DNA of 59,062 nt, filler included, from 7 parts of 7 records of this genome joined end to end with filler, not necessarily neighbours in it; one strand, 5' to 3'. Counted from the whole stretch's first letter, positions 1 to 59,062 are shown. Notes: generated by a model from the sequence alone, not told the origin. Made by a program: numbers and translations.

Positions 1-358
1 TGGCAATACCGACAAAGCAATCTACCGTACCGTTTTCGAGCAGAGCCTTTGCCAATATTGAGGTGATTCCACCATCCTGCTGACCTTTTATAGCGCTCTT
101 TGCTCCAAAGAACTCTTTCACATTTGCAAATTCGTCATCTTCATATCCGTCAATTACAGGACAGAGCCTTCCGCATGTAAGACATCCCTCACATACATTT
201 GGTGCTGCTCCTTTGACGTATAATTCTAAATTATCAGGGTCACGGACTTCTGCATGCTTGTTCATAACAATAGCACCTGCAGGACATGTTGAAACACATG
301 CCCCACAAGAAGTGCAGACGTCGTGATCAATGACCTCTAATATTTTTGGATGGGCCAT
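1..358 (-). CDS. fpoF: F420H2 dehydrogenase subunit F (FrhB family), 3'-truncated at window edge
   Basis: Not in the ORF track. Manual translation MAHPKILEVIDHDVCTSCGACVSTCPAG...CEGCLTCGRLCP...QDGGITS shows two 4Fe-4S motifs plus the FrhB QDGG motif. GGAGG RBS; directly downstream of mer as in Methanosarcinales. Confidence 0.85.
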   Translation of the reverse strand, partial: MAHPKILEVIDHDVCTSCGACVSTCPAGAIVMNKHAEVRDPDNLELYVKGAAPNVCEGCLTCGRLCPVIDGYEDDEFANVKEFFGAKSAIKGQQDGGITSILAKALLENGTVDCFVGIA

Positions 359-387
359 TAACTGCCTCCGACGTTCTTTTATTTTGT

Positions 388-1380
<993 letters not shown>

Positions 1381-1749
1381 CTAAAGAGTGTTGCTATTCT
1401 GGTAGCTATACATATTTAAAACTTTGTTGGTTTGACATCAGGAAAACAAGTGAAAAAAAGCACACCAAGCCAATATTAAAATTATGACATATGGAAAAGA
1501 TGTTTTACGTGATCTATTGTGCAACTACAGAGAACTTCCACACTATAACACTATCTAAAAAATAAATATGAACTTACCGTTACAGATATATTCAGTAACT
1601 GTCAGATGAAAGATTGTTAATATTTTACAGAAGGTGGCAATGTCCAGGGAGTTATTGATCCATCGACTCATATGAAAATATTAACATCCACGTCTATAAA
1701 ATATGGATGTTTAAAGATTTGATTAAGAAGACATTAAATTTTAAACTGA

Positions 1750-1998
1750 GTGAACATCATGAAATGCTATGAATGTGCCAAAGATGGAAAAGATAGCGAT
1801 ACAGTGGCTATCTGTATAATATGTGGGAGAGGAGTCTGTAAAGACCACCATGTGAGGGAAGAAACACCTGTGTGGGAAGGCGAATACAGCATAAAGCTGA
1901 AATGTGGAATGGGAATATCCTGCGATTACAAAGATGTCCAGCACTGGAAGAAAATACTTTGCATACCCTGCCATAAAGCATTGGTGGACAACTACTAG
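1750..1998 (+). CDS. DUF2180-like small Cys-rich protein
   Basis: MKCYEC...CIICGRGVCKDH...ILCIPC pattern; real start may be ATG 1759. Confidence 0.75.
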   Translation: MNIMKCYECAKDGKDSDTVAICIICGRGVCKDHHVREETPVWEGEYSIKLKCGMGISCDYKDVQHWKKILCIPCHKALVDNY

Positions 1999-2006
1999 GT
2001 GATATC

Positions 2007-2225
2007 ATGATGAAATGCTATGACTGTATGGAAGAAGGAAAAGACGCAGAAGCAACATGTGTCTGTATAACTTGTGGAAAAGGGCTTTGCACAGACCACA
2101 CAAAAGAGCTGGAACTCCCTGTATCAGTAGGCCAGCCACCTCACGTCGAAAGGCTTCCAAACGGATTGCCAAGGATCATGTGCAAATACTGCTTTGACCA
2201 GACAATTGAAGATTCATTTGATTAA
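2007..2225 (+). CDS. DUF2180-like small Cys-rich protein (paralog)
   Basis: MKCYDC...CITCGKGLCTDH...IMCKYC. Confidence 0.78.
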   Translation: MMKCYDCMEEGKDAEATCVCITCGKGLCTDHTKELELPVSVGQPPHVERLPNGLPRIMCKYCFDQTIEDSFD

Positions 2226-2242
2226 ATAAAGGAGGATAAAAT

Positions 2243-2614
2243 ATGTGCGGAGAAGGAAATGGTAAAGCATGCGGACATAAAGAGATCATTGGAGATATGT
2301 CCGACAAATTGGGATTCACTCCCCAGATACTGGAAACACTTGGAGAACTTGAACCGGAGTTTTTGCACAAGTACAACATGTGCAACAACAAGATACTCAG
2401 CGACGGAGCACTTCCAGCTAAAACAAAGATATTGATGGCTCTTGCTGTTGTTGCATCAAAACAGTGTGAACGCTGCATAGTTTCACAGATGAAGAGTGCT
2501 CTGAAGAACGGAGCAACAAAAGAAGAGATCATGGAAACAATGGATGTAATATTCATCACATCCGGTGCGCCAGCCGTTGCTGCATGCAAAGACGCACTGA
2601 AAATGCTCAAATAA
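2243..2614 (+). CDS. CMD/AhpD-family protein disulfide reductase (MdrA-like)
   Basis: CMD fold pattern ([14 protein letters not shown]...GATKEEI) with CERC motif; AGGAGG RBS. Confidence 0.85.
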
Positions 2615-2683
2615 GACTGAATAACAGAGGGAGCAGGGTGACCCCCTCTACATCTTTTAAAATCAATATTGAGAGGATAGGAC

Positions 2684-4090
2684 ATGAGGGGAAACGTTGT
2701 AAGAGATGGCCTGGTTTTAATAGCAGTTTTTTTATTGTTATCCATGGCAGGCAATTTTGCATCTGCAGCAGAAGAAACAAAGTATGGAGAGCTTTCATCG
2801 GATGATTTTACATTTGAAAGCAGATGCAGACAGTGCCATGCAATCATTTATGGAGATTGGGAGGGGACCATGCACTTCAATGCATATCTTGACCCATTCT
2901 ATCTTGAAGAAGTAAAAGTTGCAAGTGCTGACACCGATGGACTGGTTGATGAATTTTGTTCACGTTGTCATACACCCATAGGAGTTGTGTCCGGCGAGAT
3001 ACCACCAATTGACGGATCCGAAATGAGTGACATTGCCAAACTTGGAGTGCAGTGCGATTTTTGTCATGTGGTATCAGGAAGTAATGGAACAGGTAACGCA
3101 CAATTCATAGCCAGCCCCGGCGACACAAAATGGGGACCTTTTGACGATTCAAAATCCGCATATCATGATTCAGAATATCTTGAACTTTATGTCCAATCCG
3201 AATATTGTGGTATGTGCCATCAGGTAATACATCCTGTTAACGGCCTTGTTATAGATGATACATATTCAAGCTGGAAAGAAAGCCAGTATGGAAAAGATAA
3301 TGTAGTCTGCCAGGACTGCCACATGACAGAAGGAATAACAGAGTTTGAGGCAAACCCGGGACGTGCAGGTTCAGGTGCACCTAAAAGAGACCACATATCA
3401 TCACATGATATAGTAGGAGCTAATGCATTTATCCCTCCGATGTTGGGTGCTAACAATGTAGCTGATATGGCAGTGGAAAGACTCCAGAAAGCTGCAACAT
3501 TGGAAATAACAAGCCCAGAGATAGCATCCGTCGGGGAAGAAATAACCATTGAAACAGCGATCAGCAACTCAGGAGCAGGACATAATATCCCAACCGGGGT
3601 CTCCGAGATAAGACAGCTGTGGCTTGAAGTCGTTGTGAAAGACGATGAAGGCAGCGAAATATACACTGCCGGAACCCTTGATGCTGATGGAAACATCGAA
3701 GAAGCAAAGCTGATCTATAACAATATACTCGGAGATAGTAATGGTAACGCCACTGATAGTTTCTGGCTCGCTGACAGAGTGCTTGAGGACAACAGGATAG
3801 GTCCGAAAGATACGGCAACAGAAGAACATACTTTCACAGTTCCAGATGACGTAACCTATCCATTGACAGTAAAGGCCACCCTGAACTACAGGTCTGCACC
3901 TCAGGAACTGGTCGATAAGCTTATGGGAGAGGATACAGAAGTTCCTGTGATCAGCATGAACGAGGAGTCAGCCGTGATATACGACCCTGCGACCCCACCA
4001 GAAGAAAGAACAACAGAGTCCACACCGGGATTCGGTATTTTTGCTACATCTATGGCTCTGATAATTATGATGTATTTATTTAGAAAATAA
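2684..4090 (+). CDS. Secreted pentaheme c-type cytochrome with C-terminal PGF-CTERM sorting signal
   Basis: Signal peptide; five CxxCH (CRQCH, CSRCH, CDFCH, CGMCH, CQDCH); ends TPGF + hydrophobic helix + RK. Confidence 0.9.
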   Translation: MRGNVVRDGLVLIAVFLLLSMAGNFASAAEETKYGELSSDDFTFESRCRQCHAIIYGDWEGTMHFNAYLDPFYLEEVKVASADTDGLVDEFCSRCHTPIGVVSGEIPPIDGSEMSDIAKLGVQCDFCHVVSGSNGTGNAQFIASPGDTKWGPFDDSKSAYHDSEYLELYVQSEYCGMCHQVIHPVNGLVIDDTYSSWKESQYGKDNVVCQDCHMTEGITEFEANPGRAGSGAPKRDHISSHDIVGANAFIPPMLGANNVADMAVERLQKAATLEITSPEIASVGEEITIETAISNSGAGHNIPTGVSEIRQLWLEVVVKDDEGSEIYTAGTLDADGNIEEAKLIYNNILGDSNGNATDSFWLADRVLEDNRIGPKDTATEEHTFTVPDDVTYPLTVKATLNYRSAPQELVDKLMGEDTEVPVISMNEESAVIYDPATPPEERTTESTPGFGIFATSMALIIMMYLFRK

Positions 4091-4106
4091 AAGGAGGAAA
4101 TGAAAA

Positions 4107-4298
4107 ATGCCATCAAAAGTAGACTTAAGTAAATGTGAAGGAATCGGTGCATGTGCAGAAGCATGCCCAGTAGATGTTATAGACATCGGAGAAGACGAGA
4201 GCGGCAGCTCAAAGGCAGTTATCGCCCGCCCAGACGACTGCCTGGAATGCGGAGTCTGCGTCGATACCTGTCCGCATGAAGCACTAACACTGGAATAA
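4107..4298 (+). CDS. Ferredoxin, 2x[4Fe-4S] type (first site variant)
   Basis: CEGIGACAEACP and CLECGVCVDTCP. Confidence 0.9.
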   Translation: MPSKVDLSKCEGIGACAEACPVDVIDIGEDESGSSKAVIARPDDCLECGVCVDTCPHEALTLE

Positions 4299-4317
4299 GA
4301 CAAAACGGAGTGACTTT

Positions 4318-4941
4318 ATGTCCGATGACACCAGCATCAAACTTCTCGGGATATCAGGTAGTCCGAGGAAAGGATCCACAGACTACATTGTCAATGAAGC
4401 TCTCAGGTATGCCCAGGAGAAATATGAAAACGTAGAGGTTGAATATTTCTCTGCAAGAGCAAAAAACATAAAGTTCTGCATCCATTGTGACTACTGCATC
4501 CGTAAAAAAGAAGGATGTGTTCACAAGGACGACCTTGTGGAGCTCTATGACAAGATGCTCTGGGCAGATGCATGGATCATCGGCACTCCGGTCTACCAGG
4601 GTACATTGAGTGCCCAGACTAAGACTATCATGGACAGGTGCCGCGCAGTGGTTGCCCGGAACCCGAAAGCCTTCCTGAACAAGGTAGGCGCCGCAGCGGC
4701 GGTGGGTGGCGACCGTGTGGGCGGACAGGAACCTGCCATGCAGACAATTCACAATTTCTACATAATCAGCGAAATGATACCTATTGCAGGTGGTTCCTTT
4801 GGCTCTAACCTGGGAGGAAGCTTCTGGTCTCAGGATAAAGGTGCCGAGGGTGCTGCAGAGGATTCCGAAGGATTGAGGACTCTTCGCAGGACCATCAATA
4901 AGATGATGAAGACCGTCATTACCATGAAGAGTATCAAATAG
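4318..4941 (+). CDS. Iron-sulfur flavoprotein (Isf, flavodoxin-like)
   Basis: GISGSPRKGST FMN loop; CIHCDYC-x6-C; GTPVY; GGQE. Confidence 0.88.
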   Translation: MSDDTSIKLLGISGSPRKGSTDYIVNEALRYAQEKYENVEVEYFSARAKNIKFCIHCDYCIRKKEGCVHKDDLVELYDKMLWADAWIIGTPVYQGTLSAQTKTIMDRCRAVVARNPKAFLNKVGAAAAVGGDRVGGQEPAMQTIHNFYIISEMIPIAGGSFGSNLGGSFWSQDKGAEGAAEDSEGLRTLRRTINKMMKTVITMKSIK

Positions 4942-4951
4942 GGGTGCAAGT

Positions 4952-5650
4952 TTGAGATTCGAAGAGCCTGTGACAGACATCATAAAAAGAGCACATAATG
5001 TTAAGAGTTTCAGGTTCAAAAGACCCGAAGCATTTGATTTCAAGGCAGGACAGTACATCGCTGTCACCCTTGAGGACAATGGGAAAAGGACCAGCAAGCC
5101 TTTCACCCTGTCAAGCAGCCCTACAGAGAAAGGACACATAGAATTCACAAAGAAACTTACAGGTCACGAGTACTCGAACCTGCTTGATGCAATGGAAGTG
5201 GGAGATACCGCACTTATAAGCGGTCCCTTCGGGAAAATGACATTCGAAGGAGAGTATGAGAAGATAGCGCTCCTAAGTGGTGGTATCGGCATCACACCGA
5301 TGATAAGCATTTGCAAATATGCTGCCGATGTGAAACTCAGTACGGACATCATGCTCATGTGCAGCGATAAGACCGAGCAGGACCTGATATTCGTGGAAGA
5401 GCTTGAAGCCATAAAAAAGGATAATCCGAAGCTTACGGTGTTCAACACCCTGACAAAGGCCTCGGAAAACTGGACAGGATGCAGGGGACGCATCTGTGAA
5501 AGCATGGTCCAGGAAGAATTACCGGATTATGCAGAGAGAGTATTCTATGTATGCGGACCACCTCCGATGGTGGACTCCATGATAGAAATGCTCCACGAGA
5601 TGAAGATACCTGACAGCATGATACACAAGGAAGCATTGACAGGATATTGA
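4952..5650 (+). CDS. FAD/NAD(P)-binding oxidoreductase, ferredoxin-NADP reductase superfamily
   Basis: FKAGQY, KPFTLSS, GGIGITP, YVCGPPPM; TTG start. Confidence 0.88.
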   Translation: MRFEEPVTDIIKRAHNVKSFRFKRPEAFDFKAGQYIAVTLEDNGKRTSKPFTLSSSPTEKGHIEFTKKLTGHEYSNLLDAMEVGDTALISGPFGKMTFEGEYEKIALLSGGIGITPMISICKYAADVKLSTDIMLMCSDKTEQDLIFVEELEAIKKDNPKLTVFNTLTKASENWTGCRGRICESMVQEELPDYAERVFYVCGPPPMVDSMIEMLHEMKIPDSMIHKEALTGY

Positions 5651-5676
5651 TAATCACACATAACAGAAGGAGGCAC

Positions 5677-6228
5677 ATGGTTATGAAAAGAATAGCATGG
5701 GGAATAACTGGATCAGGTGACCTGATAAAAGAGACATATGAGGCAATGGTTGATATCAAGGAGAAGAGCGATCTCGAGATAATGGTCTTCTTATCAAAAG
5801 AAGGTGAGACCGTCATGAAATGGTATCATATGTGGAATGATATACAGAAGGATTTTCCAAATTTCAAGACCGAAGGCGGACCAAATTCACCATTTATCGC
5901 AGGTCCGTTGCAGGTAGGCTACTACGACGCCCTCATAATCGCACCTACAACATCCAACAGCGTTGCAAAGATAGTATACGGAATTGCCGACACCCTGGTC
6001 ACAAATGTCGTTGCGCAGACAGCAAAGGGGAGCACTCCTATCTACATACTGCCTGTTGACAGAGAGATGGGCACGGTTGAGACCGTATCCCCTGAAGGTC
6101 GCGTGATGGAACTAAAGATGCGTGAGGTTGATGTGTCCAACACACAGAAGCTTGCCCAGATGGAGAACATAACCATCATCAACAGTCCTGATGAGATCTA
6201 TGACGTACTTGGTGTCAGCAAGGACTAA
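5677..6228 (+). CDS. Archaeoflavoprotein (AfpA-like)
   Basis: RIAWGITGSG, NSPFIAGPLQVG, APTTSNSVAKI, GIADTLVTN; GGAGG RBS before ATG 5677. Confidence 0.85.
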   Translation: MVMKRIAWGITGSGDLIKETYEAMVDIKEKSDLEIMVFLSKEGETVMKWYHMWNDIQKDFPNFKTEGGPNSPFIAGPLQVGYYDALIIAPTTSNSVAKIVYGIADTLVTNVVAQTAKGSTPIYILPVDREMGTVETVSPEGRVMELKMREVDVSNTQKLAQMENITIINSPDEIYDVLGVSKD

Positions 6229-7052
6229 AAGAAAGTATAACCCTCACGGAGATATATATCAGGCAGTTTGCCAATGATAGTATCAAGCTTCCTGACAGAC
6301 CGGAATGTGGCATAGGCTGCAACGAAGCTGTCAATGGCATCTCCATCTTTATTATTAACTATTTTTTCACGGATATTGTCAGTAACATCTATCCCGTTCC
6401 TGAGCAGTTCCTCCAGAATATATTCTCGTGTCCTTTTCTCCTTTTCAGTCCTGCCTTTGTAAGTGATGTAGAGTTCCTCACTCTTCAGAGTAGAAGCAGG
6501 ACATAACTCCATCAGCCACGGTTTTCCATCCACGGGTTCCTGCATAGGAAGAGCACATACACTTCCTGACATGACCAGAGGATGCAGGACATCACGGATG
6601 CCATAGTAGGTCTGCTTGTACACCCAGAGATTGTAAATGCTGAACGGGGCTTTGACCTCGACATCTGTCAGGCGCTTCAGTTCAGTTTTACCTCCTGCCT
6701 TCTGCATTGTTTTACGAAAGTCATCTGCAGTGTTGTAAGTCTCCGGGAACTCGGATACAAAAGAACACCAGTCCTTTGAGAACATCAGTTTTTCTGGAAG
6801 ACCGAAAGGGAAATCCATCCCGAAAACAGAATCCTTATTTGATAAAATGAGTTCACGGAGGGCAGAGAGACAGGCGCTTCGCTCCTTAGTCCTGTTCAAT
6901 GAGATATCGGAAATTGGATAGCAGTTGAGAAGAGTGAGACTGCCACCTTCCGCAACACCCTCGCTTATCCATATCTTGCGGCCTGCATCCTTTGCACCAC
7001 TAAAATCAACACCGAATATCCTGCGTTTCTTTCCTGTGGCAGCAAAGGTCAT
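6225..7052 (-). CDS. DUF429-like protein (predicted RNase H-fold nuclease)
   Basis: GVDFSGA, GMDFPFGLP, ELCPAS, DAIDS motifs. Confidence 0.7.
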   Translation of the reverse strand: MTFAATGKKRRIFGVDFSGAKDAGRKIWISEGVAEGGSLTLLNCYPISDISLNRTKERSACLSALRELILSNKDSVFGMDFPFGLPEKLMFSKDWCSFVSEFPETYNTADDFRKTMQKAGGKTELKRLTDVEVKAPFSIYNLWVYKQTYYGIRDVLHPLVMSGSVCALPMQEPVDGKPWLMELCPASTLKSEELYITYKGRTEKEKRTREYILEELLRNGIDVTDNIREKIVNNKDGDAIDSFVAAYATFRSVRKLDTIIGKLPDIYLREGYTFF

Positions 7053-7076
7053 GTTATTTGCACATTAAGATCAACA

Positions 7077-8180
7077 TTAGTTGTCACGCAGTCCCCTGAT
7101 GAACTCATCTGTCATCATGTGGGCTTCATCGTCTGTGAACTGCTTTGGTGGATGCTTCATGAAATAGGATGAAGGTGAATACAGAATACCACCAATTCCC
7201 CTGTCAAGTGCGATCTTACAGCACCTGATAGCATCAATGACGACACCTGCGGAGTTAGGGGAATCCTCAACGGAGAGACGAAGCTCGATGTTCATCGGCA
7301 CATCACCGAAGAGCTTGCCTTCCATCCTCAGGAAACATAACTTGTTATCGTTCTGCCACGGAACATAATCACTTGGACCAACGTGGATGTTATCATCATC
7401 CATCCTCTGACCTACGACCGACTGGACGGCTTCGGTCTTGGATTCCTTCTTTGACGCAAGCCTGTTCCTGTTAAGCATGTTAAGGAAATCAGTGTTGCCG
7501 CCTGTATTAAGCTGGTAGGTCCGTTCAAGTTTTACGCCACGTTTGCGGAAAAGATCTGCAAGAGTCCTGTGAGTGATGGTAGCACCTAATTGTGCCTTTA
7601 TGTCATCACCAATAATAGGGATACCTTTTTCCTCGAACTTTGCTGCCCATTCCGGATCACTTACGATGAAAACCGGCATGTTGTTTATGAAAGCAACTCC
7701 TGCCTCAAGAGCACATTCGGCATAGAAACGGGTAGCTTCCTCGGAACCTACCGGCAGGTAGTTCAGTAATATCTCTGCACCGGAATCTTTCAATTCCTTT
7801 ACGACAAGATCCTTATCTGCTTCTTTCTCAGATGAAGGGATAAAACTTCTGTTCTCACTGTAGCCTGCCATGTGCTCAGAATAACCATCAAGTATCCGGC
7901 CCATCTTCACTATTGTACCGATTGCAGGCATTTCAGGGCAAAACACCGCAGTGCAGTTAGGCGGTGCAAAGATAGCTTCTGATACATCCTTTCCCACTTT
8001 TCTCTCATCGATGTCAAAGGCAGCAACTACTTCAATATCAAATGGCCTGTATCCTCCTACATCCCAGTGCATAAGGCCTATTGCATCTTCTTCGTCCTTG
8101 CTTTTGTAATATTCGATGCCCTGTATCAGAGAGCTTGCACAATTGCCAACACCTGCAATTGCAATCTTGATCTTGTCCAT
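7077..8180 (-). CDS. ino1: myo-inositol-1-phosphate synthase
   Basis: [47 protein letters not shown]. Confidence 0.95.
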
Positions 8181-8445
8181 TCAACTACCTCTATAAAAGC
8201 GATCATAAAGATCAATGATAAATAAATATAACCAGAGTAATGTATTGTTACAAATAAAAAGTTTTCTAAATAAAGGCTGGTTGCCTACTTTTTATAGATA
8301 TACAGGAGCAGGCATATATTAGTTCAAAGCTCGAAAGGTATATTAAGCCAGAACTAGATAAGATTTGATACAGTGGGTTTGACCGTTGTTTTGAAACGAT
8401 GGTACTTTGAGTTTGATATGTTGTTGCTTTAAAGGAGATTACAAA

Positions 8446-8934
8446 ATGAAAGACATATTACATGAGATCGCAGAAGAACTGGACCATCTGAAGTCACTTG
8501 ATGAAGCGATCGCACTGGGGATTGAACTTGAAGAAGAGGGGATGCAGTACTACAGTGAGAAGGCGTCCGTTATGAAGAACAAGACTGCAAGCAAACTCTA
8601 CATGTTCCTTGCTGATGAGGAAAAAAAGCATGCAGACTACCTTAAACAATACAGGGAAAGCAAAAATGTCCCTGAAGTGGAGTTCCACTATCCTAAATTT
8701 GAAGCCTCGTTCACAGAAGAATTCTCAGATGAGAAACTTGAAGAAATAGGCATTCTCCTTGCAGCCCTTCGTTTCGAGCACAAGAGTGAATACTTCTATA
8801 CAGAACTTGCAAAGAGGGCAGAAGATGAAGAGCAACGCATGTTCTTCGAGAAGGTCGCTGCTGCTGAGCGGGGACATTACATGATAATAGATGAATTACT
8901 TGGTGCTGCTACCGAGTTCAGGATGCAGACATAA
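8446..8934 (+). CDS. Ferritin/rubrerythrin-like diiron protein
   Basis: Two ExxH motifs (EEKKH, AERGH); AAGGAG RBS before ATG 8446. Confidence 0.85.
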   Translation: MKDILHEIAEELDHLKSLDEAIALGIELEEEGMQYYSEKASVMKNKTASKLYMFLADEEKKHADYLKQYRESKNVPEVEFHYPKFEASFTEEFSDEKLEEIGILLAALRFEHKSEYFYTELAKRAEDEEQRMFFEKVAAAERGHYMIIDELLGAATEFRMQT

Positions 8935-8950
8935 AAAAGGAGATAAATCA

Positions 8951-10162
8951 ATGGATGATCAAAAACCACTTGAGCTTGCTAAAGGCATATACTGGGTGGG
9001 CGTAGTTGACTGGAACCTGCGGGATTTCCACGGATACGAGACACCTAAAGGAGGCAGCTATAACGCATACCTCGTAGTCGATGAGAAGATAGCCCTCATT
9101 GATACGGTGAAGGCACCTTTTGTAGGTGAGATGCTCAGACGCATAGAACAGATAGTGGACCCTTCAAAGATCGATTATGTTATCTCAAATCATGTTGAGA
9201 TGGACCATTCCAGCTCAATATCCACCATTATGAAAGTAGCGCCCAATGCAAAGCTGTTTGCATCATCCAAGGGACAGACAGGCCTTTCTGAATATTACAA
9301 GGAGGAAGGTTTTGATGAGTGGGACCTAACTGTTGTCAAGACCGGTGACGAACTGAGCCTTGGAGAAAGGACACTGATGTTCATCGAAGCTACAATGCTA
9401 CACTGGCCTGACAGCATGCAGACATATGTAAAAGAGGATGCATTGCTCTTTTCCAATGATGCCTTCGGGCAACACGTTGCTACTTCAAAACGCTTTGACG
9501 ATGAAGTAGATGATGTGATAGAGGATGCAGGAATCTACTATGCCAACATCCTTTTGCCGTTCGGTTCCCAGATACTCAAATATGTCGAAAAGCTCGAAGA
9601 ACTTGGAGTTTCTCCTGAAATGATAGCTCCTGCACACGGAGTTATCTGGAGAAGGGATGTCTCGAAGGTAATGACACAATACCTGAAATGGGCACGTGGT
9701 GAAACTGCCCCGAAGGTAATTGTGATCTATGATACCATGTGGGGCAGCACAGAGAAGATGGCAATGGAGATAGTCGAAGGTGCAAGGTCGGCAGGGGTCG
9801 AGGTACGCCTGAGGCATCTGCGCAAGAACGACTGGAGCCTCACCATGAAAGAACTTATGGATGCATCCGTTGTTGCCATAGGTGCGCCTACTATGCATAA
9901 TGAGATGTTCTTCACTGCATCCGGATTCCTGACCTATATGAAAGGGCTGCGACCAAAGGGCAAGAAATTCTTCCTTTTCGGATCCTACGGATGGGGAGGG
10001 GGAGCTGTCAAGGGAATGGAAAAGATGCTGGAAAGCGGCAGGTTCGAACTTGCAATGGAAAGCATGCAGGTTAAGTTCAGACCTTACGAAGATGATAAAG
10101 AAGCTTGCAGAGAAATTGGATACAAGCTTGGTGAAATTGCAAAAGAGAATGCAAACAATTAA
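8951..10162 (+). CDS. fprA: Flavodiiron protein (O2/NO reductase)
   Basis: NHVEMDHS, HWPDS, SNDAFGQH, APAHG, flavodoxin domain YDTMWGST, FGSYGWGG. Confidence 0.93.
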   Translation: MDDQKPLELAKGIYWVGVVDWNLRDFHGYETPKGGSYNAYLVVDEKIALIDTVKAPFVGEMLRRIEQIVDPSKIDYVISNHVEMDHSSSISTIMKVAPNAKLFASSKGQTGLSEYYKEEGFDEWDLTVVKTGDELSLGERTLMFIEATMLHWPDSMQTYVKEDALLFSNDAFGQHVATSKRFDDEVDDVIEDAGIYYANILLPFGSQILKYVEKLEELGVSPEMIAPAHGVIWRRDVSKVMTQYLKWARGETAPKVIVIYDTMWGSTEKMAMEIVEGARSAGVEVRLRHLRKNDWSLTMKELMDASVVAIGAPTMHNEMFFTASGFLTYMKGLRPKGKKFFLFGSYGWGGGAVKGMEKMLESGRFELAMESMQVKFRPYEDDKEACREIGYKLGEIAKENANN

Positions 10163-10206
10163 ATTAATGAAGATTAATGTTCTGATGAAATAAAGAGAGT
10201 GTTACC

Positions 10207-10482
10207 ATGAAATTCGAAGATGACCTGGAAGCTGAATTCTACGAAAAGTCCAAGAAAAATGCAGAAACATCCGGTTACAAGCTTAACACTGACTGGGATG
10301 TAATCACAACTGCCGTAAAGGGCATTTGCAACAACAAGAAGGAGTATGGGGAATGGTATTGCTTCTGCCAGAAAAGAAGCGGTGACAAGGAAAAGGACAA
10401 GAAGATAATCTGCCCATGTGCTGCAAGATCAAGAGACGTTGAGATGCGTGGCGCATGCAAGTGCGGACTTTACATAAAATAA
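10207..10482 (+). CDS. Ferredoxin:thioredoxin reductase catalytic-subunit-like protein
   Basis: YCFC...ICPC...CKCGLY, with FTR-beta spacing. Confidence 0.82.
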   Translation: MKFEDDLEAEFYEKSKKNAETSGYKLNTDWDVITTAVKGICNNKKEYGEWYCFCQKRSGDKEKDKKIICPCAARSRDVEMRGACKCGLYIK

Positions 10483-10582
10483 ACCAATTAACCTTTTTTC
10501 TCCGATGATAGAACTGAGGCTTAAAAACTTCAGGACATCTTTTTTTAATTTTACTCTCCGATCCATATGAAAGAAACTGGAA

Positions 10583-10682
10583 NNNNNNNNNNNNNNNNNN
10601 NNNNNNNNNNNNNNNNNNNNNNNNNNTTAATTAATTAANNNNNNNNNNNNNNNNNNNNNNNNNNNNNNNNNNNNNNNNNNNN
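10583..10682. other. Artificial contig spacer
   Basis: N-run + TTAATTAATTAA (stops in all frames) + N-run, 100 nt. Confidence 0.98.
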
Positions 10683-10683
10683 C

Positions 10684-11403
10684 TCTGTTGGTGGATGGGC
10701 TGCTTTAGCTGGAGCTTGGACAATCGGTCCTCGTTTAGGAAAATACAATGGCGGAGCAAACGCTATCCCTGGTCACAACATGGTATTAGGCGCTTTAGGT
10801 GTATTTATTCTTTGGTTAGGATGGTTCGGATTTAACCCTGGATCTCAGTTAGCGATCAGCGGTGACAACGCTAATGCTGTTGCAAACATCGTAATCACTA
10901 CAAACTTAGCTGCTGCTGCAGGTGCTCTAATCACAATGTTTGTTACCTGGTTCCGTTATGGTAAGCCTGATTTATCAATGACTTTAAACGGTGCCCTAGC
11001 TGGTCTTGTGGGTATTACAGCTGGTTGTGATGCTGTTTCTCCAGCCGGTGCTGCTATCATCGGTGCTATTGCAGGTTTAGTTGTAGTATTCTCAATTGAA
11101 TTTATAGATAAAAAATTAAAAGTAGATGATCCTGTAGGTGCAATCTCTGTTCACGGTGTATGTGGTGCTTTAGGAACTTTATTAGTAGGTCTTTTTGCAA
11201 CAGACGGTGGTTTATTCTATGGCGGTGGCGCTTCTTTATTAGTAAGCCAGGCTATTGGAGTTGTTACTATCGGCGCATGGGCTTTCGGATTAGGTTTAAT
11301 CTTATTCCAAGTGCTTAAAGCAACAATGGGACTTAGAGTTTCTGAACAAGAAGAAAGAGAAGGTTTGGATATCCACGAGCACGGACAATCTTCTTACAAC
11401 TAA
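10684..11403 (+). CDS. amtB: Ammonium transporter, 5'-truncated
   Basis: [41 protein letters not shown]. Confidence 0.95.
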
Positions 11404-11440
11404 AAACAAGCTCATAACCATAGCTTTTAAATATTTGATC

Positions 11441-11474
11441 AAAGCGGTCGGGACAATCCCGACCGCTTTTTTTT
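11441..11474 (+). terminator. Intrinsic terminator after amtB
   Basis: AAAGCGGTCGGGA-CAA-TCCCGACCGCTTT followed by a T-run. Confidence 0.9.
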
Positions 11475-11591
11475 GTTTATAATTCTGACTTTTTACATTT
11501 TAGGTAATGAATTACCGAATTTATTCTTTAATTTTGATTTTCCTTAAAACAAAACCTCTGCAAACTTGTTTTTGATGGACAAACATTACGA

Positions 11592-11795
11592 ATGAAACGA
11601 ATAATAGACTTTTATATAGATGGATTTAAGAATTTACCAGGATGGGCCCGATCTATTTGGTTCATCATTCTGCTAAAACTCTTCATTATATTTTTTATAT
11701 TCAAATTATTCTTTTTTCAGAACAAGCTTAAAAAGGAATTTGCCACAGACAATGACAGGGCAAATCATGTCATAGAACAAATAACAACACCTTAA
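11592..11795 (+). CDS. DUF4492-like small membrane protein preceding cydA
   Basis: FYIDGFK...WFIILLKLFIIFFIFKLFFF pattern; position typical of Bacteroidota cyd operons. Confidence 0.82.
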   Translation: MKRIIDFYIDGFKNLPGWARSIWFIILLKLFIIFFIFKLFFFQNKLKKEFATDNDRANHVIEQITTP

Positions 11796-11808
11796 ACCGT
11801 TAATTAAA

Positions 11809-13407
11809 ATGTTAGAATCAGTAGACTTATCATTGGTTAATTGGTCGCGAGCTCAGTTTGCACTCACAGCCATGTACCATTGGATCTTTGTTCCATTAAC
11901 ACTTGGATTAGGCTTTATTATAGCCTTTATGGAGACCATTTATGTTAAAACCGGCAATCCGGAATGGAAAAGAATTACAAAATTCTGGATGAAGCTATTT
12001 GGAATCAACTTTGCCATCGGAGTAGCTACCGGAATTATTCTTGAATTTGAATTTGGAACAAACTGGAGCAATTACTCCTGGTTTGTGGGCGATATCTTTG
12101 GAGCCCCTCTTGCCATTGAAGGTATCATGGCGTTTTTTATGGAAAGTACCTTTATTGCTGTCATGTTCTTCGGCTGGGGAAAAGTCAGTAAAAAATTCCA
12201 TTTAACTTCTACATGGCTTACTGCAATTGGCGCAAACCTTTCTGCAGTATGGATTTTAGTAGCCAATGCCTGGATGCAAGACCCACAAGGCATGAAATTC
12301 AATCCTGATACCGCAAGAAACGAAATGGTTAACTTTTGGGATGTATTTTTATCTCAGAGTGCAGTAACTAAATTTTTACATACAACTACATCTGGCTTTG
12401 TTTTGGCAGCTGTTTTTGTGGTTGGAGTTAGTGCCTGGTTTTTATTAAAGAAAAGAGAAATTTTATTTGCCAAGCGAAGCATACTAGTCTCTGCAACATT
12501 TGGCGTATTGGCTTCTATTATGCTTATTGCTTCTGGCGATAGTTCAGCAAGAGAGATGGCAGAAAAGCAACCCATGAAATTTGCTGCCATGGAGGCCTTA
12601 TACGAAGGCAAAACCAATGCCCCATTAGTTGCGATTGGACTAATTGGCGATCCACAGGATGACCCAATGGATAGCACTGCAAAAGAAGATTTCAGAATTA
12701 AAATTGAAATCCCAAATATGCTTTCTTATATGGCATTTTTAAAAGCCGATGCATTTGTTCCTGGTATTAAGGATTTAATTTTAGGCAATGAGCAAAGGGG
12801 TGTTATGTCCTATAAAGAAAAAATTAAAAGAGGATATGAAGCACAACAGACTTTAGCTGCATATAAAAAGGCAAAAAAGGAAAACAGTCCGGAAACTGCA
12901 GTTTTAAGAGCTAAATTCGAAGATCAGAGTTGGATTGATAATTACTTTAAGTATTTCGGTTATGGAAGCTATTACGATCCCGATCCGGTACAACTTGAAA
13001 AGAATGCATTTAAAATGATTCCTCCGATATCATTAACTTTCTACGCATTCCATATCATGGTTATTTTAGGAGGTCACTTTTTACTATTATTCCTCGTAAT
13101 TTTATGGTTGTTGTTTAAGAACAAACTTACCGATAATAAGATTGTATTATGGACAGCTGTATGGACTATTCCGTTAGTTTACATTGCCTCACAAGCAGGT
13201 TGGATAGTTGCGGAAGTAGGTCGCCAGCCATGGGTCATCCAAAACCTGATGACAACCTCACAGGCTGTATCGCAAATTGACACAGGATCTGTAATGATAA
13301 CATTCTGGCTGTTTGCCTTTACTTTTACTGCACTCTTAATTGCTGAAGTAAAAATCCTAACTAAACAAATTAAAATCGGACCTAAAAAAGAAGGAGGGAA
13401 GCAATAA
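11809..13407 (+). CDS. cydA: Cytochrome bd ubiquinol oxidase subunit I
   Basis: RAQFALTAMYHWIFVP, EFEFGTNWS, QPMKFAAME, AEVGRQPW. Confidence 0.96.
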   Translation: MLESVDLSLVNWSRAQFALTAMYHWIFVPLTLGLGFIIAFMETIYVKTGNPEWKRITKFWMKLFGINFAIGVATGIILEFEFGTNWSNYSWFVGDIFGAPLAIEGIMAFFMESTFIAVMFFGWGKVSKKFHLTSTWLTAIGANLSAVWILVANAWMQDPQGMKFNPDTARNEMVNFWDVFLSQSAVTKFLHTTTSGFVLAAVFVVGVSAWFLLKKREILFAKRSILVSATFGVLASIMLIASGDSSAREMAEKQPMKFAAMEALYEGKTNAPLVAIGLIGDPQDDPMDSTAKEDFRIKIEIPNMLSYMAFLKADAFVPGIKDLILGNEQRGVMSYKEKIKRGYEAQQTLAAYKKAKKENSPETAVLRAKFEDQSWIDNYFKYFGYGSYYDPDPVQLEKNAFKMIPPISLTFYAFHIMVILGGHFLLLFLVILWLLFKNKLTDNKIVLWTAVWTIPLVYIASQAGWIVAEVGRQPWVIQNLMTTSQAVSQIDTGSVMITFWLFAFTFTALLIAEVKILTKQIKIGPKKEGGKQ

Positions 13408-14540
13408 TGTTCGAAAATTTATCGCATTTAGCACTACAACAATATTGGTGGTTTCTGGTATCATTACTAGGCGCCATCCTTGTATTTTTGATGTTTGTTC
13501 AGGGAGGACAAACATTAATTTCCGTATTAGGAAAGTCTAAAGATGAAAAAACCATTTTAGTTAACGCTCTTGGACGAAAATGGGAATTTACCTTTACTAC
13601 GCTAGTTACTTTTGGAGGAGCATTTTTCGCTTCATTTCCACTTTTTTATAGTACGAGTTTTGGAGGAGCTTATTGGGTTTGGATGATTATATTGTTTGCA
13701 TTTATTATTCAAGCGATAGCTTATGAGTTCAGAAACAGACCAAGTAACGTGTATGGCCCTAAAACCTACGAAACATTTCTATTTATTAATGGGTTAATTG
13801 GAACCATTTTTATAGGTACTGCGGTAGCTACATTTTTTACTGGTTCTAATTTTTCAGTTAACGATTACAACCAATCAAGTTGGGATACGCCATTTCATGG
13901 ATTAGAAGCAGCATTAAATATGCATAACCTATCACTGGGGCTTACTGTTTTCTTTTTAGCCAGAGTATTGGCAATCCTATATTTTATGAATGCAGTAGAC
14001 AGCAAACCGATTCTTGAAAGAGCAAAGAAGCAATTATTGATTAATGGAGTACCGTTTGTTGTTCTGTTTTTAGTATTTACAATCTGGCTTTTAGTAAGAG
14101 ATGGATTTGCAGTTAACCCGGATACAAAAGAAGTATTCATGCAACCATATAAGTATTTTAACAATCTTATTGAGATGCCTTTAATTGCAGTTGGTTTCTT
14201 AGCCGGAGTGCTACTGGTATTGTATGGAATTATTACCAGCATTTTAAAACCAAGCTCAAAAGGTATTTGGTATACAGGTCCGGGAACAATTATTACTGTA
14301 TTGATGCTGCTTTTAATTGCCGGATATAACAATACCGCTTTTTATCCTTCTGTAAGTAATCTACAGAGCTCATTAACTATAGAAAATGCGAGCTCAAGTA
14401 AATTTACATTAACAGCGATGAGTTACGTTTCTTTGATGATACCATTTGTTTTAGCTTACATTTGGTATGCCTGGAAAGCGATTAACAATCGAAAAATTGA
14501 CCAGGAGGAGATCGAGTCTGATGACATCCATATCTACTAG
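13407..14540 (+). CDS. cydB: Cytochrome bd ubiquinol oxidase subunit II
   Basis: Polytopic; GRKWEFTFTTLVTFGGAFFASFP, LTIENASSS; 1-nt overlap with cydA. Confidence 0.95.
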   Translation: MFENLSHLALQQYWWFLVSLLGAILVFLMFVQGGQTLISVLGKSKDEKTILVNALGRKWEFTFTTLVTFGGAFFASFPLFYSTSFGGAYWVWMIILFAFIIQAIAYEFRNRPSNVYGPKTYETFLFINGLIGTIFIGTAVATFFTGSNFSVNDYNQSSWDTPFHGLEAALNMHNLSLGLTVFFLARVLAILYFMNAVDSKPILERAKKQLLINGVPFVVLFLVFTIWLLVRDGFAVNPDTKEVFMQPYKYFNNLIEMPLIAVGFLAGVLLVLYGIITSILKPSSKGIWYTGPGTIITVLMLLLIAGYNNTAFYPSVSNLQSSLTIENASSSKFTLTAMSYVSLMIPFVLAYIWYAWKAINNRKIDQEEIESDDIHIY

Positions 14541-14599
14541 TCAGGCTAAATTTAAAACTGAGATATTAAAACAGAAGTTTAAAAGTAAAAAATACAGAT

Positions 14600-14743
14600 A
14601 TGAAGTATTTACACGAGTTAATATGGTATTTAAGTTGGCCTCTACTAATTGTTGTTAGTTACCAATCAGTAAAATGGATGCTTAAAAAATTTGAAAAAGC
14701 GAATGAAGCTCATCAAGAGCCTGCAGATAATTTTGATATTTAA
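14600..14743 (+). CDS. 47-aa single-TM small protein, candidate cytochrome bd accessory subunit
   Basis: Manual translation MKYLHELIWYLSWPLLIVVSYQSVKWMLKKFEKANEAHQEPADNFDI*; lies between cydB and the operon terminator. Confidence 0.72.
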   Translation: MKYLHELIWYLSWPLLIVVSYQSVKWMLKKFEKANEAHQEPADNFDI

Positions 14744-14774
14744 TTAATTAGAATAATTAAGTTTAACTACACGT

Positions 14775-14804
14775 AGCCCTGGGAATTTTCTCAGGGCTTT
14801 TTTT
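14775..14804 (+). terminator. Intrinsic terminator of the cyd operon
   Basis: AGCCCTG...CAGGGCT + T-run. Confidence 0.85.
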
Positions 14805-14805
14805 A

Positions 14806-15573
14806 TTATTTTTTTTCTGAAGCTGGCTTAACAAAGATCAGTTTAACTAATGAGAATAAAACATACAAGGCAATAGTCAGCGCAATACCTCCAACTCCTT
14901 GGCAAATTAAAAACAATATACTCCCTCCTATTAAAACATATTTATCCAGATTCTCACCAAACTTAAAATTCTTAAACTTTAAAGAAAACATAGGAATTTC
15001 AGAAATGAGTAAAAATGAAAATACAGGAATAAACGCCATCAATAACCAAATGTTTTGTAATAAATCCAACATCCAACCTTCATTTCCTACAAATACAAAA
15101 GCTAAAGAAGCCAGAAAAAGCCCTGTGGCAGTTGTGGTTAAACCTATAAAACTTTCTGATTGACGCGTATCTACATTAAACTTTGCTAATCTTAAACCAG
15201 AAAAAACGGTAATCACAAAAGGCGACAACATAAAAATTTGATGCGTTAGTTCTCCTGATAAAAAATCAGCATTTAAACTACCCAACAAAACTTTTTTAAT
15301 CATCATATGCAACATTACCATCGGTGCAAATCCAAAGCTAACCATATCTGCTAAGGAATCCAGCTCCTTTCCCATTGGTGAATATGCTTTTAAAGCACGT
15401 GCTGCAAATCCATCCGAAAAATCAAAAAGTGCCCCTATAAAAAGCAAGATTGCAGCAACACTCAAAAGTCCATGAAAGGCATAAAAAGCACTGAGCGCAC
15501 CGCATAGTAAATTTAAGCTTGTTAAAAAATTAGGAATATGTTGTTTTATCTTCATCATCTTTTGTTTTACCAT
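14806..15573 (-). CDS. pssA: CDP-diacylglycerol--serine O-phosphatidyltransferase
   Basis: IPNFLTSLN, DFSDGFAAR, GKELDSLADMVSFG, RLAKFN. Confidence 0.85.
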   Translation of the reverse strand: MVKQKMMKIKQHIPNFLTSLNLLCGALSAFYAFHGLLSVAAILLFIGALFDFSDGFAARALKAYSPMGKELDSLADMVSFGFAPMVMLHMMIKKVLLGSLNADFLSGELTHQIFMLSPFVITVFSGLRLAKFNVDTRQSESFIGLTTTATGLFLASLAFVFVGNEGWMLDLLQNIWLLMAFIPVFSFLLISEIPMFSLKFKNFKFGENLDKYVLIGGSILFLICQGVGGIALTIALYVLFSLVKLIFVKPASEKK

Positions 15574-15703
15574 CTATAGAAAAATCTTTACGAAAATAGG
15601 AAAAACTACCTCCTTCACATAGCATCTAATTATATTTCCATAGTCAATGAATGAAAGCACTGATACAAATTGGTATTAATTAACATTAATTCAACAAAAG
15701 AAA

Positions 15704-15734
15704 TTTGCATCTTAAAAAATATCATCTACTTTTG
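15704..15734 (+). promoter_or_regulatory. Bacteroidota housekeeping promoter for the his operon
   Basis: -33 TTTG (15704-07), 19-nt spacer, -7 TACTTTTG matching TAnnTTTG (15727-34). Confidence 0.8.
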
Positions 15735-15744
15735 TAGCAGCAAA

Positions 15745-15804
15745 ATGACAAAAACAATGACAAATTTCACACATCATCACGGACATCATTTTAATCTACC
15801 ATAG
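15745..15804 (+). CDS. hisL: his operon leader peptide
   Basis: MTKTMTNFTHHHGHHFNLP*, 5 His codons, followed by attenuator hairpin. Confidence 0.88.
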   Translation: MTKTMTNFTHHHGHHFNLP

Positions 15805-15834
15805 GTGGGCCGAGATTGTTGTGCAAAATAATAT

Positions 15835-15872
15835 AGAGAGGGCTTACCATTATTGTAAGCCCTCTTTTTTTG
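15835..15872 (+). terminator. his attenuator terminator
   Basis: AGAGGGCTTAC-cattatt-GTAAGCCCTCT + T-run, upstream of hisG. Confidence 0.88.
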
Positions 15873-15924
15873 TTTTTATAATTAAGAATTAAAATAACTT
15901 AAATCATAACAAAGAATTCGCAAA

Positions 15925-16782
15925 ATGGAGAAATTAAGAATTGCTTTACAGAAAAAAGGAAGATTACACGATGATTCAATGGCTTTATTAAAAGAAGCCG
16001 GTATTAGATTCAATGTAGGAAGCGGCAAATTAGTTGCACAATCTCCAAGCTTTCCTATTGAAGTTTTATTTTTACGTGATGATGACATTCCACAAACTAT
16101 CGCTGACAAAGTAGCTGACATAGGTATTGTTGGTGAGAATGAAGTGGAAGAAAAAGACTTTAAATTAACTATTGCTAAAAGATTAGGATTTAGCAAATGT
16201 AGAATTTCTCTAGCCATTCCAAAGGCGGATGAATACCCTGGACTAGATTATTTTAAAGGCAAAAAAGTAGCTACGTCCTACCCTGTTATCTTACAAAAGT
16301 ATTTTAACGAAAAAAATATTGATGCTGAGATTCACGAAATAGCTGGTTCTGTAGAAATTGCTCCGGGTATTGGTTTAGCTGACGGTATCTTTGATATTGT
16401 AAGTTCCGGTAGTACTTTGGTTGCAAACCGTTTGAAAGAAGTTGAGGTTGTAATGCAGTCAGAAGCACTTATGGTGCAAGCTGAAGGACTTTCTGCTGAG
16501 AAAAAAGCATTACTTGAGGAGTTACTCTTCCGCATTAATTCAGTAATGGCGGCTAACTCAAACAAGTACATCTTACTGAACGCCCCTAACGATAAGGTTC
16601 AGGAGATTGTTAAAATATTACCAGGAATGAAGAGTCCTACCGTACTTCCGTTAGCTGAAGAAGGATGGAGTTCAATCCACTCAGTAATTTCAGAAAAACA
16701 ATTCTGGGAAATCATCGGCAAATTAAAAGAAAACGGAGCACAAGGTATTATCACCTTCCCTATTGAAAAGATGATTCTTTAA
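15925..16782 (+). CDS. hisG: ATP phosphoribosyltransferase (long form)
   Basis: RIALQKKGRL, RDDDIP, GSVEIAP, DIVSSGSTL, PGMKSPTV. Confidence 0.97.
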   Translation: MEKLRIALQKKGRLHDDSMALLKEAGIRFNVGSGKLVAQSPSFPIEVLFLRDDDIPQTIADKVADIGIVGENEVEEKDFKLTIAKRLGFSKCRISLAIPKADEYPGLDYFKGKKVATSYPVILQKYFNEKNIDAEIHEIAGSVEIAPGIGLADGIFDIVSSGSTLVANRLKEVEVVMQSEALMVQAEGLSAEKKALLEELLFRINSVMAANSNKYILLNAPNDKVQEIVKILPGMKSPTVLPLAEEGWSSIHSVISEKQFWEIIGKLKENGAQGIITFPIEKMIL

Positions 16783-16906
16783 TTTTACAAACATTGAATT
16801 GATTGATTAGAGTTATTCTATAAAGCAAATATCTTAAAGCATAGTTTACCAATGAAGGTAAACTATGCTCTTCCATAATTCTTGCAAAAGTTAGCTCTTA
16901 CTAATA

Positions 16907-18199
16907 ATGACACACATGCAGGTATTTGAATATCCACCACTGAATGAGTGGGCAAAACTTTTAGAACGCCCCGAAAATGATCTGAGCAATCTTTACAATA
17001 CAGTTCAGGGAATTTTAGATGACATCAAAACAAACGGAGATAAAGCGGCCAAAGCTTATTCTGAAAAGTTTGACGGCCATGCTCCTGAAAAGCTGTTGGT
17101 AAGCCAAGCGGAATTGGACGAAGGGTGTTTACAAGTTTCATCGAAGTTAAAAGATGCTATTTATTTAGCTAAACTAAACATCGAAAAATTTCATGAAGCG
17201 CAACTTACAACAGAAAGAGTTGTAGAAACAATGCCTGGTATAGTCTGTCGACAAAAAAGTGTACCCATCGAAAAGGTTGGATTATATATACCTGGAGGCA
17301 CAGCTCCTTTGTTTTCAACTGTTTTAATGTTGGCCGTTCCTGCTCAAATAGCCGGATGTAAAGAAATAATACTTTGTACTCCTCCAGATAAAGATGGAAA
17401 GATAAATCCTGCCATACTTTATACCGCTTCCTTAATCGGCGTAAAAAATATATATAAACTAGGAGGTGTTCAAGCAATTGGTTCTATGGCTTACGGAACC
17501 GAAACTATTACCAAAGTTGATAAAATATTTGGTCCGGGTAATAGTTATGTAACCGCAGCTAAACAATTGGTTAGTTTGAAAGATGTTGCTATAGATATGC
17601 CTGCCGGACCATCAGAAGTTGAGGTATTGGCTGATGAAACCGCAAACCCGGCATTTATCGCTTCAGATTTATTAAGTCAGGCTGAACATGGAGTAGATAG
17701 CCAGGTTATTCTTATTACAGATTCTGTAGATTTAATACCTAAAGTACAGGAAGAGTTAAAGGTACAATTGGATGCCTTACCGAGAAAGGAAATTGCAGAA
17801 AAAGCCTTGGAAAACAGTCGTATCATCCTGCTTAAAGACAAACAGGAAATGATTGATATGACCAACTCATATGCTCCTGAACACCTAATTATTGCAATGC
17901 GCGACGAAGATGAAGTAGCCAATAAAATAACCAATGCTGGTTCAGTTTTTATTGGAAACTACACTCCTGAAAGTGCAGGTGATTATGCTTCGGGAACCAA
18001 CCACACTTTACCAACTCATGGTTATGCCAGAGCTTATAGCGGTGTAAATCTGGATAGTTATATGAAAAAGATAACTTTTCAGAAAATTACACCAGAAGGA
18101 CTTTTAAATATTGGTCCCGCTATTGAAGAAATGGCTGGAACAGAACAGTTGGAAGCCCACAAGAATGCAGTAACCATTCGATTAAAGTCATTAAAATAG
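16907..18199 (+). CDS. hisD: Histidinol dehydrogenase
   Basis: GLYIPGG, GPGNSYV, DMPAGPSE, SQAEHG, GDYASGTNHTLPT. Confidence 0.97.
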   Translation: MTHMQVFEYPPLNEWAKLLERPENDLSNLYNTVQGILDDIKTNGDKAAKAYSEKFDGHAPEKLLVSQAELDEGCLQVSSKLKDAIYLAKLNIEKFHEAQLTTERVVETMPGIVCRQKSVPIEKVGLYIPGGTAPLFSTVLMLAVPAQIAGCKEIILCTPPDKDGKINPAILYTASLIGVKNIYKLGGVQAIGSMAYGTETITKVDKIFGPGNSYVTAAKQLVSLKDVAIDMPAGPSEVEVLADETANPAFIASDLLSQAEHGVDSQVILITDSVDLIPKVQEELKVQLDALPRKEIAEKALENSRIILLKDKQEMIDMTNSYAPEHLIIAMRDEDEVANKITNAGSVFIGNYTPESAGDYASGTNHTLPTHGYARAYSGVNLDSYMKKITFQKITPEGLLNIGPAIEEMAGTEQLEAHKNAVTIRLKSLK

Positions 18200-18270
18200 T
18201 TTATTTACTGGCAGGACATGAGTAATGAGAAAATCCAATCTCCCATATCTTGCATTTTGATACTAAAAAA

Positions 18271-19308
18271 ATGAAGTCATTAGATCAATTAATTCGTCCT
18301 AATATAAAATCCCTTAAACCCTATTCTTCTGCCAGAGATGAATATTCCGGTGAAGAAGCCATTTTTTTGGATGCCAATGAAAATCCATTCAACGCTCCAT
18401 ACAACAGGTATCCGGATCCTTATCAGCGAAAGCTTAAAAAGAAAATCGCACAAATAAAAGGCATTGAGGACAACAACATTTTCCTTGGTAATGGAAGCGA
18501 CGAGGCCATCGATTTAGCTTTTAGAGCATTTTGCGAACCTGGTGTTGATAATATAGTTTCTATCGATCCGACTTACGGAATGTATCAGGTTGCAGCCGAC
18601 ATCAATAACATTGCTACAAAAAAGGTAAAACTCACTTCTGATTTCGAACTAAACGTTGATGGTTTATTAGACGCGTGTGATGATCACACCAAACTACTGT
18701 TTATATGCTCTCCCAACAACCCAACAGGCAATAGTTTTAAAGAGAGTGATATCATTAATATAATTGAGCGTTTTGAAGGCATTGTCATCCTTGATGAAGC
18801 TTACATTGATTTTGTTCCTGAAAAAAGCTTTCTAAAATATCTTGATAAATATGCCAACCTTATCATTTTACAAACTTTTAGCAAAGCCTGGGGAATGGCA
18901 GGTATTAGACTAGGAATGGCATTTGCATCACCAGAGATCATCTCTATTTTTAGCCATATTAAATATCCATACAACATCAATATCCTAACACAGCAAAAGG
19001 CATTGGAGTTACTAGAGTCTGAGGGTGATAAAAACGAATGGGTGAATACCTTATTAGAGCAAAAAGAAATCATGCTTCAAAAACTTCCAAACTATTCCTT
19101 CGTTCAAAAGATTTATCCGTCAGATGCGAATTACCTGTTAGTCAAGACAACTGAACCTAAAGCGATTTACAACTTTTTAGTAAATGAAGGTGTTATTATC
19201 AGAGATCGTTCAACAGTGGCTTTATGTGAAGGTTGCTTAAGAATTACCATTGGAAGTAAAGAAGAAAACATAGCGCTTTACAACGGATTGGATAAATACC
19301 TTAATTAA
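18271..19308 (+). CDS. hisC: Histidinol-phosphate aminotransferase
   Basis: LDANENP, NRYPDP, GNGSDE, CSPNNPTG, DEAY, TFSKAWGMAGIRLG. Confidence 0.96.
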   Translation: MKSLDQLIRPNIKSLKPYSSARDEYSGEEAIFLDANENPFNAPYNRYPDPYQRKLKKKIAQIKGIEDNNIFLGNGSDEAIDLAFRAFCEPGVDNIVSIDPTYGMYQVAADINNIATKKVKLTSDFELNVDGLLDACDDHTKLLFICSPNNPTGNSFKESDIINIIERFEGIVILDEAYIDFVPEKSFLKYLDKYANLIILQTFSKAWGMAGIRLGMAFASPEIISIFSHIKYPYNINILTQQKALELLESEGDKNEWVNTLLEQKEIMLQKLPNYSFVQKIYPSDANYLLVKTTEPKAIYNFLVNEGVIIRDRSTVALCEGCLRITIGSKEENIALYNGLDKYLN

Positions 19309-19310
19309 TC

Positions 19311-19847
19311 ATGATGGATGAAAGTGGACAGATCCGGCTTGAAGAATTTACTTGCAATGATTTTCAACGACTGATCAATTGGATAGACTCAGAACGATTC
19401 ATGTTTCAGTTTGCCGGACCTGCATTTACCTTTCCAATTACAACGGAGCAATTAGCAAAACACATTGAATCTGATAGCAGAAAAGTTTTTAAAGTTGTTG
19501 AAACGAAAGAAGATAACATTATTGGCCACTGCGAACTAAATAACATCGACAAACAAAATAAAAGCGCCCGAATTTCAAGACTTTTAATTGGTGATCCTAA
19601 ATCAAGAAATAAAGGTTTTGGTAAGAAAATGATTCAGACACTATTAAAATACGCCTTTGAGGAACTCCATTTACACCGAATTGATTTGGGTGTATTCGAT
19701 TTTAACAAAGGAGCTATTAGGTGTTATGAACAATGCGGTTTTAAAACCGAAGGCCTTTTAAGGGACTCATTTGTCATCGAAAATCAATTCCATTCCGTGT
19801 ATAACATGAGTATATTAAAACCGGAATGGATTAAGCTTAAAAACTAA
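19311..19847 (+). CDS. GNAT (RimJ/RimL-type) N-acetyltransferase
   Basis: RNKGFGK acetyl-CoA motif; [24 protein letters not shown]. Confidence 0.88.
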
Positions 19848-19861
19848 ATATTTACAATAAT

Positions 19862-20758
19862 ATGCAACGTGTACTTTTTATAGATAGAGACGGCACCATT
19901 ATCAAAGAACCTCCTGTTGATTTTCAGGTGGACAGTCTGGAAAAGTTGGAATTTTATCCTAAAGCAATTTCTAACCTACAAAAGATTGCTGATAAATTAG
20001 ACTTTGAACTGGCTATGGTTACAAATCAAGATGGATTAGGAACTGATTCATTTCCGGAAGATACCTTTTGGCCTGCTCAAAATAAAATGTTGCAAACACT
20101 GGAAGGAGAAGGTGTTAAATTTGATGAAATATTTATCGACCCTTCTCTTCCTGAGGAAAATTCTCCCGGCAGAAAACCAGGAACAGCTATGTTGACGCAA
20201 TACTTTAATGAAAAGTATGACCTCCCTAATTCTTTTGTAATTGGAGATAGAATTACTGACGTTCAACTAGCTAAAAATATGGGTTGCCAGGCTATTTTTA
20301 TGGCAAATATTGATGAAGTTAAAGAAGAGCTCGAAAAACAAGACCTTACGGATATCTGCAGTTTAATAAGTACTGATTGGGATCATATTTGCGCATTCCT
20401 ATTTTCAAAAGAAAGAACTGCAGAGGTAAAAAGAACCACTTCAGAAACTGATATTCATATCAAACTAAACCTTGATGGAACCGGGAAATGTGATATTGCC
20501 ACAGGCCTTCATTTTTTCGATCATATGCTAGAGCAAATCGGGAAACATTCCGGTTGTGATCTGAGCATTAAAGTAAATGGTGATTTACATGTAGATGAGC
20601 ACCATACCATCGAAGACACTGCTTTGGCACTAGGTCAGGCCTTTAAAGATGCCCTTGGCGATAAAAGAGGGATTGAGCGTTACGGGTTTTGCCTACCAAT
20701 GGATGATTGCATGGCCTTAGTAGCATTGGATTTTGGAGGAAGACCCTGGTTGGTTTGG
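19862..20758 (+). CDS. hisB: Bifunctional histidinol-phosphatase/imidazoleglycerol-phosphate dehydratase, 3'-truncated
   Basis: FIDRDGT HAD domain + [16 protein letters not shown]. Confidence 0.96.
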
Positions 20759-20858
20759 NNNNNNNNNNNNNNNNNNNNNNNNNNNNNNNNNNNNNNNNNN
20801 NNTTAATTAATTAANNNNNNNNNNNNNNNNNNNNNNNNNNNNNNNNNNNNNNNNNNNN
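20759..20858. other. Artificial contig spacer
   Basis: N + TTAATTAATTAA + N. Confidence 0.98.
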
Positions 20859-21060
20859 AATTAATTTAATATCTTTTTCTTTAAAATACATAATAATTTT
20901 CTTATAACTGTGAATTTCGTGAATATCTCCCCAATTATCTTAATTATAAGGGAATTAGAGCTGTTATCTAAAGTGGATAAGTATGTGTAAAGAGTGGATA
21001 ACTAACACCGATCAAGGCATATTTGGATAAAGCCTTCAGTATTATCAAAGTTATTCAGAA
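20859..21060. promoter_or_regulatory. DnaA-box cluster next to an AT-rich tract (candidate part of oriC)
   Basis: AGTGGATAA (20972, 20993) and TTTGGATAA (21022), each 1 mismatch to TGTGGATAA; TTATTCAGA (21051); AT-rich 20859-20950. Confidence 0.55.
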
Positions 21061-21061
21061 T

Positions 21062-22348
21062 TTAGAATTTGATTTCCACATAGTATTTTCCATACAATTT
21101 TTCCATCCAGCTATCCCAAAAAAGAGATTGTTTTTGATTTAACGCCATATTTTCAAGAATAGGATAATGGGTTTCCAAGCTGATCTTTTCAGGCGGAAGA
21201 TGTTTATTTAAACGTAGTATATGAAAGCCGTAAGGGGAAATAAACGGGTCTGATATCTCACCTTCATTCATATCTTCCGAGACCATTCCAAACTCGGGGA
21301 TCTGTAATGTTTCTATAGCAAACTCCCCAAGATACCCACCGTTCATTTCAACATCGGGATCTTCACTATATTTTCTTGCAAACTCTTCAAAATCACCACC
21401 TTGCAAGATGCTGTCCTTTAATGTGGATAACATGTTAATAACATACTGATTGTCATCATCCGATGTTTGGATGGAAAAAAGAATGTGCCGACAATGGATC
21501 AATTCACCGCGAATTTCTATGTTTTGGATCACGTGATAACCAAATTGAGTTTCAACCGGTTCTGAAATTTCTCCGGGTTGAAGAGAAAAAGCAGCCTTTT
21601 CAAACTCGGTTACAAAAGTACCTTTTGGAACAAAACCAAGATCCCCGCCATCTTCTGCAGATCCCGGGTCTTGCGAGTATTGAAAAGCAGCATCTTCGAA
21701 GGTTAATGTCCCCGCCATAATCTCATCACGTACTCCATTTATCATATTGAGGGTTTTTTGCTTTGAGTCGGGAGAGGGTTTCTCTGTGATAAGGACGTGA
21801 TGTACATCTATCCTTTCCGGAAGATCTGGGAGAGAATCTTTATAGGTAGTATAGTACTCAATTACCTCAGGCCGGGAAATTTTAATTTTTGAGAACTTCT
21901 CAGATTGCAGCTGTTGAGAAAGCATTGAACTTTTAACGCGTTCATAAAGCATTTCACGGATCTTTTTAATTGGGGTGTCAAAGTACATTTCCAACACTTC
22001 TTCAGATCCCGCCATTTGAATATATTGTTCAAGCTGTTGTTCTGCACTCATCTCAACATTACGCTCATTGATCTCAACGGAATCAGCCTCTGCTTGCAGT
22101 AAAATGATCTTTGAATTAACAAGCTCTCTTAGGGCCTGCTGCTGCATAACGGAAAAGGCCTGGGGGTCTTTATAAATGTCAACACCGGCTTGTTGTGCCA
22201 TTTCGAAAGCGAACTGGTTCATTTCGGAAAAGAGAATAATGTTTTCTCCAACAATTGCGGCAATACCATCTATCATTTGTTGTGCCGGGAGAAAAACAGA
22301 CCCCAGAAGCATGAAACAAGCAATTAGTGTTTTAGTAAATTTTAACAT
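21062..22348 (-). CDS. surA: SurA-like periplasmic chaperone with two parvulin domains
   Basis: Signal peptide, DGIAAIVG, two parvulin domains (SQDPGSAEDGGDLG; SEDPDVEMNGGYLG). Confidence 0.85.
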   Translation of the reverse strand: MLKFTKTLIACFMLLGSVFLPAQQMIDGIAAIVGENIILFSEMNQFAFEMAQQAGVDIYKDPQAFSVMQQQALRELVNSKIILLQAEADSVEINERNVEMSAEQQLEQYIQMAGSEEVLEMYFDTPIKKIREMLYERVKSSMLSQQLQSEKFSKIKISRPEVIEYYTTYKDSLPDLPERIDVHHVLITEKPSPDSKQKTLNMINGVRDEIMAGTLTFEDAAFQYSQDPGSAEDGGDLGFVPKGTFVTEFEKAAFSLQPGEISEPVETQFGYHVIQNIEIRGELIHCRHILFSIQTSDDDNQYVINMLSTLKDSILQGGDFEEFARKYSEDPDVEMNGGYLGEFAIETLQIPEFGMVSEDMNEGEISDPFISPYGFHILRLNKHLPPEKISLETHYPILENMALNQKQSLFWDSWMEKLYGKYYVEIKF

Positions 22349-23081
22349 TTATACGATCCTTTAATTCTTTGTGTTTTTGTTGTATAGCATTTGAGTATTC
22401 GCTCATTCGCAGCTTTTGTATGATATCCTCTCTAACATGTTCCAAGCGAAACAAAGTATTTTCCGAATACCTTTCAACAACCGAAATAACAAAAAAGTTA
22501 CCATTGTTATCAATAGGTCCGATCAATTTTTTGGGATTTCTTTCAAAAAGCTTTTTATCTATCATATCAATACAATCACCCCTATAAACAAGCCTTAATT
22601 GAGCTGTTATAGTGGGAGACACTGAATTTTTCAACTTAGTTAAAACTTCATCTGCCGCCTGTTTTCCGGTGCAAGAATATATCTCTATGAACGCGGCATT
22701 TCTATTGGCTAAAAATTCAGACCGGTGTTCATTATAGTACTTCAAAATATCATTTTCATCGATCAGAATACTATTAAGGATTAACGATGTCTTATATTCT
22801 CTTATTAGTAATGACATGCGATATTCATCAACACGACCCCGAATTTCTTTATTTAATCGAACGTGTTTTTTTGCTTCAATTTCCCATAGTTTATCTTCTA
22901 CCCAGCGCTCAATGAATTGCTCTTTGGATTGGGTGCTAACATTGTCGCCCAGGGCATTGTGTACATCAGAACTGCGCAAATAATTTAATCGTACGCGCGC
23001 TAACACCGGGTCATCTCCAAGGCCAATTATACCACAAGAGACTAAAACCAGCGAAATAATAATAAAGACAGGATATTTTAT
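22332..23081 (-). CDS. PrsA/parvulin-like lipoprotein foldase (probable ATA start)
   Basis: The track ORF (22332-23006) extends in frame 25 codons to IKYPVFIIISLVLVSC-G, a lipoprotein signal; KYYNEHRSEF motif. Confidence 0.7.
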   Translation of the reverse strand: MKYPVFIIISLVLVSCGIIGLGDDPVLARVRLNYLRSSDVHNALGDNVSTQSKEQFIERWVEDKLWEIEAKKHVRLNKEIRGRVDEYRMSLLIREYKTSLILNSILIDENDILKYYNEHRSEFLANRNAAFIEIYSCTGKQAADEVLTKLKNSVSPTITAQLRLVYRGDCIDMIDKKLFERNPKKLIGPIDNNGNFFVISVVERYSENTLFRLEHVREDIIQKLRMSEYSNAIQQKHKELKDRINVKIY

Positions 23082-24766
23082 TTTATGAAAGATCTGTTTA
23101 TCCTTACCGAATATTTGTTGCGAAGAAAATCCTGCTGCTCTTTTGTTTTTCGCGGCGTCTGAAATTTTCTATAATCGGTGAGCAGGCGATAAGAAACATC
23201 TTTGATTGAACGATAGTTTTCGGGAATCAACTCAATGCGCTCGACCACCGAATAGTATTCTCCGATCTTAAAAGGACCGGCGATCTCACCATCCGTCATA
23301 TTAAATACGGCAATTCCCATTTCGCCGTATTGGTTTTTTTTAACAGCCGGGATCAAACCTCTATTTTTTTTGCCGGCATTGCGAACGGAGTATTCCGCAG
23401 CGAGATCGGCCACGCTTTCTCTACTTTGGGCGCGATGAAGTATATTTACAGCTTCAAGCGAATCTTTCAATAATACTTCGCGTACACTCACGCGCTCAGC
23501 CAGTTTATAAAGTTGTTCCTTGTTGTCTTCGTAAAAATCACTCAGTTCTTGAGAGCTGGGATTGATCTGTTCAAAAACGTACAATTTGTGAAATAAGGGT
23601 GCGGCCGTTTGGGCCATGTAAACGTTTTTAGCCTGAACAAACCCCTGTTCTTTATTTAAACCAAGGTTTATGGCGGCCCGATATAGCCAATCCCCCATTT
23701 GGTTTCTTTCAATAAAACCCAGGACAGATTCCTTACCCTCAAAACGCAGGGGCATTTGGAGGCTGTTGAGCTTTAAATATCGAAACAACCAATCTTTATT
23801 AATGGGTTGATCGCCAATATATCCAAGCACCAACGTGTCTTCAAAAACATTCAAAATATCAAAAGCAGTAAACTGTTGTGAATAAAAGACATTTTTCGAA
23901 AGACGGGTAAACCGATCAGAAAAATCACTAAGAAGAGAATCATTATAAACAAGTTGGTTTTTTGCATTTAACGAATCATAAACGGCATCTTCCCGTTTAG
24001 CGAACTTTACCCTCCAGCGGTTCATACCAATATCCATGATATCAAATTTGATCTTCTCGTAGGATTCAATATTTGTTTCTCTGCGGGCATTGAGCTTTAT
24101 AATATGATAACCAAAGGCCGTTTCAACGGGTTGTGAAATACTTCCGGGCTCTAAGGTATAGGCGGCATTTTCAAAAGGCTCCAACCATGTACCACTTGTT
24201 CCCCAGCCGATATTTCCACCATTATCTTCCTTGCTTCCATCATCAGAATAAGCGGCAGCCAAATCAAGAAAATTATCCACAGTAACTTTTGATACGATAT
24301 CATTTACCAGGGCCCGGGCCTCTTCTCTGCTACGGTCATTTAATTTGCCACGAGAATCTTTATAAGAAATTAAAATATGGCTTACATTGATCTCGTACTT
24401 CATTTTTTCGTACAGGTCAAGCATGGCCTTTTCTGACAGAATTTTATCAATAATAAGATTTTGATAAGCCCCATTGGCCAGTTCGCGAACTTCCCAGGTG
24501 TGGGTTTCCCACATAATATCACCACTGTCGAATATGTTATTTTCATCCAAAAATAACCATGCAAGATAATCATCGCACATTTCGTTGATTTGCTTTTCTT
24601 TATCTTCTGGGCCTAATTGCTCGAATTCTTCTTGAGGGATATAGCGATAAAGTTCACCAGAGGTGATTTTTTGCCCGGCAACAACCGCAACATCTTTATC
24701 ACCCATGAAAGTACAGGACGAAAGAAGGGCGAGGATCAAAATGCATACTAAACAATAGCGTTTCAT
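23078..24766 (-). CDS. Parvulin-type peptidyl-prolyl isomerase lipoprotein (two PPIase-like domains)
   Basis: MKRYCLVCILILALLSSC lipobox, VSHILIS, SDDGSKEDNGGNIGW, ETAFGYHIIK; GGAGT RBS. Confidence 0.85.
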   Translation of the reverse strand: MKRYCLVCILILALLSSCTFMGDKDVAVVAGQKITSGELYRYIPQEEFEQLGPEDKEKQINEMCDDYLAWLFLDENNIFDSGDIMWETHTWEVRELANGAYQNLIIDKILSEKAMLDLYEKMKYEINVSHILISYKDSRGKLNDRSREEARALVNDIVSKVTVDNFLDLAAAYSDDGSKEDNGGNIGWGTSGTWLEPFENAAYTLEPGSISQPVETAFGYHIIKLNARRETNIESYEKIKFDIMDIGMNRWRVKFAKREDAVYDSLNAKNQLVYNDSLLSDFSDRFTRLSKNVFYSQQFTAFDILNVFEDTLVLGYIGDQPINKDWLFRYLKLNSLQMPLRFEGKESVLGFIERNQMGDWLYRAAINLGLNKEQGFVQAKNVYMAQTAAPLFHKLYVFEQINPSSQELSDFYEDNKEQLYKLAERVSVREVLLKDSLEAVNILHRAQSRESVADLAAEYSVRNAGKKNRGLIPAVKKNQYGEMGIAVFNMTDGEIAGPFKIGEYYSVVERIELIPENYRSIKDVSYRLLTDYRKFQTPRKTKEQQDFLRNKYSVRINRSFIK

Positions 24767-24849
24767 ATATACTCCATTTTTTACAAGAAAATTTAACACA
24801 CAAGCCAATAAAATAAAATGTTTAAATTCTACAGCTTGAAAAGACTTGA

Positions 24850-27800
24850 TTATTCAAATGCACCAGAAAAGAACTCGGAAAGAAACTTGATGTCAATACG
24901 CGCAGACAGATTCTTTTTTGATATAAATTCGATCTTGATGTTTTTATCATTAAGTAAATGCAGAAATTTACCGGCAGATCTTTGCAGTTCGGAAACAGAC
25001 AACTTTTTATTAAATACAGAAATAAGCCCACCATTCTTTTTGCTTAATGAACTAATTTGATATTTCTGCAGCCAAACAGAAAGCTTTGCTTCATTAAATA
25101 GATTTATTCCCTCTTCGGGCAGGGGCCCGAAACGATCAACGCAGGACCATGCAAGATGCTCGAGTTCTTGCCTTATCTTTCCGTCGTCTTGGGTTTGAGA
25201 TATCGTATCGGATATTTTGCGATAAAAAGATATTCTGATGTCTTTATTGTTAATATAATTTTCAGGAAGGTAGGCGGCTTGTTCAAGATTTAGTTCGGCC
25301 GGTTCCCGACGATGAGGCTTATCCGAATCGCCGCTTGACTTCAGGGTTTCGATCTCTTCGGCAAAAAGACGATTAAAATATGCATATCCAACACGATTAA
25401 TATGGCCGCTTTGCTCAACGCCAAAAAGAGAGCCGGCACCACGGATCTCCAGATCCCTCATAGCGATCTGATACCCGGAGCCAAGATCGGTATAGTATTC
25501 AAGGGTTTGAAGGCGTTTCATGGCGGTTGGATTGATATGTTTGCCCCGCGGAACCACAAGATAGGCAAAAGCTTTTTTGTATGAGCGACCAACGCGACCG
25601 CGAATCTGATAAAGTTGAGATAATCCAAAATTGTGAGCGTTCATGACGATAAGGGTGTTGGCGTTGGGAACATCAATCCCCGACTCAATGATGGTCGTGG
25701 AGATCAATATATCAAATTTATGATGATAAAAATCCAACATAGTGGATTCTAGCTCGGGCCCCGGCATTTTTCCATGAGCCGACTTTACACCCTTTAGCGG
25801 GAACATGTGTTCGATCTTGTCTTGAAGCGCAGGTTGTTCCTCTATTACATTATGTAGAATGAAAACCTGCCCATTCCTGTCGAGCTCTCGACGAATAGCA
25901 AGGCGGATATCTTCATCGTTCCAATACATGATCTTTGTTGTAATGGGCAGCCGTTCTTTTGGGGGTGTGTCGATCTTTGTTATATCCCGCAGACCGACAA
26001 GAGAAAATTGCAGGGTTCTGGGTATGGGTGTAGCCGTCATTGTCAGAACATCAACACGGCGCTTCATGTTTTGTATCTTTTCTTTATGGTTAACCCCAAA
26101 GCGGTGTTCTTCATCAACAATTAATAGACCTAAACCATTATAAAACATATTGTTAGATAGTATTTTATGGGTGCCGACAATAATGTCGATCTGTCCGTTT
26201 TTAACACCCTCAAGCCGCTTCTTTAGATCTTTGCTTTTTACAAAACGATTTATATAGCTTACCTTTATCCCAAAGGGTTCCAGTCTTTCCTGAAAGCTTT
26301 CGTAATGCTGAAAACACAACATGGTCGTTGGCACAAGAACGGCGACCTGTTTTCCGGAATAAACAGCCTTGAAAGCGGCGCGAATAGCAACCTCTGTTTT
26401 GCCAAAACCAACATCACCACATACCAATCGGTCCATGATCTTATTGTTCTCCATATCCTTACTTATGGCCCGGATCGCAGATTGTTGGTCGGGTGTTTCA
26501 TCATAGGGGAAAGACGCTTCAAGCTGAAGCGTGTCCGGTGTGTCCTGCTGAAATGCAAAACCCGGGAGTCTCTTCCGATCTTGATATAAGTTTAAGAGAT
26601 CGAAAGCTGATTTCTTGAGATAGGTCCGGGTCGCGGTTTTTGCATTTTCCCAGCGGTTGGAGCCTATTTGATCAAGGTGTTTTTGAGCCGGCTTTTCACC
26701 ACTGTATTTAAAAATTTTATTCATATAGCGAACAGGAACAAAAACACGATCTTTGTTACGGTATTCGACAACCATTGATTCCTGTTTGATGCCCTTAAAT
26801 TCTAATAATTCAATCCCGCGATATATTCCCATTCCATAATCAACATGAACAACCGCCTCCCCATATTCAAGAGCATTAACACTTTCTACACGCTTGGATT
26901 TTTCGGGAATGAAGCGCTTGTTGGGGTTTACGTAGTGCTCTTTATGATATATTTCACGCCCGGAAAGAACAATAAGCTTTAATGGTTTATATTGAAACCC
27001 CAACCGTATGTTTGCCAGACAATATTGAGCCTTATCTCCCAGCTTGTCTTCAAAGGAACCACGGACAACATCATGTTCTGTGAACACGTAAATATGTTCA
27101 TAATCATTGATTAGGGATTGATAATAAGCCGGCGAAGATGGGCGTTTGGGAGGTGCAATATCGGCAATTTCAAAATGAATATCCGACGATGGGTCACCCG
27201 CTTTAAAAAAGATTTGTTTTAAATGAAGATCCTTATCATATGCCGGCCCATCTTCTGAGGCGGAGTCATTTTCGATATGTATAACAACGGTATTTTTAGT
27301 CAAAATATCTTTGATGGTTGATTTGGAAAAAGAGGAAAAAGACGCCGGCCGCACACCAACATGCTCCATTGTTTCGAAAGAATTTTGATCACTGGGGTTA
27401 AACCGCCTTATTGATTCAACGGTGTCTCCGAAGAATTCAATTCTAAAAGGATAAGTTTCACCATAAGGATAAATATCTATAATGCCACCACGTATAGCGA
27501 ATTCCCCACAATATTCAGCTATATTGCTTCTTTGATAACCCATTTCGGAAAGCTTGCCGGGAAGCAGTGAAAATTGAATCTCTTCTCCATTTGAAAAGTT
27601 AAGAATATGCTGTCGAAGCCCCTCTTTGTCAGGCACGATAAGCTCAAATATATCCCCCGATGAAATAACTATATCAAGATCGTTGTTGTAATGGTTTTCC
27701 AGGAATTTTGAAATATGATTTTCCAGGGCGGGTGTTTCGTGAACGGAGTTCGATGAAGAGAACAATGGCAACCATGAGATAGAATTGGGTTTAAAAAAAC

Positions 27801-28053
27801 CAAGAGAATCAGCATAAAAAGCCTCGGCATCACGTTCAGAATCAAAAATAACCAAGGGGAAATAGCCAGACTCAACAAGCGCCCTTAACCATAGCAAAAT
27901 GAAACTGGTGTTGCTTGTATTTAATATTAGGGAGTCACGATGCTTCAACAAAGAGATACCCCTTATAAACATGGGATCCGTTTTCATTAGATCTACAAGC
28001 AGGGAAATATCAGATGTTTCACGTGAAACACTTTTGGGGTCGGATGTTTTCAT
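24850..28053 (-). CDS. mfd: Transcription-repair coupling factor
   Basis: RGGIIDIYP, VVHVDYGMG, CGDVGFGKTE, DEEHRFG, TATPIPRT, QIRGRVGR, RDLEIRGAG; start uncertain (28053 or 27987). Confidence 0.96.
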   Translation of the reverse strand: MKTSDPKSVSRETSDISLLVDLMKTDPMFIRGISLLKHRDSLILNTSNTSFILLWLRALVESGYFPLVIFDSERDAEAFYADSLGFFKPNSISWLPLFSSSNSVHETPALENHISKFLENHYNNDLDIVISSGDIFELIVPDKEGLRQHILNFSNGEEIQFSLLPGKLSEMGYQRSNIAEYCGEFAIRGGIIDIYPYGETYPFRIEFFGDTVESIRRFNPSDQNSFETMEHVGVRPASFSSFSKSTIKDILTKNTVVIHIENDSASEDGPAYDKDLHLKQIFFKAGDPSSDIHFEIADIAPPKRPSSPAYYQSLINDYEHIYVFTEHDVVRGSFEDKLGDKAQYCLANIRLGFQYKPLKLIVLSGREIYHKEHYVNPNKRFIPEKSKRVESVNALEYGEAVVHVDYGMGIYRGIELLEFKGIKQESMVVEYRNKDRVFVPVRYMNKIFKYSGEKPAQKHLDQIGSNRWENAKTATRTYLKKSAFDLLNLYQDRKRLPGFAFQQDTPDTLQLEASFPYDETPDQQSAIRAISKDMENNKIMDRLVCGDVGFGKTEVAIRAAFKAVYSGKQVAVLVPTTMLCFQHYESFQERLEPFGIKVSYINRFVKSKDLKKRLEGVKNGQIDIIVGTHKILSNNMFYNGLGLLIVDEEHRFGVNHKEKIQNMKRRVDVLTMTATPIPRTLQFSLVGLRDITKIDTPPKERLPITTKIMYWNDEDIRLAIRRELDRNGQVFILHNVIEEQPALQDKIEHMFPLKGVKSAHGKMPGPELESTMLDFYHHKFDILISTTIIESGIDVPNANTLIVMNAHNFGLSQLYQIRGRVGRSYKKAFAYLVVPRGKHINPTAMKRLQTLEYYTDLGSGYQIAMRDLEIRGAGSLFGVEQSGHINRVGYAYFNRLFAEEIETLKSSGDSDKPHRREPAELNLEQAAYLPENYINNKDIRISFYRKISDTISQTQDDGKIRQELEHLAWSCVDRFGPLPEEGINLFNEAKLSVWLQKYQISSLSKKNGGLISVFNKKLSVSELQRSAGKFLHLLNDKNIKIEFISKKNLSARIDIKFLSEFFSGAFE
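28015..28030. promoter_or_regulatory. parS site
   Basis: Perfect palindrome TGTTTCACGTGAAACA. Confidence 0.92.
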
Positions 28054-28158
28054 GCACAATAATACAAACACAAGAGACAAACTCCAATAATCAATAATCA
28101 AGCATTGTTGGCAATCCACTCTATACTATTTCACGATTTGACCGTGGTCTATTTTTTT

Positions 28159-28174
28159 TGTTTCACGTGAAACA
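28159..28174. promoter_or_regulatory. parS site
   Basis: Second perfect TGTTTCACGTGAAACA, intergenic. Confidence 0.92.
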
Positions 28175-28319
28175 TTACATAAAATATCTGGAAAACGAAT
28201 TCGGGAGATATTTATAGATATATTTTGGGCGACATTATTTTGCCCGGAGCTATTTGGAATTTGTTTCTTTTCTTCAGTCAAATTCCTATATTTTTAATAC
28301 AAGATCATACGGGGTTAAA

Positions 28320-29105
28320 ATGCGAATTGTCTTTTCAAAATATCAAGGTGCGGGAAACGATTTTATTCTGATCAAAGATATTGATAGTTCTTTCGACGAA
28401 ACTAACGATCATTTGATTCGCCATCTTTGTGATAGGCGTTTCGGGGTTGGTGCAGACGGCCTGATGCTTCTTCGCGGATCAGCCAGCAAAGACTTTAGGA
28501 TGTTATATTTTAATTCCAACGGACACGAGGGTACCATGTGCGGGAACGGGGGTCGATGCCTTGTAAAGTTTGCATTGGATTCCGGCCACATTCAGAAAGC
28601 AGCAAACATTATTTTCGATGCTATTGATGGAGAGCACAGGGCTGATATTTTAGAATCCGGCGAGGTTTCTCTCAAGATGAAAGACGTGACCCGAGTCAGG
28701 GAAATGGGCGATGGCTTTGGTCTTGATACCGGTTCTACACACCATGTTGAGTATGTGGATAAACTTGTGGATATGGACGTATATCGTCGTGGCATGGCGA
28801 TAAGAGGACATGAAATGTATCAACCCGAAGGGTGCAATGTAAATTTTATTGAAATAGAAAAAGATGGTGCGATCTCAATAAGAACATATGAACGGGGAGT
28901 TGAAAATGAAACGCTTGCCTGTGGAACAGGGTCTGTTGCGGCTGCCATTGTTGAGCATTATAAAGGCAGGGAAAATGACGAATACACGATCAGGGCAAAG
29001 GGTGGAACATTGAAAGTTCGCTTTAATGAAAACAAAGGAAAATACGAAAATGTATGGCTAGAAGGTCCTGCTGAATTTGTGTTTTCAGGGACGTGGGAAG
29101 AATGA
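28320..29105 (+). CDS. dapF: Diaminopimelate epimerase
   Basis: KYQGAGNDF, MCGNGGRC, RTYERGVE, LACGTGS. Confidence 0.96.
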   Translation: MRIVFSKYQGAGNDFILIKDIDSSFDETNDHLIRHLCDRRFGVGADGLMLLRGSASKDFRMLYFNSNGHEGTMCGNGGRCLVKFALDSGHIQKAANIIFDAIDGEHRADILESGEVSLKMKDVTRVREMGDGFGLDTGSTHHVEYVDKLVDMDVYRRGMAIRGHEMYQPEGCNVNFIEIEKDGAISIRTYERGVENETLACGTGSVAAAIVEHYKGRENDEYTIRAKGGTLKVRFNENKGKYENVWLEGPAEFVFSGTWEE

Positions 29106-32074
29106 ACGATTTTAATATTATTGAGTATTACAACAAGTACAAATACGGTGACGATGTTTTACGGAAACTAATGAGCTTCCGTGTTAAAAAAATATTATTG
29201 ATCTCAACCGTTTACGATGCTTTTGTTTTTGAAAGAGACGCCCTGTTAGGCGAACAGGTGATTGGCGAATATATGGAATTAAATCTTTCATCTCCACCGG
29301 AGATCGAAGCGGTTCCAACAGGAGAAATAGCCCTAAGGCAAATAAAAACAAATAATTACGACCTAATTATAACCACTTTGCACAGCGGGAAGATCTCACC
29401 ATTTGACGTTTTAAAAGAAGTTCGCGAGACCCAAGAGGATCTACCTGTCGTATTATTGCTTACTTCCATGGCCGACATGAGCGTGGTAGAAGACAGAAAA
29501 TATCCCGAATATGATTTTGACGAAATATTCGTATGGAAGGGTGATGCAAACTTGTTTCTGGCTGTTATTAAATCAATTGAAGATAAAAAGAATGTCGCTT
29601 TTGATACAAAAGTGGGGCTTGTCAGGGTTATCCTGCTTGTAGAAGATTCACCGCATTTCTATTCCATGTTCTTACCATTATTATATGAAGAAGTGGTTAA
29701 GCAAACACAGCATTTGATCATTGAGGAATTAAACGAAAGAGAAAAGCGCCATCGCATGAGAGCACGGCCCAAGGTGCTATTGGCGAAGAATTATGAAGAA
29801 GCGATCGATATATATGAAACCTATAAGAACAATCTTGTAGCCATATTTTCAGATATGAGCTTTCCGAAAAATGGAAAGGATGATAAGGAAGCCGGATTGC
29901 ATTTATTGAATACACTTCAGAAAAAGGGCAGCGATCTGGCAACGTTGATCCTTTCGTCAGAAATTGAAAATGCAGAAAAAGCGAATAAGGCAGATACGGC
30001 TTTTATTCACAAGCACAGTAAACACATGCTGCATCGCCTAAGAAGCTTTATCACGGAAAATCTTGGCTTTGGAGACTTTATATTCAGAGACAAAAAGGGG
30101 AATATTCTTGATAAGGCCGGTTATTTGGCGGAATTTGAAGAAAAACTACAGCATATACCGGAAGAAAGCATCGTTTATCATGCCGAAAAAAATCATTTTT
30201 CAGCATGGTTGATGGCGCGTGGTGAAATTGAACTGTCAAAGAACATTCGAAAGATGAAAATGCGGGATTTTGAGAATCCTGAAGCCATGAGAAAGTATCT
30301 TGCAAAGAAAGTATTAGAAGTTCAAAAGAAAAGAAACATGGGTGAGATCATCAGATTTCACGATTACGCATTGCCCGAGGAAAATGAGATCATATTGCTT
30401 TCCGAGGGGTCGCTTGGCGGCAAGGGGCGTGGTTTGGCGTTCTTAAACACATTATTGACAAGAATGGACCCGGACCAATTATTTGAAGGTGTTCGAATTG
30501 CTTTGCCGAATACTGCTGCCATCGGGATAAGCGAATATGATATATTTATTGAGCAGAACAGGATAGATCAACGAATTCACGAAGGGATGAATGACGAAGA
30601 AATTGACAGCATATTCTTGAGTGGCTATTTATCACAAGATCTTCAAAATAAATTGCGAAAATTATTGAACAGAGTTCACTATCCCCTGGCGGTGCGGTCA
30701 TCATCTTTGCTTGAAGACAGCTACTCTCAACCTTTTGCCGGTATTTACAGAACTTACATGCTGGCAAACAATGATGATGATATTGAACATAGATTAAAGC
30801 AACTTATGGATGCGATAAAATTGATCTATGCCTCTTCATATAGTACAGGTACACAACAATATATTGAGCATATCGGCCACCAATTGGATGAAGAAAAAAT
30901 GGCGGTGATCATACAGGAGATCGTAGGTACAAAAAATGACGATTTCTATTATCCCCATATTAGCGGTGTTGCACAATCATATAATTTTTACCCGATCGAT
31001 AACCAACTGCACAGTGATGGGATGGCCTCTCTCGCCGTGGGATTGGGTAAAACGGTGATCGAAGGTGGCAATGTTTTCAGATTTTGTCCACAACACCCAA
31101 AGGTGTGGTTAATGTCCATGGAAGAAATGCTTTCGGTTGCCCAGCGTGAATTTTATGCGCTTGATCTAAGATCCAATCAAATGGGCCTAATTGGCCAGGA
31201 ATCTGCGACATTGATAAATTTGCCTATTTCAAAAGCTGAAGAACATGGGCGCTTAAAGCACTTGGCGTCGGTATTTGATTATCAAAATAACCGCATGTGG
31301 CCAGGCTTAAATAGGCCCGGTCCTCGAATAATAACCTTTGATAATATTCTAAAATATGGAAAGTATCCCATAAGTCACACGATAAACCAGTTACTTAAAA
31401 TTGGTGAAGCCGCCATGGGAATGCCCGTTGAAATTGAATTTGCCGTTGACCTGGACCGACCTACGAGAAAAGGGAAATATCCGGCCTTTTATTTGTTGCA
31501 AATTCGCCCGCTTGCCGTTTCCTACAGCAATACGACCGTTGATCTGAAAAACCACAAGAAAGAAAATGTATTATTATATACGGAACAAGGGATGGGAAAT
31601 GGTGAAATAAATGATCTTCACGACATTATTTGGTGCCCGCCGGAAAAATTCAATTCCATAGAAACGCTTGATATTCAAATGGAGCTTGATCAAGTAAATA
31701 AGGAAATGAAAGAAAAGGGGACAAATTACATTTTGATCGGTCCCGGGCGTTGGGGCACTCAAGATCGATTCCTTGGGGTACCCATACAATTTGGCCAGAT
31801 CTCACAATCTAAAGTGATCGTGGAGTCGGGGATCAAGGGTTTTGATATTCCGCCTTCACAGGGGACACATTTTTTTCATAATGTTGTGGCCATGAATATT
31901 GGATACTTCTCTGTACCTTATCAAAGCGAAGGCGAAGATTATATTAATTGGGATCTATTGCGGTCGATGAGAAAGACGGGCAAGTGGAAGTATTTTAAAC
32001 ATATTCACAGCTCCAAACCCCTAAAAGTAAGAATGGATGGAAAGACCGGCGAAGCAATAATCTTTATGGATTAA
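29102..32074 (+). CDS. Receiver-like domains fused to a PEP synthase/PPDK N-terminal ATP-grasp domain
   Basis: ILLVEDS REC-like region; GSLGGKGRGL, LAVRSSSLLED, AVIIQE, VEIEFA, LLQIRP; GPGRWG; SQGTHFF. Confidence 0.82.
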   Translation: MNDFNIIEYYNKYKYGDDVLRKLMSFRVKKILLISTVYDAFVFERDALLGEQVIGEYMELNLSSPPEIEAVPTGEIALRQIKTNNYDLIITTLHSGKISPFDVLKEVRETQEDLPVVLLLTSMADMSVVEDRKYPEYDFDEIFVWKGDANLFLAVIKSIEDKKNVAFDTKVGLVRVILLVEDSPHFYSMFLPLLYEEVVKQTQHLIIEELNEREKRHRMRARPKVLLAKNYEEAIDIYETYKNNLVAIFSDMSFPKNGKDDKEAGLHLLNTLQKKGSDLATLILSSEIENAEKANKADTAFIHKHSKHMLHRLRSFITENLGFGDFIFRDKKGNILDKAGYLAEFEEKLQHIPEESIVYHAEKNHFSAWLMARGEIELSKNIRKMKMRDFENPEAMRKYLAKKVLEVQKKRNMGEIIRFHDYALPEENEIILLSEGSLGGKGRGLAFLNTLLTRMDPDQLFEGVRIALPNTAAIGISEYDIFIEQNRIDQRIHEGMNDEEIDSIFLSGYLSQDLQNKLRKLLNRVHYPLAVRSSSLLEDSYSQPFAGIYRTYMLANNDDDIEHRLKQLMDAIKLIYASSYSTGTQQYIEHIGHQLDEEKMAVIIQEIVGTKNDDFYYPHISGVAQSYNFYPIDNQLHSDGMASLAVGLGKTVIEGGNVFRFCPQHPKVWLMSMEEMLSVAQREFYALDLRSNQMGLIGQESATLINLPISKAEEHGRLKHLASVFDYQNNRMWPGLNRPGPRIITFDNILKYGKYPISHTINQLLKIGEAAMGMPVEIEFAVDLDRPTRKGKYPAFYLLQIRPLAVSYSNTTVDLKNHKKENVLLYTEQGMGNGEINDLHDIIWCPPEKFNSIETLDIQMELDQVNKEMKEKGTNYILIGPGRWGTQDRFLGVPIQFGQISQSKVIVESGIKGFDIPPSQGTHFFHNVVAMNIGYFSVPYQSEGEDYINWDLLRSMRKTGKWKYFKHIHSSKPLKVRMDGKTGEAIIFMD

Positions 32075-32153
32075 TTGCCTAATTGAACCAACAATAATAA
32101 ATTCAAACCGTTCTTAAAGAACGAAATAAGCCAAACATCAAGAAAATAGATAT

Positions 32154-32183
32154 AAAAAAAAGACCCTCGAAAACGAGGGTCTC
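32154..32183 (-). terminator. Intrinsic terminator between convergent genes
   Basis: A-run + AGACCCTCG-AAAA-CGAGGGTCT. Confidence 0.8.
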
Positions 32184-32203
32184 AATGTTTATTTATCCGG
32201 TTC

Positions 32204-32356
32204 TTACCAGGATTTGCGAGCAGGACGTTCTGTGCGCGGACGAGCAAGATTAACTTTAAGATTGCGTCCACCCATTTCGGCGCCATTCAATTCATCGATG
32301 GCTTTTTGTCCTTCATCATCATTTTCCATTTCAACAAAACCAAAACCTTTTGAGTT
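32204..32356 (-). CDS. RRM RNA-binding protein, 5'-truncated
   Basis: Manual translation NSKGFGFVEMENDDEGQKAIDELNGAEMGGRNLKVNLARPR (RNP1 motif). Confidence 0.9.
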   Translation of the reverse strand, partial: NSKGFGFVEMENDDEGQKAIDELNGAEMGGRNLKVNLARPRTERPARKSW

Positions 32357-32456
32357 NNNNNNNNNNNNNNNNNNNNNNNNNNNNNNNNNNNNNNNNNNNN
32401 TTAATTAATTAANNNNNNNNNNNNNNNNNNNNNNNNNNNNNNNNNNNNNNNNNNNN
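32357..32456. other. Artificial contig spacer
   Basis: N + TTAATTAATTAA + N. Confidence 0.98.
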
Positions 32457-32458
32457 AC

Positions 32459-32926
32459 GACTTGCTTCAAACGATCCATCACTATAAGACGGGGCTTTTG
32501 TTCAAGTGCCCCTGGGATATTCCCCTGACCATGGAAACCGTTGATTCAGCCGATATAGCGCCCATGCTGGAGGGGCTTTACCTGATTGGCATGGGATGCC
32601 AGATCATGGACGATATGGTGGACTTCATGTCGGATCTCAAGGGGAAGCGGCATAATTACCTGGTCTCCCTGGTGTATTACAGCCCCAACCCGGGTGAAAA
32701 AGACCGGCTCCGGGAGCTGGTGGAAAGGGGAGGGCGACAGCGGCAGACAGCGGCGCTTGTAAAGGATTTTCCGGACAGTCTTGTCAGGGCCTGCGAAACC
32801 GCCCATGACTATCTGGACCGGGGCCTGAATCTGCTGTTCTCCGAGTCCCACCGGTATCTTGTGGAGCCGTCCATCCGGTTTCTGGAAAAACGGATCGGTG
32901 TCGCCCATCTCATGTCTGAATGTTAA
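32459..32926 (+). CDS. Class I isoprenoid synthase-fold protein, 5'-truncated
   Basis: YKTGLLF motif and GMGCQIMDDMVD (DDxxD). Confidence 0.7.
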   Translation, partial: DLLQTIHHYKTGLLFKCPWDIPLTMETVDSADIAPMLEGLYLIGMGCQIMDDMVDFMSDLKGKRHNYLVSLVYYSPNPGEKDRLRELVERGGRQRQTAALVKDFPDSLVRACETAHDYLDRGLNLLFSESHRYLVEPSIRFLEKRIGVAHLMSEC

Positions 32927-33351
32927 AGCCGGGCGATCTCCTTACCGTAGTCCTGGGCCACGGTGATGGCGCCCTCCAGCTTGCTCGATTTGAGCATGAG
33001 GGGGCCGGACGCCATCTTCATCTTGAATATGTGCTCCATGGTGCCGAAGATTTTCTGGGGGGCGTCTGCGCTCCAGCCGTAGGCGCCGAATGCGCCACCA
33101 GGAAGATTTTCAAGTTCCGCCCGCTGGGCCATGAACAAGACCTGCTTCATGGTGGAGATCATGTCCCCGTGGTAGGTGGCGGATCCGAAAGCATAGCCGT
33201 CAAACCCCTTGAGATCCTTTTCCGATTTGATTTCGTTGGCCTTTTTGAGGGTTGCGCCGTGGCCTGAGATCCGTATCCCTTCGGCAATGAGTTCGGCGAT
33301 CTTTTCGGTTTCTCCGGTGCGTGATGCATGGACTATCAAATATTCACCCAT
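32923..33351 (-). CDS. Flavodoxin-domain protein
   Basis: ASRTGETEKIA, GSATYHG, AFGAYGWS. Confidence 0.85.
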   Translation of the reverse strand: MGEYLIVHASRTGETEKIAELIAEGIRISGHGATLKKANEIKSEKDLKGFDGYAFGSATYHGDMISTMKQVLFMAQRAELENLPGGAFGAYGWSADAPQKIFGTMEHIFKMKMASGPLMLKSSKLEGAITVAQDYGKEIARL

Positions 33352-33412
33352 TGATCTTCTCCTTCTCCCTTGGTTGAACAACATGTTGCGGTTGTGTTTA
33401 TGGTTTGATGCT

Positions 33413-34567
33413 TCAGCAGAGAATACTGCTGTCCGCGCCCTCGGCGTTTTCCTGGCCGGTCATGAACAGGGCCTTCTTGAGCACCTTGTGGATGTGGGCC
33501 AGATGGAGCTTCACCCCAAGGCTTCCCCCGCCCACCGCCGCCCGGATGATGTCCCGGCCCAGGAGAACGGCATCGGCCCCCAGGGCCAGCATCTTCAATA
33601 CATCGTATCCGGTCCTGACACCTCCGTCCGCCGTGATGAGCACCCGGCCATCCAGGCGGCGGCTGATTTCCGGCAGCACTTCCGCCACCCCGGGCGTCGA
33701 GTCCAGGACCCGTCCCCCGTGGTTGGAGACGGACACCACCTTGACCCCGGCATCGGCACAGGCCTCGGCATCGTCCGGGTCCATGACGCCCTTGGCGATA
33801 AAGGGCAGGGAAGTGAATGCCACAAGTTCCCGGATATCGGCGGCGCTTTTCCTGAACACGGGCTGGCCGTGTTTTGCCATGATGGTGGAGCCGCATCCGT
33901 CAAGGTCCACGCCCACGGCCGGGCAGCCCGCCTCCTCGGCAAGGGAGATCAGCTTTTTGAGCACCTCCTGGTCCCTTGGCTTGAAGATGGGGATGCCCTG
34001 GCCCTTCTCTTCCTTGAGCACCTTGAGGGCGGGATTGTTTTCCGGGGTGTAGAACCAGGTGTCCCCCCGCCAGCCAATGGTGCCGCCCTCCCTGCTTCCC
34101 CGGACCACGGCCCGGCAGAAATCGACTTCCGAGACCACGTTGTTGTAGCGTTCGATCCCGGCCGTGGAGGAGGCCATCACCGGGAAATCCAGGTCCAGGC
34201 CAAGGAAGCGGGTGCGGGTGTCGGGCTCCGTGTGCTCGCCCACCACCCGGGTCCTGAGGCGGATGGCGGAAAGTGCCTGATGGTTGGCCCGGAAGCTTGC
34301 GCCCTGTCCGGCGCCGCCAAAGCCGATGGGCTTGCCATAGGCCTCCTTCTGGCAGACCTTGTCAAAGTTGCCGTCACAGGAGGGATAGGCCGCGCAGAGG
34401 CCCTTGAGCCGTTTCCGGGCAATGTCCCGGACATCCTCGGGGGTCTGTGGAATGCCCGCTTCCCTGTCCGTGAGCATGATCTTCTCGCCCGAGCAGTTGG
34501 GGCAGTGGTCCGGCTGTTCCTCGGAACTTGTCTCGGTATGGCATAGGGTGCAGTACCATTGGGTCAT
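33413..34567 (-). CDS. FMN-dependent alpha-hydroxy-acid dehydrogenase with N-terminal rubredoxin-like domain
   Basis: WYCTLC...HCPNC N-terminus; PFIAKGV, VSNHGGRVLD, ADGGVRTGYDVLK, LLGR. Confidence 0.87.
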   Translation of the reverse strand: MTQWYCTLCHTETSSEEQPDHCPNCSGEKIMLTDREAGIPQTPEDVRDIARKRLKGLCAAYPSCDGNFDKVCQKEAYGKPIGFGGAGQGASFRANHQALSAIRLRTRVVGEHTEPDTRTRFLGLDLDFPVMASSTAGIERYNNVVSEVDFCRAVVRGSREGGTIGWRGDTWFYTPENNPALKVLKEEKGQGIPIFKPRDQEVLKKLISLAEEAGCPAVGVDLDGCGSTIMAKHGQPVFRKSAADIRELVAFTSLPFIAKGVMDPDDAEACADAGVKVVSVSNHGGRVLDSTPGVAEVLPEISRRLDGRVLITADGGVRTGYDVLKMLALGADAVLLGRDIIRAAVGGGSLGVKLHLAHIHKVLKKALFMTGQENAEGADSSILC

Positions 34568-34590
34568 GGGGTTCTCCTCATATTTTGGGT

Positions 34591-35439
34591 TTATAACAGG
34601 GCCTTTGCAATGGCTTCCCTGTCATAGTCGTGGGATATCAATGGGGGGCCGTCAAGGCGTTTCACCCGGTCGTGGAAGGTGGGGGCCTCCTTTTGAAACA
34701 GGATGCCCAAAGGAATTTTCTCCTCCATTTCCCGGCTGCGTTCCAGGGCCAGGTCCATGTTTGCGGGATCGTGGTCCGTATCTTCCAGGTTATAGGTCCG
34801 CGTCTTGTACCATTGGAAGGTGTTGAGGCGGTTGAAGGACACACAGGGCTGGAGCACATCGATCATGGCAAATCCCCTATGGGCCATGGCCTGGACAATG
34901 AGCCGGGTCAGCTGGGCGGTCTCTCCCGAGAATCCCCGTGCCACAAACCCCGCGCCCAGGGTCAGGGCCAGGGTCAGGGGGCTGATGGGGGATGACATGG
35001 TGCCCTCCGGCTGGATCGGAGTGGCCATGCCCATGGTTGTGGTGGGGGATGCCTGGCCCTTGGTCAGGCCGTAGACCATGTTGTTGTGAACGACCAGGGT
35101 GATGTCGATGTTCCGCCGGATGGCGGACAGGAAGTGGTTGCCCCCTTCGCCGTAGCAGTCCCCGTCCCCGGAGTTGACGATGATGTTGAGATCCCGGTTG
35201 GCGATCTTTGCACCGGTGGCCGCCGGAAGGGCCCGGCCATGGAGGGAGTGGAACAGGTTGCAATGGAGGAAATGGGGGGTCTTTCCCGCCTGGCCGATGC
35301 CCGATACCAGGAGCACCTCACCGGGGGAAAGCCCCTGGTCGGCAAAGGCCTGCTTCATGGCCGAAAGGATGGGAAAGTTGCCGCAGCCCGGGCACCACTT
35401 GTTTTCAAAGTCGTTGTCAAAGATGTCTTTGGTTGCCAT
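34591..35439 (-). CDS. korB: 2-oxoacid:ferredoxin oxidoreductase beta subunit
   Basis: WCPGCGNF, SGIGQ, LHGRA, GDGD, YGLTKGQASPT, QPCVSFN. Confidence 0.92.
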   Translation of the reverse strand: MATKDIFDNDFENKWCPGCGNFPILSAMKQAFADQGLSPGEVLLVSGIGQAGKTPHFLHCNLFHSLHGRALPAATGAKIANRDLNIIVNSGDGDCYGEGGNHFLSAIRRNIDITLVVHNNMVYGLTKGQASPTTTMGMATPIQPEGTMSSPISPLTLALTLGAGFVARGFSGETAQLTRLIVQAMAHRGFAMIDVLQPCVSFNRLNTFQWYKTRTYNLEDTDHDPANMDLALERSREMEEKIPLGILFQKEAPTFHDRVKRLDGPPLISHDYDREAIAKALL

Positions 35440-35441
35440 GG

Positions 35442-37142
35442 TTACGCTATGATCTCCTTTGCTTTGTCCATGATGAAATCGGGGTAAAAGGGGCGGCCGT
35501 CGTACTTGAGGATGGAAAGGACGGGCTTGATTCCCGTCTCCTGGGCAATGAGTTTTCCCAGCTGGGCCGTGGAATTCTGTTCCACCATGATCAGGGTCTT
35601 GTTCTCGACCATGGCTTTTATCCGTTGGCCGTCCATGGGCCAGAGTTCTTCGAAAATTATCCAGCCTAGGTCGAATCCCTGGTTTCGCAACCGTTCCCCC
35701 GCCTCCCGCACCACCCCGCCCGGGCTGCCCCAGCAGACAAGGAGGGTCTTGCTTTCCGGGTGGGCCAGGGAGGGCATTTGCATCTCGGCTTTCATGGCGG
35801 CAAGCTTGGCGTTTCGCTTGTCCATCATCCTGACCCGGATGTCAGGGGCTTCGCTGATATAGCCCGCTTCGTCGTGTTCGTTGCCCAGGGCCCTTACCAG
35901 GGCTTTCCCCGTGCAGGGGAGGGCCCTGGGGGAGACGCCGCTCTCCGTGAACCGATAGCGTTTGTAATTCTCCGGGGCGTCCATTTCCCCCGCGTCCACG
36001 ATGAAGGTCTCGGGCCGGGGGGGCAGTTTCGGAAAGGCGTCCTGGGTCACCCGGGAGGTGGTGAGGTATTGGTCCAGGAGGAGGATCACGGGCACCTGGT
36101 ACTTTTCACTCAGGGTGAACGCCTTTCGGGTCAATTGAAAGGTCGCCCATGGAGATGCGGGGGCGAACACGAATCGCGGAAAATCGTCCTGGGAGGCCTG
36201 GATGCAAAAGAGCAGATCTGCCTGGGCCGTTCGCGTGGCCATGCCCGTGGCGGGCCCGGGCCGCTGGGCGTTGATGATCACCAGGGGGGTCTCGCTGATG
36301 GCCGCTTGGCCCAATGCTTCGGTCATGAGGCAGAAGCCGCCCCCGGAGGTGGCGGTAAGGGATCTTGCCCCGGCAAAGGAGGCGCCCATGGCCATTGTGA
36401 CGGCGGCGATTTCGTCCTCTGCCTGCTCCACCACCAGGGGAAGGGTCTTTGAAAAGGGCACCACATTGGAGATGATGCCGGTGGCAGGGCTCATGGGATA
36501 GAAGGAAAAGAACCGGCAGTCCGAGGCGATGGCCCCGAGGGCTGCGGCCTTTGCCCCTGTCATGAGCAGCCTGCCGTCCTTGCTGCCGCTCCAGTCAAGT
36601 TGCTTGGCAAGGCGGACGTCCCGGGCCGCGTCATATCCTTTTCGGGCAGCTGTGACATTCAGGGATATAATCGTGTCACCCTTTGCCCGGAACCGTTTTG
36701 CCAGAATGCGCTCGAGGAGGGAAAAAGGAGCGCCCATGACGGCCAGGGCCGCTCCCGCGGCCACTGTGTTTGCCGTGATGAGGTTCCCGGCCTCCTTTGC
36801 CAGATCCGCCACCGGAAGATGGAGGGTCGAGGGGCTGGATTTCTCCCCGTCCTTTGAATTGATGATGGAGACAGCCGTGTCCGAGAGGTTGTCCCGGTTC
36901 AGTTCCACGGTTTTTTGGTCGATGGCAACCAGGATATCGATGGGGTTGCCCGGGGCGGTGAGGGGAGTGTCGCTGATTCGCAGGAGATTGAAGTTGTGCC
37001 CCCCCCTGATCCGTGATTCATAGTCATCCACGGAAAAGGTGAACAGGCCTGCGTTATGGCCAACCTCCGCAAGCAGGGTGCCGATGGTCTGGATACCCTG
37101 GCCCGCCTCTCCTCCGATTTTAAGTGTCAGGTCTGTCGTCAT
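35442..37142 (-). CDS. korA: 2-oxoacid:ferredoxin oxidoreductase alpha (gamma-alpha fusion) subunit
   Basis: GGEAGQGI, ESRIRGGH, YPMSPAT, QAEDEIAA, QRPGPATG, KYDGRP. Confidence 0.92.
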   Translation of the reverse strand: MTTDLTLKIGGEAGQGIQTIGTLLAEVGHNAGLFTFSVDDYESRIRGGHNFNLLRISDTPLTAPGNPIDILVAIDQKTVELNRDNLSDTAVSIINSKDGEKSSPSTLHLPVADLAKEAGNLITANTVAAGAALAVMGAPFSLLERILAKRFRAKGDTIISLNVTAARKGYDAARDVRLAKQLDWSGSKDGRLLMTGAKAAALGAIASDCRFFSFYPMSPATGIISNVVPFSKTLPLVVEQAEDEIAAVTMAMGASFAGARSLTATSGGGFCLMTEALGQAAISETPLVIINAQRPGPATGMATRTAQADLLFCIQASQDDFPRFVFAPASPWATFQLTRKAFTLSEKYQVPVILLLDQYLTTSRVTQDAFPKLPPRPETFIVDAGEMDAPENYKRYRFTESGVSPRALPCTGKALVRALGNEHDEAGYISEAPDIRVRMMDKRNAKLAAMKAEMQMPSLAHPESKTLLVCWGSPGGVVREAGERLRNQGFDLGWIIFEELWPMDGQRIKAMVENKTLIMVEQNSTAQLGKLIAQETGIKPVLSILKYDGRPFYPDFIMDKAKEIIA

Positions 37143-37346
37143 CTTTTCTCCTTAGGAAAGTCGTGGTTTAGGGCCACTTGAATCGTTACTGCATTGGATA
37201 ACAGAAAAAGCAATATTCAGGCCATGGCATGGGAGTTTATTGTGAACGTGGAAAAAGCAACGGGGGAGCCATGGCAAAAAAGATATTCCGCCCATGGTAA
37301 CCCATATGGTACGAAATGTGTATGAAATTTGTATACAGATCAACTG

Positions 37347-37363
37347 ATAAAAACTATTTTCAT
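37347..37363. promoter_or_regulatory. Fur-like box in the divergent promoter region
   Basis: ATAAAAACTATTTTCAT resembles the deltaproteobacterial Fur palindrome wTGAAAAtnaTTTTCAw. Confidence 0.4.
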
Positions 37364-37513
37364 TTTTATTATAAATGTGGTTTTGTGTTGTAAGCATCAT
37401 CGCAATCCCACACAGAAAACATGTTGAGTATTATTGTTTCATTTTTAATGATTCCTCTGGAACAGGCAATCCTGGGATTGACCGGGGAACGAACAGCAAA
37501 GGATAAATGGATC

Positions 37514-37780
37514 ATGGAATATGACAGCGCAAAAGTATATTCGTTGAGCACCTGCAGCCACTGCAAGGCCGCAAAGCGCTTTCTGGGGGAGTGCAAGGTG
37601 AAGTACGAATTTGTGGATGTGGACAGCCTGAGCGGGGAAGAACGCAAGGCGATCCTGAAAGATATCAAGGAGCTGAATCCCCGGTGCTCGTTTCCGACCA
37701 TCGTCATTGGAGATACCGTTATCGTGGGATTCCATGAGGATAAAATCAGGGAGGCTTTGGGAATCAGCCATGGAGATTAA
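37514..37780 (+). CDS. Glutaredoxin/NrdH-like redoxin
   Basis: YSLSTCSHC, SFPTIVIG, VGF. Confidence 0.9.
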   Translation: MEYDSAKVYSLSTCSHCKAAKRFLGECKVKYEFVDVDSLSGEERKAILKDIKELNPRCSFPTIVIGDTVIVGFHEDKIREALGISHGD

Positions 37781-38099
37781 GACACTTTACGAGAATTTAC
37801 GGAAGATTCAGGAGCCCAAGGGCTATTTTTTTAACAAGGATCTCGACCTGGTGTTCGAGCTCCTGGAAGCCCTTCTTTTGAATAAGGAGACGCACGGCTA
37901 TATGGCCTGCCCCTGCAGGCTGGCCGCCGGGGACCGGAACCATGACCGGGACATCATCTGTCCCTGTGACTACCGGGAGCCGGATGTCGAAGAGTATGGG
38001 GCCTGCTATTGCGGGCTTTACGTATCCCGGGAACTGAAGGAGGGAAAAAGGAGCGCGGAGTATGTCCCGGAGAGACGGGACCCGGACAGGATCGTTTGA
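37770..38099 (+). CDS. Ferredoxin:thioredoxin (glutaredoxin) reductase catalytic subunit
   Basis: CPCR...ICPC...CYCGLY; overlaps the glutaredoxin gene. Confidence 0.9.
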   Translation: MEIKTLYENLRKIQEPKGYFFNKDLDLVFELLEALLLNKETHGYMACPCRLAAGDRNHDRDIICPCDYREPDVEEYGACYCGLYVSRELKEGKRSAEYVPERRDPDRIV

Positions 38100-38112
38100 T
38101 AAAGGAGGCGTC

Positions 38113-39291
38113 ATGGATGAGTGCATGCCTGTAATCAACACAGGTCTCAGGGGAGTGGAGGTCGCAAGTACCCGGATCAGCCAGGTGGATGCCACGGCTG
38201 GAAAGCTGATCTACCGCGGGCATCTTGTTGCGGATTTCGCCGAAAAGTCATCCTTTGAAGAGGTGGTGTTTCTGCTCTTGTACGAGCGGCTGCCCCTAAA
38301 GGAGGAGCTCGAGGATTTCACCAACAGGCTCAAACAGAAGCGGGGGCTTCCGTCCGGGGCCCTTGATTATTTAAAGCGTATTCCAAAGGACACAAGCCCC
38401 ATGGACGTTATTCAGGCCGGGGTGTCCCTGCTGGTGCCGGCCGATCCCCATGCCGGTGACAACAGCATGGAGGCGGCCCTGGCAAGCGCCGAGTTTCTGG
38501 TGGCGGGGCTTGCCACCCTCATTGCCGCCTGGGAGCGGACAAGAAAGGGGCTGGAACCGGTCGAACCGGCCGGGGATCTCGGCCATGCCGCCAATTTCCT
38601 TTATATGCTCACGGGTGAGCGGCCCGACAGTGAGGTGGCCCGGTTCTTTGACACGGCTCTGATCCTCCATGCGGAGCATTCCTTTAACGCTTCCACCTTT
38701 ACGGCCCGGCAGGTGGCCTCCACCCGGGCCCACATCTATGCGGCCGTGTCCGCGGCCATTGGCTCCCTTTCGGGTGAGCTCCACGGGGGCGCCAATGTCC
38801 GGGTGATGGAGATGCTCAAGTCCATCGGCGCTGTGGAAAATATAGATGATTATGTGGAGAAGACCCTCGATGCCGGGGGGAAACTCATGGGCCTGGGCCA
38901 TGCCGTCTACCAGGTGGATGATCCCCGGGCGGCCATCCTGGCCCCCATGTCAAAGGCCATGGGTGAGATGAAGAAAGAGACCCTCTGGTACGAGCTGTCA
39001 ACCCGCCTGGAACAGGCGGCCAAACAGGCGTTCAAGAAGAAAAAGGGGCGGGATATCTTTGTGAACGTGGATTTCTACAGCGCCTCCCTCTTTTACACCA
39101 TGGGCATTCCCATGGATCTTTTCACCCCGGTGTTCGCCCTTGCCCGGGTGAGCGGCTGGGCCGCCCATGTGATTGAGGAAAAGTTTGCGACCTCGGCCCC
39201 CAAGCCCGTACTGTACCGGCCGGGAGCCGCCTATGTGGGTGATTATTGCGGGCCTGACGAGTGCCCTTATGTTGATCTGGATAACCGATAG
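38113..39291 (+). CDS. Citrate (or methylcitrate) synthase
   Basis: GLRGV, LHAEHSFNASTF, ELHGGAN, GLGHAVY, DDPR, NVDFYS; AAGGAGG RBS. Confidence 0.93.
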   Translation: MDECMPVINTGLRGVEVASTRISQVDATAGKLIYRGHLVADFAEKSSFEEVVFLLLYERLPLKEELEDFTNRLKQKRGLPSGALDYLKRIPKDTSPMDVIQAGVSLLVPADPHAGDNSMEAALASAEFLVAGLATLIAAWERTRKGLEPVEPAGDLGHAANFLYMLTGERPDSEVARFFDTALILHAEHSFNASTFTARQVASTRAHIYAAVSAAIGSLSGELHGGANVRVMEMLKSIGAVENIDDYVEKTLDAGGKLMGLGHAVYQVDDPRAAILAPMSKAMGEMKKETLWYELSTRLEQAAKQAFKKKKGRDIFVNVDFYSASLFYTMGIPMDLFTPVFALARVSGWAAHVIEEKFATSAPKPVLYRPGAAYVGDYCGPDECPYVDLDNR

Positions 39292-39306
39292 GGAGATAAT
39301 AAAATC

Positions 39307-39879
39307 ATGAGACGATGGAAATGTACGATCTGCAACTATATTCACGAAGGGGACGCCCCGCCGGCACGGTGTCCCATCTGTAATGCCCCTGCCTCCAAGT
39401 TCATTGAGATAGAACCGATCGTTCCGGTCGAGCCGGTGGAGGAAACACCCCTGGACAAAGTCAAGGCGCTCATGGTGAAACACCATCTTCACCCGATCTC
39501 CGTTCATTTTCCAAACGGTGTGTTGCCCGTGGTGGTGGTGCTTTTCATTCTCTCCGCCCTGTTTGCCTGTAACAGCTTTGCAAAAGCGGGGTTTTACAAC
39601 CTTGTGTTTGTGGTCCTTTCCCTGCCCCTGGTGCTGGTGGCCGGGGTGGTGGAGTGGGAGAAAAAATACGACCGGGCCTTGACCATACTGTTCCAGATCA
39701 AGATCCTTGCCGCAAGCATCACCACGGTTTCCTGCTGCATCGCCCTTGTCTGGTTCCTTATAGAGCCCACGGTGATGGCTTCCCCCAGGGCATGGATATT
39801 TATCCTGCTCAACCTGGTGATGGTGGGATCGGCCGGGGTGGCGGGATTTATCGGTGGAAAACTGGTGTTCAAGGATTGA
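39307..39879 (+). CDS. Rubredoxin-like domain fused to a DUF2231-like membrane domain
   Basis: WKCTICNY...CPICNA; HPISVHFP; 4 TM segments; GFIGGKLVF. Confidence 0.8.
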   Translation: MRRWKCTICNYIHEGDAPPARCPICNAPASKFIEIEPIVPVEPVEETPLDKVKALMVKHHLHPISVHFPNGVLPVVVVLFILSALFACNSFAKAGFYNLVFVVLSLPLVLVAGVVEWEKKYDRALTILFQIKILAASITTVSCCIALVWFLIEPTVMASPRAWIFILLNLVMVGSAGVAGFIGGKLVFKD

Positions 39880-39897
39880 CAAATTAAGGGAGGAAAG

Positions 39898-40563
39898 ATG
39901 GGAGATACCATTGAGCTCAATGGAGACGGTTCCCTTATCGTGCCTGATATGCCGGTGATTCCCTATATCGAAGGGGACGGCACCGGGCCCGATATCTGGC
40001 ATGCCGCCAGAATGGTCCTGGACAAGGGGGTGTCTGTGGCCTACGGAACCGAAAAGCGCATCCAATTCATGGAGGTGTATGCCGGGGAAAAGGCCCATGG
40101 GCGGTCGGGCGAGTGGCTTCCCCGGGAGACCCTTGACGCCATACGAAAGCACCGGGTGGCTATCAAGGGACCCTTGACTACCCCGGTGGGAGAGGGGATC
40201 AGGAGTGTCAATGTTGCCATGCGCCAGGAGCTGGACCTGTATGCCTGTGTGCGGCCCATACGATATATTTCCGGGGTGCCGAGTCCCGTGAAGGCGCCTG
40301 AAAAGACGGATATGGTCATTTTCCGGGAGAACATGGATGACCTTTACCGGGGGATCGAATGGGAGGCGGGGTCAAAGGATGCCCTGGAGATCATAGATTT
40401 TCTCGTCAAAAAGGGGATTGAACTTTCTCCCGATACGGGCATCGGAATCAAGCCCATGGGCGAGGCCAATACCCGACGGCTGGTTGCCAGGGCCATTGAT
40501 TATGCCGTAAGGAACAATCGCCGGAGCATCACCCTCATGCACAAGGGGAACATCATGAAGTTT
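39898..40563 (+). CDS. icd: NADP-dependent isocitrate dehydrogenase, 3'-truncated
   Basis: [40 protein letters not shown]. Confidence 0.95.
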
Positions 40564-40663
40564 NNNNNNNNNNNNNNNNNNNNNNNNNNNNNNNNNNNNN
40601 NNNNNNNTTAATTAATTAANNNNNNNNNNNNNNNNNNNNNNNNNNNNNNNNNNNNNNNNNNNN
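40564..40663. other. Artificial contig spacer
   Basis: N + TTAATTAATTAA + N. Confidence 0.98.
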
Positions 40664-40777
40664 AATGAATGGGGATTCTTAGCGCCGTTCCAATTGCTGT
40701 GTTCATGTAATCACTTTAATTCAAGTTACTTGCGATCCGCCCAACGCTTGAAAGTTGTTTGGAATAGGGAGATCAAC

Positions 40778-40807
40778 GGGCTTTCTCGAACGAAAGAGCC
40801 CTTTTTT
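40778..40807 (+). terminator. Terminator-like hairpin
   Basis: GGGCTTTCTCG-AA-CGAAAGAGCCC (imperfect) + T6. Confidence 0.6.
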
Positions 40808-40928
40808 GCTATCCGCCGGGATGGTCAACAGCGTCTTTCCACAAGCGCTATAACCCTGTGCCAGTAAAGACCTGGGGCGCTTCAGCCAAAACCCATCGCG
40901 TTATCGGTTCGACCCCGTAGCACTCGGG

Positions 40929-41116
40929 TACAACACGGTCAGGCCGCACAGCGACCTGAGGTATCGTCCCCCGGCCCCTGAGGCCATCGAGCTGGGAACT
41001 CCCGCGGTGGGCTGCGATACGCGTCGCATGGCTCCGCTCCGTCCGCCGCTTGACGTAGACAATGGAGCAAGGAAACTATTATAGATAGAAGGTGTACAGG
41101 TTTCTGGGGTGGGTCA
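40929..41116 (+). mobile_element. IS3-family remnant (transposase C-terminus plus right end)
   Basis: Frame reads YNTVRPHSDLRYRPPAPEA, close to the IS3 OrfB motif YNxxRPHSSLGYRPP; stop at 41084; ends ...GGGGTGGGTCA like an IS3 IRR. Confidence 0.7.
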
Positions 41117-41147
41117 AGGGATGGAGATCGTCACACAGGGAGTGGCT

Positions 41148-43199
41148 ATGAAACGATCGAAGGGGTTAGGTAATGAGGCGTTCGAGGTTTTGCCGGAGGG
41201 TAAGGCGTATGAGCCCTACGTGCCGGCGAGCGAGTCCCCGGTCGAGTTTACGCTCAAGGCTGTGCTGGCCGGCATCACATTTGGAATCCTCTTCGGGGCG
41301 GCTAACGCTTATCTCGGCCTTCAGGCCGGGCTGACCATCTCTACCTCGATCCCTGTCGCGGTCATGACCGTGGCGGCGTTTCGGGCGCTGCGTGGCGTAG
41401 GGGTGCGCGGGACACTCCTGGAGGCGAACCTGTCACAGACCATCGGGTCCGCATCAAGCTCGGTGGCCAGCGGAGTGATCTTCACGCTTCCGACACTCTT
41501 CATGTGGGGTGTTGCGCCAGAACTGCTGCAAATGACACTGCTGGGAATGTGCGGCGGGCTGCTGGGTGTGTTGTTCATGGTCCCGCTGCGCCGCTTCCTG
41601 ATCGAACGCGAGCACGGCAAGCTTCCCTACCCCGAAGGCACCGCCTGCGCCGAAGTGCTCGTGACCAGCGAAGTCGGCGGGGCCAAGGCCACAAACGTGT
41701 TCCTCGGCCTGGCTGCGGGGGCGTTCTTTCGCGTGCTCATCGAGTGGCTGAAGCTCTTTCCCAAGACCATCAGCGTCACGCTGCACAATAAGCTGAATGT
41801 CGGGCTCGGCATGAAGATGTCCGCCGCTCTGTTTGGCGTCGGGTACATCCTCGGCCCGCGGATCGCCATCGTGATGGTTAGCGGCGGTCTTCTGTCGTCG
41901 CTCGTCATAATCCCGGCCATTACGCTCTGGGGCGCGGAGCGGACCGAGCCGCTGTACCCCTCGACGGACGTGGTCATCGCGCAGATGGACGCGAGCGCGA
42001 TCTGGACGAACTACGTGCGCTATATCGGGGCGGGCGCGGTCGCAGCTGCCGGGCTGATTACGCTTATCCGTAGCATCCCGACCATGATCGAGAGCTTCCG
42101 TATCGGTACGCAGCAGCTGCGGAAGCGGATCGAAACTGCGCCGGTTGCGATTCCGCGGACCGGTCTCGACCTCAACTTGAAAACCGTCGTCGTCGGATTG
42201 CTGGTGATTGCCTGCGTGATGGCGTTCGTACCGGTCGTCTTCGGCAGTGTGGGTGCCTTCGGAGTGCGGGTGGTCGCAGCCTTGTGCGTGGTGGTGTTCG
42301 CGTTCTTCTTCGTGACCGTGTCGTCGCGGATCGTCGGCCTGGTGGGCGTGACGTCGAACCCTACCAGCGGTATGACCATCGCGTCGCTGATCGGCACGGC
42401 GGTGGCGTTCCACCTGCTGGGCTGGACCGGCATGACCGGGCAGGTCGCAGCGCTCACGGTCGGCTGTGTCGTCGCGATCGCAGCGTCGATCGCGGGTGAC
42501 ACGTCGCAGGACCTCAAGACCGGGTTCCTGCTGGGAGCGACGCCCCGGAAACAGCAGCTTGGCGAGTTGATCGGCGTGTTGACCTCCGCCGTGTTCGTTT
42601 GCCTGACGCTAACGCTGCTGGCCAAGGCGTACGGCTTCGCCGGCCAACCCGATGCGGACCCGGACACGGCATTGGCGGCGCCGCAGGCCAACCTTATGAA
42701 AATCGTTATCGAAGGGGTTCTGAACGCTGAGTTGCCGTGGACGCTGGTGGGCATCGGAGCGGCGATCGCGGTCGTCGCGGCTCTACTGCGGATCCCGTCA
42801 CTCCCGTTCGCCGTCGGAGTGTATCTGCCGGTCTCGACCATGGTCCCGGTGTGCCTCGGCGGTCTGCTGCGCTGGTGGATGGAGCGGCGGGCGTCGTCGG
42901 ACGAAGATCGAGCGGAGCGACGCGAGAGCGGAGTGCTCTTCGGTTCAGGTCTTGTGGGCGGCGAGGGTTTGCTTGGTGTGGCGATCGCCGGGGTAGTCGT
43001 TGTGCAGAGCCTTGGTGCGGCCCCAGGCGAAAAGGTGCCGCTGCCGGGCGAAGTCGGCTACGACTGGGCGGAGCGACTTGCCGAGTGGATCGGATTCAGC
43101 GCGGGAGCGGCGTCCGAGGCGCCTCATCTGTTCGCAGCTGTGCTCTTCGCGATATTGATCTGGGTGTTCGCGCGACGCTGTCGAACGCACGTGGGCTAG
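41148..43199 (+). CDS. OPT-family oligopeptide transporter
   Basis: NAYLGLQAG, SIPVAV, LPYPEGTACAEVL, SNPTSGMTIA, QDLKTGFLLGATP, APQANLM. Confidence 0.94.
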   Translation: MKRSKGLGNEAFEVLPEGKAYEPYVPASESPVEFTLKAVLAGITFGILFGAANAYLGLQAGLTISTSIPVAVMTVAAFRALRGVGVRGTLLEANLSQTIGSASSSVASGVIFTLPTLFMWGVAPELLQMTLLGMCGGLLGVLFMVPLRRFLIEREHGKLPYPEGTACAEVLVTSEVGGAKATNVFLGLAAGAFFRVLIEWLKLFPKTISVTLHNKLNVGLGMKMSAALFGVGYILGPRIAIVMVSGGLLSSLVIIPAITLWGAERTEPLYPSTDVVIAQMDASAIWTNYVRYIGAGAVAAAGLITLIRSIPTMIESFRIGTQQLRKRIETAPVAIPRTGLDLNLKTVVVGLLVIACVMAFVPVVFGSVGAFGVRVVAALCVVVFAFFFVTVSSRIVGLVGVTSNPTSGMTIASLIGTAVAFHLLGWTGMTGQVAALTVGCVVAIAASIAGDTSQDLKTGFLLGATPRKQQLGELIGVLTSAVFVCLTLTLLAKAYGFAGQPDADPDTALAAPQANLMKIVIEGVLNAELPWTLVGIGAAIAVVAALLRIPSLPFAVGVYLPVSTMVPVCLGGLLRWWMERRASSDEDRAERRESGVLFGSGLVGGEGLLGVAIAGVVVVQSLGAAPGEKVPLPGEVGYDWAERLAEWIGFSAGAASEAPHLFAAVLFAILIWVFARRCRTHVG

Positions 43200-43405
43200 C
43201 CATCGGTCGGTGAGATTCCCCTGCCGGCACCGTCGCGACCGGTGTGCTCGAATTCGAACAATTTGTGAATACCCCGTTCTGCTGTGCGCGTGCGGAAAAC
43301 GCGAAGCGATGCGACAAAATGCGCTTGTTTGCGATAATGGCGAAACATCGCTAAGCTCCTTCGACATAAAGACTTCGGTAAGTCCGAGTCGACCAGATGT
43401 GCATC

Positions 43406-43448
43406 CTTCCCAAGCTGGATGTCGTGAGTTCGAATCTCATAACCCGCT
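43406..43448 (+). repeat. tRNA-Gly(CCC) 3'-half fragment (att-like), copy 1
   Basis: CTTCCCAAGCTGGATGTCGTGAGTTCGAATCTCATAACCCGCT gives anticodon loop, T-arm and acceptor strand; no 5' half upstream. Confidence 0.8.
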
Positions 43449-43573
43449 ATTCAAACGCATTTCTCACAGCGACTTTCATGTAGCACAAGCTTGCATTCTG
43501 CAGATGAGATCAGGCGTAACTATCGCTTTATGATCTTTCGTAAAGGCGAGCTTATTGCTATTCTCCTGGGACA

Positions 43574-45082
43574 ATGAGCCAGTTATTCCGACTTGTCCAT
43601 GCCGCTTTTCATGAGCCCAATACACAGGCGTATCGTCTCGTGCAGGGTTTGATCTGGGGGCTCATTGTCCTGTCCATCATACTCCTGATTGTTGAAATTC
43701 CTCTTCCCGAGGAGGGGCCGGCGAAATCCTTTTTAGGATGGGCAGAGTTCGTGTTATTGACGATCTTCGCTGTGGAAATCCTGCTGCGCGTAGGGTCATA
43801 TCGCCCTCCTGTCCTTCAAGTATTTCGACGTCCGCCAATGGGCAGGTTTCGCGCGCATCTGTTTGGACGGCTGCGATACATGATGAGCCCCATCATGCTC
43901 GTGGACATCCTGGCTGTTCTCACGTTGTTTCCGGAACTACGCGGACTGCGAGCACTCAGACTCCTGAGGCTCCTTCGCACTTCGAAGGTATTTCGATACC
44001 GCAACCCTTTTGCCATCGTCACGCTTGCGTTTGAAGAAAGCAGCCTGCTGTTTGTATTGGCTTTCAGCGTACTGGGTGTCGCGACGCTCATTGGCGGAGT
44101 GAGCTTCTACCTGGTCGAAGTGAATGTCAACGCAAACATCAATTCACTGCTGGACGGGTTGTGGTGGGCGCTGGTAACGCTGACGACAGTGGGTTATGGA
44201 GACGTTACTCCCGAGACGCTGCTGGGACGGATCATCGCCGCCACACTCATGGTGGCTGGGATGATCACACTCGCCTTCTTCGCCGGTATTGTAGGATCAA
44301 GTCTCGTCCGGGGTATACTGATTATCCGCGAGGAGCAATTTCGAATGAGCGACTACATCAACCACATTGTTGTCTGCGGCTACGACCAGAGTACGAAGCT
44401 GCTCCTTGACGCGTTAGCCAAAAACCAGGATCTGGCGCAGACGAAGATCGTGCTCTTTGATGACCATGAGCGGCCGCGGAATCTGCCTCCCGAATTCCTC
44501 TGGGTGCCTGGCGATCCAACCAAAGAAAGCGAGTTGGACAAGGTGCGGCTGACGCATGCGGCTGCTGCCATCGTCACTGGTGAGCGGGATACCACGCCCC
44601 AGGTTGCCGATGCGCGGACCATCCTCATTACCTTTACCATTCGTTCATTCCTCAAGCAGGATCGCAGGAATGTCCGAATGCGACGATCTCCGCTCTATGT
44701 CGTCGCCGAGATCCTCGACTCCGAGAATGTGAACCACGCCCGCTCTGCTGGTGCCGACGAGGTGATCGAGTCACCGAAGATCGGATACTCCATGATCGCT
44801 CATGCTGTCAGTTACCATGGAACGGCAACTGCGATGAGTCGCCTGCTGCTCGCCGGCGCGCACAGTGTGTATATTGGCAGGATCCCCGGAGACAGGAAGG
44901 ATGCGGTGCCGTTCGGCGACCTGATGCTCGAATTGCAGCTATCACAGCAAGGCGGTCTGGTCGTGGGCCTGCGAACGCCATCTGGAGAAGAGATCATCAA
45001 TCCTCCGCGCACGTACCAGGTCGAGCCGGATTTTCAACTCATGTACCTCGCCGAAGAGCCACTGCTGGATCCGCCTCGATGA
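43574..45082 (+). CDS. 6-TM potassium channel with C-terminal RCK/TrkA-N domain
   Basis: S4-like LRALRLLRLLR, TTVGYGD filter, HIVVCGY, GDPT, AGADEVI. Confidence 0.92.
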   Translation: MSQLFRLVHAAFHEPNTQAYRLVQGLIWGLIVLSIILLIVEIPLPEEGPAKSFLGWAEFVLLTIFAVEILLRVGSYRPPVLQVFRRPPMGRFRAHLFGRLRYMMSPIMLVDILAVLTLFPELRGLRALRLLRLLRTSKVFRYRNPFAIVTLAFEESSLLFVLAFSVLGVATLIGGVSFYLVEVNVNANINSLLDGLWWALVTLTTVGYGDVTPETLLGRIIAATLMVAGMITLAFFAGIVGSSLVRGILIIREEQFRMSDYINHIVVCGYDQSTKLLLDALAKNQDLAQTKIVLFDDHERPRNLPPEFLWVPGDPTKESELDKVRLTHAAAAIVTGERDTTPQVADARTILITFTIRSFLKQDRRNVRMRRSPLYVVAEILDSENVNHARSAGADEVIESPKIGYSMIAHAVSYHGTATAMSRLLLAGAHSVYIGRIPGDRKDAVPFGDLMLELQLSQQGGLVVGLRTPSGEEIINPPRTYQVEPDFQLMYLAEEPLLDPPR

Positions 45083-45105
45083 TCCGCAGCGGTTGACTTG
45101 CGAAG

Positions 45106-45133
45106 CAAGCTGGATGTCGTGAGTTCGAATCTC
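45106..45133 (+). repeat. tRNA-Gly 3' fragment, copy 2 (28-bp direct repeat of 43411-43438)
   Basis: CAAGCTGGATGTCGTGAGTTCGAATCTC identical in both places. Confidence 0.85.
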
Positions 45134-45273
45134 TTCGCCTGCAATCCATCATCACCCGACCGTCAGCGAAAACGAACGTGATCACGGTCATCACTGCGCA
45201 GATAATGACGCGGTGACCAGGGCGACCTTGCTCATCCTCTCCTGGTTCATGGTGCATCTCCTCGCTGTACGAC

Positions 45274-45712
45274 TCAAAGGTGAGGCTCAGCATCGCCCGG
45301 AGAATCGGCATCAGGCAGTCGCCAGGCACAACCGCATTCCGGGCATACCGTTGCTTCGTCCTCCGCCCTCGGCAAGCCGCGGAGATCATAGCCGCAGTGC
45401 GGGCAACGAAGATATTTCAACATGGCAGCTGCGGTCCTGGCGAGTCGCTGGCGTTTGGCATGCCACCAGACGATGTACGGCCAAACCAGACAATACACCA
45501 TTAAGGGAAGCTGACCGGGATTGCGTGCGGTCGGCAACCTTCCTTTGTAGAGGTCGTAGCTGACGATGCCAATTACACCGGAGAACAGGATGAGACTCAG
45601 AAGAAGGGCTGCCCATTTGAACCATGGCATCCGGGCGTTCTTTTCGAGCGTGATGGCACGGAGGACATCAGCTTCGATCACATCGTACCGCCGGGACAGT
45701 CGCAAAGCGACC
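45274..45712 (-). CDS. Two-TM protein with C-terminal zinc ribbon, 5'-truncated
   Basis: CPHCGYDLRGL...CPECG, a pattern common in Phycisphaerae-like genomes. Confidence 0.7.
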
Positions 45713-45812
45713 NNNNNNNNNNNNNNNNNNNNNNNNNNNNNNNNNNNNNNNNNNNNTTAATTAATTAANNNNNNNNNNNNNNNNNNNNNNNNNNNNNNNN
45801 NNNNNNNNNNNN
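45713..45812. other. Artificial contig spacer
   Basis: N + TTAATTAATTAA + N. Confidence 0.98.
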
Positions 45813-45923
45813 GTTGATCCCGATAAAGGTCATGATCTGAAGCAGGTAGGTGTTTTCCACCAGCCCCCCCGTCACCACCACCACCGCGACAAACAGCAGA
45901 TTATGAATTGTTCCTTTTTCCAT
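45813..45923 (-). CDS. LivM-like ABC permease, N-terminus only
   Basis: MEKGTIHNLLFVAVVVVTGGLVENTYLLQIMTFIGIN, downstream of the LivH-like gene. Confidence 0.7.
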
Positions 45924-45982
45924 TCTTACGTCCTTTATAGCGCCAGGTCGCCGTGATATCCTGGGCGGGTTTCCAGTCATGA

Positions 45983-46858
45983 TCAAAACCTGTCCGCCTG
46001 TTTCTGGGCGAACAGCCCGCCCGGACAGAGGTAGAGGATCAGCAAAAGCAGCACAAAGGCGATGGCGTCCTTGCAGCCCGACGAGATCAGGCCCGCCCCG
46101 AAGCATTCAAGGATGCCCAGGAGCAATCCACCGGCAAAGGCGCCCCACAGGCTGCCCAGGCCCCCGATCATGGCGGCGCAAAACCCCTTGAGACCGAGCA
46201 TGGTGCCCATGTCATAGGTGTTCATGGTGATGGGCGCAATGAAGATCCCGGCGATGGCCCCGGATCCGCTGCTGATGAGCACGGCGAACAGCCCCATCCT
46301 GGCGGAGGGGATGCCCGTGAGCCAGGCCGCCTTCTTGTTCACGGCACAGGCGGTCATGGCCTTTCCCTGGAGGGTGTACCGGAAGAAAAGGTGAAGGCTT
46401 CCGGCCAGAACCAGGGCCGCAGCCACGATATAAAGGCTCTGGGGCACGATCACGGCCCCTGCGATCTCAATGGATCCAAGGCTTGAAAAGGACGGCACGG
46501 ACACCGGGTCCTTTCCCCAGGCCACCATGGCCGTCCCCCGGAACACGATGGAGGCGCCCACGGTGATGATCACCAACGAAATGGGATGGGGATCCTTGAC
46601 CGGGCGGATGGCGAACCGCTCAAACAGGATGCCCACCACGGACACCCCGGCTACGGTCAGGACAAAGGCCAGGGGCAGGGGCAGGCCCGCCTGCCCCCAC
46701 AGGGTCACAAGCCCCATGGCGCCGAACATGGCAAACTCGCCATGGGCAAAGTTGATCAGCTCGGTGGAGCGGTAGAGCATGGAGAGGCCGATGGCGACCA
46801 CGGCATAGACCGACCCGATTGAGATGCCTGAGAACAGATATTGAAGCAGATCCTCCAC
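45983..46858 (-). CDS. LivH-like ABC permease
   Basis: GSVYAVVAIG, INFAHGE, LKGFCAAMIGGLGS. Confidence 0.92.
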   Translation of the reverse strand: MEDLLQYLFSGISIGSVYAVVAIGLSMLYRSTELINFAHGEFAMFGAMGLVTLWGQAGLPLPLAFVLTVAGVSVVGILFERFAIRPVKDPHPISLVIITVGASIVFRGTAMVAWGKDPVSVPSFSSLGSIEIAGAVIVPQSLYIVAAALVLAGSLHLFFRYTLQGKAMTACAVNKKAAWLTGIPSARMGLFAVLISSGSGAIAGIFIAPITMNTYDMGTMLGLKGFCAAMIGGLGSLWGAFAGGLLLGILECFGAGLISSGCKDAIAFVLLLLILYLCPGGLFAQKQADRF

Positions 46859-46867
46859 AACAGCCTC

Positions 46868-48016
46868 CTATTGATCCAGCAGATTCCAGGTCTTGTTCTT
46901 GATCTCCACCATGACAAAGGCGCTGGCGCTGAGACCGTTGTGATCCTGGGGAGAGAAGCTGTAACGGCCCGTGACCCCCACATGGTTTTCCAGTGTCTCG
47001 AGGCGGTCCCGGATCTGCTTTTTATCGCCGTTGGTGCCCTTGAGGGCCTCGGCCAACAGGGTCATGGCATCGTGGGCATAGCCGCCGAACCCGGACACCG
47101 CGCCCCCGCTGCCGGACGTATACATGGCCCGGTAATCCTTCAGGATCTGCTTCTGGGGATCGTCATCCAACAGCTGGTCCATCACCAGGATCTTGCCCGT
47201 GGGCAGCACGATGCCCTCGGCCGAATCGCCGGCAAGGGCGATGAATTTGGGGGATGCCACCCCGTGGCTCTGGTAGAGGGGAATATCGATCTTCAGCTGT
47301 TGGGCGTTCTTGGCCACCACGGCGGGTCCGGGGTTGGTGCCCCAGCAGATCAGGGCGGCCGGGGCGGCCTTCTTAAGCTTGGTGAGCTGGGCCGTGGTGT
47401 CCGTGTCCTTTGCGCCAAAGCTCTCCCTGGCCACGATGGTGATGCCGTAATCCCCGGCATTGGCGATCAGCTGCTCCCTGCCGCTCTCCCCGAAGGAGTT
47501 GGCAACGGTGATGATGCCGACGGTCTTGATGGATTTCGCCCGCATGTGCGCATACAGGCCCTGGACGGCCAGCCGGTCGCTCTGGGCGGTCTTGAACACC
47601 CAGGGTTTCACCGGCGATGTGATCTTGATCCCGGCGGCGCAGCTGATCAGGGGAATTTTCGCCCGCTCCACAAAGTTGACCACGGCCAGGGTGGTGGGGG
47701 TGGTGGATGGGCCGATGATGGCCAGGACCTTGTCCCGGTGGATCAACTTGTTCACGGCGCTCACGGCCTTGGCCGGATCCCCTTCGGAATCGTAGATCAC
47801 CGCCTCTAACAGGTGGCCGTCAATGCCGCCGTCGGCATTGATCCTATCCACCATCATCTCCATGGTGCGCTTTTCAGGATCCCCTAAGAACGAGGCCCTT
47901 CCCGTGGAGGAGAAAATCCCCCCGATCTTGTAGACGGATTTGGCCGCCACCGTTGACAGCGGGCTGATAATAAGGGTGACGACGATACAGAGTTGGACAA
48001 GGGTCTTGATACGCAT
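46868..48016 (-). CDS. LivK/LivJ-like ABC substrate-binding protein
   Basis: Signal peptide; KIGGIFSSTG, INADGGIDG, IIGPSTT, SHGVAS. Confidence 0.92.
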   Translation of the reverse strand: MRIKTLVQLCIVVTLIISPLSTVAAKSVYKIGGIFSSTGRASFLGDPEKRTMEMMVDRINADGGIDGHLLEAVIYDSEGDPAKAVSAVNKLIHRDKVLAIIGPSTTPTTLAVVNFVERAKIPLISCAAGIKITSPVKPWVFKTAQSDRLAVQGLYAHMRAKSIKTVGIITVANSFGESGREQLIANAGDYGITIVARESFGAKDTDTTAQLTKLKKAAPAALICWGTNPGPAVVAKNAQQLKIDIPLYQSHGVASPKFIALAGDSAEGIVLPTGKILVMDQLLDDDPQKQILKDYRAMYTSGSGGAVSGFGGYAHDAMTLLAEALKGTNGDKKQIRDRLETLENHVGVTGRYSFSPQDHNGLSASAFVMVEIKNKTWNLLDQ

Positions 48017-48100
48017 TGGGTGTTTCCTCCTGATTAACCGGTCGTTAAGGGTCAGGAGTCAAACCCGTGGCTGACTGCCAGCTGGAAATCCGGGGGCCTG

Positions 48101-48149
48101 AAAACAAAAAAACCATGGATTTCGACTGGGTCAGTCTGTCCATGGTTTT
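48101..48149 (-). terminator. Attenuator terminator in the ABC operon leader
   Basis: Minus strand AAAACCATGGA...TCCATGGTTTT continuing into a T-run. Confidence 0.8.
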
Positions 48150-48176
48150 GACTCGCTTGGGGATGTAGTCGGCGTT

Positions 48177-48260
48177 CTACATGTCCCCTCCATGGCCAGA
48201 CTTCGTAAAGAAGTAGCCAAAGAAGGTAAAGCTAAAATAGTAGAAGGCGCGGTAGTTCAT
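48177..48260 (-). CDS. Phe/Tyr-rich leader peptide (27 aa)
   Basis: MNYRAFYYFSFTFFGYFFTKSGHGGDM*: 7 Phe + 4 Tyr; between promoter and terminator. Confidence 0.85.
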   Translation of the reverse strand: MNYRAFYYFSFTFFGYFFTKSGHGGDM

Positions 48261-48290
48261 AATATCCCGTTTTTAGGTTGATTTCTCGAA

Positions 48291-48319
48291 ACTATAGGGA
48301 ACGCCGTTCCCCGTGTCAA
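48291..48319 (-). promoter_or_regulatory. sigma70 promoter of the leader/ABC operon
   Basis: TTGACA-17 nt-TATAGT. Confidence 0.85.
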
Positions 48320-48328
48320 GCTTTTTTT

Positions 48329-49132
48329 TCAAAGGGGGGCCGGATCCAGGGGAGCCTTCCCCCTGTCAACGGCGCGATCCCCGGATTGCCGGGAGCCCAT
48401 CTTGATAAGGGCCACCCCGAGAAGGATCATCGCGCTTGCCCCCACCACCAGGGCATCCACGGTTTCGCCAAGGACAAGCCACCCCAGGGTCATGGCGGTG
48501 AGGTGGTCCCAATCGCCCATGGGGAAGCTGAAGATGAGATTGCACAGGGCGCCGCCCATCATCTGGATGGAGACATCCACCCGGTTGTCGGACGGCTTGT
48601 CCAGCACCGTTCCCCAGATGGACCCGAAGGCCCACAGGAGGCAGGACAGCACAATGGTCAACAGGGGCACCACGGGCGCCGGTCCAAAGCGGTTGGCGCT
48701 GTTGCCCCCGATCAGCAGGACCACCCCGGCCATGCTGACAACGATCCCGGCCCAGCCAAGCCCCTTGAGCCCGGACTTCCCCTTGAACAATTTTTCAAAC
48801 AGGACGAACCAGACCGGCACGCTGGCCGCGATCATGGCGGCGATCCCCGTGGGCACATGGAGCATGGCCCAGGCAATGGGGCCGCTGCCCATGCCCACCA
48901 GCAGCATGCCCACCACCAGAGAGTTGAGGATCTGCTTCAGGCTGAGGGTTTTAAACCGCCCCAGCCCGGCCACAAGGGCCAGGAGGAATGAGGCCAGGCA
49001 AAATCGCACGGCCATGGTCAAAAACGGCGGGGTGGTGTCAACCGCCAGCCGCATGGCAAGGTAATTGGAGCCCCAGACAAGATAAACGATTGAAAACGAC
49101 AGAATAATTTTACTTCTGGAACAGGAATGCAT
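48329..49132 (-). CDS. EamA/DMT (YedA-like) transporter, apparently with an internal in-frame deletion
   Basis: YLVWGSNYLA, PPFLTMAVRF, WAFGS, LGWLVLGE; 267 aa. Confidence 0.8.
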   Translation of the reverse strand: MHSCSRSKIILSFSIVYLVWGSNYLAMRLAVDTTPPFLTMAVRFCLASFLLALVAGLGRFKTLSLKQILNSLVVGMLLVGMGSGPIAWAMLHVPTGIAAMIAASVPVWFVLFEKLFKGKSGLKGLGWAGIVVSMAGVVLLIGGNSANRFGPAPVVPLLTIVLSCLLWAFGSIWGTVLDKPSDNRVDVSIQMMGGALCNLIFSFPMGDWDHLTAMTLGWLVLGETVDALVVGASAMILLGVALIKMGSRQSGDRAVDRGKAPLDPAPL

Positions 49133-49431
49133 AGCCCCATCCTCCACCGCTGAACAAGTTGCAATAATGGAAAAATGAGACCATTTACGCCTTTGCAACG
49201 GGGCTGTCAAGAAAATTGTGACCGGCCGGAAAAAAAGAGCGGATGATACCCCATCCCATATGAGCCGCGCCCGTTTCCCATTAAACAGTCAAAGCAGGTA
49301 AATTCAAGTGCAACGACCGATCCCCCCGTGGAAACGTCATATGACGTTTATACCCAAGCGGTTTCATGGTATAGAGGGAGACAAAAGAGAAAAGGACAAC
49401 CATCACCAATCATTATAAAGCGGAAACATCC

Positions 49432-50613
49432 ATGACAACACCCGATATCATCATCATCGGCGCCGGGGCCTCGGGCCTGATGTGCGCCATTGAAGCAGGC
49501 AACCGGGGCCGGTCGGTCCTGATCCTCGACCATGCCAAGAAGGCCGGGCAAAAGATCCTCATGTCCGGCGGGGGGCGGTGCAACTTCACCAACCTCTCCG
49601 TGTCCGCGGCCAACTATATTTCAAGAAACCCCCATTTCTGCAAATCCGCCCTGAGTCGTTTCACCCAGTGGGATTTCCTGGCAATGATCGAGCAGCACAA
49701 GATCCCCTTCCACGAGCGGGACCATGGCCAGCTCTTTTGCGACAACAGCGCAAAGGAGATCCTCACCATGCTCCTTTCCGAGTGCGAACGGGCCAACGTG
49801 GAGATGATGCTCAATACCGAGGTGACCGGGGTGACCCGGGAAGAGGGCCAGGACTTCAGTGTGACCACCCCAAAGGAAACGTTCAAAAGCCCTTCCCTTG
49901 TGGTGGCCACGGGGGGCCTCTCCATTCCAGGGGCCGGTGCCACCCCCCTGGGGTACAAAATCGCCGAACAGTTCGGTATCAAGGTATGGCCCCCCTGCCC
50001 GGGGCTGGTGCCCTTCACCCTCCAGCCCCGGGACAAGGAGCGCCTGGCCCCCCTGTCCGGCATCAGCGTGGATGCCGTTGTGACCTGCGGCCGGGATAGC
50101 TTTCGCGAGAACCTCCTCTTTACCCACCGGGGGTTGAGCGGGCCGGTCATTCTCCAGATCTCCTCCCTTTGGCAGCCGGGAGAGACCATCACCATCGATC
50201 TGCTGCCGGGCATCGACCTTGTGTCCCGCCTGAAAAAGGCCCAGCAGGAGCACCCGAAGCAGCAGGTGAAATCCATGCTGGTCACCCTGCTGCCCAAACG
50301 CCTGGTCACCGCCATGGTGGAGAAGGAGCTGGGGGAGGCACCGCTGAACTCGGTCTCCCACGCCAAATTCAACGCCCTTGAAGCAAACCTGAAACAATGG
50401 GAAGTCAAGCCCGGGGGCACCGAAGGCTACCGGACGGCGGAGGTGACCGTGGGCGGGGTGGACTGTGACGCCGTCTCCTCAAAGACCATGGAGGCCCGCA
50501 AGATGCAAGGCCTCTACTTCATCGGCGAGGTGCTCGATGTCACCGGGTGGCTGGGGGGCTACAACCTTCAATGGGCATGGTCGTCGGGCTGGGTGGCCGG
50601 CCAGTTCGCCTAG
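49432..50613 (+). CDS. HI0933/BaiN-family flavoprotein
   Basis: IGAGASG, SGGGRCNFTN, ATGGLS, LFTHRGLSGP, AEVTVGGV, GGYNLQWAWSSG. Confidence 0.94.
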   Translation: MTTPDIIIIGAGASGLMCAIEAGNRGRSVLILDHAKKAGQKILMSGGGRCNFTNLSVSAANYISRNPHFCKSALSRFTQWDFLAMIEQHKIPFHERDHGQLFCDNSAKEILTMLLSECERANVEMMLNTEVTGVTREEGQDFSVTTPKETFKSPSLVVATGGLSIPGAGATPLGYKIAEQFGIKVWPPCPGLVPFTLQPRDKERLAPLSGISVDAVVTCGRDSFRENLLFTHRGLSGPVILQISSLWQPGETITIDLLPGIDLVSRLKKAQQEHPKQQVKSMLVTLLPKRLVTAMVEKELGEAPLNSVSHAKFNALEANLKQWEVKPGGTEGYRTAEVTVGGVDCDAVSSKTMEARKMQGLYFIGEVLDVTGWLGGYNLQWAWSSGWVAGQFA

Positions 50614-50637
50614 GTTAAGACGTCGCCGGACCGGGGC

Positions 50638-51420
50638 CTAAAAAGGGTTTCGAGCCTTGGTTTTTCCAGGCCGGGCCCCGGGCGTTTGTTCGGGCATTGG
50701 GTTTTCCCGGCCAAAGCAGGGCTCCTGACGGGGCAGGCAGGCGGGCAACTCGCCCAGGTTGGAAAGGGTGAGCCACAGGGACTGATCCATGGCGGAGACC
50801 GCCACCTGCTCGTGGGCCCAGGTGGTGGCAAAGGGAACATGCACGGCATGGCCACCCAGGTTCACCACGGGCAGCACGTCCGACCGGAGGGAGTTGCCCA
50901 CCATCATGAACTCCCGGGGATGGATCCCATGGGCTGACAAGACCCGGTCGTAGGCGGCCTCATCCTTTTCGCTCAGGATCTCGATCCCGTCAAAGTACGG
51001 GGCGAGATTGGACCGGGCGATCTTGCTCTCCTGGTCCAGGAGGTCCCCCTTGGTGATGAGCATGAGGGTATAGCTGCGGCAGAGGGTTTCCAGCACGGGT
51101 TCCACCCCGTCCAGCAACTCCACCGGGGATGCCAGCATCTCCTTGCCAAGGGCGATCAGCTTCTGGATATCGGCACCGCTGAGCCGCTCCCGGCTCACCT
51201 GGGCCGCGGTTTCGATCAAAGAGAGGAGAAACCCCTTGACCCCGTAGCCAAACACCCCGATATTCTCCCGCTCCACGGCAAAAAGCCGCTCCCGGATGGT
51301 TTCGGCGTCCGCATATTTTTCAAGCAGAGTCATAAACTCCGCCTTCACGCTCCGGAACAGGGGCTCGTTGACCCAAAGGGTATCGTCGGCATCAAAGGCG
51401 ATCACCCGAATTCTTTCCAT
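50638..51420 (-). CDS. HAD-superfamily hydrolase
   Basis: FDADDTLWVNE, ITKGDL, MVGNSLRSD. Confidence 0.92.
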   Translation of the reverse strand: MERIRVIAFDADDTLWVNEPLFRSVKAEFMTLLEKYADAETIRERLFAVERENIGVFGYGVKGFLLSLIETAAQVSRERLSGADIQKLIALGKEMLASPVELLDGVEPVLETLCRSYTLMLITKGDLLDQESKIARSNLAPYFDGIEILSEKDEAAYDRVLSAHGIHPREFMMVGNSLRSDVLPVVNLGGHAVHVPFATTWAHEQVAVSAMDQSLWLTLSNLGELPACLPRQEPCFGRENPMPEQTPGARPGKTKARNPF

Positions 51421-51578
51421 CCCTAATCTCCTCTATGGTTGTCAATCATGAATGCCGGACTATACCAGAATCGCCATCCCGAGAAAAGAACAAAACCCCT
51501 TGCTTTTTTCAAAAAGACTATATATTAATTTCAATTATCACAACTTTAATACATAGCGACTTCACATTAGGTGACACC

Positions 51579-52334
51579 ATGAAGATCAGCAAGGAGCAGA
51601 AAGAGAGCAACCGCAGGGCGATCATCGCCGCCATGGTCGACATCGTCACGGACCAGGGGTTCAAGGCCGCGACCATGAAAAAGATCGCCCGGCAGAGCGG
51701 CCTGGGGGACGCCACCATCTACAACTATTTCCCCACCAAGGAAGCGATCCTGTTCGGGTATTACACCGACCATTTCACCGCCTGCATCCAGCGGCTCAAG
51801 GAGGTGCCGGACCTCAACGAATACTCCCTACAGGAGCAGATCCAGACCTTTTTCGAAATAAGTTTCGACCTTTTCCAAGGGGACCGGGAATTTGTCGCCC
51901 TCACCTTTAAACAAGTATTTTTCTCCTACAGCCAGAACTACAAACGGGTCAAGCCCATCCGGGCGAGCTTCACCGCCATCATCCGGGACATGGTGGAGGC
52001 GGCCGTGGAGGTGGGGGAGATCCCGGACCAGGTGTTCCAGGAGGTCATCGTCCAGCTTTTCATGGATTTTTACATCACCATGACCGCCCACTGGATCGCG
52101 GACCAATCCGACGATTTCAACGATACCGCCATCCTGATCGACAAGAGCCTTGACCTGGCCGTGGCCATGCTCAAAGCCGGCATTGCCAACAAGATCCTGG
52201 ACATCACCGTCTTTCTCTTCCGCACCCATGTGCTGAACAACCTGGGCGGGGTCCGGGAGGGCATGGAGACGGTCCGTTCCATTAAACGCAAATTCATGGA
52301 GACGCACCATGCCGAAGGAAATTCCCACAGGTAA
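51579..52334 (+). CDS. TetR-family transcriptional regulator
   Basis: HTH ATMKKIARQSGLGDATIYNYFPTKE. Confidence 0.9.
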   Translation: MKISKEQKESNRRAIIAAMVDIVTDQGFKAATMKKIARQSGLGDATIYNYFPTKEAILFGYYTDHFTACIQRLKEVPDLNEYSLQEQIQTFFEISFDLFQGDREFVALTFKQVFFSYSQNYKRVKPIRASFTAIIRDMVEAAVEVGEIPDQVFQEVIVQLFMDFYITMTAHWIADQSDDFNDTAILIDKSLDLAVAMLKAGIANKILDITVFLFRTHVLNNLGGVREGMETVRSIKRKFMETHHAEGNSHR

Positions 52335-53604
52335 ATTCAAACGAAGCGTCACCGGCACCGGCACGGCCGCACGGGTCGGGGGAAAGATGCTGACCTACCT
52401 TGCAAAACGCCCGTTTCTCTCCCGGGACGGGAAGGAAAAGGCAAAGGAAGAGATGGCGGCCCAGAGCGGTGAGATTCTCTTCCAGGGCCTAAGCGTACTC
52501 AGGGGCACCGCCCTCAAGGTGGCCCAGCAGCTGAGCCTGGAGCTTGACCTTTTTCCCCCGGCCGTGCAAAAGGAACTGGAACGATCCTATCACCAGGTGC
52601 CGCCCCTGAACCGGGCCCTGGTGTCCCGGGTGATCTACAAGGCCCTGGGCCGCCATCCCAACGAGGTATTCGCCGACTTTGACACCCGGGCCTTTGCCGG
52701 GGCCAGCCTTGGCCAGGTGCACCGGGCCACCGCCTTTGACGGACATCCCCTGGCCGTCAAGGTTCAGTATCCGGGCATGGCCGCCACCATCAAAAGCGAC
52801 ATCCAGATGATCAAGACCCTGGTGCGGCCCATGCCGGACCACCGCCTGATCCTGCCCTCCATTCTGGAGATCGAGCAGCGGCTCCTGGAGGAGATCGACT
52901 ATTACAGGGAGGCGGACAACCTGGAACGGTTCAAAAAAGCCCTGAGTCTTCCGGGCATCGCCATTCCGGACCTGGACAGGACCGCCTCCGCCGGCACCGT
53001 GCTGACCACCACCCTGATGCCCGGCCTTCCCCTGGACCAGTGGCTGGCCACCGGGCCCAACCAGGCCATGCGCGACCAGGTGGCCCAGGGCCTCTACGAC
53101 CTCTTTCTTGAAAGCCTCTACCGCCACCATGCCATCCATGCGGACCCCAACCCGGGCAATTTCATCATCCAAAACGATCTCACCATCGGGGTGATCGATT
53201 TCGGCTGCATCAAGCACCTGCAACCCGCCTTTGCCGACCTCTACCGTCAGCTGCCCCGGACCCTGGCCCAGGGAGACAAAACCACCTACCAGGACCTGCT
53301 GGAGCAGCTGAAAATCCTCAAGCCCGGCATTCCCCCGGCCGACCGGCAAAAATTCCTCCAGGCCGCCTATGAGCTGGGCCGCTGGTTCGGCGAGTACTAC
53401 CGACCGGACCGGTTTGATTTCGGGGCCGACCCGGGCTTCATGGCCCGGGGCAGGGCCCTCATGACAGCCCTTTACCAATTGAGGGGCCATTTTGATTCCA
53501 ATCCCGAATTTGTCTATCTGGACCGCACCCGCTACGGCCTGATTCGGTTGTTTGAAAAGATGAAGGCCCGGGTGAGAATGAAAAACGGCTATGAATGGCA
53601 ATAA
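52309..53604 (+). CDS. ABC1/UbiB-family atypical kinase
   Basis: LKVAQ, GASLGQVHRA, AVKVQYPG, HADPNPGN, IDFGC. Confidence 0.92.
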   Translation: MPKEIPTGKFKRSVTGTGTAARVGGKMLTYLAKRPFLSRDGKEKAKEEMAAQSGEILFQGLSVLRGTALKVAQQLSLELDLFPPAVQKELERSYHQVPPLNRALVSRVIYKALGRHPNEVFADFDTRAFAGASLGQVHRATAFDGHPLAVKVQYPGMAATIKSDIQMIKTLVRPMPDHRLILPSILEIEQRLLEEIDYYREADNLERFKKALSLPGIAIPDLDRTASAGTVLTTTLMPGLPLDQWLATGPNQAMRDQVAQGLYDLFLESLYRHHAIHADPNPGNFIIQNDLTIGVIDFGCIKHLQPAFADLYRQLPRTLAQGDKTTYQDLLEQLKILKPGIPPADRQKFLQAAYELGRWFGEYYRPDRFDFGADPGFMARGRALMTALYQLRGHFDSNPEFVYLDRTRYGLIRLFEKMKARVRMKNGYEWQ

Positions 53605-53663
53605 CCTAACCAGGACAAGCCATAAACCAAAAACGCTCTTTGATTTTCTTGCCAAAATAACAT

Positions 53664-53763
53664 NNNNNNNNNNNNNNNNNNNNNNNNNNNNNNNNNNNNN
53701 NNNNNNNTTAATTAATTAANNNNNNNNNNNNNNNNNNNNNNNNNNNNNNNNNNNNNNNNNNNN
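53664..53763. other. Artificial contig spacer
   Basis: N + TTAATTAATTAA + N. Confidence 0.98.
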
Positions 53764-53897
53764 GCAAGTTATTTAAGACCCGTTCCTTAACTGGATTGTA
53801 GCGGCTTTTTTTATTTAGGAAGGGGAAAGAGATGCACAGGGCCAAACCGATTTTGAATTTGGAGCGATTCAGCCCTGTGATGCTGTGACTGACATGC

Positions 53898-54545
53898 TTA
53901 TTTTAAGGACTTTCTTCTGTTAAACCAGGCCCAGCCAAACAGACCAAGGCCGAAAAGAGTGAAGGTGGCGGGTTCGGGGATTTCACTGGTCTCCCAACTA
54001 CTTAAATCTATGGTAACGCTTGGGTTGTTTTCGTTGTCTATAACAGCGGCGATCTCTGTGTCGCTGAGGGCACCAATTTCGTCCTCTTCAATAATTCCAT
54101 CTCCGTCAGTGTCCAGACCAGAGTAGTCGTCAACGGCAGTCAATGTCGAACTTCCACTAGTGGATTCAATCACAAACATGGTTCCAGACGTTCCAGTGGT
54201 GACCCAATAATCAATTGTATCAATGCTCCAATCAGAGGTATTCAGAGTAACTGATGGATAGCTGCTTGTCCAGTCAAAGGCGTCATCGTAATAGGTTGTT
54301 CCGTCTATTCCCAGAGAAATTGTGAACAACGAGTCATAGGCATCATTACCCACTGAGCCGTTGTGCATACTGTAACCACTGTCTTTATATCCCTGGTCAG
54401 TGTCAATGGTGAATAAAATTGAAACGTCGCTGCTATTAAAAGGTAAAGAGTACGAATATTCAAGCATGGTTGCATTGGCCGTACACGCCAATGCCGTAAC
54501 AAAAAATATGACTAACAAAAACTGGTTAATTTTTCTTGATAACAT
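53898..54545 (-). CDS. PEP-CTERM surface protein, acidic and S/T-rich, with an EF-hand-like loop
   Basis: Signal peptide (ANA cleavage), DTDGDGIIEEDE, C-terminal IPEPATFTLFGLGLFGWAWFNRRK; AGGAG RBS. Confidence 0.93.
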   Translation of the reverse strand: MLSRKINQFLLVIFFVTALACTANATMLEYSYSLPFNSSDVSILFTIDTDQGYKDSGYSMHNGSVGNDAYDSLFTISLGIDGTTYYDDAFDWTSSYPSVTLNTSDWSIDTIDYWVTTGTSGTMFVIESTSGSSTLTAVDDYSGLDTDGDGIIEEDEIGALSDTEIAAVIDNENNPSVTIDLSSWETSEIPEPATFTLFGLGLFGWAWFNRRKSLK

Positions 54546-54570
54546 GTGAAATCTCCTGATTTTATTTTAA

Positions 54571-54714
54571 TTAACTTGCAGCAAGAATAAAAGTTGGGCC
54601 GCTAGTGGTCCCACATGTACGTCGTGACTGCTTGCATACGGCAAGAACGCTTTCTTCAGGCCTGCAGCGAACGATAACAACGAGTTTTGGATCTTCATAA
54701 ACTTTCTTTTTCAT
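54571..54714 (-). CDS. Putative RiPP precursor peptide (47 aa)
   Basis: Not in the ORF track. MKKKVYEDPKLVVIVRCRPEESVLAVCKQSRRTCGTTSGPTFILAAS*; AAGGAG RBS; YxxPxL leader motif; follows the radical SAM gene. Confidence 0.82.
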   Translation of the reverse strand: MKKKVYEDPKLVVIVRCRPEESVLAVCKQSRRTCGTTSGPTFILAAS

Positions 54715-54789
54715 AAATTTCTCCTTTTTTTTTTGATCCTTCTTACGATTTTCTCCTAAGAAGTAATTATTACATTATTTGATCTATGT

Positions 54790-55914
54790 TCACTTTAGAT
54801 AAGGAACATCTTCGAATTTTTTCCACGCCCTGTGTCTTTCGTTGGCAACTTCGCAAAAATACGGTGTATAGCCGTCTAACTGACCTGTTTCCAGATCTGC
54901 GTGGGCCGGGCACCATGCGCAGATGTCGTGCAGGGTGCATGTGCCGCAGTTTTCGATGTAATGGCTGCGGACTGAGGTGCGCTTCAGGATGTCAGGGGTG
55001 AAATGATTCCAGGCCCGGGCCAGGGTATGCGTTTTAAGATCAAGGGTGCAGGCCTGGTTAACAATAGACGGGCAAAGCTGGTATTTACCGTCCCATCCGA
55101 TGGCGCAGGTATTAATGCCAGCCTGGCATTTAAACAGCGTATTCACATATTGGACGGTGCTGTTGTTTTGGTTTTTGCAGGTCTGCTCCAAGGCCTTGTA
55201 TCTTTGGGGGTCTTTATTATCCAGGGCTGCGATCTGCTCCGGCGTCAGACGCTGGGACACAATAGATTTGTTTCTATGGGGATCTTTATCTGCTCTCAAC
55301 TGGAGACATGGGTCAAATCGAAAAGGCCGGTCTGATTTTGACCGGCAAAACTCTGCGATGTTATCAAAGTCCGGAAGATTGGCCTGCATGATTGTAGATT
55401 TAAGGATGACGGGGAGATTTGCGGACAAAAGTAGATCAATACCTGTCATGGTTGATTCAAATGTATTTTTCCGGGTGACGTTTTTGTGGACTTCCGGGGT
55501 GGTGCCGTAGACAGACACCTCGATTTGTCTTGGCGGATATTTTTTAAACAACCTGATGTGCTCATCTGTTACAACAGAGGCGTTGGTAAACACAGACACA
55601 AATATCCCCCGGGTTTTTATGTGGGTGTAAATTTCCGGGAAATCAGGCCTGAGCAGAGGCTCGCCGCCGCTCAGCAGTATCCATAGGACGCCCAAGTCAA
55701 CTGCCTGGGCTGTTATGTCTTTTATTTCATTCAGGCTCAGTTCTTTTTCAAAGGCCTGCTGGTCATGGGCCGGCCGATTGATGTAACAATGAACGCAGTC
55801 GTTGTTGCACCGGGCGGTTAGATCCATAACCATGGAAAGAAGAACTCTATTTTTTTTGGCCTGTTCCCAGACCGGAAGGCTTGCAATGGAGATGTTGTGA
55901 TCAGGGCTGTACAT
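54790..55914 (-). CDS. Radical SAM/SPASM peptide maturase
   Basis: CNNDCVHC, SGGEPLL, FTNAS; SPASM-type CQAG...C...CP...CGTC...CAWCPA. Confidence 0.93.
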   Translation of the reverse strand: MYSPDHNISIASLPVWEQAKKNRVLLSMVMDLTARCNNDCVHCYINRPAHDQQAFEKELSLNEIKDITAQAVDLGVLWILLSGGEPLLRPDFPEIYTHIKTRGIFVSVFTNASVVTDEHIRLFKKYPPRQIEVSVYGTTPEVHKNVTRKNTFESTMTGIDLLLSANLPVILKSTIMQANLPDFDNIAEFCRSKSDRPFRFDPCLQLRADKDPHRNKSIVSQRLTPEQIAALDNKDPQRYKALEQTCKNQNNSTVQYVNTLFKCQAGINTCAIGWDGKYQLCPSIVNQACTLDLKTHTLARAWNHFTPDILKRTSVRSHYIENCGTCTLHDICAWCPAHADLETGQLDGYTPYFCEVANERHRAWKKFEDVPYLK

Positions 55915-56377
55915 GACGGGTTAATTTTTTCAATATCCTGGCTGAGGGAAGAAAAAGGGAGTTGAGCAGACCTGCTTTTGAGGCCTGGGCAATGAGTTTG
56001 TTTGTCCAGGATGCCGGTGTGGCTTGCCGACCGTTAGATTCAATGGCCTGGACCCGGCCCAGCAGGTCTTCCCTGTTGAACCAGCCGTCACTTTCCAGAT
56101 TGTTGTCGCCTTTTACCTGGTACTGGTTGTTTTTACGGGCAATAATTCGGTGGACGACCATTTTCCGGTATTTGTGCATGGCCGCAAGGACGATATCCCC
56201 TGTTTCCAAGGTATGGGACGGTTTAAGGACCGCCAGGGTCAAAAGACTGTCATGGCGAATGAACGGAGTCATGCTGTAGCCCGGACACTGGAGTTTAAAC
56301 CGGCATTTTTCAGACTTGCTGAAAAATGCGGTCATCATGGTATAAAACTCTTCTCCTGTCGGGTTCAGGATGTCCAT
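55901..56377 (-). CDS. S24/S26-like peptidase (no obvious TM segment)
   Basis: GYSMTPFI, GDIV, VVHRII, KGDNN; overlaps both neighbours. Confidence 0.85.
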   Translation of the reverse strand: MDILNPTGEEFYTMMTAFFSKSEKCRFKLQCPGYSMTPFIRHDSLLTLAVLKPSHTLETGDIVLAAMHKYRKMVVHRIIARKNNQYQVKGDNNLESDGWFNREDLLGRVQAIESNGRQATPASWTNKLIAQASKAGLLNSLFLPSARILKKLTRHVQP

Positions 56378-56661
56378 TCAACAATGAGTTCCTTTTCAAG
56401 CAGTTCGGTGACAAGTTTTTTTACGCCTTGTTCGATTTGATCCATACCAGAGTCATACTCTTCGGCAATGGCCGCACAGATCTGGCCTATTGTTTTTTTT
56501 TGTTCGATACATTTCCAGGCAAGGGCACCGGTCTCATTAAAGGAAAACATCGAATCACTGAAATCGGCAATGCCTGATTCAATGGGAACAATGACGATTT
56601 CACCCATGATATCTCTGGAAATTATTTTGTCTGACGGGGCATAACTCTTATCTGGGTCCAT
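56365..56661 (-). CDS. PqqD-family RiPP recognition element (RRE)
   Basis: SRDIMGEIVIVP, FSFNETGALAWK, IAEEYD, LLEKELI. Confidence 0.9.
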   Translation of the reverse strand: MDPDKSYAPSDKIISRDIMGEIVIVPIESGIADFSDSMFSFNETGALAWKCIEQKKTIGQICAAIAEEYDSGMDQIEQGVKKLVTELLEKELIVEWTS

Positions 56662-56666
56662 TAAAC

Positions 56667-57545
56667 TTACATTCCTTTCAGCAGATTGTAGGCCCGACCT
56701 GTTTTGTCAAACTGCAGGTTCCAGCAGGGGACCTGCCGGCAAAGGCCGGATAGAAAATCAAGTGCGTTGTCCCACCAGTCGCGGGTTTCAAGGGGACGAA
56801 TCATGCAGGCCAAAAGACGCTCAAATGCATGACGTTTATCTGTAACAGGGAGAACCTGATTGGTGTTGGCTTTTTCAAGAAAAAAAATGCCTTTTAAGGG
56901 AACGGTTTCCGGAGAGACATCAGGCACGTCTCCGTGGCTCCAAGTGCCGGAGACGAAGTAATTATCGTCTTTTTTGCGTACGATATTACGATCATCGCAG
57001 AGGATGGCGGCCCCTTGTTTCATAATGCCGGCCATGGTGGATTTACCAGCGTCCGAGTGACCGACAAATAAAAGGCCCCGATTATCTAAGCTTACACCCA
57101 GGGAGTGCATGATACAGCCGTTTTTATATGCCAGGATGCGGCCCATGAGAATCTGATCTGTGGGAAACATGGTCAGGCTGGTTAATCCGCCCTTTATAAA
57201 CTTGCCTTTAATGCTATTGTCATTGTAGATATCCAAAAAAGAGTGTTCCTTGTCGGTAACAACGGTTCTAAAATAATTCTCATGGGGAGGCTCTGCCTTG
57301 ATCCACTGGTAAATCCATTGGCCGTCCTGGTGGTAAACGGCCCAAGGCGGTTTCAGATAAACCCGATTTTCAGGCTTTGGCGTTGTCTTGCATGTCTCAA
57401 ACCGATGGTGAAGGACAATATTTTCCTCTAAAGGGCTATTGATTTCAAAATGTTTAAATTTTGGACTGAAGGTGGTGTTCGAAAATGGCAGGTCACTTTG
57501 CACCTCAATGCTCATACCTGCAATCTGAAAGAATATCTTAGACAC
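56667..57545 (-). CDS. HprK-like P-loop kinase (ScmC-like)
   Basis: MHSLGV, FVGHSDAGKST, LCDDRNIV, SGTWSHG, PLKGIFFL; GTG start inferred. Confidence 0.82.
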   Translation of the reverse strand: MSKIFFQIAGMSIEVQSDLPFSNTTFSPKFKHFEINSPLEENIVLHHRFETCKTTPKPENRVYLKPPWAVYHQDGQWIYQWIKAEPPHENYFRTVVTDKEHSFLDIYNDNSIKGKFIKGGLTSLTMFPTDQILMGRILAYKNGCIMHSLGVSLDNRGLLFVGHSDAGKSTMAGIMKQGAAILCDDRNIVRKKDDNYFVSGTWSHGDVPDVSPETVPLKGIFFLEKANTNQVLPVTDKRHAFERLLACMIRPLETRDWWDNALDFLSGLCRQVPCWNLQFDKTGRAYNLLKGM

Positions 57546-57590
57546 AACTAAAAAATTTCCTATAAAAGAAGAAGAAAAGCAACTAAAAAG

Positions 57591-57612
57591 ATAGCTCCGC
57601 ACGGTCGCCTAC
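57591..57612 (-). repeat. Leader motif copy A (JUMPstart/ops-like)
   Basis: GTAGGCGACCGTGCGGAGCTAT; 19/22 identical to 57916-57937. Confidence 0.55.
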
Positions 57613-57712
57613 GTTGCAAAAGGCTACTTAGTACATGGAAGCGACCGAATTTATAGCAGTTTTTATACTATTTGATTTTTCAATAGATACTATTTGAAAA
57701 TCTATTCCGAAA

Positions 57713-57741
57713 AATATAGAATAGACGACCCCGCCTGTCAA
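57713..57741 (-). promoter_or_regulatory. sigma70 promoter
   Basis: TTGACA-17 nt-TATATT. Confidence 0.7.
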
Positions 57742-57915
57742 GGGCATTTAAATTAAAAAGCTTTAACTAACATAAGTTTAATATTTTACCGAACCGTAAT
57801 GTTAAATCCGCCTATCTGGCAGGAGCACATTTGATTCAAATAGAAGGGCTTCTTTTGATTACGGCCCTATCCTTTTTCATAAAAAGAATAGTTCATAGAA
57901 ACGTCTACGAACAAT

Positions 57916-57937
57916 ATAGCTCCGCCCTGTCGCTTAC
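57916..57937 (-). repeat. Leader motif copy B (JUMPstart/ops-like)
   Basis: GTAAGCGACAGGGCGGAGCTAT. Confidence 0.55.
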
Positions 57938-58239
57938 ATAGATAGTAGCGGTAATCTTGGAGGCAACACGTCCGTACAGACTTTGCTGATTATTGTATTT
58001 CTAAATCGCAACAGACCTGGCAATACATTGCCCTGATTTAAACAGAACATGTTCCCGTGTTTATCTGGATAACAAGCCTTTTTTTATATGAAACGGTTGA
58101 AGACTATATAAAATTCTTCGGCCATAAAAACCGTGACAATCGAATATAAACATACACCCATAATGTAAGGTATTTTAGACTTTCAGTTTCCTTTTCATAA
58201 AACGACACAATATAAAATGTCATAATCGCACAAGGTAAA

Positions 58240-58255
58240 TGCAAATCTTGTGCCA
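58240..58255 (-). promoter_or_regulatory. sigma54 (-24/-12) promoter facing the RiPP operon
   Basis: TGGCACAAGATTTGCA matching TGGCAC-N5-TTGCW. Confidence 0.82.
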
Positions 58256-58317
58256 TAAAAATAAAACGTTGCTTTTTCAATGCAGTAGCTATTGCATTGC
58301 CAAAACATGGGCGCCAT

Positions 58318-58435
58318 AGTTACGAAAAATTCATTAAGAGTTACCAATTTTGCAGCCCCCTTTTGAATAATTGATTTCCCAGGGATTTCATATCGAGGTA
58401 CAATTTTCGTAACTTGAAATGTATTTTTAGTAACC
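58318..58435. promoter_or_regulatory. Candidate enhancer (UAS) inverted repeat
   Basis: 35-bp arms 58318-58352 and 58401-58435, 26/35 matching; each has two GTTAC cores 21 bp apart. Confidence 0.55.
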
Positions 58436-58719
58436 TGGCGATAATTCGGTTCTGATTATAACGGATTTTGGGGGACTGGGTCTGGAAGCGATAAAATAGA
58501 CTGGAAAAGTTCATTATCCGGCAGGCTACCGCTATTTTTACATCCTCCCACCATCTTTTGGGCCCCGACAACGGTTCTGGAGATATTATCCTGGGCCGGG
58601 GTAATTTGGGGGGTAGCACCAAAGAAATGGACTTCCCATGGTTGAATATAGGTTTCGTGATAAAGGACGCCAGAGTGCTGTCCACTTTCACATAGCAGGT
58701 TTCGCCCTTCCGGCATATT

Positions 58720-58751
58720 AGCTCATAGCTAATAGTTGTTAGCTATGAGCT
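58720..58751. repeat. 13-bp inverted repeat downstream of the nitroreductase gene
   Basis: AGCTCATAGCTAA-tagttg-TTAGCTATGAGCT. Confidence 0.6.
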
Positions 58752-58798
58752 GTCAGGCAATAAAAATCCAGATATTAGTAAGATAGATAAGCTACATT

Positions 58799-59062
58799 TT
58801 AGCTGCGCTGGTTAAATTTTTCGTAACTGACCTGATCGTATAAAAGCGTATCAGTACCATGACCATCCATTTGATCTGCAGGATGGCCGATGCCGATAAC
58901 CGCCTGCACCTGGATATGTTCGGGCAGATCAAGGACGTTTGAAATATAATCCGAGGCCGGGGTGCCGTCGTCACGGCTGCGCAGACGCATCTGGGCCCAG
59001 CAGGAGCCAAGCCCTAAATCCGCAGCCGCCAGATGAATAATAATGGCGGCAATGGAGGCATC
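58799..59062 (-). CDS. Nitroreductase-family protein, 5'-truncated
   Basis: DASIAAIIIHLAAADLGLGSCWAQMRLR...VIGIGHP. Confidence 0.88.
   Translation of the reverse strand, partial: DASIAAIIIHLAAADLGLGSCWAQMRLRSRDDGTPASDYISNVLDLPEHIQVQAVIGIGHPADQMDGHGTDTLLYDQVSYEKFNQRS

Follow-up and report, generated by a model that had tools for sequence, protein, structure and literature searches.

A one-radical-SAM RiPP cassette with a probable role in the exopolysaccharide/PEP-CTERM envelope of a Desulfobacter-like bacterium

The stretch of DNA analysed here (the window, 59,062 nucleotides) consists of MAG contigs joined by N linkers. The cassette is confined to one contig, 53764-59062, where we confirmed six real genes, all on the minus strand, together with upstream elements:

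56667..57545, minus strand: HprK/PEPCK-fold kinase, 292 aa, GTG start at 57545; the longest ORF begins at 57602
56365..56661, minus strand: stand-alone RRE (PqqD family), 98 aa, PF05402
55901..56377, minus strand: S24/S26 (SEC11/SipW-like) peptidase, 158 aa, putative leader peptidase
54790..55914, minus strand: radical SAM/SPASM maturase, 374 aa, assigned to clade C from the tree
54571..54714, minus strand: precursor, 47 aa, MKKKVYEDPKLVVIVRCRPEESVLAV / CKQSRRTCGTTSGPTFILAAS
53898..54545, minus strand: PEP-CTERM surface protein, 215 aa, PF07589 and TIGR02595 above cut-off
58241..58255, minus strand: sigma-54-type -24/-12 site TGGCAC-N5-TTGC upstream of the operon, a consensus match only
57713..57741, minus strand: sigma-70-type promoter TTGACA-17-TATATT, 11/12 consensus matches
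57916..57927, minus strand: conserved leader element GGGCGGAGCTAT, with a second, imperfect copy at 57591-57602

Coordinates and junctions confirm the arrangement described in the initial annotation, six same-strand genes that overlap or lie no more than 75 nt apart: in gene order there are a 5-nt gap, a 13-nt overlap, a 14-nt overlap, a 75-nt gap and a 25-nt gap, and the contig ends 134 nt past the last gene, that for the PEP-CTERM protein. PqqD, Peptidase_S24, Radical_SAM and PEP-CTERM were detected above the Pfam cut-offs, and HPr kinase weakly, below its cut-off. An identical six-gene order is found in Desulfobacter curvatus (locus L001) and in the genomes G822, G820, G827 and G840. All six genes are under purifying selection, with dN/dS values versus relatives of 0.06-0.26 for the four enzyme genes, 0.07-0.18 for the precursor (four relatives) and 0.54-0.55, where unsaturated, for the PEP-CTERM gene. 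As the precursor additionally has 11 homologues with 72-94% identity, it is a real gene; neither it nor eight family precursors tested gave an NCBIfam match.

The set of kinase, RRE and signal-peptidase-like protease can no longer be called new, since it defines the family of linear polyphosphorylated peptides (LPP; lppA-K-B-S-D-N, Paenibacillus alginolyticus; Popov et al. 2026, PMC13381572), described from Bacillota in a paper whose main text does not mention radical SAM. Homologues of the window kinase are also 292 aa long, and His166, the Walker A motif GHSxAGKST and Asp203-Asp204 (311-aa numbering) are invariant in 43 homologues. The AF2 model of the kinase (pLDDT 90.5) matched PEPCK with Z 11.7 and HprK with Z 10.7 (rmsd 2.7 over 116 residues), and a PDB profile search with the kinase gave weak P-loop matches only. 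The RRE matched PF05402 with an E value of 2e-16, its best PDB matches being 9x90, TbiB1 and 9x8z, of which 9x8z and 9x90 were matched by eye to LppB and lasso RRE sequences (PMC13381572 supplement). In the peptidase S35, H76 and D91 are invariant and D97 is present in at least 90% of 34 homologues; its best PDB matches are SEC11C/A, and the catalytic residues align by eye with S29/H68/D93 of LppS. A predicted complex of peptidase, RRE and precursor scored 0.55 versus 0.00 for the best of three controls (contacts agreeing at 36%, partner pLDDT 76 or higher). It lends weak support; the mark was passed by 51 of 78 solved and two of 108 mismatched pairs, and a pass at 0.60 or below occurred for just five of the 78 solved pairs but for all four passing mismatches.

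The window leader carries Y6-E-D-P9-K-L11, fitting the lasso motif [YW]xxPx[LVIAFY]; the lasso-like leader noticed earlier, of the form YxxPxL, is supported. The leader consensus of the precursor family is WxKPxLIVLVRxxPEExVLxxCK. Counted from the conserved Cys, position -3 is Leu in 145 of 151 precursors and position -1 is mostly a small residue, resembling F-3/T-1 of LppA. From this pattern, by analogy to LPP, we infer the cut site and a 21-aa core with Cys27, Cys34 and terminal Ser47. Calculated monoisotopic masses without modification are 5193.77 for the full-length precursor, 2184.08 after a cut before Cys27 and 2354.18 after one before Ala25. The family is very large (3,521 precursor clusters at 50% identity) and occurs in slime and capsule loci of anaerobes; 138/147 Cys-bearing precursors from loci end in Ser or Thr.

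The likeness to LPP comprises the discrete RRE, the HprK-like kinase, the SpI/SipW-like Ser-His-Asp leader peptidase and the YxxP leader, extending in the wider family to an NTP transferase, an MsbA-like ABC and a place within capsule/EPS loci. Among Desulfobacterales, the sisters that are free of radical SAM (L131, L132, L134-L136) have an LPP-like gene set with Cys-free precursors, NTP_transf_5 being in range in three of the five. However, of the LPP leader YxxPxVLxHQxIxFETxxS the cassette family shares only YxxP, the NTP transferase and ABC that belong to the LPP core are not on the window contig, and whereas LPP has no crosslinking enzyme the window cassette has a SPASM enzyme under selection. 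Its leader end EExVLxxCK, core Cys, terminal Ser and linked PEP-CTERM gene are further differences. SynChlorMet, a bioinformatic cassette (NCBIfam TIGR04248-TIGR04251), has a parallel gene set. ScmC, RRE and radical SAMs, the contents given in the initial annotation, were indeed present, but the list was incomplete: among eight ScmC loci six carry an RRE and two SPASM enzymes, seven an S24/26 peptidase, six NTP_transf_5 and several an ABC, and in L200 a PEP-CTERM gene is adjacent. The window's proteins stay far below every SynChlorMet cut-off (ScmC 38 bits, cut-off 125; ScmD 21/100; ScmE 91/400; ScmF 72/400), and Scm radical SAMs reached only 66-127 bits on our clade A/B/C profiles and Scm kinases 23-56 on the kinase profile. 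Five candidate Scm precursors have neither EExVLxxCK nor a terminal Ser, and the pair of SPASM enzymes differs from the one radical SAM of the window. Paeninodin and pseudomycoidin resemble the cassette in the His-Lys-Asp-Asp kinase, conserved C-terminal Ser, uncharacterised NTP transferase, discrete RRE and [YW]xxP leader. These phosphorylated and phosphoglycosylated lasso peptides differ in that the window core has no Asp/Glu acceptor, and neither a macrolactam cyclase nor a B2 transglutaminase-like protease was found in the contig or beside the cassette in close relatives. With sactipeptide/ranthipeptide maturases (SkfB, CteB, PapB) the window radical SAM shares the SPASM fold (Z ~23), RRE-type delivery and a Cys core, but only 14-22% identity; a kinase, an S26 peptidase and an EPS context are not known features of those systems. 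By these comparisons the window cassette is not a member of LPP, SynChlorMet or the lasso peptides. The original description of a RiPP cassette with neither cyclase nor known product is supported. Searches of freely accessible literature returned no publication on SynChlorMet, no product of the cassette family and no report of this gene combination; PMC10288494, PMC10352776 and PMC13692751 appear unrelated.

The radical SAM enzyme contains CxxxCxxC (Cys 36/40/43), invariant C263, C281, C323, C326, C332, C335 and C354, and a nearly invariant C246. Its fold ties with SuiB, SkfB, anSME, CteB and ChlB (Z 22.8-23.7, 14-22% identity). As SuiB and ChlB are C-C crosslinkers and SkfB and CteB thioether enzymes, these ties, which also include anSME, do not fix the reaction. 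The best PDB sequence match was SkfB, for the SAM domain only. The best 25 NCBIfam matches, headed by AhbD/NirJ-type models, were all far below cut-off, and so were PapB (62 bits, cut-off 340), SkfB (60, cut-off 300) and StsB, placing the enzyme, by NCBIfam cut-offs, outside the characterised thioether maturase families.

Members of the cassette family usually have two to three radical SAMs, and the window locus is a reduced, one-radical-SAM form of this large uncharacterised RiPP family; a single enzyme is present in the window, L001 and L157-L160. A contig search with the single radical SAM as query gave only six loci. The number of core Cys tracks the radical SAM set: precursors have no Cys in radical-SAM-free loci (5/5), two with clade C alone as in the window (13/16), three with B+C (20/22) and four with A+B+C (33/42), and the two four-Cys exceptions among C-only precursors contain two C-x6-C units. 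The distance of the last Cys from the end is exactly 6 residues for 18 of the 20 three-Cys B+C precursors; among C-only precursors it is 13 residues in 8 of 13. Duplicate loci and loci with less than 1,300 nt flank are omitted from these surveys; Cys counts for L006, L069, L132, L134 and L143 were set by hand in one survey following parser failure, and the long-leader loci were recounted in a table free of hand edits. Independent support for the covariation is limited to the clade A step, where the fourth Cys gave six independent pairs (median p 0.031); clade B with the third Cys, and absence of radical SAM with absence of Cys, yielded one supported independent contrast each. The short-leader sister lineage, with one B-like enzyme and three Cys, breaks a simple n+1 rule. 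Short-leader three-Cys loci devoid of a radical SAM were not counted as enzyme-free because a related enzyme lies elsewhere in four of five genomes tested. The 0-Cys entry at L120 is an unrelated ORF, the real precursor being frameshifted after the start, with two Cys and a terminal Tyr. We also rejected pyrrolysine in the radical SAM, flagged from in-match TAG stops in G820, G827 and G840: the G820 and G827 TAG falls at residue 364, where the protein naturally ends, the G840 alignment runs to residue 362 with no internal stop, and among the three PylS was above cut-off in G840 only.

The PEP-CTERM protein (25% Ser+Thr, 15% Asp+Glu) has an N-terminal signal peptide by eye, and its atlas matches are PEP-CTERM clusters or unnamed ones. 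Its gene belongs to the cassette unit in this lineage: among 12 single-C loci it comes after the precursor in 11, and 16 of 24 PEP-CTERM-followed precursors have a sigma-54 site before them, versus 3 of 142 others, although the precursor/PEP-CTERM link switches only three times on a 47-row tree. In the window, L001, L158 and L159 this site is missing directly before the precursor; L001 and L157-L160 carry a sigma-54-like site in the roughly 700 nt before the kinase. As for the sigma-70-type promoter, CCTTGACAGGCG also occurs upstream in L001, L158 and L159. The leader element, which we take to resemble the ops antitermination element, stands upstream of the kinase on the cassette strand in the window, L001, L011, L157-L160, L162 and L163. 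The PEP-CTERM tail goes with an exosortase, which scored above cut-off in all five relatives.

In G822 and G827 the cassette heads a polysaccharide locus of about 50 kb containing rfb genes, epimerases, flippase, glycosyltransferases, NTP_transf_5, priming transferase, Wza and Wzc. In G822, G827 and G820 the distance from the cassette down to NTP_transf_5 is 35-40 kb, and the four closest relatives have rfb genes after the PEP-CTERM gene; in L001 the flanks hold rfb and efflux genes. Excision of the cassette from the EPS locus, considered from the split D. curvatus contigs L001 and L174, was dismissed, both parts forming one locus in G822 and G827. Genes for Wza, Wzc or the outer-membrane barrel were present in the fetched stretch of 24/36 long-leader loci (duplicates and loci with less than 3,000 nt flank excluded). 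Together with the PEP-CTERM gene these loci support the suggested link to the cell surface. The idea that exporters are missing because the contig ends is probably not the whole explanation, as rfb genes follow and no family ABC exporter turned up in G001, G822, G827 and G820, four of five close genomes. Novelty lies in the tracking of radical SAMs by Cys, the PEP-CTERM gene as part of the unit and the position at the head of a polysaccharide locus, the kinase/RRE/signal-peptidase core being known from LPP.

We conclude, with a probability of roughly 60%, that the cassette is a module for maturing a RiPP and that it serves the exopolysaccharide/PEP-CTERM envelope system in a Desulfobacter-like bacterium. 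Its likely task is to crosslink, phosphorylate and trim a small peptide that is produced along with a surface protein and slime polysaccharide. Genes, catalytic motifs, folds, selection, neighbourhood, covariation and promoter pattern are observed, the chemical steps inferred. The RRE would very likely bind the YxxPxL leader, and the clade-C enzyme would probably form one Cys-based crosslink, most plausibly a thioether, within Cys27-x6-Cys34. Phosphorylation or polyphosphorylation of Ser47 by the kinase is likely: PadeK and PsmK act on a C-terminal Ser via His-Lys-Asp-Asp, PsmN adding a hexose (PMC9266682; PMC6993621), and C-terminal phosphorylation is supported here because a terminal Ser/Thr is common and that motif is invariant. 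The SEC11/LppS-like protease would very likely remove the leader with help from the RRE, the favoured cut, by a small margin, falling just before Cys27. The NTP_transf_5 enzyme further down the polysaccharide locus might join the phosphoserine to a sugar, a tentative step. The peptide would end in the EPS matrix, co-produced with the PEP-CTERM protein; the likely product is a Cys-crosslinked peptide with a C-terminal phosphoserine for the envelope, possibly sugar-linked. Counted against this mechanism are the LPP kinase, which phosphorylates Ser3 and not the C-terminus, and the radical-SAM-free sisters, which retain the kinase, yet have parsed precursors ending in P, P and N. Deletion of lppN caused no detectable change, and according to PMC13381572 it is not known what LPP and paeninodin peptides do in capsule loci.

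It is unlikely that the product is instead a diffusible signal or antagonistic peptide, with phosphate or sugar as self-protection or export tags and the EPS/PEP-CTERM setting reflecting shared biofilm-stage regulation only. Triple-enzyme loci with up to 11 precursors, hypervariable cores and an ABC exporter would fit such a role, as would the patchy distribution (64/401 genomes in the order, 21/401 in the phylum). The window's lineage, however, has one conserved precursor with low dN/dS, no obvious immunity gene and a polysaccharide-locus setting, and no family ABC turned up in its four closest genomes.

Less probable still is that the peptide is a covalent adaptor tethering sorted surface proteins to EPS. 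The N-terminus created by cleavage, a Cys here and Ser/Gly in the sisters free of radical SAM, would accept a protein from a transpeptidase, exosortase or PorU-like C25, and its C-terminal phosphoserine would join the polysaccharide; jointly with this, each added radical SAM paralogue would handle one more Cys in a modular code. The two kinase lineages differ in the sorting system that accompanies them and never have both: PEP-CTERM genes occur in the fetched stretch of 20/36 long-leader and 0/13 short-leader loci, giant C25-ended proteins in 8/13 short-leader and 0/36 long-leader loci (best NCBIfam match of the C25 domain PorU sortase, 242 bits, cut-off 420). Being between two clades, this exclusivity amounts to about one contrast, and in 16 of the 36 long-leader loci no PEP-CTERM gene lies in range. 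The sigma-54 site common to precursor and PEP-CTERM gene fits an adaptor, and since the adjacent PEP-CTERM proteins fall into seven unrelated groups it seems to be the tail, not the body, that counts. Published accounts describe the acceptor of exosortase as unknown (PMC1569441; PMC7468200), and the adaptor, if real, would be a candidate for it and would give a RiPP a structural role in the biofilm matrix of Gram-negatives. Against this, the exosortase lies in a separate locus, in four of five genomes beside a FemAB-like gene, the published candidate for making the acceptor (PMC7468200), and each of these relatives has 14-32 PEP-CTERM matches, yet the radical SAM is present in only 21/161 genomes of the taxonomic family.

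Least probable is a radical SAM that forms no thioether, with Cys binding metal or forming a disulfide and epimerisation, anSME-like Cys oxidation or a C-C crosslink as the chemistry, for, although the ties to anSME, SuiB and ChlB and the AhbD/NirJ-type matches, all far below cut-off, would allow it, the Cys number follows the radical SAM set up and down, the last Cys has a preferred distance from the end and no aromatic residue is conserved across the family cores. For the envelope module favoured here, the 0/2/3/4-Cys series predicts where each radical SAM acts. The window-type locus is the best entry point for the chemistry, because it is the simplest radical-SAM form, with one enzyme, two Cys and one conserved precursor, and occurs in the cultured strain D. 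curvatus DSM 3379.

The cassette lies on the last of the MAG contigs joined by N linkers (53764-59062, GC 0.444). All six same-strand genes claimed by the initial annotation are present, on the minus strand, with junctions of +5, -13, -14, +75 and +25 nt in the order kinase, RRE, peptidase, radical SAM/SPASM enzyme, precursor and PEP-CTERM gene. Positions referred to here are:

57545, minus: most likely start of the kinase gene (GTG, giving 292 aa)
54571-54714, minus: precursor gene; the leader has an additional Cys, C17 (IVRC), invariant in 12 close homologues and also found in loci L162, L163 and L167
53898-54545, minus: PEP-CTERM gene; acidic DTDGDG run at residues ~141-160 (weak XopAW match, E 0.038), possibly calcium-binding
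58799-59062, minus: 3' end of a gene matching by eye the nitroreductase upstream of the Desulfobacter curvatus cassette (L001:1391-1942)
51435-53604, plus: TetR_C_23 regulator, then ABC1/UbiB atypical kinase, on the preceding contig (GC 0.59) and outside the finding

Pfam cut-offs were exceeded for PqqD, Peptidase_S24, Radical_SAM and PEP-CTERM, the HPr kinase match being weak, and among the NCBIfam equivalogs shown none reached its cut-off. The closest named relative is D. curvatus (kinase 91%, radical SAM enzyme 85%). Comparison with four relatives shows purifying selection on each of the five cassette genes (dN/dS 0.06-0.26 where unsaturated), with looser selection on the PEP-CTERM gene (0.54-0.55). 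The system proposed as new is real; its kind, resembling linear polyphosphorylated peptide (LPP) and SynChlorMet systems, is already known, and the locus is a new variant.

The cassette works like an LPP cassette with an added radical SAM enzyme, and is built like SynChlorMet, but falls outside both. True ScmC loci occur in 17/401 genomes, and the eight examined with flanks have accessory genes in common with the cassette, whereas enzyme subfamilies and precursor differ. The supplementary set of PMC13381572 covers Acidobacteriota, along with one Desulfobacca peptidase, with RREs lying outside the LPP cluster; its domain matrix includes Radical_SAM, TIGR04545 and Peptidase_C25, so that members of the wider family may have been sampled there; a term search of the main text gave no mention of radical SAM enzymes.

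We propose, with a probability of about 0.6, that the product is a crosslinked, phosphorylated, trimmed and probably sugar-attached peptide serving as an envelope/EPS component. The RRE would guide Cys crosslinking by the clade C radical SAM enzyme, Ser47 would be phosphorylated, and an LppS-like protease would take off the leader. NTP_transf_5 would probably join phosphate to sugar, by analogy to PsmN, which performs this attachment for pseudomycoidin (PMC6993621).

In the genomes G822 and G827 rfb genes follow the cassette, and polysaccharide genes then extend across ~50 kb, largely on the same strand and interspersed with some mobile genes, comprising epimerases, flippase, glycosyltransferases, NTP_transf_5, priming transferase, Wza and Wzc; the family ABC transporter was found in just one of five close genomes. 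That the peptide is a free signal or toxin rather than an envelope component appears rather unlikely. A conserved GGGCGGAGCTAT element, often following TGTAA, precedes the operon (57916-57927 and 57591-57602, minus strand) and recurs in L001, L011, L157-L160, L162 and L163; it resembles the ops antitermination elements of polysaccharide operons.

A PEP-CTERM gene is present in 20/36 long-leader loci flanked by 3 kb or more, among them 11/12 loci with clade C alone. It sits directly behind the precursor, and the encoded proteins form seven unrelated groups. As five relatives have 14-32 PEP-CTERM matches per 5.6-6.1 Mb, this adjacency is unlikely to arise by chance, though the trait changes only three times on the tree. 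A sigma-54 site, typical of PEP-CTERM genes (PMC1569441), was located no more than 200 nt from the leader motif for 16/24 PEP-CTERM-linked precursors, 3/142 other precursors and 6/487 other genes (shuffle values 0.01, 0.15 and 0.51, respectively), and in the window lies instead upstream of the entire operon (58255-58241). A bolder alternative, in which the matured peptide acts as an adaptor, is unlikely, being weakened by the location of the exosortase elsewhere in the genome, in four of five genomes adjoining a FemAB-like gene, the candidate put forward in the literature as maker of the acceptor (PMC7468200).

Fuller clusters hold radical SAM enzymes of three clades: A is fused to the kinase, B follows the kinase and C comes after the peptidase; the window set is clade C only. 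Among long-leader loci flanked by 1,300 nt or more (plus the window, which has 810 nt) the enzyme/cysteine pattern is clear: precursors contain no Cys in 5/5 loci without a radical SAM enzyme, two in 13/16 with clade C alone, three in 20/22 with B+C and four in 33/42 with A+B+C. Its independence from kinship is only partial, as clade A and the fourth Cys co-occur in six independent pairs (kinase tree, FastTree; mean 5.6 same, 0 opposite; median p 0.031, range to 0.125), but the clade B and zero-enzyme steps have one supported contrast each. Two loci with clade C alone encode 4-Cys precursors with two C-x6-C units each, which suggests that clade C acts on this unit; where clade B is present the last Cys lies six residues from the end. 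The sister short-leader lineage has one B-like enzyme and three Cys. At L120:11799-11990 the precursor (2 Cys, Tyr end) is frameshifted in a poly-A run right after the start, by decay or sequencing error. In the window enzyme the SAM motif is present, as are seven invariant SPASM cysteines; its fold matches tie between SuiB, SkfB, anSME, CteB and ChlB, so that the reaction is not readable from structure. Chemistry other than thioether formation is quite improbable.

His166, GHSxAGKST and Asp203-Asp204 (311-aa numbering) are kept in 43/43 aligned kinase homologues, which agrees with the His-Lys-Asp-Asp motif described for lasso-tailoring kinases (PMC9266682), and the predicted kinase model resembles PEPCK and HprK. 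The peptidase, with SEC11 as nearest match, has conserved S35, H76 and D91/D97 and aligns by eye with LppS S29/H68/D93. A structure prediction with three chains, the RRE, the precursor and the peptidase (0.55 versus 0.00 for the best control; contact agreement of 36%; partner pLDDT no lower than 76), lends weak support to a complex: 51/78 solved and 2/108 mismatched pairs reached the mark, scores up to 0.60 comprise only 5/78 solved pairs but all four passing mismatches, and the likeness to already solved RRE-leader complexes may contribute to the score. Leu occupies position -3 of the conserved Cys in 145/151 precursors and -1 is mostly small; by likeness to F-3/T-1 of LppA (PMC13381572), the predicted cut would leave this Cys N-terminal. 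The same position is Ser in three of five radical-SAM-free sisters (L131, L132, L134, L135 and L136, from the order of genome G001). These cassettes, with kinase, RRE, peptidase, PEP-CTERM, ABC and Wza/Wzc genes and Cys-free, often Pro-rich precursors, look like Gram-negative LPP-type clusters.

Precursors have in common the pattern WxxPxLxVLxRxxPEExVLxxCK, a Cys core that varies and a terminal Ser/Thr (138/147 precursors, and 148 of the 150 top library hits to a profile that itself favours that ending); the profile matches 3,521 clusters at E <=0.001. Kinase profile matches occur in 21/401 genomes of the phylum and 64/401 of the order of G001, and the radical SAM enzyme in 21/161 of its family; flanks were taken for 40 order and 17 family hits, mostly chosen by score. 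The metagenome kinase scan gave at least 342 confirmed stretches, of which the best 80 were taken. Larger clusters additionally hold NTP_transf_5 and an MsbA-like ABC transporter, with recurrent stand-alone GNAT and methyltransferase genes; a triple-enzyme cluster (L026:10968-18600) has eleven precursor genes. Peptidase ORFs are longer (330-400 aa) at L020:5439-6593, L023:15023-16072 and similar loci, the L023 one with a C-terminal GNAT domain. Genome G840 has a second, broken kinase copy (L190:10942-11844) beside family ABC and Wza/Wzc genes, apart from its intact cassette, and, unrelated to the cassette, a pyrrolysyl-tRNA synthetase C-terminal domain over cut-off (G840:C136:6239-6964). In the sister lineage, 8/13 loci lie behind giant proteins whose C-terminal domain is of the C25, PorU-like type, with conserved GHG and Cys motifs; such secreted proteins (up to >2,800 aa) are encoded directly upstream of the short-leader cassette and were seen at L003, L004, L006, L138, L140, L141, L143, L147, L150, L154 and L156.
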